Both the position numbers and the translations under genes were made by a program. A stretch of 64,000 nt of DNA, from assembly GCF_006345805.1 (NCBI RefSeq), contig NC_043003.1:92566001-92630000 (forward strand), in the 5' to 3' direction. The stretch comes from Octopus sinensis (taxonomy: Eukaryota). Position 1 is the first letter of the stretch; each line of letters starts with the position of its first letter. Below the pieces are notes generated by a model. It was not told where the DNA came from and made no database searches. It saw only the letters and a program-made list of their open reading frames with translations. Below, in pieces: positions 1 through 64,000 of this stretch.

Positions 1-475
1 AATAAAATAAAATAAATAAAATTTTTATTTTATTTTATTTTATTTCGTTTTTTATTTTATTTTTTATTTTATTGTATTTTATTTTTTATTGTATTTTATA
101 TTATTTATTTTTTGTTATTTAATTTTTTTATTTTATTTTATGGTTTTATTTTTATTTTATTTTATTTTATATTTTTATTTTATTTTATTTTTTATTTCTT
201 TTATTTTTTTTATTTCAATTTATTTTAATTTAATTTCATTTCTATTTTAGTTTTCATTTTATTTTATTTTTTTATTTTATTTAATTTTATTTTTTATTTT
301 TTATTTTATTTCCTTTTATTTTGTTTTATTTTATTTTATTCTGTTTTATATATTATTTATTGCCTTTTTAAATTTAATTTAATTTTTTTATTTTATTTTA
401 GTTTATTTCAATTTTTAAAAAAATATTACCATTTTTTAATTTATCTTATTCATTTTATTTCATTTTATTTCATTC
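1..475. repeat. Degenerate (TTTTA)n low-complexity tract
   Basis: Almost purely T/A with a TTTTA periodicity. Confidence 0.9.
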
Positions 476-905
476 TATCTCTGCCAATCTCCGCCAATCT
501 CCGCCTGTCTCACTCTATCTCCGCCTATCTCACTCTATCTCCGCCTATCGCACTCTATCTCCGCCTCTCTCACTCTATCTCCGCCTATCTCACTCTATCT
601 CCGCCAATCTCACTCTATCTCAGCCTGTCCCAGATGTTTTAACACCCAGCATTATTGGGAAATCTCCCTAAATGCTATTCCGCCAATCTCCGGCTATCTC
701 CGTAATCTCCGGCTATCTCCGGAATCTCCGGCAATCTCCGGCTATCTCCGGTAATATCTCCGGCTATCTCCGGCAATATCTCCGGCAATCTTCGGTAATC
801 TCCGGCAAACTCCGGCAAACTCCGGCAAACTCCGGCAATCTTCGGTAATCTCCGGCAAACTCCGCCAATGTCACTCTATCTCCGCCTTTCTCACTCTTAT
901 CTCCA
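476..905. repeat. Minisatellite of 10/20-bp units (ATCTCCGGCA and CTCACTCTATCTCCGCCTAT variants)
   Basis: Visible tandem iterations. The TATCTCCG/AATCTCCG core recurs throughout. Confidence 0.85.
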
Positions 906-2215
906 GATGGAGCCACAGATGCCTCAACCTCAGCGCGTGACTGCGCATCATGAGCCAGGCATCCGTAGCCCACCCTTTAACGGCTGTTGGCAGCAAATAG
1001 AGCGTCTCACAAGCGTATTCGAACCCTTCCACAAGAAGCGGAAGAGCTGTCTTTCCAGCTTGCTCAACCACAAATCAGGGCAGGGAACGACGGTTAGGCG
1101 GTAGGTGATGACCGATGCGATGAACACATTGGCCACCTCCGCCGTCTCTGGCTCAATTTTCGCAGCAATGGCTCAAGAGCCATTACATACAAAAGCGGGC
1201 AGAGAGGACACTCATGACGAACCGAGCGTTTGAAGCTGAGCAGCTTAGATAAAAAGCCGTTCACCCGAACTACCGAGTCGATGTTGTTATAAATTTCAAT
1301 GATCCACCTGAAGAAGCTAATACCCAGGCCGAACTATGCCAGAACGGACACCAGGTAATGATGGTCTACCCTATCAAAAGCCTTTGATTGGTCTAAATCG
1401 ACCACTGTCCCTCCCTTGCAAGAATCAGTATGAAACTCTTCTACGGTGTACTGTAGAAGATGGAGATTATCCTGAATGGTTCTACCAGGAAACGGCACAT
1501 GCCTGTGCCTTCCCGATCAAGCCATCCGCGGCACGCGCCAATCTTTTCGAGAACACTTTGGCCAAAATCTTCAACTCTGTGTGTAGCAGATTGATGGGCC
1601 GAAAATTATCAATGCAGTCCCCCATTGTTCGGGTACTTTCTGACAAGCCTCATCCTTCACTAGCGCACAGATCTGGGAATGAACCCATTCTGCTGCCAGT
1701 TCGCGTAGACATTCGTCAGCAGGTGCCCGAATAAGTCTGGCATACTCTTATACAGTTCATAGGGTAGACCATCTAGTCCCGGTGCCTTACCCGCGTCGCG
1801 GTGCCCCATAGCCTCAATTACCTCCTCAGGCGTGATCGGCCCTTCACAACACTCTGCGTCAAGCTCTGAGAGGCGCGGTAGCCCGGTGAGGAAATCCGTT
1901 AGGTCTCTCTTACTGTCCGGTCCGCTTCTCCCACCCCGAAAAGCTGGGCGAAGTGCTCCTGAAAGATCTTACGCATCTCCTCTGGCTCGTTTATCAACTT
2001 ACCTCTTTGGTTCATCAAAGATCGAATTGTGCCATCATTGCCACGTTGGGCTTCCACCACTCGGGCCCATCCTGCTGCCTTGATTCCTTCACAACCAATA
2101 TACGAATCCTGGCTCCAACAATGCAACCCATATGTTGGGCTTCGAGATGCTGACCTGAGCTGCAGAGACAGATTCCATTGCTTCCTCCAAGTCCTTAGCT
2201 AATGCTAATCCCTTC
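906..2215 (-). mobile_element. Degenerate Tx1/L1-clade LINE ORF2 fragment
   Basis: Minus-strand frames give FRPINLL-TELKILAKV, DLDQSKAFDRVDH, SVRHECPL-PLLY-MALEPLL and FRFLWKG...GGL-MP. It has stops, frameshifts and an internal deletion near 1150. Confidence 0.85.
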
Positions 2216-2223
2216 ATAGTATA

Positions 2224-2640
2224 TCTATATATATAAAACGGAGAATGTGTGTCTGCCTGTCTGTCTGTCTGTCTGTCCAGCTGTCTGTCTGTCTGTGTCA
2301 ATCCCTAAAACTTGAGAACTACACAACCAATTTCATTCAAATTTTACACATGCCTTACTTAGGGTCCATGGAGTGTCATGGGCAAAAAAATGTTTAACTT
2401 CTTGCCTAGGGCGGGCCCACAGCAATATCATATCTTCTCCACTATGAATCCCTATAACTTGAGAACTACACAACCAATTTCATTCAAATTTTAGACATGC
2501 CTTACTTAGGGTCCTTGTAGTGTCATGGGCAAAAACATGTTTAACTTCTTGCCTAGGGCGGGCCCACAGCAATATCATATCTTCTCCACTATTTCAGTAT
2601 TACGTGTTAAAAGTGAAATAAAAAACAGCTCTCTATTGTA
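2224..2640 (+). mobile_element. 5' part of a non-autonomous Helitron-like element with an internal ~150-bp tandem duplication
   Basis: A|TCTATATATATAAAA start shared with the other Helitron-like copies. 2305-2445 is repeated at 2455-2592. No CTAG 3' end was found. Confidence 0.5.
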
Positions 2641-2702
2641 TGTATATGGATGTATGTATATATATATACATACATACATGTATATATGTATGTATAATAT
2701 AT

Positions 2703-2786
<84 letters not shown>

Positions 2787-2862
2787 ATATATATACATGT
2801 ATATGTATACATGTATATGTATAGATGTATTTCTATAGATATACATGTATATATATAATTAT

Positions 2863-5150
2863 ATCAGGGAAGCTTTGTATACCCATCAATAGATACTTTC
2901 TGGCATGAGAGAAAGGCAAAAACCAGATTGGTTCAGTGCTGGGCTCCCAGCACTGAAACAAAACGTGCAGTTGTGATGCAATACAAGAGTGATTCTTCAA
3001 CAAAGTCACTCGAAGAACTCAGAAAGGCAAGAAATGAAACCCAACTGACTGCAGACGCTGTGCAAATAGGTATTGGCAGGAAATCTGTCAGAGTATCCAG
3101 TCAGCTGCTGACACAGTGGCGACACCCATGGGTGTATGCCGGGGTTTTGAAGAAGGCCCTCAGTCCATCCGCAACCAAGTCAGCCCCTCTGAAATCAACT
3201 ACTGGAGATCTCATCAAGGACCAAAGCAAGCAAATAGATAGATGGGTGGAGTACTACCAGGATCTCTACTTACGGGAGACCACGGCAGCTGAGGCTGCAA
3301 TCGAGGGTATCAAGATCTTGCCAGTCAATGTATGAACTTGACAGTCTGCCATCTATAGAAGAGCTCACCAAGGCTATTGACTCCCTAGCAAGTAACAAGG
3401 CTCCGGAAAAAGACGTCAACTCCTTAGAGATAATCAAAACCGGCAAAAACACTATCCTGCTTCGGCACCTTCATGAGCTTCTGTATCAGTGCTGGGAAGA
3501 GGGTACAATCCCTCAGGATATGCGGGATGCTAACATCATTACGCTTTACAAAAACAAAGGTGAACGCGGTGATTGTAACAATTACCGTGGAATATCTCTT
3601 CGAAGCACGGTTGGAAAAGCCTTTGCTCGCGTTATCCTATCCAGGCTACTACTGCTTGCTTCTCGAATTTATCCAGAATCGCAGTGTGGCTTTAGAAGAA
3701 GCAGATCAACTACTGACATGGTATTCTCCATACACCAACTTCAGGAGAAGTCCAGAGAGCAGAAAATGCCATTATATATGGCCTTCATTGATCTGACAAA
3801 GGCCTTCGACTTGATAAGTAGAAAAGGCCTCTTCATCCTGCTTCAAAAATCGGATGTCCACCAAAGCTGCTGAGGATCATCAAATCTTTCCGTGATGATA
3901 TGCAAGGCACCATACAGCACAATGGTTCAACATCAACCGCCTTCCAAATAAAAAACGGGGTAAAGCAAGGTTGTGCTTTTGCTCCTACATTATCTGGCAT
4001 CTTCTCGCTGCTGCTGTCACATGCCTTTGAGACATCAGATGATGGAGTGTTTCTGCACAGTAGAAGTGACGGGAAACTGTTCAATCTCTCGAGTCTGCGT
4101 GTCAAGACCAAAATCAGAAGCGTCCTAATCAAGGAGGTGCTATTTGCTAATGATGCCGCTCTGGTATCACACACAGAAGAAGCCCTACAAAGGCTCATCA
4201 ACTGCTTTGAGCAAGCATGTAGCGACTTTGGCTTAGTTATCAGCCTCAAGAAGACCAACATCATGGGTCAGGCTACGTTGGACATCCCAAACATACATAT
4301 TGGAGACCACAGACTACAAGAGGTGGAGAAGTTTACCTATCTTAGCTCTACCGTCACCTACAACCTATCTTTTGATGCTGAGCTCAATATACACATTGGC
4401 AAGGCAGCTGCTGTGATGGCCCAACTACTCAAACGGGCATGGGACAACAATAAGCTGACCAAGACCAAAAAATGAAGATTTAATAGGCATGTGTACTTAG
4501 CACTCTACTGGATGGAAGTGAGACTTGGACGCCATACGACGCCATACGACGCCTAAATATCTTTCACCTGCGCTGCCTCCGGAAAATCCTTCGCATCACA
4601 TGGCAGAATCATGTCTGCAACAAAGATGTCCTCAAGCAAGCAGGAATACCAAGCATGTTTGCACTCCTCACACAAAGACGTATGAGATGGCTTGGACATG
4701 TTAGCCGTATGGAAGATGGCAGAATCCCCAAGGACATAATCTACGGAGAGCTTGCTAGGGGCACTAGGTCTGTGGGAAGACCGTTCTTACGATACAAGGA
4801 TGTTTGCAAAAGGGACATGAATGCCTGCAACATCAATATTACCAACTGGGAAGCAGTTGCCAGCAACTGTAGAGATTGGCGTCGTACCATAAAAGAGGGA
4901 ACACAAAGAGTGACATAGAGAGGAGAAATGGAAAGACAAGAAAAGACATCAACAAGAAAGTATGACATTACAACCAGCCAGGCAAAGCCTTCGCTACATT
5001 TGCGGCACCTGCCAGAGGGAGTGTTTGTCCAGGATAGGACTACACAGCCACAGCAGGAGATGTATTAGGACATGAAGTGTAAAAGCCGAACTAGATTATT
5101 TTATGCGCAACTCCACTGTCTCCTGAGACAAAAATGATGCCAGCAACAAT
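2863..5150 (+). mobile_element. 5'-truncated RTE-clade LINE, RT pseudogene
   Basis: Broken ORFs 3328-3873, 3900-4475 and 4655-4918 contain NYRGISL, PESQCGFR, FIDLTKAFD, GVKQGC-APTL, LFANDAAL (YADD equivalent) and RRMRWLGHV. It ends with the C-x2-C..SRIGLHSH tail and an RTE-like 3'UTR. Confidence 0.92.
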
Positions 5151-5492
5151 ATATATGGATTTCGTAGACAGGAACTGAAACAAATCAATCGTATATAGAT
5201 GTATGTATATATGTAAATGAATGTGTGTGTCTTTGTCTCTGTGTTTTGCCCTCATCACTGCTTCACAACTGCTGTTCATTTATTTACATCCACTTAACTT
5301 ACTAGTTTCACAAGAACAAACTAATACAATAAGTACCAAGCTTATCAACATAAAAAAAGTACTAGGCTGTGTCTCATATTTTTGTTTGCCCAAGTCGTGT
5401 GTTGAAACAGATATTGTTATATTTCGGAATGGCTAAACTGGCAATATGACCATTCCGAAATATAACAATATATATATATATATATATATATA

Positions 5493-5700
5493 TCATGTTG
5501 ATTCGTTAGCTACTGCACACATTTTTTCTCTCTCCTTCTTTCTGTGTTTTTTGTCTCTCTGTGTATCTTTCTGTTGAAGAGCGTAGGCTCGAAACGTTAA
5601 AGACTTGTTTTATTTATATTTCCTGAGCGCCATACTAATACAATTGTTCGTTTGTTTTCCACCTGCCTTCGTCTTTTGTCTATTTTCATAAAGCTTCCCG
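5493..5700 (+). mobile_element. Penelope-like terminal-repeat remnant embedded in (TA)n
   Basis: Flanked by (TA)n on both sides; similar to 55740-55978. Contains the GAAGAGCGTAGGCTCGAAACGT hammerhead-like motif. Confidence 0.6.
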
Positions 5701-5701
5701 T

Positions 5702-5735
<34 letters not shown>

Positions 5736-7289
5736 AAGAAGTAAATATATGGCACAACAAAGTACCGATATTTACTGGAAATAGCGAACGTAATAATACG
5801 ACGCTAATGTATAGCTTCACCGCGTATGTACTAGCAAAAATGCGTGAGTGCAGCAAACTTGAAAAAAATTGTCTTACCTCCAGGAAGAACATCTGAAAGA
5901 TGAAATACCTAGAAAAGGATAATGTGGGACCGGAGCCGGTTTCAGATTTTTCAAGATATGTCTGCACCCATAAACTTGATCTATCTTCATCAGCCAAACA
6001 TATACCACGACAACATTTCAGATGTTACCACATTAATGCCAATACACTCGACTGAAACCCTAATGGGAACCTTCACTCCCAAATTTTAGTCATTTCTTTT
6101 TTTATCCAAAACTAGGTCAAAAGTACTGAATGGATCTTTATGAAATTTGGAAATTATATTCAATGCATAAGGGCCATAAACCCCATGACAATTCATATAT
6201 TTTTGCTGTTGAGGAAATTTTAACCATAGAATATAGACACAAATGAAGTAATATTTATAAAATTTCATCTTCTTACAAGTTATAAAGACCCCACTATGGG
6301 GACTTAACACCCACAATTTTGTCATTTTTATCAAAGCAAAAACGAATACAGTTGTGCTCTTGGAAGCTGTAGGGTTACCCGAGCATAAAAGTTGAGCATT
6401 ATTTGTAATTCAATGGTACAACAGTGTAAGAGTTTGCTTTGGCATACACTTACATTGTGATTTCTGCAGTGTTGTGCATAAATTGTCAAGTAAATGAGAG
6501 GCATCTTTGCCTCCACTGATTCAGTTGCAAAGTGTTGAGTAAAGTAATTTGATTGCAGACCTCCTTTCAGTCTTTTTATTATCATTCGGTCACACATAGT
6601 CCCCAGATGGTGACATTGATTTCAAGGCCTTCCCAGATGAGTGACTGGTTATTCAAAGACATTTATAGATTGTAAATTTATTCTGTCCAGTTACATATCA
6701 GTATAGTGGTCATTTGCAAACTCCAACTTTCATTTCTCCTTAGCCCTCACGTTACACAGTTGTTAATGTTTATTTCAGTTGGGTCACGCCCTTCCAATTG
6801 CTATAGATTCCTAATGCATCTTACGGCTGTGCCTGTCACCTGGATGGTGAGGAATCCTACATTGGGAGTAGTAACAACTAGGGTAGAGTAACTGACTGCT
6901 TATTGTGATCATTCGTCTTTTGGTTTCCTGTAGCTTTGCTCTCTTTTACAAACCCAGTGAACATATATTTCCTATTTCAAAGAAATTCGAACAATAGATA
7001 TAAGACCCAAGTAAAAAAGATTCTCAACAATTCAACTTCTCTGGTTGAGATTTAGATGCCCACCCCCAACAGGGGCCTTAACTCTCACATTTTAGAGCTC
7101 TATGGCTATTTGCCAGATAACCGAAGAGATGGTGTTGTGGATTTCCACTTCGGCATCTGAAACTCAGAGTGTTATCTTGACTATCGAGTAATGTAACATA
7201 TTATTGTATAGATAAATTTCCTCTATTTACATAATATTGAGGTCTCTTTCTTTCTTTTGTTATCTTACCGTTTTACCAATATATATATT

Positions 7290-7690
7290 GGAGTGACTGT
7301 GTGGTAAGTAGCTTGCTAACCAACCACATGGTTCCGGGTTCAGTCCCACTGCGTGGCATCTTGGCAAGTGTCTCTGCTATAGCCCCGGGCCGACCAATGC
7401 CTTGTGAGTGGATTTGGTAGACGGAAACTGAAAGAAGCCTGTCGTATATATGTATATATATATATATATATGTGTGTGTGTCTGTGTTTGTCCCCCTAGC
7501 ATTGCTTGACAACCGATGCTGGTGTGTTTACGTCCCCGTCACTTAGCGGTTCGGCAAAAGAGACCGATAGAATAAGTACTGGGCTTACAAAGAATAAGTC
7601 CCGGGGTCGATTTGATCGACTAAAGGCGGTGCTCCAGCATGGCCGCAGTCAAATGACTGAAACAAGTAAAAGAGTAAAAGAGTAAAAAGA
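7290..7690 (+). mobile_element. tRNA-derived SINE family A (near full length)
   Basis: Pol III A-box-like TGACTGTGTGGT and B-box-like GGTTCAGTCCC, an internal (TA)/(TG) tract, and a TAAAAGA-repeat tail. Many homologous copies occur in the window. Confidence 0.85.
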
Positions 7691-7748
7691 GTATACACAC
7701 ATAAAGTAAACAACAGGTTGTACGGAGCGCCGCATGGATAAATCAAAG

Positions 7749-8480
7749 ATTTAAAAAATAATTTTTTGTAACTAAACACTTTCAAACTTCGGACACTGGT
7801 AGAATGTGTCATATAAAACATCTTTTACTCTTAGCATTTTTGAGAAAAGTTTATGTTTACAAAGTTATTTCATGTTAAAGTTCTCGTATTTCGGTAATTT
7901 CAACCAATCAATGACGTGTATTCAGCTGGATAAAATTACTGCCGTTGTTTGTCAACAAGAACTTCCGGCAGTGTATATTTCGTTTGTCACTGTTATTTAT
8001 GGCATCGTTCGTGCATTTGTACTGGTTTTAGCTTTAGGGTTTTAGGGTTAGTGTAAGGGTTTTAAGGTTAGGGCTAGTGTTTTAGGGTTAAGGTTACAGT
8101 TTTAGGGTTAGGATTTTGGGGTTAGAGTTACGGAAAAAAGTGAAAAATGAAAAAATTACTGCCATTGTTTGTCAACAATAACTTCCCTAACACCCTAACC
8201 CTAAAACCAGTACAAACGCACGAACGATGTAATAAATAAGTCACAAACGAAAAATACACCGCCGATAGTTGTTGACAAACAACAGCAGTAATTTTATTCA
8301 GCTGAATACACGTCATTGATTGGTTGAAATTACCGAAATATGAGAACTTTAAGGTGAAATATCTTCGTAAATATAAGCTTTTCTCAAAAATGCTAAGAGT
8401 AAAAGATGTTTTATATGACACATTCTACCAGTGTCCAAAATTTGATAGTGTTTAGTTACAAAAAAATTGTTTTTTTAAAT
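7749..8480. mobile_element. Foldback/MITE-like element with ~290-bp inverted arms and a TTAGGG-like core
   Basis: 7749-~8040 is the reverse complement of ~8185-8480. Degenerate TTAGGG repeats lie at 8034-8127 and CCCTAA repeats at 8186-8203. Confidence 0.85.
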
Positions 8481-9276
8481 TTGTACGTCAAAAGGTAAAG
8501 ATTCAAGAAGTTTGAAAGTTTTTAGTTACAAAAAATTAATTTCTCAATCTGCCGTTCAAAGGAAAAATATCCACAGTGAATACCATACCAACTTTCTGTA
8601 TATCATTATTTGTGTGTGTGTGTTGATATTAAAGATCGGATTCAATTGTCAGCATAATTTGGTTTCTCAAAATTTCAGTAAATCTTACTTAAGTTATCTC
8701 CCTTGCATCATATTTTTAGCTGTACCAAGTTTTTCAACTCATGACATTACATATACCATTATAGATATATTTTTTTACACAAACTACACTGTTTTATCAG
8801 GATATAGACAAGGGTCAGGATTATGTCATCAGGCTACTTTTGATACGACGCACCACACTTCTAACACGTATATGTTTACATTTTTCAGAGTTTAAAAAAA
8901 AAAAACCAGAAATGCAGCAACTTAGTTTCACTAACAACTGCATGATGAGTCAGAGTCTAAAGTGGTGAAAGCTCAAGATTTTATATGAAATCATTATCAT
9001 CACCAGCATTGTACGATATCTGTGGTTATGGCACACTAAACTCAGTAGTTCAGTTTGTTTAGCTGTAATTTAGGTGTGTTGCAAATGTACAAACTCATCA
9101 TTGCATGTATTAGGAGCAATATAAAGAAGCAGTGTTTAATTAGTTTGCATCTATGTGTTTATAGTGCAGTGTTGTCTCATTGTTTTATGACCACCCTAAC
9201 AGAGTAGACTCAATACAAATAGAGTATAGCGTAGCTTGGTGATATCCTCACTGTTTGAGAGATATATTAGAAATAG

Positions 9277-10234
9277 TGTCGTGGCAGATAACAGTTAACT
9301 TTTGGCCACTATTTGGACCCTGTTGTGTCCACTGCTCTGATTGGTTGGTATTGGCGTAGTTTGTCTCTTGACTTATTTCGCGCCAATGTGTGAACCAACC
9401 AATCAGAACCTTCCAATAAGATCACGTAACACAGTCTTTTGGATTTTCTTCTGGAGCCTCTAGCATGTTATAAAAGGCCCCAGCCTTCACGATATCTCTG
9501 TCTTTGGTTCTAGTCCTTCTCAGGACTAACGACTCAGCCATGTTCCAGCAACTCAGTCAGTTCCAGTTCCAGCGACAGACAACATGCAGCAACTCAGGAC
9601 CGTTCTCCACTGTCACTATCATTTCAACTGTCGCCATCACCACCGTCGACTTCAATGATACGTACATAACATTTGCCCAGGTTAACTTCTCACTGTTTGT
9701 GACTACTTCACCAAGGTTAACAGTCCAGAACTACCTGCAAGAATTCCTGTATCAAGTAACCTGGCATGGCATAATAGCCTCAGCCTCTACCCAACACGTG
9801 TAGTAACCGGTTCTGCTTCATGACCTCAACTTCTTGTACAGGACTACAACTATTGTGTAACATTACTACGAACTGGTAGATTAACTCCATCTTGTCTGAA
9901 ATATCCTGAGAGACTCATTTCTATGCTCTGTATTTTGTCTTACATGCATACACCTTGTTTGTTCTTTATGTTCACTCTTATAACACACACAGACACATAT
10001 GTCGCACGCACTCAGACACTACACTCAGCTAGCACCCATACATGCTCTTCTGTAAATAAAGTCTTTCTCTCTTTCAAACAGTAGAACGGTTTTGATTTTT
10101 CTCTTTATTCTTTGCTGGCACTCATATTCTTTATACCATGTATTTGGCTATTTTGTTTTGTAAGGGCGACCGTGCGGGGCTTAAAAGGAGACATTTCTGT
10201 CACCAACTCCTTTATGTAAGGTTGCTTCGCTACA
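9277..10234 (+). mobile_element. Probable solo LTR
   Basis: TGT...ACA termini, paired CCAAT boxes (9336-9407), TATAAAA at 9469 and AATAAA at 10055. The flanks ATAG/AGAG form only an imperfect TSD. Confidence 0.5.
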
Positions 10235-10247
10235 AGAGTAATACATC

Positions 10248-11390
10248 TGAGGGGTGTTCATTAAAGATTTCCCCTGACTCACTTCCAAAGGACTGGGATT
10301 AACAAAACTTAGCTTTATTAGTCCTTCTCTGCATAACTACTACCAATGGTGACACACTTCTCCCATCGCTTTATGCAACCGTGAAGACCTCATCTGTAGC
10401 CAAAACTTTACTACGGAAATAAGTTCATCAGCCATAAAGCGCTTCCCCTTCAAGAAAGACTTCATGGTTGGAAAGAGGCGGAAGTTAGATGGTGCACAGT
10501 TGAGAGAATAAGGGGGTGGGTGGGGAAGGATTCCATAGCCACAGGTGTGTACTTTCGCCTGGACAACATGCGCATTGTGAAGTGGAGCGTTGTCTTACAA
10601 GGAAGAGGACTCCTTTGGTCAACATGCCACGCCTCTCTGCTTTGATGGTGTCCCGCAATTTATGCAGTAGAGAAACGTAATATGCCCCATTAATTGTTGT
10701 GCCCTTTACCAGAAAATCCATCAGCACTACTCCGCGCTGACACCAAAAGACTGTGAGCATCACCTTGCCTGCTGAAGGTTGGACACGAGCCTTCTTTGGA
10801 GGTGGTGAGTTATCATGCTTCCATTGGACTCTAGTCTCAGGATCATAGTGATGGACCTCTGTTTCATCCTGTGTGATAAGTCTGCCGAAAAAGACCCCTT
10901 CATTTTTTTGGCACATTGCCAAAAGTGCTGGGAGCAATTGACATGTTCCTGCTTCTGAAAAGGTGAGTGTCCAGAGAATCCATCGTGTAGATAACTTCCG
11001 CATGTGCAAATGGCCGTGAATTATTTTTCTCACGGACCCTCCACCTATCTTCATTTATTGGGTTACTTGCCGAATAGTTATGCAGTGATTCTCCAAAATG
11101 GCAGCTTCCACTTAATGGATGCTCTCATCATCAATGTTGGAATGTGGTCGTCCAGGAATAAAAGCAGTTTCCACCGATGTCCAACCACATTTGAACTGGC
11201 GATGCCAGTGCTTGACTACGTCGTATGATGGTGCATCGTCACCATAAACTTCTTTCATCTTATCGAAAGTCTCTTTTGATGTATGATCTTTCAGGTATAA
11301 GAATCTGATCACTGATCTGCATTCGACTGCCTCCATTACAACACCTTAGTCCACTTCAGCAGCTGTAAAAGACAAACGAACACTAGGGGA
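10248..11390 (-). mobile_element. Defective mariner transposon (transposase pseudogene)
   Basis: ORFs 11112-11336 (HTH, HW-RQFK-G...GRP) and 10485-11054 (RKLSTRWI, ITQDET, SAGKVMLTVFW). A GAGGGGTGTTCA TIR-like end lies near 10248; the other TIR was not seen. Confidence 0.9.
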
Positions 11391-11839
11391 AAGCTATAGT
11401 TTACAATGTAAGGGTTGATAACAGGCAGGGCATGCAGCCAGAGAAAAAAACCTGCTTCAACAAATTCTGTCTGACCCATGTCAGCATGGGAAAGTGGACA
11501 TTAAAATAATGATGCATGTATGTTTGAGCATGTGTGCATGTTTGCGTGAGTGATTTCAGATTTCCTCCCTCATTTTCTATAAGCAAAAGTCCTGCTCTCA
11601 ATGCCAGTGGTGTTGTATGTTTGTTTGTAGTCAAAGATGAAAGCACATCTAGGTTTCTTGGCATGTTCTTACAAGCTGCAGTCTTTCTAAAGAAAATGAC
11701 TCATAACAATGTCCAGGCTGTTTGTTGCTTCACAGACTATGTAACTGATACTTTGTTCAGAAACAGGTAAGGGCATCCGGATGTAGAAAACATGCCTCTA
11801 TGAATCCTGGATGACCCATACAAGCATGGAAAATAGATA

Positions 11840-12138
11840 TCATTATATATAAAACTGAAGTTGTGTGTGTGAGAGTCTGTCTCCTCCAATTTAGATTCCT
11901 AACTACTCCCACATTTTGCGGTGCAGTTTAACCAAAAGCAGGTATCTTATAGTCGTGATTCATATCGAGCCCTTCTGGGTATTAGCGCGCGTCTACGATT
12001 TAAAAAAAAATATACCATCATTTTTTTCGTTTTTTTAATGCATTTTTTGCTCGGTTTATATAAGGGAAGTAACTCTCTAAAAATGCTTATATAGTTATTT
12101 CCCTTACAAACCCAAGCAACGCCGGGCGATACTGCTAG
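11840..12138 (+). mobile_element. Non-autonomous Helitron-like element
   Basis: 5' TC and 3' CTAG termini, inserted between A and T. Subterminal hairpin CCCAAGCAACGCCGGG. Highly similar to 49956-50348. Confidence 0.8.
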
Positions 12139-12221
12139 TTAAAACTATGATAATGATGTTAGTATTTGAAATGTTAATATATTAAACAACAGCAAACTGC
12201 ATCAATACAGGAATAAATTTT

Positions 12222-12296
12222 TTTATTTACCAAATCTGATACAATGATACATGAAATTAGGCTATCTTCACCAGACTATAACTTAGTGACTTTATT
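12222..12296 (-). terminator. Candidate polyadenylation signals of ISYNA1
   Basis: AATAAA on the minus strand at 12296-12291 and 12227-12222, ~310-390 nt after the stop codon. Confidence 0.4.
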
Positions 12297-12608
12297 AAAT
12301 GCATAGTTATCATATAGATTGTCATTAATTGAAACAGTTATTCACAAGGAAGCTGTACAAGGACTGCCTCATGCAATCTATGTCTAGGAGAAGCTAGTGG
12401 ACTACAAAGAGTGGATAGTATCAGCCAGTCACATGTATGGAAGTGACAAATTGATAAACAAAGAAATTCATTTTGAAAATAACTAACACATAAATAAAAT
12501 AATGTCAATACAAAATTATGATAGAAACATTTCCACACGTCATTTGCAGAGGCACATGAATGAAGAACTCTAAAATCAGAGTACAAAATCAGTATCATAG
12601 TCTCTTTT

Positions 12609-13154
12609 TCAACTACCATTTATAAAGGAATGGTCTGTTTTCTCTTTGGTTGAAAACTCTTTGCAATATTCTTCAAAAAATATATTCTGGTGCTTGAATT
12701 CCAGCATCATATTGTTAAGAGGGGCAAGACCTATGCAAGCTCTGAAGACGTTTTCAATACAGGCTCTCTGACGGAATAAAGAATTAACAAGTGGTGTATT
12801 CTTGGGTACTAGTGGTGCTTTGCACAAATAGCTCAGAATAGAAAGGATTGAATTGAAACTTTGGAAGTTTGGTTCATCAGCCACTCGGAATTGAATACGC
12901 TCGCAAAGTTCTGAAATAATAACCAGATCAAGGATAAGAGGGGTAGCCAATAGAGAATCTTCGCAGGTGTTGTGTATAACTAAAGTATTGAGACCACCCA
13001 TCATAATTTCTGAGGTGTACTCATCCATTGCTCGTTTACTGTCTCCCACATAAGGTACATATTTGATCACAACTGTATGATCAGGAGAGTCCTGGCCCTT
13101 GTACAAAATTGGATTAGATTTCACCATATCATCAACCACATTACTTTTAGATAC
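12609..13154 (-). CDS. ISYNA1: Inositol-3-phosphate synthase, terminal coding exon ([11 protein letters not shown]...[12 protein letters not shown]...[10 protein letters not shown]...NGS*)
   Basis: Acceptor ttgcag|GTATCT; TGA stop at 12611-12609; 546 nt. Contains the [16 protein letters not shown] and [10 protein letters not shown] motifs. The five exons sum to 1605 nt = 534 aa, a typical MIPS length. Confidence 0.96.
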
Positions 13155-13953
13155 CTGCAATAAGAGAAAATAAATTTTTATGTGTTAATAACAGTCAAGG
13201 TGAATATTATTTACATTATATTCAACCACAAAAATAATATAAAAAAAGAGAGATAAAAGAAATTCTAACATTATCAAATCTAGTTTAGAGAGGAGTTATA
13301 CAAATGAGAAATTTGTTTTATTTAATGTTATTTTTAAGGTAATAAATAATTTTCTTTTGAAAGTTAGCATTCATTGCATCTTTTTGTCTAAGCATCAAGA
13401 AATTAAGTTACATTATAATTTCGTATTTCCTGATATTACCTATGGTGGCAAATAGCTGAAATGTCTGACCAGTAGGTCCTCTTAAAGCTGACCTGTAAAT
13501 GAACAACAAGGTAACCTTAAACTAGTTTTCTTTGAACAAACCTTTTAGCAGATTTACTTTACATATCACTAGATAGCTTTACTTGGAATTGAACCAACAA
13601 ATATCTCTTTAAACTCACTGCAATCAGAAATAAACTCTTAGGTTTGGGGATAGATTTAAACTTAAGTTTAAAGAAGCTATAAGCTCTGGCTATTAAAAAG
13701 ATTTTAGAGTCACTGGGGAAAAATAATACAGAATCCTTGTCTGGTACCAGATTGATCCCAAAATCTAATGAGACTGTGCCAATCACAAGAGCAAACATCC
13801 CTGAAAATTTCATCTGAATCCATCCAGCGGTTCTTGAGATATCTTGTTCATGGACATACAAACAAACATGACTGAAAACAATATCTTCGCCTTTGCTAAG
13901 ACAGAGGTAATAATAAAGTACAAAATAAAAAAAATAAACCATAGATTTTTTAC

Positions 13954-14196
13954 CTCTTTTGATCGGAATGTTTTTTGAACAGAGAGATTTTTGCCATCAT
14001 TATTCCCAAGATGGTTGTAACTGACCACAGATACAGGTTTGATGCCGGCACTAACAAGAAAATCTACCAATACAGATTTTAACTTTGTCTGACCAGATTT
14101 GAAGTCATCACCAGCAATAAAGATTTTCTTTTTCTCGGCAAGATCAATGACTCCAGGAACAAATGTGTTCTGTGGGGATCCATTAATATAAGTGCA
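13954..14196 (-). CDS. ISYNA1: Inositol-3-phosphate synthase, coding exon 4 ([15 protein letters not shown]...[10 protein letters not shown]...[10 protein letters not shown]...FRSKE)
   Basis: Acceptor caaatag|TGC and donor GAG|GTAAAA; 243 nt, phase 0/0. Contains the MIPS core motifs [16 protein letters not shown] and [10 protein letters not shown]. Confidence 0.96.
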
Positions 14197-15109
14197 CTAT
14201 TTGAAAGAAAACAAAAGAAAGAAGTTATATTCACTGTTGCAAGTTTAATTACATTCTTTTCTAACCTCATCAATGGTTACAGACAACAATACCAGTTTTT
14301 ACAGACTTTTCTAATCTCAAATTTACCATTTAATTTTTTTTTTTATTAAGATTTAAAAATCAAAATTCTATCAAAATATATCACACAAGTGAATGAATTT
14401 TAGTTATAATTCACAGTCATGCATGAAACACCCTGCAGAGCAAAGGAAACCCACTGCAGTAACCACAATACATAGTGAGTTGTAATTAAGTAGGCAAGTA
14501 ATAAAAAAAATAGGCAGAATTCTGTTTTAAGTACCCCATATAAACCTTTTCAGAAAACTTTTGTGAATAGGTGTACACATGAGAATTCATGCAATTATGA
14601 AAAAACCCCATCAAAAAATTTTTGTGATTTAATGACTATTTAGCTATTGTTTTTAGCACATCTTACAACCACCTGATGCCCTCCTCATTTGTTTGTTACT
14701 CTGACGTAATAATATTTTTCAATATCTTTCTCCCCATAGACACATGTAATGGTCTATTGCTGGCATTTGACCCCAAAATTTGGACTATCTGTATTTCTGT
14801 GATTCAAAAAAAAAAAGTATTTGAAAAATTAAAAAAAAAACAATTTTTTTCATAGTCATATGAATTCCCATGAGTAGAAGACAAATTTGGAAGAATTTTC
14901 TGAAAATTAAAGCAAAATTCTATCAAATGATATTTGATTCTTTTAACTTTTGTTTTTCTCACATGTTCAGTTACTTCTGACTTTTTAAGGGGGTCAATAA
15001 AAATCTTCAGCCAGCAGTAATGCTAAGAATGTGCATGTGCAGATGCTTCTGCACGTGCAGCAAAATGCCTGCTTGCATTTTGTATATCAATGTTATTGGA
15101 CCAAATATG

Positions 15110-16010
15110 AAATGTACCAGGCATGGCTGTATGGTTAAAAAGCTCACTTCCCAAACAGGTGATTTGGAATTCAGTTCTATTGGATGGTACCTTAGACAGG
15201 TGTTTTCTGCTGTAGCTTGGAAGCCATGTGAGCTGATTTGGAAACTGAAAGAATACTGTTTTAAAAATTCAAATGGAAATTGTAGTTAAGACACCCGTGC
15301 CGGTGACACGTAAAAAGCACCGTCCGAATGTGGCAGATGCCAGCGCTGCCTGACTGGCGTCCGTGTTGGTGACACGTAAAAGCACCAACCGATCGTGGCC
15401 GCTTGCCAGCCTGCTCTGGCACGTAAAAAACACCCACTACACTCACAGAGTGGTTGGCATTAGGAAGGGCATCCAGCTGTAGAAACACTGCCAAATCAGA
15501 CTGAAACCTGGTGCAGCCTCCATGGCTTACCAGACCCCAGTCGAATCGTCCAACCCTTGCTAGCATGGAAAACGGACATTAAATGATGATGATGATGATG
15601 ATGATATATATATCATCATCATCATCATTTAATGTCCGTTTTCCATGCTAGCAAGGGTTGGACGATTCGACTGGGCCACGATCGGTTGGTGCTTTTACGT
15701 GTCACCAACACGGACGCCAGTCAGGCAGTGCTGGCATCTGCCACATTCGGACGGTGCTTTTTACATATGCACAGTCATGGCTGTGTTATTAGAAACTTGC
15801 TTCCCAACCACATGGTTCTGGGTTCAATCCCATTGCATGGTGCCTTGGGGAAGTGTCTTCTACTATAGCCTCCAAGTGGATTTAGTAGACAGAAACTGAA
15901 AGAAGCCTGTCATACATACATGTATGACACACAAACACACATGTATGTATGTATGTATCTATGTGTGTGTCTTTGTGTCTGTTTGTCCCCACCATCACCA
16001 CTTGACAACC
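15110..16010. mobile_element. Nested SINE cluster with a foldback inversion centred at ~15608
   Basis: Degenerate family-A head, a SINE tail ending in (GAT)n at 15583-15605, an inverted copy at 15611-15764, then another family-A head at ~15775. Confidence 0.75.
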
Positions 16011-16564
16011 AATACATAATATTTATGTTTGTGATTACATACAATCACACACATGAATCAAAGTTGTGATGGGCAGTGCTGTAGTGGTTGTCAACTCTTC
16101 TGTCAACACCTTCACACTTTTGAAGCCATGTAGAATAAGAAAACCCTTACTTGAAAAGCAAGTAAAGATTAGTGACAGGAAGGGCAATCTGATTATGAAA
16201 TAATGTCTCAATAAATAACATATTCACCTAACCCATGCTAGCATGAAAAACAAGATATGAAAATTGCACAAGAAGTAAATTGTCACAAAACTTATAAACT
16301 CTGAAGGTGAAAAAAATCAGTGTAATGAGATAACCAATAAAAGAGATTTAGTTCTAAAGTACAGACATAATTATGAATAGTGGACACTTTAGTGTGGAAT
16401 GTGACATGGTCCAACAAGCTGCAGGACTGCATCAAGCTACAATGTCAGCTTTGATATGGTTTCTACAGTTGGATGCCTTTCCTAATGCTAATCACTTTAC
16501 AGTGTGTATGGGGTGCAGTTTTCATGCCCCTAGCACTAGTGAAGACACCAAGTAATTTTTATAA

Positions 16565-16853
16565 AATGCACCATCCGATTGTGGCCGTCATCTGGCCTCC
16601 GTGCCGGTGGTACGTAAAAAGCACCATCCGATCGTGGCCATTTGCCAGCCTCGTCTGGCACCTGTGCAGGTGGCACGTAAAAAGCACCCACTACACTCAC
16701 GGAGTGGTTGGCGTTAGGAAGGGCATCCAGCCGTAGAAACACTGCCAGATCAGACTGGACCTGGTGCAGCCTTCTGGCTTCCCAGACCCCAGTTGAACCG
16801 TCCAACCCATGCTAGCATGGAAAGCGGACGTTAAACGATGATGATGATGATGA
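16565..16853 (+). mobile_element. SINE tail ending in (GAT)n
   Basis: GGTTGGCGTTAGGAAGGGCATCCAGCCGTAGAAA...GGACGTTAAACGATGATGATG; homologous to 15300-15605. Confidence 0.75.
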
Positions 16854-17024
16854 AAACTCCTCTTGCCTGAGTGGGTGGGTGTATTTAAGAGAGTGGGGAG
16901 GTGGCTTTATGCCAGATGTTGAGAAGGTAAGGTATGACAGGACAAGCACGGGTGTCTTGTAGAGGAGAAATGTAGTTATCAATTTTAACGAGAGTAACAA
17001 AAGGAAAAAAAAAAAGAAACTTAC

Positions 17025-17428
17025 TCCTTCCAAAATACTGGCAACAGCAAACAATGTGGATGGTGACACTTCACTTTCATTGTTACGGATGCTCTTTATT
17101 AGGGTATCTGCAGTGTCATTTAGTCCAAGACGAACATCACAAAACCTTTCAGTGTTAGCTGTCCAGAGAACAATGACCTTATCAATAGTATTATTTTCTT
17201 TAAAGGAACGAATATCTTTCCGTAGTTGTTCCAACATTTCCTGCTTTGTACCAGATAATACATTATTGGCCCGTGCTTCTTGGTTAGCTGCTATGAAGTC
17301 AGGCATGTAAACGGAAGGTCTCGGACGAATTCCTTCAAGATGCGGTCTCACTTGTACCTGTAAATTGTAATCTAGAACTTGAGCTCTCTCCATTGCATCA
17401 GCTACGTTGGCAGATGAGATATCCCAAC
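17025..17428 (-). CDS. ISYNA1: Inositol-3-phosphate synthase, coding exon 3 (GWDISSANVADAMERAQVLDY...VIVLWTANTERF...FAVASILEG)
   Basis: Acceptor tcaag|GTTGG completes the split Gly codon from exon 2; donor GGA|GTAAGT; 404 nt. Contains the conserved GWDIS and LWTANTERF motifs. Confidence 0.96.
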
Positions 17429-20400
17429 CTTGATAAGATAAAGAAATAATTTTTGACTTCTTTTGAAACAGTAAATTTTAATATTGCATAAATATAACTG
17501 TTTTTTTTTATTTGAATCAGTGCTAACAAGAACCATCCATATAGAGTTTAATTTACAAATGAAATCAAAAATATAATAGTTCTGGTTATTTTTCTAATTA
17601 TTTTTCAAACTAAAGCAACATCTTCAGAATGGAAAAAAATTTAATATATTAGTATAGTGTTAAACAAAATCTTTCCTCAGTTAATACAAAAACGTAATTT
17701 ACAATAAATTTTGTTTGAGAAAAAGCATTGTAATAAAAGTTAAGATTTCATAATCACCCACAAAACATCCTATTTTCCACCCATGTGCAATTTACACACT
17801 GACAGTACCATCCCTTTCTTCCACACAACTTACCCATTTATACAAACAAAAGTAACCAAGGAAAAAAAAAAGGTGGTGAAATCAATCATATTCAGAGTTT
17901 ACTCCCAGAAACATTTTTATAATTCCTTATCCCCTGCACTTCATGAAGAAATTTTAGTAAAACTCCAAATAGGTAGCAGACTTTTTCAAAGTTTCCTATT
18001 AACAAATATGCATGTAAACATATTGAGTAAAAACGATGAGAATATGTGAAACAAAGGCAGGGAAGAAAGTACTCACATCATTACCATTTCCTAAAAACAG
18101 TTTCATTCTGCCCAAGGTTGCAATGCAAATCAAGGTGAACAGTTTAATGCTAGATCAAACTGCTTGGTATTCCATCCACAGCAACTATTGAATCCACATG
18201 GAAGATGTGTTTACAAATTCATGTATTGACGAGATAAAATGAAACTAATGAATTACCCACCCACCCACCCACCCACCCACCTAACCTCCATGCAGAAGCA
18301 TGCTTATTATACATGCAAAATTAATAATAATTTAGGGTACCAAAAATGAATTTACCTCCCACACACTGCAGAATTACTTTTTTCATTATTTTCAAACCAT
18401 TACGTCCAAGTTTACCACAAACCAGAAATAACCTAGAATTTTTTTAGGCACAAATGCTTATTTTTACAATTACAAGTTTAAAAATCCCCCATCTAGCCAC
18501 AATTCATTTTTAAAATGTTGCCAATGAGCTAGCTCAATGAATATCTTGTAAACCCTAATGAGATAAGCTTAAATTTAATCCATTACCAAAAACCCTTTTT
18601 ATTTATTGGAATTTTGTACACAAAATTCAAATTGCCTGTTACACAGAGGAAATTTTTTTTTCATTTATTGCATAGTTTAGTCTAATCATTCCCAGTATCT
18701 TGTCCAGAATAAAGGTACATGAAAATAGAAAATAAAACAAGCTAAAAAAAACATTCTCAAATCATCACACTAACAACTTTCCCACTAAGTACAAATACAG
18801 CATCCTCAAACTGTCACAGTTGTCCCACAAATCATCAATTTAGTGCATCAGTTTGACAGCTTTACAAGTAATGTACAAAATTGAGGTAAATTTTTATCAA
18901 TTAAAAAATATATATACACCTGATTTTAATTTATAAAAAAAAAATTCTCATATATAGTATTTCAAATTTATCATAAAATGATATCTGATTTTGAATTCAT
19001 GCACCCAGGCAATCTATTTAAAATTATGGAATCTTAAAAAGACAAGCAAGAAAAGAATGCTGTTGATAGGAGAAGCACGAGGAGGTATGTTGTGAGGTGG
19101 TGAGATCAGGACTATATTGAAATATTACCCTGAAAAATAGGAATTTTTAAACATGTATACTAAGCAAAGAAAATATAAGTTTCCTGGAGGAAGAAGGTAA
19201 ACCACGGTTTAAATGAAGACAAGATATAGTACATTTAGTCAAAGATATATTTAAGGCTGTATTTAATAAATAAAAACTGTTGGCCTCATTTTAAACAGCA
19301 GTTTTGCATGTATTAACAGCATTGCATTTGAAAGGATTCAAAAACAGAAACACCTGTAGAATGTTGTCGTTAATTCTATGTTGTTTTGTATTTCATTTTG
19401 TTGAAAGTTTTGAAATTAAGGGAGCCATGCTGCTAATATGTAACTCAGATTATAAGAAAAATACAGATTATATTGAATGGAAGACTATACTACTTCAGTA
19501 AGAGGAGTGTATATTTTGTTTGTGATACCACAGACGGAAAAGGTTTGCCTATATAAACAATACGAGACATCCAACCAAACTGAGTAATGTGTTTTGTTCA
19601 TGGACTATAAAATATTGCTTTAGCAAGATATAAACTCATATAATATCATTTATAGTTCAGCTTATAAACTCAAGTGAGTAAACATCTGAAATGATACTAC
19701 ACACCAAGTTGATAGCTTTCCAAGTAAAGTCCAATTTTTTGGATATTTTTCCAACAAATAAATTGCAAGTATTTGTTTTATTAGTAGAAATCAGCATTAC
19801 ACTAGAACTTTTCTACACCTGAGAAAATAACCCTGAATTATTCAGTAAATATTAAAATATTGCATTACAGAAATCAAATCATCTACCAATATTTATCGCA
19901 TTTGATATCACAGCATTTTCTGTAATTCAGAGTAAGCTTGATCATAACTGAATTTAATTATCAGCAAAAGATTTTAAAAGAAAAATACACAATCCACAGG
20001 CTTATGGGGAAAACTATAAACTCTTGCCTATTTAGTTATCCATAAGATTATGTGTTTCTTTATCTGTTTTCAGTCATTATCCTTGTTAGCTGTTCTGCCC
20101 TAAAGCAAGAGCTAATGACTCTGTTTTAAAAATATTCCATTCAATTAAGCATACACACATACACACAAACATAAAGCTTCACTGCTAACAGGAGTAAAAT
20201 ACTAGTTGGTCAAATTTCTCACAAATCGTATATAAGTACACATCACATAGGAAGCCAACAGAGGTCATAGTCACCACAAATGTACTTTCCATACAACATA
20301 TGAAACCATTTCATACTAGAAGTGATTACTTTCAATTTCTATCCAAAATATGTTTTGTAATTATAGATCTAAATTCACACAAATAAAACTAATCGTGTAT

Positions 20401-22900
20401 GTTAACTCTTCCACTGCAATATATCTGATAAGAATTTATCTTAGATTTTGGGCACCTTACCCATCATAGCTATGTAGCAGGCAACAATAGTACTCATATG
20501 CTAACATTTAGTGTAAAATGACATATGGTGCGAGGGGCAGAAAAATTCTGATGGTTAGGATAATGTTATGAAATCAACTTTATAGTGAGTGTGGCGTGGT
20601 ATAGTAAAGTTGTTAAAAAGAAGGTATGAAGCAAGGGAGGTAATTTGAAGACATCGCAAGCTGGAAAGAATCTTGAATGAAAAAACAGCCTGGCTACAGA
20701 CGTTGTTTCATAGCCAAAATGAAAACCTACTTCTCGGCTTGAATTCAATAAGTAGGGGGAAAAAAAAACAAGATTCTTTAACTTTGTTAATAAGTAGGCA
20801 CATTTGGAGATCAAGTCATTCAATAAAATGGTCTTTAAAAAAGCATTAAAAACAAGATAATCATCAAGATAATCATCAATAAAGCAGGTTAAATTAATTG
20901 CATTTAACACTTACCTTCATTTAAGTTAAGAGTTTAAGAAAACTCCAATAATATAAGTTGCACTGAAGTAAAAATTAAAAAGAAAAGCTAGCAAGTAGGG
21001 AAGATTTGAATGAATACAGGACAATAGCTATAGTTATGGCCTTAGAGTTTTGATTGCTGGAGTTAGATAAGGCCCAAGTCCCATAATTTTTCAAATACTT
21101 CACCAACACAGTGCAGCTGCAAAATGATTTATTCTACGCCATAAGTCCAGAACATTTATGATGCAATGCAAATGCATCTATTAAATTGTATATTTTGAGT
21201 AGACCACTTGAAATACATAAGATACACATTGGTTTTCTGATATTGAAACACATTCCAAAAAAATAGATTATTTACTTTTGGAAAAGTATCCTTAATTTGA
21301 AGTGTTGCTACTCTGTCTAGTGTTACAAATGGACTGGTTTTCAAATAGGTGAACAATATTTAACTCACACAGATCATGAAATGCCAAGGTAAACTAGGTG
21401 AATAGATTACTGTATAAAAAGGAAACTTGTGTTTTAGTGAAGAATTGATTAAAAACAAGGTTTTCATGGGAAAATTGACAAAAGTTTTAATTCGACCAAT
21501 AGAAAATAAATAATTTTATTTCTGGTCTGAAATATTAAAGAAAATATAGGATAACTGTTTCATAAGTTCTGTATCCGTACTTATTCAACATGTTAGAAAC
21601 AGCAACCAAATCACCCTCAAATTATATACTCTATTGTCTTAAAAAAGACATATTGTACAGAGCTGTCCAAAGTACGTTATGCCCAAAAAATAGTAGAGGT
21701 GGCCATAGCTGGAAAGTTTTGATCTATAAGTCAATCAAATTGACTTCAGCATAAACAATACTTTGTCAACAACTTACATAACCAATATGTATAGCAGAAA
21801 AGGTTACTGATAAAATAGAAATCAGTTTTTATTCAGAATTAATGTTCTATTTCATTAAATATAATTGCTGAAAACCCTTCAAGATTGAATATGATTATCA
21901 GAAGAGTTAATTATTATTAATATCATTATTCTGTAATACACAAACAGTCTTTACTAGAATTGAAGATCAAATATACTACAGAATATTTTCAGAATTTATC
22001 TATTGAATGAGTAACAGATTTCCTAACTATCAAACATGACTGCATTTGTATGTTTGTGAGTGTGTCCATGTGCATCTGAATGTGTGTGAGTATTCTTGTT
22101 CATAGAGTTTAAAATCACAGCATTTTAACTATTTGAACAGTGAAATAAAAATAGCTAGACTTGAAATAAGACATAAGAAACTGCAAAATATAAACTCACG
22201 TCAGTAGGTGACTGACATACAGCTTGATCTTGTGTAGCAATTCTGTTCTTGTTGATTCCCTGGGAATCAAACATTCAAAATAGCAAAAGAATTTTTTTTT
22301 TTTTTTGCACACGGCATGCAACAAGTAAATTGCTACAAGGGCAGAGCAGATGGTTTTACAGCTTAGCTGCATTCTTTGTGGACAAGATACAGCATTGAGC
22401 AAGGAATGAACCAACACTTCAGAAACAAAGAAACTTTATTTGTAAGAACAACCATACAATCTGCTGTTTTCTCTGGAAGTGTGCCATAAAACATTTACTA
22501 CACATAAAATTGTGTCCTAATCCATCATTTGAATTACTCAAAATGAAATGTCTTACCAGCATTTTCTGATGGCTTAGCTTTTTATACTTACAGAAGAATT
22601 TGTATGGTTTCTGTATTTTACATATTCATAAATATTTCCCAAATATGTAAACTTTTGAACTTAACTAATCACACATTTTACACTTAATATTTACAGATAT
22701 TCATTTAGTCTTTTACTGATTCTAGTCAGAGGACTTTGGCTATACTAGGACTTGGACTTCAAGGGTACAGTCAATACCAACCCTAGATATATTTTACTGA
22801 CCCCAAAAATATGAAGAGTTGTAAGAAAGGGAAAATCTATCAGTGCTATATTTGAATTCAGAAATAACAAAGGTGCAAATCTCTACTAATTCTGCCTTCA

Positions 22901-22970
<70 letters not shown>

Positions 22971-25900
22971 GAGTCAGAAATATTAATTTACTTCTCTTTC
23001 AACTGTTTTAAACAAGCTGCTTCCAAAACGTAAAGACATTCCACACACAAAACACTTTATATTTTAAAATATTAGTAATAGAATTATCCAGAAAAAACAG
23101 AAAATATCAATTAGTGACACTTAAAATTATTTTTTTTTAATTATAAAAAAAGTAGCTACAAGAACAAGCTGCAATTTTCTAGATATTCCCTAATTACCAA
23201 TTTAATTACTAAGATTTGAAACTGACGATACCTAAATTGGTTGTATTCATTGAATCAGAAAACCAGAAAGAGACCCAAGCAATCACTAATTAAATTAACA
23301 TATCACCTGAACACATCACTACCTGAAGTATCAGCATTATAATTTGCATGACACTCAAACTAATTCTAAAACTGTTTTGTTTTAATAGTATAAGTGGAAA
23401 GATTGCACATACACCTTTATAAATTCTTAGAATTCTTCAGTTTGCAGGACAAATTAACACAATGGCTTATCAAGGCCCACAACTCTCAATTCCCACAACT
23501 ATAGCAAAGATATCTTCATTATCTCCCTGTATGCTTCAAGTGATTGTTAACTAACTTAGTTGTGTTTGTGTTTAGGTGTTCACATGAATTTTGGCTAATT
23601 AGTGAGGTGAACAGAAAACCAGTGTAGGTTCCAAATCCAAGTCAAGTTAGGAAATATGCAATCTTAATTTACCAAAAACCCATTTTACAGTAAAACAAAC
23701 AATTCTTTTTATGAAGTTCCCTGTGACAGATCACTGAAAATAGTTTTTAAAAGTTGCTGGTCCATGATTGAACAAGTTACAGCCAAGTAGAAATTGTCTC
23801 AATCATTCAATGCACCAAATTAATGGCGTAACCCTTACACTCAATATTAAACTAGTTTCATTGACTTATTAAATCTGGCTAATGACTGCTATAGGATAAT
23901 ATTCCCACTAATGATTTTCAAAATAAGTTCAGTATCCATAGAATAATCTTTTCCAATAAGAATAGATGATTACTAGAGGGTCTCTGTTAATGATTTCAGC
24001 AGTGAAACTGGCTTATGTTGCTTATTCTTCTACCCATAAAACACTAGCTATTTGACCTTTCACAAATATTGTCAATAGTCATTATGTGCCTCAGTATAAA
24101 ATGCCCTATTCCATTTAATCTGAAGTCAAAGGAAAATCTGTGACATTAATTCCTCCATGAAAAATTAGCAAGGAGTTCTTCATCTTCAGTGCTGAACAGC
24201 AAGTTATCTAAATTTTTAACTGATGAATAATAATGCTAAAATGATCGTATCAATATAGGAATAAAGGATAATTGAACAAGATGCACCACTAGCTATTTTC
24301 ATTCCAATTGGAACATTGTTTAATTTATAGTAGATATTTAAAACATTAATCAAGATGTACATTGTTGATATTAAGCATGAAGGCACATTGAGCATGTCTT
24401 TGTATAAAAAGTCATTGATGCCATAGATAGAACCTGAGCAATAATATTTAGTAAAGTGAAGTGGCTTTCCATATTTAGGTCACTTTAAATTGAATGCTAG
24501 ACACTTTTTCCTGTGTCTTTAACCACAATTATGACAGTTTAATTCTCTCTTGCTCAGAGTTTTCCATCAACTTCATTCTATTTACAAAATGATGCTTGTG
24601 AATTTATTCTTAAAGAGTCATTTATTGATTTGTTGCCATGTTGCTTGGGTTCCAGTAATTTCAATTCATCAGCTGTTTCAGCATGTCAGCTCACAACATC
24701 TTTCCTTTTAACTGAAGGTATATGACATCTTCAATGATTACAAGGAAAAAACATGTCTGGAATTTCATGACAGCCACAATACTACGTGCTGAAAAAACTA
24801 TAGGTTTCTTTACTTTTACATCAAGATTATTTTGATTTCAAATTACCAAAATTTTGCCATTGTTTCTGTTTGGTTACCGAAATTGAAAAATTTTCCTGAC
24901 ATCTTTATCATTAAGTGGGGTTTGTCTTATAGCAAATTTGGGTCTTCTTACTCAACGCCTACAAAACTCTCCATGGGTTACAGAAACAAAGACAGACTTA
25001 TAGGCATATCAAGGACAATAACTTGCAATGACTGCACAATAAAAAACGCAACACAAAGACAACGATAGTAATAACTGAAGCTATATCAAAAATTAATATG
25101 AGTTATCATTGTAAGACATATGCAGTTAAATGTACAGGAAAAAAATCCAACCTTTTGAGCATATTTCTCATTATGCACAAAAAGTATATTTTCATGAATA
25201 TACTTTTGTCCAGATATACTATGTCCGCATAAGATGAAGTATTATTTGATATGAAACCAACAATAATAAAGCTTTTGGTTTTGTGAAAAATGTTACTAAC
25301 ATCTTATATGGATTTCGCTTTGAGAGTATTTATTGGTAATTAGTCAAAATTTGTTATAACAGTAAGCCTTTCAAAGACCATCAGCTAACAAGATGGCGTG
25401 CTCCCTCTCCTACAGCTCAGTTTTATCTCTTTCCTCTAAAAGCAATTCTGAGATAGTAGAAATACTCGGTTTTTTCCATGGTCTAGTCATTCTCCAGTTG
25501 ACACCTGTTGATGATGGACTGCAGGAGTCACACGAAAGCTGTTACAACGCCAGTAGTTGGTTTTCGTTTTTAATCTCTTGGTATTTTTTTTTTTTAGTTT
25601 TAAAGTAGCAATATTGAATTAAAAATTATATATTTCATCAACAGGTTTTATTTTTAAATAATTTGTATGGAGTTTCTATGACCAATACTTTGAAATGATT
25701 TGATTTAAGATTTATTTACTATTTTCACATCAAAATGAGACATTTAATAATATTTAACAAGTTACAAACCCTACAAAAATACTAAAGCAAAAGATAAACT
25801 TGTAAATTTGAACTACATTTTAAAATAACATAAAATGCATTTAATGACATCTAGACGTTGACCATAAAACATATACGTTGCTACTTTCTCGTTGAGTCGT

Positions 25901-26309
25901 AAAAGGGAGATCATTCATCATGTCTTTAATCTTCAAAAATTTTAGCCACCACTGAAGACAACTAATTTTATGGCACTTTCTATATTACACATGACAATAA
26001 ATGATCTTGTGAAAGGGCAATGCTATCTTGGGCACACAATCACTAACTATTAATTTCACTATGAAAACGAATTAACCAAATGATCCCTGAATTGTTTCTT
26101 TTCATATAGATATGTAGCTATTGTTTTTTAACTTGCCTGAACAATTAAAAATTATACTCCTTGTTCAATATATCAGACTGTTTGAAACATTATTTTCATT
26201 TTCACACCAGGAGTTCGACTAGTACCTTTAGATTTTTAAAAAATCCATAATACATTCTTTTTTTTTCAAAAGATTGAGCTAAATTTCCCTAATTCCCAAA
26301 TTTTATTTC

Positions 26310-26510
26310 TTTATTGCCCACAGGGGGCTAAACATAGAGGGGACAAACAAGGACAGACAAAGGGATTAAGTCGGTTACATCAACCCCAGTGCATAACTAG
26401 TATTTATTTAATCGATCCCAAAAGGATGAAAAACAAAGTTGACCTTGGCGGAATTTGAACTCAGAACGTAACGGTAGATGAAATACTCCCAAGCACTTCG
26501 CCCGGCGTGT
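26310..26510 (-). mobile_element. SINE family B copy
   Basis: Diverged reverse complement of 51918-52151. Confidence 0.75.
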
Positions 26511-28317
26511 TGCCCATATTTTGTTTTTATTCTTGAATACTCCCTACTTAGCTAAAAAAAAAAAGTGTAGGCATGTGAATTGCTCCATATCTCACACAAT
26601 AAAGTAATAGTCATTTAGAATGACGAAAGAAATTATTAAATTATGATAAACTGAAATAAAAGATGTTAAATTATATGAATAAATTCACTTGTATAAATAG
26701 ATAGTTATTTTGAACAAACAGCTCTGGCATATGTTAGTCATAAGCAAAAATGAAAATTCAACTTTGAATGTTAGAAAAATTACATTAATGCCACTTGAGG
26801 AGGGATTATCTTCAGAGTATGTAATTCACTAAATATCAGCTTGTGCAATTATCTGACTCTTGGAAACAACCAATAGCTGCTAGATGTCAACCTCAAGTGT
26901 TTCAAAAATGATAATATCTGTCTTAAATTTGACTTTTTCTGTCAAAGCAATTTCATTGCTTTATAGCAAAACAAAATATACTTTAAGAATATATATATTT
27001 TTTAATGGTATATCAAAATTTGACAGACTACTTAAAGTGTCACCAAGGGCAAGACTGGATAAACTATCAACTTGTATCTTGTCTTCTATATTGGATAATG
27101 TTTCTAATTTGTAAAATATATTTCTATATATTTTACAACTATTGCATAATTATATATAGAGATGTAAAGTTACATAAAAGTTATAAAGTATATGTATATA
27201 TGTTAATGAGAGGTTGACCCAGCTCCATGTATATATTTTAATGAGAAGTTGACTCAGCTCCAAGTTGCATTGGATTGTTGGACAAAACCATCTCATCAGA
27301 TATCTGAGATTGATCTATCTTACAAGCCCACAAAACTTTAAGCCATCCAGTGCTGAGTGAAACTTATTGAAAAATATACATGACTGCTACCGAGTACCTC
27401 TTTTTTTCATTTGTGCACTCACTCATATACACTTCCCCTTAGATTTTTCTACATGCCGATTCATTTACAAGAACATGGACTAAAAACTTCTTAAGAAAAT
27501 ACAAAATTGCAATAATTTCAATGTCATGATTAGCAAAATGCAAAACTGGTTGACTATTACAAATACTCTACCCTTTAAATTTATTAAAACTATGTGAACT
27601 ATGTGCATTTTCCTTCTGTTATTATATATTTTTGCATTACAACTCACCATGTGGGGATAATCGCTTTAACAAAATTCTTTTTTACCGTGTGTGTATAAAT
27701 ATATTTCAGTGAAGCTAGTAAATCTTGTTTGTACATCCAAACACACACACAAAATATTTTTGCCACTGTCCAAAACAACAGAATATGTATAGCATAATTA
27801 TTTCCCAACAAACTCTTCTCCATATAGAGAAGAACTATCCTCTGATACAACCTGCTTCTAAACGTACACAGCTGTTTTCTCAACAGGATAACAAACAAGT
27901 CGAGTCTAGAATTTGTTTTAAATAGAAAGCTACCAAATCAAATTCTCAAGGATATGTATGTCAATCTTAAACAATACTATGCTAACATCTTGCTTTTTTG
28001 CAATAAAACAAAATTCAACCCAATATAAATATAAAAATACCAAACAAGAACAAACTTGTCATAACTCAAAACCTATTGTGACAGGAACTGAACTTGTAAT
28101 CAAGTTTACTGTTTGGTATCAACAAAAATGACCTGACTATATACAAAAGATACTTTTCATACACAAAACATTATTGCATACTTTTTTTGGTATTATATTA
28201 TTTTAAAGTATATACTGAAATGTAATAGTTCCTTCTATCATATAGACAAAAGGATTTATACATTACCTATTCTACATAATATACATATCTTATACATACA
28301 TATTTTAGATATATATC

Positions 28318-28525
28318 TTTTCTACTATAGGAACAAGACCTGCAATTTGGGGGAGAGGAATAGTCGATTATACTAACCCCAGTACACAACTGGTACTTAT
28401 AATTTCGATCCCAAAAGAATGAAAGACAAAGTTGACCTTGGCAGAATTTGAACTCAGAACATGAAAATGGATGAAATACCACTAAGCACTTCATCCAGCA
28501 TGCCAATGATTCTGCCAGCTTGCTG
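28318..28525 (-). mobile_element. SINE family B copy followed by a (TA)/(TACA) microsatellite
   Basis: Shares the AAAGTTGACCTTGGCAGAATTTGAACTCAGAAC block with 26310-26510 and 41195-41412. Confidence 0.7.
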
Positions 28526-28544
28526 CCTTTATATTTACATATAT

Positions 28545-28590
<46 letters not shown>

Positions 28591-28651
28591 CATACATACA
28601 TACATATATATATATACATACATATACATACAAACATACATATACATACAA

Positions 28652-28693
<42 letters not shown>

Positions 28694-29388
28694 ACACCAC
28701 ACACACATGTGTGTGTATTGTATGTATATTTATATAATATAGATGATTGAGTTCACACTCGGATGAATTGCAATTGACCCCCAATCATGACAATGTCTTG
28801 TTATTGATAAAATTTTGGTCCAACCAAAACCCAGAATCAAACAAATTTTTCCTCTTAAAAATTCACATACAATCCTTACAAGTTACTTATCACTCTACAT
28901 ATGAAAAATTTCCAACCTTTCCACGTACGAATATTACTCGCCGACACCAGTCTCAAAATAGATAGCTTTCATTCATAGCTTTACATTGTTTCAGCTGTAT
29001 TATTATTAATATTCAGAGCAGTGCCTCTTAAGCTTTTTTTTTTTTAATTATCACCCATATCCTTTATTAACACATTATCAATGCCTCTCACCACCACCAT
29101 TTTTTGATGTACATATTTGTAATATCAGACCAGAGTAATTTAGTTCTCAGTACTAGTTTGACATAGGTGGCTACTCACCATATATAGCACCATCCTACTA
29201 TAAAGCAATAACTATAAGCACTAATAATTCTACCATTCTACTGATTTTAGAACAATCCAGAATAAGGCCCTTCATACTCCCAGTTTTGTTTTTCAATAAA
29301 AACTTAACTATTACTTATGGAAAAAATCCACAATAAAAACAAAATCTCTAAAGGTATTTTCAGAGAAAATGTTACATATATATATATA

Positions 29389-29588
29389 TATAATACAAAT
29401 AAGAAAATGGAGAAACAAATTTGGTTTGTTCATCAACTTTCGGATATTATAGTGCTGGATTATTTATTCATTTAACAAAATGAGAACATCAATAGCATAC
29501 ATATATATCTTATAATTCAATAGATATAAGATACCGAAAGTTGATGATCAAACTAAATTGGTTTCTCCATTTTCTTATTTGTATTATA
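29389..29588. repeat. 55-bp inverted repeat with a ~90-bp spacer
   Basis: 29389-29443 versus 29534-29588, with 3 mismatches. Confidence 0.85.
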
Positions 29589-32500
29589 AATTTACGGTAA
29601 AAAATATTTCTTTACCTTCACCCGTTTAATACAATAAACGAGTAAATTGCATTGCAATAAAAAACATTTATGTATTTAGAATCTGGGTACTTTACCAACA
29701 GTATATTGGATGATATCCCATAGTGGGTTACACCCATAACCCCTATCTTACTTTGTACTATATATATATACAGCTTTGCTTATTTATATATACACATTTA
29801 AGTTTATTATTGTCGATGAGGTTGTTGTGATTGTGTCCAACAAGCAGGCTTATCATATTACAATTAATTTTTTTTTTAGATAAGAGTCAAAAACTAAAAA
29901 GACAATACAGATTTATTTGTTGTTCCCACTCATCCCTATTGTCCCTAATATCCAAATAAAATTTTACACTGCCCCTCCACTATGATGTAGTACCAGTCAC
30001 TTTGAGAAGAACTCAGATTTAAGTTTTCTTCTATCAGCTTTGTGTTACATAGGATGACAGACAACATCCTAGATATTCCATTAATTAGAGGATCTGTGTG
30101 GTATTATTCCCTCTTCAAGCCATTCAAAGTTAATAATAATACAAAGGGTAGAAATATTCTCATAACAGGCACTAGGGTTTATACTTTCATCTTTCTCTAA
30201 AGCACAAGTATCACTAAGAACTAAATATCAAAAGGTATTTTGCCCAACACTATTTTACCATTCTACTTATTTAAAAACAATCCAGAATAAGGCCCATCCT
30301 GCTCCCAGTTTTGTTTTTCAATGAAAACTTAACTATCACTATGGAAAAAAATCCAAGATAAAAAAAAAAATCTCTCAAGCTATTTTCAGAGAAAATCTTA
30401 CATTGATTAGAAAAATTATTTGGAATCATCAACCAATAGCAATCTGTTAAATTATGTTTATGAGATATTCTAACAACATATCTTGAGTAGATTTGATTCT
30501 AACACTGAAATAACTCATTTGAATTAATAAAGCATTTTGGACTGCAGAAGTCAGCAAATTAAACACTGACAGAATTACATTCTAAATGGCTTGCAAGATT
30601 TCTTTTCCTCAATTGCTTCTTTTTTTTCCTTCTTTTCTTTTAATTTCTTCCCTATACTGTAATGATTCCATTGGTCTATCCCAATCTAGACTTCTTTAGT
30701 TCACTTCAACTATTTGAGTTTAACATCCATGTTATTCATGCATAAATTCTCTATATCTCACTGATTCACATTTATTTCACTCTTCAAACAAAGTCATTCA
30801 CTTTCATGCACCAACATCATACCAGAAATATTTTCAATTTCGTTTTTTATTTTTACCAATAATTTAATTTCTTTCAGGTCATCTCTCAAAAACAGAAATT
30901 CCTTAGTCTTTGCCAAGTTTACCCTTTACTATTCCAGGGACTAGCAACTTCATCTGCCTCTTTCAAGAGTGCTCTTTTCTGAAGTCTAATGAGAGATTTT
31001 ATACATACAGGAGCGAAAATACAATACCTAATTGCACACTTACCTGGACCTCAAATCTCTTGTTAACATAACTTCTAGTAAGAGACTTATTTGAACAAGG
31101 GGAAAACATGAAAGGGGTAAAAGGGAGGGAGATTGTACATAAAGTCAAGTTCATTTGTTTGTCAGAGTTAACCCTTTAGCAATCAAACCGGCCATATCCG
31201 GCCAAAATATTTAACCTGTTTTATATTGAAACTGACCAGATCTCGCCTCTCACCTCAGCCCTACCATGTCATTCTAAAACTAAAATATCACATCACTGCA
31301 ATCTCTAAACTACAAGATAATGCATGATTAATTCAAACTATTTTAAATAAGCAAACATAACATTTGACAGAATAATCTGAACACTAAAGGGTCAAAGGAG
31401 ATTGAGTTTGTTACATAATGTGGAATGGGGCAATCAAAATTAAGTATGACAGTTCAATAAATTTACAATAGATGGACCGAGAGACAAGTACTGCTATTGA
31501 AGATCAAAGTGCCTAAAAATACATTCAGCATTATATAGCATAAATTAAGATTCTATATCTTTACAAACAAGAGACCAATTTGAGAACTATTTAGGTATAT
31601 TCAGGAAGAATTAGATAAACCATAAAACAACTCTAAAATTGCATAAGAATGATGAAAAACCTACAATCTACAAGACTTTTTTTTTTTTTTTTAGAATAAA
31701 ATAAATTCTTGAGATGAAATTGAAATGAAAGGAATTCCAGAAGAATGAAAAGCAAAACTACTTCACATCCTGCAAATCACATAAACCAACTGGAAAAATC
31801 TAGAAAACCTGTTAAAGTAAGCAAATGTCTTTTATATCTCATAAGCTGCACTGAATTGATAGGAATTCTACAACAATGCATTATGTATGGTAAGCAAAAC
31901 TATTTCATATTCTAAATATCATAGAGAATAATTGGAAAATCCCAGAAGCTAAAGTAATGAAAAATTCTGATAATCTCAAAAGCTGCATTGAATTGGTAGA
32001 AAATTCTAGAAAAAAGTATTGAAGTAAAAAACTGGTTTCAATTTGTAGAAGCTAAAATAATAAAAAGCTTGAATTTTATTGAATTGATGGAAAATTCCAG
32101 AATATGTTAAAAGGAAAAATATATTTCATATTTTGTGAGCCATATAGAACAATTGGAAAATTCCACAAGAACTTGCTAAAACAAACAAAACCTTTCATAA
32201 GCAGTAAAGAATTGATGGAAAACTGAATTAGCATATATTGAAGAAAGACATATCTATTTCATTGGAAAATTCCAGAATCTGCTAAAGCTAAACTAGACAA
32301 ATCCTTTATATCTCTTAAATAGCATTGAATTGATGAAAAATTCCATTCCAAAATAATGTATTTATGATAAGCAAAATTTCATATTCTAAATGGCATGCAG
32401 AAAAACTGGAACATTCTAGAAGAATTTGCTGAAGTAATCGAAGCTTATATCTCAATAAATTAATACAAAATTTTAGAATGTATTGTGGTAAGCAAAACCT

Positions 32501-35450
32501 TATTTCATACACTGCATATCATATAGATTGACTGGAAAATTCCAGAACCAGCAGCTGAAGTTAAGGTAATCAAACCATTGTCTAATAAGCAATGTTGATA
32601 GACAGCTATAGTAGGGAACATCTAAGTAATAAATGTCACTCAGTTACAGTGACATAAGGCATAGACTGTTATAACAAGCTAGAACTAACAGAAATATAAT
32701 ATTGGAGAATTCAAGAATCTATTAATTCTGTGATGAAAGGTAAAGCCAGAAAACTACTATCATAGACTAGAACCACCAGACATCATTTATGAAATACTGG
32801 AAAAATCCAGAGTTTCTCAGTTTTGGTAAAAAAAGAATTATCATACAAGAATTATCAGACATCATTAATAAACACTGGAATATTTCACAGTCTGTTAGTT
32901 ATAGTGTTGAAGGGAAAAAGCAAGATCCAAAGCTAACAAGCGTCTTATAATGTTGGAAAATTCCTGAGTTTGTTAGTTTTGGTGCCAAAAGTTAAAGATT
33001 GCTACAACAAAAGATAAACATATCCAGAACAAACAGAAATATAATACTGGAAAGTTCCGGAGTGTGTCATTTATGGTGACAAAAGGTAATAAAAGACTGC
33101 AGTGACAGGCTAGAACTAAGAGAAATATATTATTGGAAAATTCCAGAGTATGTCAGTTATTGTGATTAAGGTAATTTTGGAAGATTATTTGGCAGAACCA
33201 AGAGACAAAATATATAACACTGGAACATTCTAGAATCTGTCAGCTATGACAAAGAGTAAAAACAGATCCAGAGCTAAGAAAACTATTATAATACTGGAAA
33301 ATTCCTTAATGTATCATTTATAATGACAAGTGGCAATACTGGACAACTGCTATAACAGGTCAAAACGGACATAAAATGCTGAAAAATTCCAGAGTCTGTC
33401 ATTTGTAGTAACAAAAAGCTAAGACTGCAATAACAGGTTAGAACTAACAGAAATATCATATTGGAGAATTCAAGCATCTGTTAATTCTGTGACAAAAGGT
33501 AGGATGGAAGACTCCTGCAGCAGGCCAGAATTTATCAAATAAGAAATACAGAAAAATTCCAAAGTTTCTCAATTAATAACAAAAGGTAAAGTCTACTATA
33601 ACACAAGAATTGTCAGGCATTATGTGAGCTAATAGACATTTGTCAGCGTTTTTGCCAAAAGCTAGACTGCAGTAACAAAATATTGGAAAGTTCCAGAGTG
33701 TGTCATTTATGGTGACAAAAGATAATATTAACAGACTACTTTAACAGGCTAGAACTAACAGAAATATATTATTGGAAGTTTGTGACAAAGGTAATTTTAA
33801 AAGATTGTAGGACAGAACTAAGAGACAATATATAACACTGGAACATTCTAGAATCTGTCAGTTATGACAAAGAGCAAAAATAGATCCAGAGGTAAGAAGA
33901 ATATTATAAACTGGAAAATTTTAGAGTCATTTTTGGTGCCAAAAATCAGCAACTGCTTTAACAAAAGATGAAGAATTAATAAAAATATAATATTGGAAAA
34001 CTTCAGTGTCATTTCCAGAAACCAAAGATAATAATAGGTGACTGTTATAGCAAGCCCGAGCAGCTATATAATGTTGGAAAATTCTAGAGTCTGCTAGTTA
34101 TGATGACAAAAGGTATGACTGCTATAAAAGGTCAGAACAGAAATATAATACAGGAAAGTTCCAGAATCTGCCAGTTCTGTGACAAAAGGTGGGCTGAAAG
34201 ACTGCTACAGCAGATCTAGATTATCGTATATAAGAAATACTGGAAAATTCCAGAGTTTCTCAGTTGGTAACAAAATTAAAGACTACTCTAGCAAACAAGA
34301 ATTATCAGACATCATGTGAATAATACTGGATATTCCACAGTCTGCTGGTTATAATGCCAAAGGATAAAGACAAGTTCCAGAGCTAATCAGCAACTTATGA
34401 TATTAGAAAATTCCCAAGTTTGTCAGTTTTGGTGCTAAAAGTGAAAGACTGCTTTAGCAAAAGATGAAAACTTTCCAAAACATTTCATTTATGATGACAA
34501 AAGATAATACCGGAAGACTGCTATAATAGACCAGAACTAATAGAAATATATTATAGGAAAATTCCAAAGTGCTTCAGTTACAGTGACAAAAGGACAGCTC
34601 CAAAGCTAACAGACATATTATTGGAAAACGCTAGAGTATGTCGGTTAAGTTGACCAAAGTTAAAGAATGCTATGGTAGGCCAAAAAAAATAAACATAGTG
34701 TAATATTGGAAAATTGGTAATATTGGAATACTGCTTCAGCATAGAGAACTAAAAGACATAAGTAATACTAGAAGATATTCCAACTGCAGTGACAAACGTA
34801 ATGTTGGAAGACTGCTGTCTGAACAAATAACTATTATAAAAGGACAACTGGAAAGTTCCAAGATCTGTCAGATACTGTGACAAAAGTTAAAGACTGCTAA
34901 GGTGGGCTAGAACTAACAGACATTGCGTAAGTAGTACTAGAAAATTCTAGGGTCTGTTACTTATGATAACAGAGGATGAAGACTGCTCTGGCACTAGTAG
35001 ATATTTTGCATTAACTGAAAAATTCCTAAGTTTTTAAGTTATCGTGACAGGTGACATAAAATAAAGGCTGCTGTAACAAGTCAGAACTACGAGAAATGTG
35101 ATAACAGAAAATTTCAAACTTGACAAATCTGAAGACAGCTATATGGCAGACTAAAATAGAAGACATCATATATTGGAAAATTCCAGCGTGTTGTCACATA
35201 TGACAGAAAGGTATGTTGAAAGACTGCTCGGCTACAGAGAAGTAACAGATAGGCATCATCAAAGTAATACTGGAAAATTCCAAAGTCTGTCAGATATAGT
35301 GACAAAGGACAGAACTAATGTATCATTTAGCAAAGTGCAAGTGTATGACAAAATGTAAGCTTAGAAGACTGCTATTGTAGACCCGAACTATATGACATGT
35401 AATGCTGAAAAATTCCAGAATCTTAATTATAGTGACAAAGTGTAATGATT

Positions 35451-35783
35451 TCGTTTTTGGATTTGGTTTGCAAGATTCTTTATATGAGTTCGTGTGTTGA
35501 AGCATATTCTGTTGTGTCTGGGGAGAGTCATTTTCTTTTTGTGCCTTATTATTTAACACACTCACCGGTAAAATTTCCACTTTTTTTCTTATTTTTATTG
35601 GCCTAAAATTTTCGTTGCGTCTTGCAACCTTTTCAATAGTTTTGAGCCAAAACTATTGAAAAGGTTGCAAGACGTAACGAAAATTTTAGGACAATAAAAA
35701 TAAGAAAAAAAGTGGAAATTTTACCAGTGAGAGTGTTGAAAAATAAGGCACAAAAAGAAAATGACTCTCCCCGGACACAACAG
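35451..35783. mobile_element. 333-bp insertion containing a 136-bp-arm palindrome, 10-bp TSD (Penelope-like inverted tail)
   Basis: TSD TGTAATGATT at 35441-35450 and 35784-35793. Arms 35509-35644 and 35648-35783 with a 3-nt loop. Confidence 0.8.
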
Positions 35784-35924
35784 TGTAATGATTGTTCCAG
35801 AGCTAATGGACATCTTATACTGAAACATTCCAGAGTTTGTTAGTTTTAGCACCAAAATATAAAGATTGCTATAACAGGCCAGAACTAACAGATATATAAT
35901 ATTGGAGATATAGCAGTATCAGCC

Positions 35925-36092
35925 TTGCCTTTCCCTTAGATAACATTGGTGGCACGGTGAGGGAAGGCTGGTACGCATGGGTGACTGCTGGTCTTCTATA
36001 AACAAACTTGCCCAGACTTGTACCTCAGAGGATAACTTTCTAGGTGCAATCCCCATGGTCATTCATGACAGAAGGGGTTCTTTACTCTTTAA
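35925..36092 (+). mobile_element. SINE 3' fragment inserted in the tandem array
   Basis: Homologous to the reverse complement of 49665-49800 (GCATGGG-GACTGCTGGTCTT...AACTTTCTAGGTGCAATCC). Confidence 0.65.
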
Positions 36093-37644
36093 TATTGGAG
36101 AGTTTTAGAGTCTGCCAGTTATAGAGATAAAAAGTATTATAATTAACAGATGTATTATATTATTAGAAAATTCCAGAATTTATCAGAAATGTTGAACAAA
36201 AATAAAGACTGTTATGGGAGGCCAACATAATAGTATTGGAAAATTCCAGAGTTTGTCACTTTTGATGACAAAAAGTAATGGTCTGCAAGAAAATCTAAAA
36301 GACCTAAGAAATAACAGAAAATTCCAGAGTGTCGGTTATAGTGACACATATAATGTTGGAAAACTGCTATAGCATTCCTCCACTGACAGACATCATAAAA
36401 GGAACATCAGAAAGTTCCAGAATGTCAGTTATAACGACAAAAGTTAAAGACTGTTATGGCAGGTCAGAATTAACAGTTATCAATAATATTTGAAAATTCC
36501 AGAATCTGTCAGTTATGAAGACAAAAGGTTAAACTGAAAAACTTCCTCGGAAGGCCAGAAAGAGTAGAAACTACTCAAAAGCTAGTAGGCAATATTATAA
36601 AATTAGAAATATTCATGGTGACAAAAGTTCTTACTAGAAAGCACCAGAGTTTGTTACTTAGAATAACAAAAAGATTGTTATGACACACTAGATGTCACAT
36701 ATGGTGGAAAATTCTATTGTCTATCAGTTATGATAACAAAAGGTAAGATTGGAAGAGTGCTGTAGCAGGTCAGAACTAAGAATGTCAGTTACACTAACAA
36801 AAAGTAATGTTGGAAGATTATATTATACAAGTAAGACTGGAAAATTCCGGAGTCTGTCATATATGGAGACAAAGAGTGAAAGACAGACAGCTTCAGAGCC
36901 AACTGGAAAATTCTAGTTTTACAGTTATGGTGATTGCTATAAGTGGCTAGAATAGACACATGTAATATTAGGAAATTCCAGAGTCTGTCATATTTGGTGA
37001 TCTCCAGGAAAGTTTTGCAAGTTATGCACCAATAAACAGTAAGTAGCATAACAATTTTGTAGAAAATACCTGTAAAAATTCTATGCAAACTCCAACATAT
37101 AAAAAAAAAAAGCTTACCGAAAATCTTACACAAAATAAAGAAATGCTTTGAATTCTAAAAGGTATCAGCATAGGACCAGCAAAGGCCATGTGCAGGGTCT
37201 TTGGAACTTCATATCTCACAACCAAGCCAAGAAAACAAAAGAGAAATGCAAAATATCATAATAGTGAGATGGAAACCTAAAACCCTGTCAAAATAATAAA
37301 AACAATAATAAATCATTCTAGAAAATGTCTCATATATCCCTAAAACCGTGATTAGAAGAAATGAAAAATTCCAGAGTTCAAAGGGTTAACGAAGAACAAT
37401 TCGACAAAACTACAGATGTCACTACGACTTTGTCACTTCATAATTTTATCAAAAACGCATATTTTTTTTAACTAAAATTTTCTACAAATAAGTCTTAGAT
37501 GGTGTAAATAACGATTATGTCGGAATTTGGTGTGAAAAAGAAAGTTGGAGGGAGGGATGACGTTTCGCATAATTCCCACCTCTCGACATTTTTATTTTCT
37601 TATAAATTTGAAAAACATATTTTTTAATGAAATTTTCAACAATA

Positions 37645-37977
37645 GGCGCAGGCGTGGCTATGTGGTAAGTAGTTTACTTCCGAACTACGTGGTTCTGGGT
37701 TCAGTCCCACTGCGTGACACTTTGTGCAAGTGTCTTCTGCTATTGTCTCGGGTTGTCAGCCAAAGCCTCGTGAGTGGATTTGATAGTGGAAAACCGCTTG
37801 ACAACCAGTGTCGTCGTGCCTACGTTTCCGTAACTTAGCGATTCGGCAAAAGAGAACCGAGAGAATATGTACCAGGCTTAAAAAGAAAATACTGGGGTCG
37901 ATTCGTTCGACTAAAATTCTTCGTGGCAGTGCCCCAGCATGGCCGCAGTCCAACGACTGAAACAATAAAAGATAAAG
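37645..37977 (+). mobile_element. SINE family A copy with an internal deletion
   Basis: GGCGCAGGCGTGGCTATGTGG head, GGTTCAGTCCC B box, and the same tail as 7290-7690. Confidence 0.8.
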
Positions 37978-38664
37978 CATAGATACGTTTCAGATGTGGA
38001 TTATGAATAAATTGGAAATTGATGTGAAAAACTTTTGCTGGGGAGGAGCATAATTCATCAAAATTTATGAGAAAACAAAATCAAGGTTGTGCGAATTATC
38101 CGATCCTACAATTTCTTTTACAGCATCAAATTCTGAGATAATTGTAATCTATATTATCCGAAATGTATTAGCTGAAAATTTCAGGAAAGAATTTTAAAAT
38201 TTTTCCAGAAAGTTACGAGGAAACGAAGTGGTCATGCATGAATTATCCGAAACTCCAAAACAAATTTTCACAACTAATTCCGATATCTGGAAGCAGCACA
38301 CATCGATAGGTATGCCATTAATTCTTAAGAAATTGTCTGGAATCTGATAATAGAACGAGAATAAATAAATTCTTAAATATGTAACAATTTAAAACATAAT
38401 CTAGAAAGAGAAAAGATATCGTATGCATGTTTTCCGAATATAGAGACTGATCGATAAATGTATAACAGAAAATTCCAGAAACTTGGAATCAGAGTACCAG
38501 AAGAAAATGAATATTAGTTCCGAAAGTGAAGAATCTAAACAAACCAAAAATAACTCAATTTAAAATCTCCCTTTCTAGACAAAATGCAAACCAGCTAAGC
38601 AAAGCCAATGACTAATCGAAGTGTGAAGGTTAGACTGACATCAAAGCAGCGCTAAAGCACTCAC

Positions 38665-38950
38665 CATCCAAAATGATATTCTCGGGTTTTACCATGGGTA
38701 GTAGATAATTTAAAGGTACAAAAACTTCTTCTCCTCTAGGACTGTTCCCCAGACATACTGTACTAGATTGGGTGATTGATCCATAAAAGTTGGATTCTTG
38801 CATCCCTTTCTTAGTTGGCCATTTCATCCCGCATTTATTTGCTATCAACGTTGCCGCCAAAGTGGAACCATTGTTGCCTCCGATGCCCACCAGCATCACA
38901 CCAAGACGAGGAACTTTCCGCTCGGTTCGGAAAGTGTATTTAGTTGTTAA
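38665..38950 (-). CDS. ISYNA1: Inositol-3-phosphate synthase, coding exon 2 (LTTKYTFRTERKVPRLGVMLVGIGGNNGST...LLPMVKPENIILDG)
   Basis: Polypyrimidine acceptor ctcttcag|TTA and donor GATG|GTGAGT; 286 nt, ends phase 1. Contains the NAD-binding GxGGNNG motif and the YGS-TQ motif of MIPS. Confidence 0.96.
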
Positions 38951-39267
38951 CTGAAGAGAAAGAAGAAAACGGGAAAAGAAAACAAATGAACAACAATGGA
39001 TACAAGGTGATAGCAAATATATTCTGGATTTAAAGGGAGAATTATAAACATACACATACATGCACATACACACCCACACGCGCGCGTACACGTCAATATA
39101 TACACAAATATATTACACGCACTAACATAAAATGATGCATGTATATTACAGATAAGGTAACGATAGCAATATGGAATTTAATTTTGATTTGGACACTATC
39201 TTGATTTATATTCATTGCTGTATAAAAACAATAAATTGGAAACAGCTATATGCGTGCGTCTATACAG

Positions 39268-39300
<33 letters not shown>

Positions 39301-39311
39301 CATATATATAT

Positions 39312-39350
<39 letters not shown>

Positions 39351-39505
39351 CATATAAGCAAATATGAACATATGTGCTGTCTGTATGTACATATACGTAT
39401 TTATTTATATGAAATGTACATGCATATCATTTATACACTCTAATAAAAAGTATTAATTAACATCAGGTAATGAAAATTTGTTAAATTCGTTTTTTTGACA
39501 CGTAC

Positions 39506-39631
39506 TGGTTCGGCGATGAGAAAATCCCCATCATCAGTAACTCTTGTGGTCGTATAATCATATTCTGCTTCAATATATTCATCTGTGTATTTGACATTGG
39601 GGGATTTAACTTTCAAAGGCTTGGCAGACAT
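39506..39631 (-). CDS. ISYNA1: Inositol-3-phosphate synthase, coding exon 1 (MSAKPLKVKSPNVKYTDEYIEAEYDYTTTRVTDDGDFLIAEP)
   Basis: ATG at 39631-39629. The peptide matches the MIPS N-terminus (V-SP-V-Y---IEA-Y-Y-TT-V). It ends at donor CCA|GTACGT, phase 0, 126 nt. Confidence 0.93.
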
Positions 39632-39792
39632 GGTGCGATAATGTTTGACGTTTTTACCGACTGACAAACACCACAACACGATGGGTATAATATATATAGA
39701 AAGAGAGATAGGTAGAATGAAAAACTCTGCGCAAAGCAGTTACTTGTGATTCCGCTGTTGCTGAATCTGCTGCCGGTTTGCTTCAGCAGCAA

Positions 39793-39801
39793 ATTTATAT
39801 A
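39793..39801 (-). promoter_or_regulatory. Putative TATA box of ISYNA1
   Basis: TATATAAAT on the minus strand ~160 nt upstream of the ATG. A possible short 5'UTR exon ends at 39744 (CAA|GTAACT), with an acceptor at 39661 (tttgtcag). Inferred from sequence only. Confidence 0.4.
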
Positions 39802-40687
39802 CTGATCAGTGCTTGCTATTTTGTTATTGATTTGCTTATTTCTTTTATTTATAATACTCTATCACATAGGTAGAATGGAATTTTGGGAAAGAATTTTCCA
39901 GATGTTCCTTTCAGATATCAGTATAGAAGAAAAATTTTTTAATTTGTAAAAGAGGGAAGAGAAAATGTTTTCAGTGGCGTGTCTATTAATTATGCTGACA
40001 ATCCTTCCCTTCCAGTATTTTTCCTCGACTTTATCAGAAGTACTTATTTAGTGTCGTTATATTTATTTAATTGTTTTATTTATTTATTTATTTAATCATG
40101 TATCTACTTATTTATCTATTTATTTATCCATTGTTTATTGTTTTTTTTCTCTCTTACTTCCTGTCGTGGTATTTTAATTTACTTCCACCCTGATTAAAAA
40201 GGGTTTGACTGAGAGACCGAAATAAAGTAAAGCCTCTCTGCAAGTTCGCTTCTGCTTGCTAGAAATAACAGCCAAATCTCCTTGAAATCTTACCATGTTT
40301 TCTTTTAAAAGAAAATAATGTATTACATTACAAGAATATATTACATAATACAATCCTCTGTACCGACATCAAGACGGCATGGTCACTGCTAGAATATTTT
40401 TTAATACAGTTGCCTGCGATATGAATAAGCGATTTGGCTGCTATTTCTAACAGAGGAAATGACAGACTCGTCGATTTCAGTTGCTAATGCGTGACAGGAA
40501 GTGATGCTTTTGTTTGACACGTTGCTTAGAGGATTATTTCTTTTTTACATTGCTTCTATATTTTAGACACGTTAGAGCAAATGTTGTACATATGAAAATG
40601 AAGTGTAGTTTTTATATTAACACAAAATGAATAACAAATATGAAGATCTTTTAAAACATTTAATGGGCGGAATATACTAAATGAAAC

Positions 40688-41020
40688 GGTACTACTAGCG
40701 AACAGTGGTCCCGGTGCGCACACGCGCTGGTGCGCACACGCGCTGTTCCGCACCCGTGCTAGCTAGTTGTAAGTAGTCGATCCTAAAATGACTACCTAGC
40801 AAAGTAAATATAACACAAAATAAATAATTTTTTTACAAAAAGTAAATAATTTTTGTTAAACAAAGTGAATAAAACACAAAAAACACAAAGTAAATAATTT
40901 TTAAAACAAAATAAATAACACAAAAAACACAAAGTAAGGATCGACTAGTCATGACTAGCTGGTGTGGATGCGCGAGTACGCGAGAGCGCGCACCGGGACC
41001 ACTTGTTCTCAAGTAGTACC
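40688..41020. mobile_element. MITE with GGTACTACT...AGTAGTACC termini and an 8-bp TSD (possibly Merlin-like)
   Basis: TSD AATGAAAC at 40680-40687 and 41021-41028. Imperfect inverted arms of ~100 bp surround an A-rich core. Confidence 0.8.
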
Positions 41021-41194
41021 AATGAAACGAACTACACAAATCGTAAATTATTGTTACGCGCATCCAGATCAGAGCTGAGGTGAAATAATTTTACTTGTTT
41101 CACTCAAGGCTTTAGTCGAACAAATAGACTTCAGAACTTATTTTATAAGTAAGTCTTTTTTGCCGAACTCCTTAGTTACGGTGACGTAAACCAA

Positions 41195-41412
41195 TACCTA
41201 TTTCTTTACTCCCCATAAGGGGCCAAACACAGAGAAGACAAACAAGGACAGACAAACGGATTAACTCGATTATATCGACCCCAGTGTGTAACTGGTACTT
41301 ATTTAATCGACCCCGAAAGGATGAAAGGCAAAGTCGACTTCGGCGGAATTTGAACTCAGAACGTAACGGCAGACGAAATACGGCTACGCATTTCGCTCGG
41401 TGTGCTAACGTT
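41195..41412 (-). mobile_element. SINE family B copy
   Basis: Near-identical reverse complement of 51918-52151. Confidence 0.85.
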
Positions 41413-41866
41413 TCTGCCAGCTCGTACAGTTGTACAGTGGTGGTGGTGGTGATGGTCATCGTAGTCGTCCTTGTCGTGGTTGTGGTGGCAACAGCTGGGG
41501 CTGGAACTAACTGAAAGACATACACATAAGCTACTAATCCAACCAGTATATAAGAAACAATACAAACGCCAAATGTATTTAATTATTGAAAATAAAAATG
41601 AAAATCTGGACGCATCGGATAGGGATTTAGAAACTTTATTGTTACAAACCAACAGTTGGAAGCTAGTAAGAATATATGAAAACCATGAAGTAAATTGAAA
41701 CATTGTCGTGCATTAAATGAAATTTGCATGAATGAAAACATGTTCCCCATAAATATATATAATTGATAATTGAGTAAGTAACCAACCAGATGGTGGATTT
41801 GGTATTAATCTTTATTTGGTACAACGGTCGTTTCGACCCATCCTGCTACTCCTTGTCCTGCTACTT

Positions 41867-41899
<33 letters not shown>

Positions 41900-42300
41900 G
41901 TTAATCCAAACAAGAAAGCACAAAAAAACACAACAACGCGAGGACGTGGAACAAATATAGTATTATTGGACGCTCAGGAAAGAAGGAGGGTTTAACGTTT
42001 CGAGCGGAGCTCTTCGTCGGAAACATAGGAGAAGGGAAGACAGAGGGAAAAAAATCGCCAACGGTACACACGCGGTCACATACTTTGTGTATGGTAGATG
42101 AGTTCAGCAAAAATTTAGATTCTGATGAATATGGTACTTAAGTTGAGGCACCGGAATTTAGTACGGTATTATCCATCCGAATAAGCAACAAGGATATCCA
42201 GAGGTAATGCAGTACGATCGTTTCATGCCACTCCATTTAATTGAACAGTGCAATCATTACATCAATTTAAAATGCAGAGCAATCTTCAGTTGCACAAAAA
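41900..42300 (-). mobile_element. Penelope-like terminal remnants with hammerhead-like motifs
   Basis: Minus strand GTTT-CCGACGA-A-GAGC TCC GCTC-GAAACGT-T-AAAC at 42024-41990. A second CTGAAGA...GAAACGATCGTA motif lies at 42294-42208. Abuts (TA)n. Confidence 0.55.
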
Positions 42301-43310
42301 TATAGAATTTAATTAAATTAGAACAGATGGACACATTAGTATAATTATATCTAAAATCTCCAAGTAGTTAAGAAGATAGACAAAGAACATGCTGTCTCAC
42401 TCCAGTTTAGAAGTTACTGAATTTTCCAAAAAGATAGACATTATTACAGACTGTGCCTGTCACTAATTTTTTGTTTTTATGGGGTCAGTTTTAATTTATA
42501 GACTAGTTTATCAAATCCCTTGTATATCTAAGGCTAAGAGAACAGAGGGCAGTATCTGTTAGGGGTAGGGCTGAGGGAGTAGACAGACATCATAGTTGGT
42601 ATAGTCATAAAAATCAAGATTTAGTAGAAGCAATATCATGAGGTTTGGTAAAGGAAAACTTAAAACAAGATGTTAGCTGATAATTAAGAAGGTCGCCCAC
42701 TAGCAGACCATTAATAATGAAACAGGGTTTACTAGTTATATTTTTCAAGAGCAAGACCCAAATTTTGAACGAAGTGCAAAAGTTTCTATTATCTTAACAA
42801 GTGTTTCTGTGTGTTATCGAGAAATCTATAGGGAGCGAAAAAAAAAAAAGCTTCTTCTAAGCAAACAACTCTAGGTTTATTTTTTAAAAAGAAATCTACA
42901 AGTCTGTTTACAAGTGCTCGTGAATCGGCTATCGCATCTACAAAGTGATGGTGTGTTCGAGTCTTGTGAGAGTGAAAGTAATTTAGAAAACGATTATAAT
43001 ATTTTTTTTTATGAATGATCTTGTCATTCTTTTTATTTTACATAAAATATTCTTTTCATTCCACTATTGTTTTATTGCTATTCATTTATGAGTATTATAA
43101 ATTTTTATACTCTTTTGCTCGTTTCAGTCATTTGACTGCGGCTAAGCTAGATTTAAAGGGTGTTTTTTTTTAATTTTGTTTTTTAGGAAGTTGATTTGTT
43201 GTGGCCGATCAGAAAATGGGATTCTCTTGTGAACGACAAATGAGGGCTCAGTAAAATAAAGCATTTATCATGACCAGTAGGACTCAGTTTGTTTGAGTGT
43301 TTGTGGATCA

Positions 43311-43660
43311 TCTCTCTATATATAAACGGCAAAATGTCTGTGTGTGTGTCCTTTATACAAATCCACAATTTTTCAGTTAGAGAGCTCGCACTTTCTATGG
43401 TCATTCAAAACCGTCCAAAGGTGGTCGTGCACATCTTTACATTTCCCCAGTCACCCCGCAAAGCCATTAAAAAGTCACAAAAGTGACTTTTTTGTAAATT
43501 TTCTATCCATAACCCAATCAAAATGCCCGAAACTTGATACGCCAATTCAATGCCAGCTAGCTGTATATGATTGGTCGGAGATTTGGACAGTACTCACGTG
43601 TATGTGCGCACGCACGCAGCTGTATATGCATGCACTAGCACTATCACCCGGCAACGCTAG
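43311..43660 (+). mobile_element. Non-autonomous Helitron-like element
   Basis: A|TCTCTCTATATATAAA 5' end and CCCGGCAACGCTAG|T 3' end. Confidence 0.7.
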
Positions 43661-43953
43661 TATATATATATATATATAACATTAATGTGAGCACATATTC
43701 TTAAAAAATTGGTACGACTCTCTGTTTGTCTCTCTCTCTCTCACTTTTACTTGATCTGTCCCCTTCTCTCTCTTTTCTCTCTACTCATCCTCTTTTTCTC
43801 TTCTCTTTCCTCTGATTCTTTGGTCTACTCTTCCCCTACCCTTCCATTTCTTTGTCTCGCTTTGCACTCACAGGTCAATCTTCGACACCCATCCCTTCTC
43901 CTCTCTGATTCCTTCTTTCTCTCTCTTCTCTCCCCTTGTTGCGTTTGTCCCTC

Positions 43954-43984
<31 letters not shown>

Positions 43985-44519
43985 TCCTTCCTTTGCTTCT
44001 CTTTCTTTTCTTTTCTCTCTTCTCTGTCACGTGACCGCTGGCCGAAATCTGCCTCTCAGCTTCCCACCAGCGACGTGTTAACATCGTTGTTTTTCGTCCG
44101 CCGCCAAGGCATCGCCGATAAGGCTCCTTTCCAAAATGCGCCAGAGAAAATTTGTTTGCTTGTTATCAGTCGTAAGACACTTGTTGTTTTCACCGTTAAT
44201 GCTTCTGTATTTCATGTTTCTGTATTCCATTATTGTTTTTTGCCTTTTATATTCGTCCCTTTTGCTGTCCCGGTGTTCGTATGCATTCGATCCTTCTTCC
44301 AGGAAATCTACGCTCCCAGCTTAGTTTTTCTAATGCTCGTTGCTTAGTTTTTCTTGGAGGGCTGGCCGTGATCTAGTAATCTCAAGATTAATCAGCCGAA
44401 ATTACTACGATGATCCGGTTCTTGACTGAAGACTGAGGGTTTCGAATGTCCTGTCCGTGTTTATTGTATCGTCTTCTAAGAGTTATACGTTCTTGTCCAT
44501 GTTGTATTTTTCTACATAC

Positions 44520-44588
<69 letters not shown>

Positions 44589-45851
44589 GTATATATCTCT
44601 TATTATAAAAGGCAGATTTTATCTGCCTTCTTTTGTCTCTTATAGAAATCTACAATATAGGATTTCTTCAATTACAATTTACCTAGCATTTTTAAGAGTA
44701 GAATGCATCGGGTCGTGCCAGGTCCAGTTTTTAAAATTTCAACCCCAATTAAGCAAAATTTAGAGAAAACTCACATTGTGGTGTGTAAGTGAAGTGCTTT
44801 TCTTAGTGTGGGCTACAGCACACACACACGCACACACACACACACAAAAACGGAGCGATCTGCTTCACTCACGCTATCACCCTAATTTCTCCTCCTTTTT
44901 CTTTGCAAGTGTGCAACGATTAAAATGAAAGTATTTATATAAAACGGATCACTCATGCTATCACCCTAATTTCTCCCACTTTCTCTTTGCAAGTGTACCT
45001 TAAACCACTACTAAAAAAAACAACACAGCAAACAGAAACAAATAAATACATAACGATTTACTCCTCACACAATTTCTTCAATTACAGTTTACCTATGATT
45101 TTTACAAGTACTTCCATTCGGTCATGCCATACAAAATTTCTTTCAATTTCACCCCCAATTAAGACAAAATTCGAGAAAACTCAATATTTTAACATTTCAC
45201 TCCGAAAGCATTGATGTACATGTGTGCGTGCGTGAGTGTGTGTGTGTGTGTTTGATGGGATGTGCGACACAGAAAGTGTGGTGTGTAAGTGAAGTGCTTT
45301 TGTTAGTGTGTGTAAAGAGACAGAAAGAGTACACATACCTACGTACACCTAAAGCACGCACACACACACACACAAGCGGAGCGCGAACTTCAAAAGAAAT
45401 TCGCGCGCTATCTATCTGGTTTGCCATTCCTCACACACACGCATACACATACATATATGACAGTGACAAACACAAACGTTTCAAACAACTACATACAAAC
45501 ACTCAAACACACACACACGTGTGTGTTTGTTATTAGTAAAAAAAGGCGCCAAACACAACTCACTTCTCATTCGAACACATTTGCAAAAACACACCGACGG
45601 TCGGATTGCCATAACAATACAGAAAAGGTAAATTGGTTTTTAATTTACTTTCTGTCGTTAAATTTTGGTAGTATTAATTGGCGAGCGTACTTCTGTTGTC
45701 AATTGTTGACAGAAAGAAATTGTAAGCTAATAAGGTGTGTGTGTGTGTGTGTAGGAAGTGAAGGATAAAAATATTGCAAGAAGTGGACTATATACATCCA
45801 TACATACATGTGTGTGTGTGTCTATGTATGTGTATTAATGTGTGTGTGTTA

Positions 45852-46209
45852 TCTCTATATAAAGCTGAAGTTGTCTGTGTGCGCCACGTTTGGTAACCTC
45901 CAACTAGCACTATCTCCTCCGAGACCCTGCGGCGCAAGTTGACCAAAATTGAGAGTATGATAGAAGAAGGGTTGCTCTTCCTTCCGTAGAACATAAAATT
46001 CAAATCGGACCATGTTAACACCAAAAATTATTTACATCAAAAAGCTACTTTTTTCTATGAAAATCCCTATTTTTTACGATTTTTTCACTGCTGTGTCGCC
46101 ACTTTTCGGTGTATTTCGACCATAAAAATGTTCACAAAATTTTTACTTTTCAAAATTACAATTCCAGCGGGTCGAAACAAACCCGAGCAACGCCGGGCGA
46201 TACTGCTAG
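45852..46209 (+). mobile_element. Non-autonomous Helitron-like element
   Basis: A|TCTCTATATAAAGCTGAAG 5' end and CCCGAGCAACGCCGGGCGATACTGCTAG|T 3' end. Confidence 0.8.
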
Positions 46210-46679
46210 TATATACATAAGACTACCCATGACCAGTTGGATCACCAGGAAAGTATGAGTTTCCCAGCATCGGATTTTTGTTTCGTGGCTTTTTTCCAGG
46301 TTATTTCACATGCTTTCTACGAACGTGACATCGGAATCACGCGTAAACGCCTCCTTTCCCAAGAAAAGAAAAGATTTGGTTGCTATTTCTTGCATGCCCT
46401 ACTACCACGTAATATATATTTCGGATCCTTTATCGCAAATAGCTGTTAAGTGGTTGTAGAGCGTGCTAGAAATAGCAGCCAAATCTTTGGCAATGAGATA
46501 CGTTGAATGCACTGGAAAAAAAATAGAAAAAAATTATTTCACACCGAATTTACAAAATATAAATATTTTGTATTTTCAAAGACATTTTCACATTAAAATA
46601 TTTTTTAGATATGCTAAAAATATTTTGGTAATAGCATTCACTGGAAAATAATTTAGAAAAACATTAAAATATTGTCTGT

Positions 46680-48660
46680 TTATAATAATGAAATTATTGT
46701 ATACAGTGCTCAGGTGCACCACAACTTGTCAAAAACTGCGTATAAAGTATATGCAGTAATGTACAAATGTCTGGAAAGCGAACAGTGTATGAGCCAGATA
46801 CATGCTCGCGTGTGTATGGAGGGGAGAAAATCAGGTGTAGTGTTGACGAATCTCAGGAAGCATGGAAGTTTTGAAGGATGCAGTGCTCCGACAACTAACA
46901 ACTGATGCCGGCAGTCTGTTCCATGCTTCAGCAACTCTTAGCGTGAAAAAATGTTTCCGAAAGTCATGGGAGCTGTGCTGTTTTCTGACTTTGTAAACAT
47001 GTCCACGGGTGTTAGACAGGTGGAGTTTGAAAAGGTGCTCAGAGTTATTGTTTGTAAGATGGTTAATAATTTTATGGGTGTCTGCCAAGTCAGCTGCCAG
47101 ACGTCGGAGTTTCAATGTGTCCATGCCCAGGGAAGTAAGGCGTTCAGAATATGGCAGATGCCTGATGGAGAGTATTCTCTTGGTTGCACGTCGCTGAACG
47201 GCTTCCAGACGATTAATATCCTGGGCAAGATAGGGGTTCCAGACCGGTGATACAAATTCCAGGTGAGGTTGTACCATAGCTATATAAAGCCGCAGATAGA
47301 TAGCCGGAGAGCGGCTCACAAAGGACTTGGTGAGTGATGCTAAGACACCCTCAGCCTTCTTGGCAATTTTAGCGATGTGTTTTGTCCAACGCAAATTGCT
47401 GTCGACAATAACGCCCAGGTCACGTTCACACGAAGACTTTTTGAGATTAGTGTTGTGGAGGGAGTATGTAGACGCTGGGTTTTTCCTCCCAAAATGCATG
47501 ATGGTACATTTGTCCACAGCCAGCTTGAGTTGCCAGTCCATGATCCACTGCTGCATTGTGTCCAAGTCTGCTTGCAATAGAGATCTATAGTGTACAGGAT
47601 CTGACCTCTTTATTTCGAGGTACAGCTTGATGTCATCTGCATATTTCAGCACTGTGGCATTCTTTAAGTTGGCATCTATATCATTAACATATGCAACAAA
47701 TAAAAGGGGGCCAAGAACAGATCCCTGTGGTACACCAGATGTCATCTCATAGGGTGAAGAGTGTTGTCCTAGAACTGTGACAACCTCTTTTCGGCCGATA
47801 ATAAAGGACTTCAACCAGTTATAGAGATCGTCTCTTACACCCAACGCAGGGAGTTTCACCGTAAGTCTTTTGTGTGGCACAGAATTAAAAGCCTTAGCAA
47901 AGTCCAGGTAAACAACATCCGCGATCAGTGATTTGAATAATGCCCTCAAGAAAGTCAATGAGTTGATTACAGCAGCTGGAATTAGGAATAAGACCAAATT
48001 GTGACGGCTGGATGAGGCTGTGAGACTTCCAGAAGTTCTAGAGGGTTTCCCTGACACAGGATCCATCAGTTTGGCGATGCAGCTAGTAAGATAGTTGACA
48101 GGCGATGTGCGGTCACCTTTTTTGAACAGAGAGATAAGACTGGCAGTTTTCCACTGCTCTGGAGTAACACCATTGTCAAGACAGAATTGGAAGAATAGTG
48201 AAAGTTGGTTTAGAACAAAGTACCCACCGCGTTTGAGAAGTAGGTATGTAACACCATCGAAACCAGGAGAGGCATAGTTGCGTTTATTCTTAAGGTGGCG
48301 TTGTAGCATTGCTGGTGTAAATTTCATAGTAGATACAGAGTCCGGTGTCAGAGGTGATTGAGATGGAACATTTTGATCTTCGACAGTAAAGATGCCTGTA
48401 TAGCATCCAGCAATGATTTCTGCACATTCTTTGGGATTGCCAGTAATCTGCCCTGTGTGGGGATTGCGAAGGGGACCAACTGGAGAATGAGGTCTCTGCT
48501 TTGAGTGTACATACTTCCAGAACACAATGCTGTCAGGGTTGGTTGCTATGCGTTGTTCGAATTCAAGCACTGCCTTTTTTGTCACCTGCTTGAGGTGGTT
48601 GGCTGACCTATTGCGCTTTTTCCTGTTGATCTCTACTACTAATGCTTAACGCAGGATAGG
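46680..48660 (-). mobile_element. 5'-truncated CR1/L2-group LINE (RT domain and 3'UTR)
   Basis: ORF 46831-48585 contains VYLDFAKAF-SVPH, SGVPQGSVLGPLLF, KYADD-KL, ERDLGV-VD and RGH...FFT-RV---WN-LP. Confidence 0.92.
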
Positions 48661-48861
48661 CTTTGCTGGTCACTTCTAATGTGCTGAACAAGAGGTCATA
48701 AAAAAAAAAACAGTTCAGCTACACTGATGTGATTGGCTGAGATACACAACATAATATTGAGGATTTATGAAAGCTGATGGCTGACGGATTTCTAGTGGAG
48801 TATTGAGACGCATCTCGGTCACAGCCACTTGAAGAACACACACGCACACATACACACACAC

Positions 48862-48898
<37 letters not shown>

Positions 48899-49226
48899 GT
48901 CTTTCTTTTTATTGTTTTCAAACCCTTTCTATAACACACTACATAAATGCGGAAGGAGAAAGCTGTACCATGCAATGTGCTCGATAAATAATTGATAGGA
49001 GAGTGAGAAACAGTCAATAGTCACTTAGCGATTAAGAGAGCAGACAATGAAATATAGGGAGGAATTAAAGAACGGGTTAGAGAGGAAGAGATAACCTGAT
49101 TAATTAATTAAGAGACTGGAAGGTAGAAAAAGAAAAAGAGATCTAAAAATAGAGAAGAGAAAATAGGATGACGCAATTAAGTAAAACAGGTACAGAGATT
49201 GTGCTAATGATAGAATGATAAAGAAA

Positions 49227-49273
<47 letters not shown>

Positions 49274-49363
49274 GTGTATGGTATTAAAGTATGTTCACAG
49301 GGCGGGGAAGGCATTAGGGACTAAAGGAAAAGGGGGAAGGCAGATTTTAATTTTTTTCTACAG

Positions 49364-49669
49364 CAGTGGTTCTCAACTGGGGGTCCAATATGGCATCCGA
49401 AGGTCCATATAAGATTTTATGGGGTCCATACAACAAAATAGTAAATTGGTGGCTTTGCAATAGTATTTTAAGGGCCCCTAAAAAATATTTGCTTTAGCTG
49501 TATGTATTGCAAGAAACAGCCACGTTTCTTTCTCTAATGTTTTACATAGTTCAACCTTTACAAGTTGTTGTGTGGAAAACAAAATGGGAATTTTGAAAGA
49601 AGCATCTATAAAACTAGTTTTGAAACATTGAATGGCTATGGGGGTCCACCAGAATATTGAGAGCCCCTT
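49364..49669. mobile_element. hAT/Charlie-like MITE
   Basis: 5' CAGTGGTTCTCAAC TIR and a degenerate TTGAGAGCCCCT right end. Confidence 0.5.
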
Positions 49670-49925
49670 CGATCATGGCTGACCGTGGGATTGCACCTAG
49701 AAAGTTACCCTTCCAGGCACAAGTCCGGGCAAGGTTGTTTATGGAAGACCAGCAGTCGCCCATGCATACCGGTCTCCCCTCTCCACGCCACCAGGGAAAG
49801 GCACCAGCGGATACAGCTTGGCACCTGTGACGTCGCAACTCATTTCTACAGCTGAGTGAACTGGAGCAACGCGAAATAAAGTGTCTTGACACAACACGCA
49901 GCCCGGTCCGGGATTCGAACTCATA
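49670..49925 (-). mobile_element. tRNA-derived SINE (partial)
   Basis: B-box-like GTTCGAATCCC on the minus strand near 49910-49920. The 3' part is homologous to 35925-36092. Confidence 0.7.
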
Positions 49926-49955
49926 CTACAGAAAAAAATAGGCAAAAAAATTTAA

Positions 49956-50348
49956 TCTTTATATATAAAAGTGAGGTTGTGTGCTGTCTGTCTCCTACGA
50001 TTTAGATTCCTAACTACTCCCACATTTTGCGGTGCAGTTTAACTAAAACCGGGTATCTTATAGTCGTGATTCATATCGAGCCCTTCTGGGTATTAGCGCG
50101 GGTCTACGATGAGTCTACGATTTAAAAAAAAATTTACCATCAATTTTTCCCATTTTAATGCATTTTTGGCATATATAAGGGAAGTAACTCTCTAAAATTT
50201 ATTAAATCTCAGAACGTAAAAAGCTACAGTAACCCCCCCCCCCTTTGTGGTTAACCATATTGAGATGGCTATTATACTATACATCTCTAAAAATGCTTAT
50301 ATAGTTATTTCCCTTACAAACCCGAGCAACGCCGGGCGATACTGCTAG
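49956..50348 (+). mobile_element. Non-autonomous Helitron-like element
   Basis: A|TC...CTAG|T termini with the CCCGAGCAACGCCGGG hairpin. A longer relative of 11840-12138. Confidence 0.8.
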
Positions 50349-50904
50349 TTTTTTATAAAAAATAATCTAGACTAATGATAATAAATATTAGAACTCTTTG
50401 TATCGATTTGTGTTCTCTTTTATCTTTTGTTGTGTATGCGCCAACGAAATAAGTTTAGTTCATATATGAGTAGCGTCCCTTTAATATCAAGCGAAAATTG
50501 ATAAAAATTTGAGAATTTAAATTAAATATCTTTTTTTCTAATAGATAAAATTTTACGAAACCTTTACCAATATATTCGTTTAACATTTCTCTTTCATAGT
50601 AATATCAATATGATAGTTTTTTTTTAAGCAAAATTAAAAGAATGGTGTGGATTCAAAGTGTCGATGTCGGGCTTTACTACCCGTCAGTCAACCAGTTTGG
50701 CCTATACATTTTTCCCTAACTTTTGTATTACACCAGATTTTAAGTATTTTATGTCTAAATGTCATATATCAGTAGTCAAACATAATTCAAACTACTAAAC
50801 TTGATTTCGCTTAAAACTGAATTAGTGAGACTGCTTGGAAGACGCCGACGGCAACAAAAAGCTACGTTAAGAATATTATTCAACTTCTACCGTAGTTGAA
50901 TGAT

Positions 50905-51120
50905 ATGTGTGTGTGTCTTTGAGCATGTGCTCTTCCCCCAACAACTGCTTGACAACCGGTGCTGGTGTGTTTAAGTCCCCGTAACTTAGCGGTTCGGCAA
51001 AAGAGACTGATAGAATAAGTACTAGGCTTACAAACAATAAATCCTGGGGTCGATTTGCTCGACTAAAGGCGGTGCTCCAGCATGGCCGCAGTCAAATGAC
51101 TGAAACAAGTAAAAGAGAAA
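50905..51120 (+). mobile_element. SINE family A, 3' half
   Basis: Near-identical to 7490-7680. Confidence 0.8.
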
Positions 51121-51917
51121 GAGTATATATACAGCGAGCGAGAGAGAGAGGGGGGGATTTTTTTGATTGGCTGCAAATTTTCAACTCTTCAATTCCTGCT
51201 CAAATTGATTTCATATTCGGTGTAATGATGTGGTTTTATATGCTAATTACTGTTTTGAAATTCATCTTCGTAATAAAATTTGGGACAATTTTAGCCAATC
51301 GTAGGCCATAGACACCTTCATGCCTGTTTCCATTGTCACAAGATATTAACACAAAATATTCCTATTAATATTAGAGGGGTTATATATTAAACTATCTTTA
51401 AAGCTACTATTGGGAAAGGTATTGTTGTAGTAAGGGGCTGCCTTCCCGAAAGAGTTTTAGAGGAAAAGCGGTTAGAAACTCAGTCACTGATGTTAATTAT
51501 CAGATTTTTAAATGCTGCAGATGGGATGACAAGACTGTTTATGTATATAGGAAAGTCTCTTGTTGGGCCTACGATAAGGTTTATAAAAAGAGGAGTTCAG
51601 GTCTAGGGACACATCTAAAAACATCAACGCCAACACCATTGTCAAAGTCACAAAGACACACGCACGCACACACACACGAACACATGCACACACACACACA
51701 CCACACACACACACACCACACACACACACACAAATTATTAAGATGGCAAGTTGCAATTTAGGACCAAAAGGCATAGTCACTAAAGTGACTAAAGGCGCAG
51801 CTCAGCACCATCACTGCTAGAAATAAAAGTAAAAACAGCTCTTAGCCACGGACAAAGCGCTATCTATTGACCACCCTACAGCGAGAATGTCAGATCATCG
51901 ATGATTTCGGATAGAAT

Positions 51918-52151
51918 GAAGGCGGCGAGCTGGCAGAAACGTTAGCACGCCGGGCGAAATGTTTAGCAGTAATTCGTCTGCCATTACGTTCTGAGTTCAA
52001 ATTCCGCCGAGGTCGACGTTGCCTTTCATCCTTTCGGGGTCGATAAATTAAGTACCAGTTACGCACTGGGGTCGATGTAATCGACATAATCCGTCTGTCT
52101 GTCTTTGTTTGTCTCCTCTGTGTTTAGCCCCTTGTGGGTAGTAAAGAAATA
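51918..52151 (+). mobile_element. SINE family B, full length with a 15-bp TSD
   Basis: GGCGGCGAGCTGGCAGAAACGTTAG head and GAGTTCAAATTCC B box. TSD GATTTCGGATAGAAT at 51903-51917 and 52152-52166. Confidence 0.9.
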
Positions 52152-52319
52152 GATTTCGGATAGAATTGATACGTTGCCTAGGGTTAAGTTAACTCGCCTT
52201 GTCAGTTTATAGAAAATATCATAAGAATCAGTGCCTGAGTCCATAAAATGGTAAACTGCAAATCATAAATTATCAATGTGGCTAGTCGTAATTTAATACT
52301 AAAAGATAGTGTTTACGTC

Positions 52320-54944
<2,625 letters not shown>

Positions 54945-55059
54945 CCTTTACATATATAAATAACGTGAATACACGAAGGGATGAACATAAGAGACAGACG
55001 GGTCATTCAAAGCCTCGTTCTTCAGTCAGAAACCGATTCCTCATCGCAGATTTCGGCTG

Positions 55060-55156
<97 letters not shown>

Positions 55157-55318
55157 TGTGTGTGTGTGTGTGTGTGTAGAAATTAAATATAATTATAAAT
55201 TACAAAGTGGGACAAGACGCAAAAACACACAAAGAGACGATACAAGAAAACAGACGGACACTCGAAACCTCTAATCTTCAGACGGGAACCGGATCATCTA
55301 GCATTTCGGCTGTTTAAT

Positions 55319-55416
<98 letters not shown>

Positions 55417-55739
55417 ACCGGTCAAACGGGACGCCGCTTCCTGCACTCTCGCCTCCCCCACACCCTACACCACCACACCACACATCACTACACCACACAC
55501 CACCATACCACAGTACACATTACACCACCCCGCACAAACTAGCATTGACCACCTACCAGTACCCACACCAGCGCACACACTAGCAATGACCACTTCCCAG
55601 CACCTACACCATCATCCATACTCATACACATGCACACACGCACACGTCAATATAACCAGCCCGCTTCCACACGCAAATTATACGCTCTCACATACACACG
55701 TTCGCTCACCTTCGTTTTGGGATCAGCACTACTTTATTA

Positions 55740-56230
55740 TCTCCCCTTCTTCCTAGCTCTCGTGTGTGACCCCTCCGTCCGGCATTCGCCATGATAGATC
55801 ACTTGCCACTAAACCTTTTTCTATTTACTCTCCCTGTTTATTTCTGCGTTCCTTTCTGTCGAAGAGCGTAGGCTTGAAACGTAAAAGACTTTCTCATTTC
55901 CCGAGCGTTAAACTAATACATATCTGTTTGTTGTTTACACACACGTCTTAGTCTTTTGTATTTTTGTAAATTCTCACTATATATATATATATATATCCCA
56001 TGGCCGTCGGAAAAAATGCTAGTTTTTCCGATGACCGGATAACTGAAGAGATGGTGGCGTGGATTTCCACCTCGGCATCCGAAACTCGGAGTTTTATCAA
56101 GGCTGCCCGAATAATTGTCACGTATTACATTTACAGATAAATTCCTCTATTTACATAATATCGAGCTCTGTTTTCATTCTTTTGTTGTCTTACCATTTTC
56201 ATCAATATCTGTTTGTATATTTTTCCCTCA
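55740..56230 (+). mobile_element. Two Penelope-like terminal remnants separated by (TA)n
   Basis: 55740-55978 is similar to 5493-5700, and 56030-56200 is similar to 7110-7255. Both contain hammerhead-like motifs. Confidence 0.6.
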
Positions 56231-56302
56231 CGGGCTATTCTTTACTGGAAAGCAATACTCTAGTATTGCATTACTAATTTATATATTATATATATATATA
56301 TA

Positions 56303-56338
<36 letters not shown>

Positions 56339-56689
56339 GGTCCCGGTTGATTCGGGGTTAACCACAGTAAATAAGGTACTCAATACATAGCAGAGTGAAA
56401 TTAATTTATTATATAGAAGAAGCTTCTACAGGACTAGAACTGTTTCATTCAAGAGAAACATCAGGAAGCTAGTTACACAAGAATTGTTTGGCATTTATAC
56501 ATTTAGGCAGTTTAAAGGGGTGGTGGTGGGGGACTTTTTGGGGGTAGGCATAGCGCAAAAATATCATACTTAGGGGAGTGGTCAAGGAGTCAGTGGTAAA
56601 TTAGATAAAAGAATAAATAAAAGAATAAAAAAAAAATAAATAAATAGAAGAATAAAGTTTTAGGTAAATAAGGAGATTTTCACTTATAC

Positions 56690-56740
56690 ATATACACATA
56701 TGTATATATATATATCACACACATATACATACACACATAT

Positions 56741-56804
<64 letters not shown>

Positions 56805-57510
56805 ATATACCCACATGCCACACATACATATACACACAAATATATACATACACACACATACACATACACACATACACACACATATATATACATACACACA
56901 TGCACACACATGTCCATATATACACACATATATATATATACATATGTGTACCTATACATACCTACACATACACACATATACATACACATACAAACCCATT
57001 CCCTTATTTTAATTTTATTATTATTTTCATTTATTACTTTTGTTATCTTTGACCGCGGTCACAAGCATCTTGGCTATCGTCCCCCTGGGGACGACAGCAA
57101 GTCCATTTATCTTTCTACTCGAACACAAGCACTCACTCACGCACGCACACTCATTCGCACGCACACACACTCATTCGTACACTCATACACATACACGCAC
57201 GCACGCGTTATATTCATACATACATACATCTACATACATTCACATATATACACATACGTACGCGTACCTACAGATTCATGTCTACACGCTTACATACATA
57301 CCTGAATACAACCCACAGAAGACTAGTCCATACATATACACCAATAAATATATATACACATATACATATACACCTACATACACATACACATATATATATA
57401 TACGTCTATATACATACATATACATACACCTATACATACATACATATATACACATACACACACACCCACATATCATATACATATATATATACACACATAC
57501 ATACACATAC

Positions 57511-57558
<48 letters not shown>

Positions 57559-58041
57559 TATATATACATATACACACATACATATATATATATATTACAT
57601 ACATGCACACACATACACATATACCTGCGTACACATACACACACACACACACGCGCGCATCCATATATACACATAAGTACACACATGCGTAAAAGTGTAC
57701 ATATATCTATACATATGCTTACACATACACACACACACACGCGCCTCCTTATGTTCATATACTTACATGCATACTCAAAAAATAAATAATAAAATATATA
57801 TACGTGCAGTTATTCATATACATACATGCATATTCAAAAAATAAATAATAAATATTAAGTATATATACGTGCAGTTACCTATTATACAGACGGATACATA
57901 CATATAAACTTACACATATATACCTATTTACACATATGTATATATACATACATACATACATACATATACATAAACACACGAGCGTACACGTATATGTACA
58001 TATACACATACACATACACATACATATACATATATATACAT

Positions 58042-58090
<49 letters not shown>

Positions 58091-58319
58091 CACACACATA
58101 CACATACACACATATATACATACATACATATACACACATCATACACACACATATATATATACATACACACACATACATATACATATACATATATACATAT
58201 TATATACATATACACATGTGTGTATACATACCTACATACTCATACACACACACACTTACAATGCATATATACACACACTTACATACATATATATATATAT
58301 GTACATATACACACACATT

Positions 58320-58374
<55 letters not shown>

Positions 58375-58472
58375 CATACACATACACACATACAATATAT
58401 ATATACATACATATACACACATAACACACACACATATATATACATATACATACATATCCATATATATATACA

Positions 58473-58508
<36 letters not shown>

Positions 58509-58510
58509 CG
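56690..58510. repeat. 1.8-kb compound (TA)/(CA)/(TACA) microsatellite field
   Basis: Alternating purine-pyrimidine low-complexity sequence; it is the source of many spurious Y/I/H/T ORFs. Confidence 0.95.
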
Positions 58511-58652
58511 CAAAAAAAACCGAGTTTCTTTTTTTTTTTAGGGAAAATCGTGCGGGTGAAAGAATAAAATAATACCACGCTGAAGTACTTGAGCACTCGT
58601 TTACAGACTTCTCAAGCCCATCACTGTTTTTACCGGGTCCCGAAGGGCAAAG

Positions 58653-59619
58653 TTTTTTCCCACGAGAGTTCCGGACCCCAGTAATGAACTCATTTGCATC
58701 CAGCCACTCAGAGCAGACACACTTTTATCTTTTCTTCCTTTCTAGTCAGCACTGTGCATTCCTTACTCTTACCCTCTCTACTGGCAGATAACAACTTTTT
58801 TGTCACAATCGAAAAAAAAAAAATTGCTACCATTACAAGTACTACTGTCTCTAACTACCTGTCGGGCAAACGAATAAATATATGTAAATAATATTTCTTC
58901 CTTCTTGGTGTGGATCCTTTGATGTTCACTGATTACTTCGACGTTGGCACAATAATACACTTGCCCAAACTGGATTGGTGGAGTTATATCATTTTTTTCC
59001 AGAAAAATGATTTTAAAAAGTTATAGTTTTAAAGTTTGATCATTTTCACCCAACCTGGAAACAGGATTTGAAAGATGTCATTTTGTGCATGACGAAATAA
59101 CACATGTCAATATTTGTAAACAACACGTGTTATGTCTGCGATAATTTTCTTTCATGTAAATAAATATTTTTTAGCTGTTATTTTTAGCACGAAAGTTCTC
59201 CGGCAATTTTCTTTCATGTAAATAAATGTTTATGGTAATTAAAAGAGAAAAACATGAATGTGTCTGTGGCTTACGATTGACTAAAATTATCAAAATTTTC
59301 AAACTTTAATTACTAATAACACTTTATTTATTAATTTATTTACATGAACATCGAAGGATCAACACCAAGAAGGAAGAAATATTATCTAAATATATTTATT
59401 CGTTTGTCCGACAGGTAGTTAGAGACAGTAGTACTTGTAGTGATAGCGAAAATTTTTTCGATTGTGACAAAAAGGTTGCTGTCTGCCAGTAGAGAGGGAA
59501 AGAGTAAGGAATGCACGGTGCTGACTAGTAAGTAAGAAAGGGTAAAGGTGGCTCTGCTCTGACTGGCTGTGTGCAAATGAGTTCATTACTGGGGTCTGGA
59601 GCCCTCGAGGGAAAAAAAA
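58653..59619. mobile_element. Foldback/MITE-like element with ~280-bp inverted arms
   Basis: 58653-58930 is the diverged reverse complement of 59345-59619, e.g. CCCCAGTAATGAACTCATTTGCA / TGCAAATGAGTTCATTACTGGGG. Confidence 0.85.
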
Positions 59620-60194
59620 TTCGCGGTCCGAGGATGGGGATCCAGTAACAGAGAGTGTTATTTGAATTCAAAACGCGCAGAATCATCTCGTTTGACACGC
59701 TAACACTTCGCAAATATTCCAGCCTCGGTACTCTATTTAACCGCCTCGAAAGAACGAAAAGCAAAGTAGACCTAGGCATGATTTGGATCTCGGAATGCAG
59801 AGACTCTTAAATAATACCGTCAGACAATTCTCTCCGCCAAACTAACTAACGTACTGCCATTTCGATGCCCAAAATGACAGCAAAATGTTCATACGGACAC
59901 GACAGATGATGAAATCGTGCTTTGATGCCACCTAAGATTACAGTAATACTACAACGCACAAAGAAATATGGTGGTGTATGAACTCAAACTGTAAAGAGAC
60001 AACTAAACAAACGGCAAGACACGTTGTCACCTTGTCAAACAATGTACAGACCACACTTTTCACCGACCTACCCTCTTTTATATTATAATTAGTTTACAAG
60101 CATTTTTATCTTGTTGAAAATGCTCGAGATCATACGAGGAAAAGCGTGCCACAATCGTGCCATAACCAGCAACAATCATGGATTGTTATCATCA

Positions 60195-60314
<120 letters not shown>

Positions 60315-60756
60315 CTCAAACCACTCTCAGACAGTAATAAGAGTCATTGAAATAACACTCTGAAGCAATGAAGATCTATATCACGTGCACGAATCATGAA
60401 TGTCTGGCTCAGATAACAAGCTTCCTATATACTATCAAGAGTTTGAAGTCCATAGTAAATTTATGTATAATGAGTCTCTTTATGAATGAAAAGAAGCAGA
60501 GCAAAAGAGGAGGAAGAAGAGGAGGGTTGCTGAAAAAACGTGAATGAAGGTCATTGATTGGTGTATGTATGTATGTATGTAAGTATGTATGTATGTATGT
60601 ATGTATGTATGTATGTATGTATGTATGTATGTATGTATGTATGTATGTATGCATGCATGATTAATGTTGCTTATTCGCTGGTCAATCTTGGTGTGTTAGG
60701 TTTTGATGAAAAACATTCCAGCAGTGATCGTCTTGCCTTACGCTTTTTAAAGATGT

Positions 60757-61140
60757 GGAAGCACTCCGTCGGTTACGACGACGAGGGTTCCGGTTGATCC
60801 GAATCAACGGAACAGCCTGCTCGTGAAATTAACGTGTAAGTGGCTGAGCACTCCACAGACACGTGTACCCTTAACGTAGTTCTCGGGGATATTCAGCGTG
60901 ACACAGAGAGTGACAAGGCCGGCCCTTTGAAATACAGGTACAACAGAAACAGGATGTAAGAGTGAGAGAAAGTTGTGGTGAAAGAGTACAGCAGGGATCA
61001 CCACCATCCCCTGCCGGAGCGTCGTGGAGCTTTAGGTATTTTCGCTCAATAAACACTCACAATGCCTGGTCTGGGAATCGAAACCGTGATCCTATGACCG
61101 CGAGTCCGCTGCCCTAACCACTGGGCCATTGCGCCTCCAC
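60757..61140 (-). mobile_element. tRNA-derived SINE family C, full length with a 12-bp TSD
   Basis: Head GTGGAGGCGCAATGGCCCAGTGGTTAGGG...GGTTTCGATTCCC. TSD TTTTAAAGATGT at 60745-60756 and 61141-61152. Confidence 0.88.
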
Positions 61141-62174
61141 TTTTAAAGATGTAGTGCATGTAGAACTACAGCCACAGGTCAGCTTTGGTCAAGCATGCCT
61201 ATGATTGAAAGCGTTCCAACCGCGATCATGCCTTTCTTTTAAAAAACATATTGTATCTGGGTATGACTTTAAACTGCATCCGGGAACTGGGCTCTAGTTC
61301 TAGAGTTCCAGAGTTTTGAGCCACAATTGTTCCCAGGTTTACTCTGACCCGGAATAGTAGCATCTCTTAAGGTCCCATTTATGGGTTAATTAGCATATCT
61401 GGGAACTGCTTGGTGGATGAGGCCCTTCAGTTATTTTGCTGCTCGTACGAGAGAATATGACAAAAACACTACGCTCAATAATATAGTAAATCCTTACTGC
61501 CTTGTGGAGTAATTTATTCAACAGTTAAAAAAAGGCTAAGGGAGCAAAATCCTATTAAACATCCGGAGGGAGGGATCTTCAAGCAGTTATATTCGGTTAT
61601 GCTTAACCAATATCTGATATCCCCTGCAGATCCATGGATGGTGCAAGTATGTTGATTTGTTTTCCCTTTGTGGTGTATCTATGAGTGGAGATTTGGTAAG
61701 TGTATTTGGAGTTAGGCACTTGGTTCTGGAAGTAGCCCGGACACAGCAGAGCTAAAGTTATGATCTCTGCTATACAACCAACAACAAAAAGGTCAACCAT
61801 CTAGAATTACATTATCTAATGTCTTTCTTTTTTTTTAAGGGGGTGGATTTGAAAGCGATTTGGCTTGTATATTTAATAGGTTCAACGACCACGTCGAAAC
61901 TTTCTCGATGGCTCGATGTAGACATAGCATTCTGGTGTTAGTGAAGTCATTTGTAATCTAGCGATATACCAGCCAAGCCGTGAGTACCAGTCTGCGATGA
62001 ATTTAATGAACTATGTACAGATGGACGTATAGATGAATATATATGTCTCATTCTCAGGTATAGATCGTTGACACAACCACAATCCAGAGTTAGTCCCTAG
62101 TAAGGTAAGTTGAGGCAGTAAGAAGATTCTGAAACACACTGACATGCATTCTCATTTCTTTCCTCAGGTCGTTT

Positions 62175-62560
62175 GAAGCCTCTGTCTATCATCAATGACG
62201 ATGGATGAAAATCCTAGTTGTCTACTGTACTGGAACTGCGCTATCTGTGGCTGAACAGTCCGAGGCACGAATAACAGTCTCTGCCACAAAAGCCAAATTT
62301 GTAGGCTGTTCCGGTGCTCTTTCATGACTTATAACCTGAAAGTGTTACTCTCCGTATTGTGTTACCGTAAGCGAAGCTGAAGTGCCCTTTCTAGTGAGCT
62401 ATCCGGTGCTAACTCTACAGTATAAGGTGTTCGATAGGATCCACGCTTGGACAGTATGGTATGGAGGTTGTTGCTCATGCAGCGTGTCCTCCACTCTCCA
62501 TGTCACTGATAAAACCAAAGAAACAGCATGGCCATTATATTTTGGTATGTGTTGTTGCAG
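62175..62560 (-). mobile_element. Short 3' fragment of an RTE LINE
   Basis: The minus frame gives FCGRDCYSCLGLFSH, equivalent to the C-terminal CGTCQRECLSRIGLHSH of the RTE near 5000. Confidence 0.6.
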
Positions 62561-62572
62561 GAGTTACCAGAA

Positions 62573-62650
62573 CACAACGTTGGACTGCCTCAGGGGCTCA
62601 CAACGTTGAACTGCCTCGGCGGTTCACAACATTGAACGGCCTCAGGGGCT
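62573..62650 (+). repeat. 26-bp tandem repeat, three copies
   Basis: CACAACGTTG(G/A)ACTGCCTCAGGGGCT variants at 62573, 62599 and 62625. Confidence 0.9.
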
Positions 62651-63583
62651 CGAACTCCCGTTTCTAACCTCAGGGTTTACTCCTAAAGTTTTTCCCTCCA
62701 GGCCCATAGGATACGTTGAATTCGGCAATGCAACCAAACGAAAATTTTTCCAACTGTAAACTGATGATTATTTGCAGTTATACTTATCGATCTGTAAACA
62801 GAAATAACAACTTGATATTATTTTTTTTTGCCATCTATATATAATATACATTTGTAAATGATATACATTTATTAACCTCATTCGTGTGTTTACTACAGAG
62901 GCTCTTTCTCCACGCTCCCGTAATTGTAAATATATAATTTTATTGTGCTATTCTTTAGACAGGATTCATACAGGATCAGAATGGAAACTGCACCTGAAGA
63001 AGTTTGCCGTATTGCTCTATTTTGAACCCACACGGAAATTAAAACCTGAACTGGTCTTCTTTTGTATACTCAGGTCTATAAAGCTGCTCAAAAACTTAAA
63101 AGACAGCTGAGAACAATATCATTTACCCGCCTGTGTACTCTAAACCCAACTGACAACGATATCATTTATATGCTCACATATCCGTAACACTGTACAAGCG
63201 TTTCTCAACCATTTTTCTCCCACATTCCATTTCAATCTTTTTAAAAAAGAAACCGACTTGACCTCGACTATGCGATGATGATAGTAGTAGCTGTTACGAC
63301 TGTGTTGGGGAATAAATACCGTTTTTAGAATCCAAGAGAGGAGTAATGTTACAACGTTAGCCAGTTACTGGAAGAACGTTATGTATATATATTCAAAAAT
63401 TAGGGAATAGAATAGATAAAATCGCGTCTACATATGTTTCATAGCTAGCGGAACTTCAAGGATAGCAAATTATCCAAACGAGAGGTAGACTGCAAGCTAC
63501 TCTTCAGGTCAAAGATACCTTGATTGTATGAAGTTTACATTGTCGTCAGAAGATCCCGTGTTAACCCGCTGGGGATTCGGTAG

Positions 63584-63637
<54 letters not shown>

Positions 63638-63661
63638 ATGTTGTCTGTCTGTCTGTTTGTG

Positions 63662-63696
<35 letters not shown>

Positions 63697-64000
63697 GTGT
63701 ATGTGTGTGTATGCGCGCGTGTAAAGGTAAGCTCCAAGGATCAAAGAGTAGGAAGTTAGAGAGCTTCAAGCAGTTCATAGAAGATATAAAAGTCAACTTT
63801 CAGGAAGAGTAGTGGTGTGTTGGCGCAGAGGGTTGTGGATTTTTCCCGTATCGAAGTACGATAAGCTAAAAAAGTTTATTTTATAGTCCACGGTTGGCAA
63901 CTAGGATAGTTGTATATGGGAATAAACATCCCAAAATTAGGGAATTGAGTAAAAAAAAATGTTTCATAGCTGGCGGAACCTCGGAAGTAGTAATTATCCA

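What the first reader, a model, noticed from the sequence alone, without database searches (positions are those of the whole stretch)
31730..37380. Repeat-built array of ~55 NFAT5/TonEBP-consensus sites inside the inositol-3-phosphate synthase gene: candidate osmotic super-enhancer
Seen: a 5.6-kb diverged tandem array in ISYNA1 intron 2, ~1.3 kb from exon 2, in which a (C/T)TGGAAAATTCCAG core recurs every ~65-95 bp in one orientation. There are 12 exact TGGAAAATTCC copies, plus TGGAAAATTCT (34075, 36705, 36904), TGGAAAGTTCC and single-mismatch variants. Established: TGGAAANNYNY is the TonE/ORE site of NFAT5/TonEBP, which TGGAAAATTCC fits exactly. MIPS is the rate-limiting step for the osmolyte myo-inositol and is hyperosmotically induced in euryhaline fish through clustered GGAA-core enhancers (OSRE1). 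Inference: tandem amplification built a homotypic cluster that could give strong or switch-like tonicity induction, which would be surprising in a largely stenohaline octopus. The GGAA-AA-TTCC inverted half-sites could instead bind Rel/NF-kB dimers. Caveat: other blocks (GTGACAAAAG, GACTGCTA, AGAACTAAC) are also partly conserved, and I anchored on the core by eye.
Basis: partly seen in the sequence, partly recalled or inferred. Interest (0 to 1): 0.88.

Follow-up and report, generated by a model that had tools for sequence, protein, structure and literature searches.

The report
Old intronic tandem repeat with stress-factor-like box
Intron 2 of an octopus-type inositol-3-phosphate synthase gene holds an old, decaying 5-kb tandem repeat in which each ~83-bp unit carries a near-palindromic GGAAAATTCC box; the box fits the salt-stress (NFAT5) site about as well as the heat-shock site and nearly a Rel/NF-kB site, so the "osmotic super-enhancer" is an untested idea.

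Summary
There are 12 exact TGGAAAATTCC copies (0.04 expected), all on one strand, and about 58 recognisable cores 65-95 bp apart between 31.79 and 37.0 kb. The array lies 1.3-1.7 kb from exon 2, inside the 21.2-kb intron 2 of a five-exon ISYNA1/MIPS gene on the minus strand. It is a diverged minisatellite (65-77% identity). It contains three copies of a ~730-bp nine-unit higher-order block and two later transposon insertions.

Only 24 cores meet the strict TonE consensus, not ~55, and none fits the tilapia OSRE1 17-mer. The same box matches the human HSP70 heat-shock element at every specified position. There are 30 two-unit and 11 three-unit heat-shock-element matches, and the box is one base from a kB site. 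Its conservation footprint is symmetric, not TonE-like.

Against the consensus, the core is the best-kept block (13.9% versus 24.5% divergence). Between in-register paralogous units the excess is small and not significant, so evidence for ongoing selection is weak. A probably cephalopod relative has a 1.4-kb intron 2 with no array. Genome-wide copy number and octopus orthologues could not be checked.

Verdict: a real repeat-built site cluster whose function and binding factor are unknown. Modest interest.

The parts
31787..32550 (+). Left sub-array: about 10 strongly diverged units with a two-unit (~131/240-bp) higher-order pattern. The flanks barely align to the main family, yet 4 of the cores are exact.
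32638..35450 (+). Main array, first part. It includes three copies of a ~730-bp, roughly nine-unit higher-order block (A 32640-33400, B 33399-34097, C 34096-~34830), followed by further single units.
35451..35783 (.). Fold-back (MITE-like) insertion that interrupts a unit. Its arms are 35509-35644 and 35648-35783, 95% complementary. It is flanked by the direct repeat AGTGTAATGATT (35439-35450 and 35782-35793).
35794..35908 (+). Array units lying between the two insertions.
35909..36089 (.). SINE-like 181-bp insertion inside a core. It is flanked by a perfect 12-bp target-site duplication, TAATATTGGAGA (35897-35908 and 36090-36101).
36090..37000 (+). Main array, second part (about 11 units), ending at ...AGGAAATTCCAGAGTCTGTCATATTTGGTGA.
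37352..37378 (+). Isolated degenerate core (TGAAAAATTCCAGAG) beyond the array end.
38462..38483 (+). Isolated core-like element CAGAAAATTCCAGAA. It is a perfect three-unit HSE pattern and lies about 190 bp from the exon-2 donor.
38665..38950 (-). ISYNA1 coding exon 2 ([30 protein letters not shown]...ENIILD-G), with donor GTGAGT.
39506..39631 (-). ISYNA1 coding exon 1 (MSAKPLKVKSPNVKYTDEYIEAEYDYTTTRVTDDGDFLIAEP), with donor GTACGT.
17025..17428 (-). ISYNA1 coding exon 3 (the codon completed here gives G, then WDISSANV...ASILEG). Together with exon 2 it defines intron 2 as 17429-38664 (21,236 bp).
39890..39900 (-). Promoter-proximal TonE-consensus site TGGAAAATTCT in the gene's sense orientation. 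It lies about 90 bp upstream of the TATA-like TATATAAA (39801-39794) and about 260 bp upstream of the ATG.

Best explanation
This is an old, locally amplified intronic minisatellite (a satellite-like tandem array), not a purpose-built enhancer.

Origin. A founder unit of about 83 bp carried the near-palindromic box CTGGAA-AA-TTCCAG. It also carried a second small inverted repeat, TGTCA-N8-TGACA. Unequal exchange multiplied it head-to-tail. The units first diverged into about nine types. A ~730-bp block of those types was then copied at least three times. Since then the array has decayed to 65-77% identity, lost parts of units and received two transposon insertions.

Consequence. As a by-product, intron 2 of ISYNA1 now carries a dense, single-orientation cluster of GGAA/TTCC sites. 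The matches are 24 TonE (TGGAAANNYNY), 30 two-unit and 11 three-unit heat-shock-element patterns, and 15 relaxed kB patterns.

Most likely present state. The cores are drifting at nearly the same rate as their flanks. If the chromatin is open, the array can still act as a multivalent landing pad, either a weak enhancer or a sink. The factor would be a dimeric or trimeric protein of the Rel-homology (NFAT5 or Rel) or HSF type.

Shown versus inferred. The anatomy, the higher-order structure, the motif counts and the conservation profile are shown. The mode of growth, the near-neutral present state and any protein binding are inferred.

My estimates. The chance that the array has a selected regulatory role for ISYNA1 is about 30%. 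The chance that this role is NFAT5-driven tonicity induction is about 10%.
For: - The units are head-to-tail, all on one strand, and confined to 31.8-37.0 kb.
- Pairwise identity is 65-75%, and there is a ~760-bp higher-order duplication. A three-way alignment of the higher-order copies shows that unit types and type-specific core variants are shared between copies, for example TGGAGAATTCA and TGGAACATTCT, which break TonE.
- Two insertions with intact 12-bp duplications lie inside units.
- Between independent gap-free paralogous alignments, core identity is 0.771 and flank identity 0.757 (p=0.71).
- Between in-register higher-order copies the core/flank values are .886/.788.814/.761 and .743/.781, none significant.
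- No terminal inverted repeats bound the array.
- There is no Rfam hit, and the predicted fold of a unit is unremarkable, z -1.7 and -1.9.
- The array is absent from the 1.44-kb intron 2 of a relative that shares the GIGGNNG motif, and TonE matches there are at chance, 6 against 5.25 expected.
- The motif is ambiguous between several factors.
Against: - Against the unit consensus, the core is clearly the best-kept block: 13.9% versus 24.5% divergence. The best composition-corrected 14-column window is exactly TGGAAAATTCCAGA, with permutation p=0.00035.
- An anchor-free count of every 11-mer of the consensus finds the core windows retained about twice as often as any other. At <=2 mismatches the counts are 47-50 versus 10-29, and exact copies number 10-12 versus 0-5.
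- In the left sub-array the flanks have diverged beyond alignment, yet 4 cores are exact.
- Core and flank mismatches per unit are uncorrelated.
- These results fit a period of constraint on the box. The paralogue tests have little power (191-201 core columns) and show a non-significant trend in the same direction.
- A same-sequence site lies in the proximal promoter. That placement has roughly a 1% chance, by my own estimate from 2.07 expected hits per 64 kb and a ~300-bp promoter target.
Confidence: 0.55

Rival explanations
1. The array is a homotypic cluster of TonE sites bound by mollusc NFAT5, and it gives strong or switch-like hypertonic induction of ISYNA1.
For: - 24 strict TGGAAANNYNY matches lie on one strand within 5.2 kb (4.8 per kb, against 0.27 per kb in the rest of the window).
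- The core differs by one base from the TGGAAAATTAC used in 8xTonE reporters, and NFAT5 is reported in molluscs (PMC11838016).
- Against the consensus, the core is the best-conserved block.
- A TonE-consensus site with the same 12-mer lies about 90 bp upstream of the TATA-like box.
- MIPS is osmotically induced through TGGAAAA-core elements in tilapia (PMC7374092).
Against: - The footprint is symmetric, and the TonE 'N' positions (.85.93.90) are kept as well as the specified ones.
- More than half of the cores fail the consensus.
- TonE-breaking variants are faithfully inherited between higher-order copies.
- There is no OSRE1 match.
- Known osmoresponsive elements lie within a few hundred bp of the start site, and NFAT5 binding even to OSRE1 is unproven (PMC7374092).
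- There is no significant recent constraint on the core.
- The array is absent from a related gene.
Confidence: 0.1
2. The box is a heat-shock element. The array recruits trimeric HSF under heat or proteotoxic stress, either to drive ISYNA1 or, like human satellite III, as a stress-body-type platform or sink.
For: - The consensus CTGGAAAATTCCAGA(G/A) equals the HSP70 proximal HSE probe core CTGGAATATTCCCGA at every specified position (PMC2173303).
- GAANNTTC occurs 30 times, against 12 in the remaining 58 kb.
- GAANNTTCNNGAA occurs 11 times in the array, against 0.59 expected for the whole window.
- The most conserved positions are G22-A23-A24 and T27-T28-C29, that is GAA..TTC.
- Variants such as GAACATTCTAGAA change only 'n' positions.
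- There is precedent: HSF1 binds tandem satellite III directly (PMC2173303).
Against: - The third unit is GAG rather than GAA in about two thirds of the units.
- T20 and G21, which the HSE does not specify, are also well kept (.90, .82).
- No link between HSF and MIPS is known to me.
- The same weak-constraint results apply.
Confidence: 0.1
3. The GGAA-AA-TTCC inverted half-sites bind a Rel/NF-kB-type dimer, making the array an immune or stress input to ISYNA1.
For: - The footprint is symmetric and centred on GGAA/TTCC.
- The relaxed pattern GGRRNWYYCC matches 15 times on the + strand and 18 on the - strand in the array, against 3 in the rest of the window.
Against: - The strict GGGRNWYYCC pattern matches 0 times on the + strand and once on the - strand.
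- The Dorsal-type pattern GGGWWWWCCM matches 0 times.
- Every unit lacks the third G.
Confidence: 0.07
4. The box is conserved for a non-transcriptional reason, as in the 'conserved boxes' of many satellites. It could bind a chromatin or structural protein. It could be a cruciform-prone palindrome that focuses exchange or conversion. Or it could be a sequence needed by whatever process amplified the units.
For: - The core is a 6+6 palindrome with a 2-nt centre, and the unit holds a second inverted repeat.
- The core's excess conservation is seen across unit types but not between recent copies. This fits an effect tied to the amplification phase.
- An unrelated metagenomic satellite (L013) is also built round a palindrome, CATGGAAATTTCCATG.
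Against: - No mechanism can be tested here.
- No terminal repeats or transposase remnants lie around the array.
Confidence: 0.1
5. The array encodes structured or small RNAs, with hairpins repeated in the intron.
For: Each unit can form two short hairpins on either strand.
Against: - The stems are only 5-7 bp, and the fold z-scores are -1.7 and -1.9.
- There is no Rfam family at gathering score.
- The footprint shows no compensatory pattern.
Confidence: 0.02

Closest known systems
Human satellite III (HSat3, GGAAT-type tandem repeat at 9q12)
   Same: It is a tandem repeat whose GGAA-type units are bound directly by HSF1 in heat shock (PMC2173303). It is activated through TonEBP/NFAT5 in hyperosmotic stress (review PMC10813801). 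The same two factor classes are in question here, and the sites were likewise created by repeat amplification.
   Different: HSat3 is a megabase pericentromeric satellite of 5-bp units and is transcribed as non-coding RNA. The array here is 5 kb of ~83-bp units inside a gene intron, with a full palindromic box in each unit. No binding or transcription data exist for it.
TonE/ORE (NFAT5/TonEBP site) and tilapia OSRE1 in the MIPS and IMPA1.1 promoters
   Same: They share the TGGAAAA core. The target gene is the same (MIPS). Several copies occur per gene.
   Different: OSRE1 elements are few, promoter-proximal (-232 to +56), and fit DDKGGAAWWDWWYDNRB, which no unit here fits. The array lies 0.8-8 kb inside the gene, and its footprint is symmetric.
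Canonical heat-shock element (HSP70 proximal HSE)
   Same: It has the same nGAAnnTTCnnGA pattern, and 11 units carry three perfect inverted nGAAn repeats.
   Different: Heat-shock elements normally occur once or a few times near promoters of chaperone genes, not as 58 units in an intron of a metabolic gene.
Repeat-derived site clusters acting as enhancers (GGAA microsatellites, VNTR enhancers)
   Same: They are homotypic clusters made by repeat expansion, and copy number sets the strength. This comparison rests on my own knowledge.
   Different: Those cases have binding and reporter evidence; here there is none.
Satellite DNAs with a conserved box and higher-order repeats
   Same: Features in common are the monomer size class, higher-order blocks, one strongly conserved box among variable segments, and decay with transposon insertions.
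   Different: Within this window the array is confined to one intron. Genome-wide distribution is unknown.

Membership tests
Tandem repeat / minisatellite with higher-order structure | Head-to-tail units in one orientation with a regular period | tested here: met
   About 58 units, all on the + strand, most spaced 65-95 bp apart.
Tandem repeat / minisatellite with higher-order structure | Multi-unit blocks repeated as a whole | tested here: met
   There are three ~730-bp copies that share unit types in the same order.
Dispersed satellite family | The same monomer present at many unrelated loci | not testable with these tools
   No copy lies elsewhere in the 64-kb window. No octopus genome is searchable here. 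The ORF-based search and the metagenome scan were uninformative.
TonE/ORE (NFAT5 site) | Sequence fits TGGAAANNYNY | tested here: inconclusive
   24 of about 58 cores fit, and the consensus core fits; the other cores do not.
TonE/ORE (NFAT5 site) | Asymmetric constraint: TGGAAA kept, with the N positions free | tested here: not met
   The footprint is symmetric. The N positions score .85.93 and .90, against .82-.97 for TGGAAA.
TonE/ORE (NFAT5 site) | NFAT5 binding and tonicity-dependent enhancer activity | not testable with these tools
   This needs EMSA or CUT&RUN and reporter assays.
OSRE1 (tilapia osmolality/salinity-responsive enhancer 1) | 17-mer consensus DDKGGAAWWDWWYDNRB, or the refined ...YNNRB | tested here: not met
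   There are 0 matches in the array or the promoter. The window has 4 matches against 3.87 expected by chance. The consensus is taken from PMC7374092.
OSRE1 (tilapia osmolality/salinity-responsive enhancer 1) | Position within a few hundred bp of the start site | tested here: not met
   The array lies about 2.8-8 kb downstream of the inferred start site.
Heat-shock element | At least three contiguous inverted nGAAn units | tested here: inconclusive
   11 units are perfect (0.59 expected in the window), and 30 have two units. The consensus third unit is GAG.
Heat-shock element | HSF trimer binding and heat inducibility | not testable with these tools
   This needs a binding assay and expression data.
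kB site (Rel/NF-kB) | GGGRNWYYCC | tested here: not met
   There are 0 matches on the + strand and 1 on the - strand in the array. Only the relaxed GGRRNWYYCC pattern fits.
Super-enhancer | Exceptional H3K27ac/Mediator/factor load over a multi-kb cluster | not testable with these tools
   This is a chromatin definition, and no such data are available here.

The most novel reading that the evidence does not exclude
A lineage-specific tandem amplification in an octopod gave the rate-limiting myo-inositol synthesis gene an intronic platform of 25-58 Rel-homology/NFAT5-type (or HSF-type) sites. The platform repeats the sequence of a promoter-proximal TonE-like element. It works as a copy-number-tuned, stress-responsive enhancer. 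This would be a case of a satellite being recruited as a homotypic super-enhancer for osmolyte production in a marine osmoconformer.
Probability: 0.1. Interest if true: 0.7.

Novelty: new member of a known kind. Interest (0 to 1): 0.3.

Why it matters
If the array really bound NFAT5, Rel or HSF and drove ISYNA1, it would show repeat expansion creating a strong stress-responsive enhancer in one step. It would also open the almost unstudied transcriptional control of organic osmolytes in cephalopods.

As it stands, the array is a good example of how a decaying satellite can mimic a 'designed' site cluster. A single palindromic founder box, copied 58 times, gives significant matches to three different stress-factor consensus sequences at once. 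The practical lesson is that motif density inside a repeat is not evidence of function. The informative test is whether cores outlast flanks between true paralogues or orthologues. Here they barely do.

Tried and rejected
1. TRF at minimum score 30 does not report the array because it is too diverged. I used fuzzy matching, nhmmer and self-BLAST instead.

2. I searched for orthologous arrays through exon-level protein homologues. The exon-3 search found a close relative (95% aa, 87-89% nt) only on 1.2-1.9-kb Logan contigs far from the array. The exon-2 search found nothing closer than 73%.

3. As an 'ORF trick', I concatenated 35 open frames from the array and searched the 5.8-billion-protein set for spurious ORFs called on other copies. 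Nothing scored E<=0.01, not even the window's own ORFs, so the result is uninformative.

4. I scanned the metagenome collection for three cores at unit spacing. It returned more than 120 loci, but none matches the monomer profile. They are chance hits, unrelated satellites and a CRISPR array.

5. Exact look-ups of the exon-2 ORF found nothing on record.

6. I rejected the structured-RNA reading.

7. I rejected the idea that the array is the internal repeat of a transposon, because no terminal inverted repeats flank it.

8. I rejected OSRE1 membership.

9. The pooled paralogue comparison first showed core 0.78 versus flank 0.70. That gap came largely from counting gaps as mismatches and from overlapping alignments, and it nearly vanished in the cleaner tests.

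10. Literature searches for octopus satellites, and for octopus salinity responses of ISYNA1, found nothing relevant.
Full report
**1. What is there**

The sequence between about 31.79 and 37.0 kb is a tandem array.
- The 11-mer TGGAAAATTCC occurs 12 times in the 64-kb window. All copies are on the + strand and all lie between 32088 and 36848. Chance gives 0.04.
- At up to 1 mismatch there are 31 matches, against 2.07 expected. Of these, 28 lie in the array.
- A fuzzy search for TGGAAAATTCCAGA (up to 4 mismatches) finds 58 cores between 31.7 and 37.4 kb, mostly 65-95 bp apart.
- A profile built from the units finds 41 strong (E<1e-4) and about 17 weaker copies. All are on the + strand and inside 31.8-37.0 kb.
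- The profile finds nothing convincing elsewhere in the window or in the related contigs.
- TRF does not call the array, because unit-to-unit identity is only 65-75%.
- The unit consensus is about 83 bp...AGAACTAACAGAAATATAATA-CTGGAAAATTCCAG-AGTCTGTCAGTTATGGTGACAAAAGGTAAAGACTGCTATAGCAGGCT.
- The core is a 6+6 palindrome around AA. A second inverted repeat, TGTCA-N8-TGACA, follows it.

**2. Gene context**

The gene is an ISYNA1/MIPS gene on the minus strand.
- Conserved MIPS motifs, tblastn with homologues and splice-site reading give five coding exons: 39631-39506, 38950-38665, 17428-17025, 14196-13954 and 13154-12609. The product is 534 aa.
- Intron 2 runs from 38664 to 17429 and is 21,236 bp long.
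- The core lies on the strand opposite to transcription.
- A TATA-like TATATAAA sits at 39801-39794.

**3. Anatomy and history**

- Self-comparison shows a ~760-bp duplication: 32640-33627 versus 33399-34319, 67% identity over 1 kb. A further copy lies at an offset of about 1450 bp.
- A three-way alignment shows three copies of a roughly nine-unit higher-order block, at 32640-33400, 33399-34097 and 34096-~34830. The same unit types appear in the same order, and some whole units have been deleted.
- Type-specific core variants are inherited between copies, including ones that break the TonE consensus (TGGAGAATTCA, TGGAACATTCT).
- A left sub-array (31.79-32.55 kb) has its own two-unit pattern. 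Its flanks no longer align to the main family, yet it holds 4 exact cores.
- Two transposon-type insertions with intact 12-bp duplications interrupt units. One is a fold-back element at 35451-35783 (arms 95% complementary). The other is a 181-bp SINE-like element at 35909-36089.
- No terminal inverted repeats bound the array.

Together this is the signature of an old minisatellite. It grew by unequal exchange and has been decaying since.

**4. Is the core special?**

Three tests gave a split answer.

(a) Column conservation over 41 profile-aligned units.
- Identity to consensus is .82-.98 across T20-C29, against about .78 for A/T positions and .64 for G/C positions elsewhere.
- Divergence from the consensus is 13.9% in the core and 24.5% in the flank.
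- After correcting for base class, the best 14-column window is exactly TGGAAAATTCCAGA (permutation p=0.00035).
- Because this alignment is anchored partly by the core, I added test (b).

(b) An anchor-free count of every 11-mer window of the consensus.
- Core windows are retained 47-50 times at up to 2 mismatches and 10-12 times exactly.
- Every other window is retained 10-29 times at up to 2 mismatches and 0-5 times exactly.

(c) Paralogous positions with the same genealogy. This is the cleanest test.
- In independent, gap-free long alignments the core is 77.1% identical and the flanks 75.7% (p=0.71).
- Between in-register higher-order copies the core/flank values are 88.6/78.8%, 81.4/76.1% and 74.3/78.1%. 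None is significant.

The core peak therefore reflects mostly old differences between unit types in the flanks. Since the last block duplication, the cores have decayed at close to the flank rate. Power is limited (about 200 core columns), so a modest constraint is not excluded.

**5. Which factor?**

- Strict TonE (TGGAAANNYNY) matches 24 cores on the + strand and 1 on the - strand. That is 4.8 per kb, against 0.27 per kb in the rest of the window, and it is not ~55.
- The 8xTonE reporter site TGGAAAATTAC differs from the core by one base, and NFAT5 is reported in molluscs (PMC11838016).
- The tilapia OSRE1 consensus DDKGGAAWWDWWYDNRB, and its refined form, matches no unit. The window has 4 matches against 3.87 expected. 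Those elements lie at -232 to +56, and NFAT5 binding to them is unproven (PMC7374092).
- The box also matches the heat-shock element. CTGGAAAATTCCAGA equals the HSP70 proximal HSE probe core CTGGAATATTCCCGA at every specified base (PMC2173303).
- GAANNTTC occurs 30 times in the array, against 12 outside it.
- GAANNTTCNNGAA occurs 11 times in the array, against 0.59 expected for the whole window.
- Strict kB (GGGRNWYYCC) essentially fails. The relaxed GGRRNWYYCC pattern fits 15 times on the + strand and 18 on the - strand.
- The footprint is symmetric about the palindrome: G22/C29 .90/.90, A23/T28 .97/.98, A24/T27 .92/.93, T20/A31 .90/.85.
- That symmetry points to a symmetric dimer or trimer site, or simply to the founder palindrome, rather than to the asymmetric TonE.
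- Sequence alone cannot choose between these factors.

**6. Comparative evidence**

- A 47-kb ENA contig (L001) carries an ISYNA1 orthologue that shares the unusual GIGGNNG motif, where other animals have GWGGNNG. It is probably another cephalopod. This is an inference.
- Its intron 2 is 1.44 kb, it has no unit match, and TonE matches are at chance (6 versus 5.25).
- So the array is lineage-specific.
- A much closer relative (87-89% nucleotide identity, including intron sequence) exists only as 1.2-1.9-kb contigs around exon 3.
- Whether the unit family occurs at other loci in the genome could not be tested.

**7. A point in favour of a regulatory reading**

- TGGAAAATTCT lies in the gene's sense orientation at 39900-39890. 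It fits TonE and shares the 12-mer CTGGAAAATTCT with the array.
- The site is about 90 bp upstream of the TATA-like box.
- Hits at up to 1 mismatch are expected 2.07 times per 64 kb. By my estimate, the chance of one landing in a ~300-bp proximal promoter is roughly 1%.
- This suggests the gene may really respond to a factor that reads this box, whatever the status of the array.

**8. Comparison with known systems**

- The nearest documented analogue is human satellite III. It is a GGAAT-type tandem repeat that HSF1 binds directly in heat shock (PMC2173303) and that is activated via TonEBP in hyperosmotic stress (PMC10813801).
- The same two factor classes are in question here. The scale, unit structure and genomic setting all differ.
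- The array is not an OSRE1 cluster, and it cannot be called a super-enhancer without chromatin data.

**9. Verdict**

- The 'NFAT5 osmotic super-enhancer' is one of at least three equally good motif readings of a single founder palindrome copied about 58 times.
- Evidence for present-day selection on the cores is weak.
- Most likely (about 55%) the array is a near-neutrally decaying intronic minisatellite that incidentally offers a multivalent landing pad.
- A selected regulatory role has perhaps a 30% chance, and the specific NFAT5/tonicity version about 10%.
- Novelty: a new member of a known kind (repeat-built site cluster, or satellite with a conserved box).
- Interest: 0.3.

Noticed in passing
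window 39890-39900 (- strand), with TATA-like 39801-39794: A promoter-proximal TonE-consensus site, TGGAAAATTCT, lies in the gene's sense orientation about 90 bp upstream of a TATA-like box. It shares the 12-mer CTGGAAAATTCT with array units and is followed by CCAAAATTCCA. It is not part of a repeat unit.
   Followed up: partly
window 38878-38898 (- strand, exon 2); L001 10001-10240: The near-universal MIPS NAD-binding motif GWGGNNG reads GIGGNNG here and in the L001 orthologue (P0134). The other animal hits (P0121, P0122, P0128) keep W. This may be a cephalopod-lineage substitution.
   Followed up: partly
window 35451-35783: A fold-back, MITE-like insertion has 136-nt arms that are 95% complementary, separated by 3 nt. 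It is flanked by the direct repeat AGTGTAATGATT.
   Followed up: partly
window 35909-36089: A 181-bp SINE-like insertion lies inside a core and has a perfect 12-bp target-site duplication, TAATATTGGAGA.
   Followed up: partly
window 37640-37985; related copies at about 7468-7684 and 50903-51129, and inverted copies at 52.5-54.9 kb: A SINE-like dispersed element, which I took to be tRNA-derived from its sequence (not tested), is present in several copies in the window at 79-89% identity. I recognise it as the abundant octopus SINE. This supports an octopod origin.
   Followed up: no
window 8033-8129, within inverted repeat 7750-8047 / 8185-8478: An interstitial telomere-like (TTAGGG)n tract sits at the centre of a ~300-bp inverted repeat that is 90% identical.
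   Followed up: no
window 51500-58500: This 7-kb block is dense with (TA)n, (CA)n and (GA)n microsatellites and SINE fragments. It is the only other strongly self-similar region in the window.
   Followed up: no
window 16564-16849 versus L002/L003: About 285 bp present in the window is absent from the closely related Logan contigs (SRR11869390 and SRR11869385). It is an indel just downstream of exon 3.
   Followed up: no
L001 (ENA ERZ21867824, ctg93407l): The orthologous gene has the opposite intron proportions. Its intron 1 is about 8 kb and its intron 2 is 1.44 kb, whereas here intron 1 is 0.55 kb and intron 2 is 21.2 kb.
   Followed up: partly
L013 (Ga0126338_10101010) 250-1000: An unrelated metagenomic tandem repeat of roughly 55-bp units is built around the palindrome CATGGAAATTTCCATG. 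This shows that GGAAA/TTTCC palindromic boxes recur in other satellites.
   Followed up: no
window 38466-38480: A solitary CAGAAAATTCCAGAA lies 190 bp from the exon-2 donor and 1.1 kb beyond the array. It is a perfect three-unit HSE pattern and may be a last remnant of a once longer array.
   Followed up: partly
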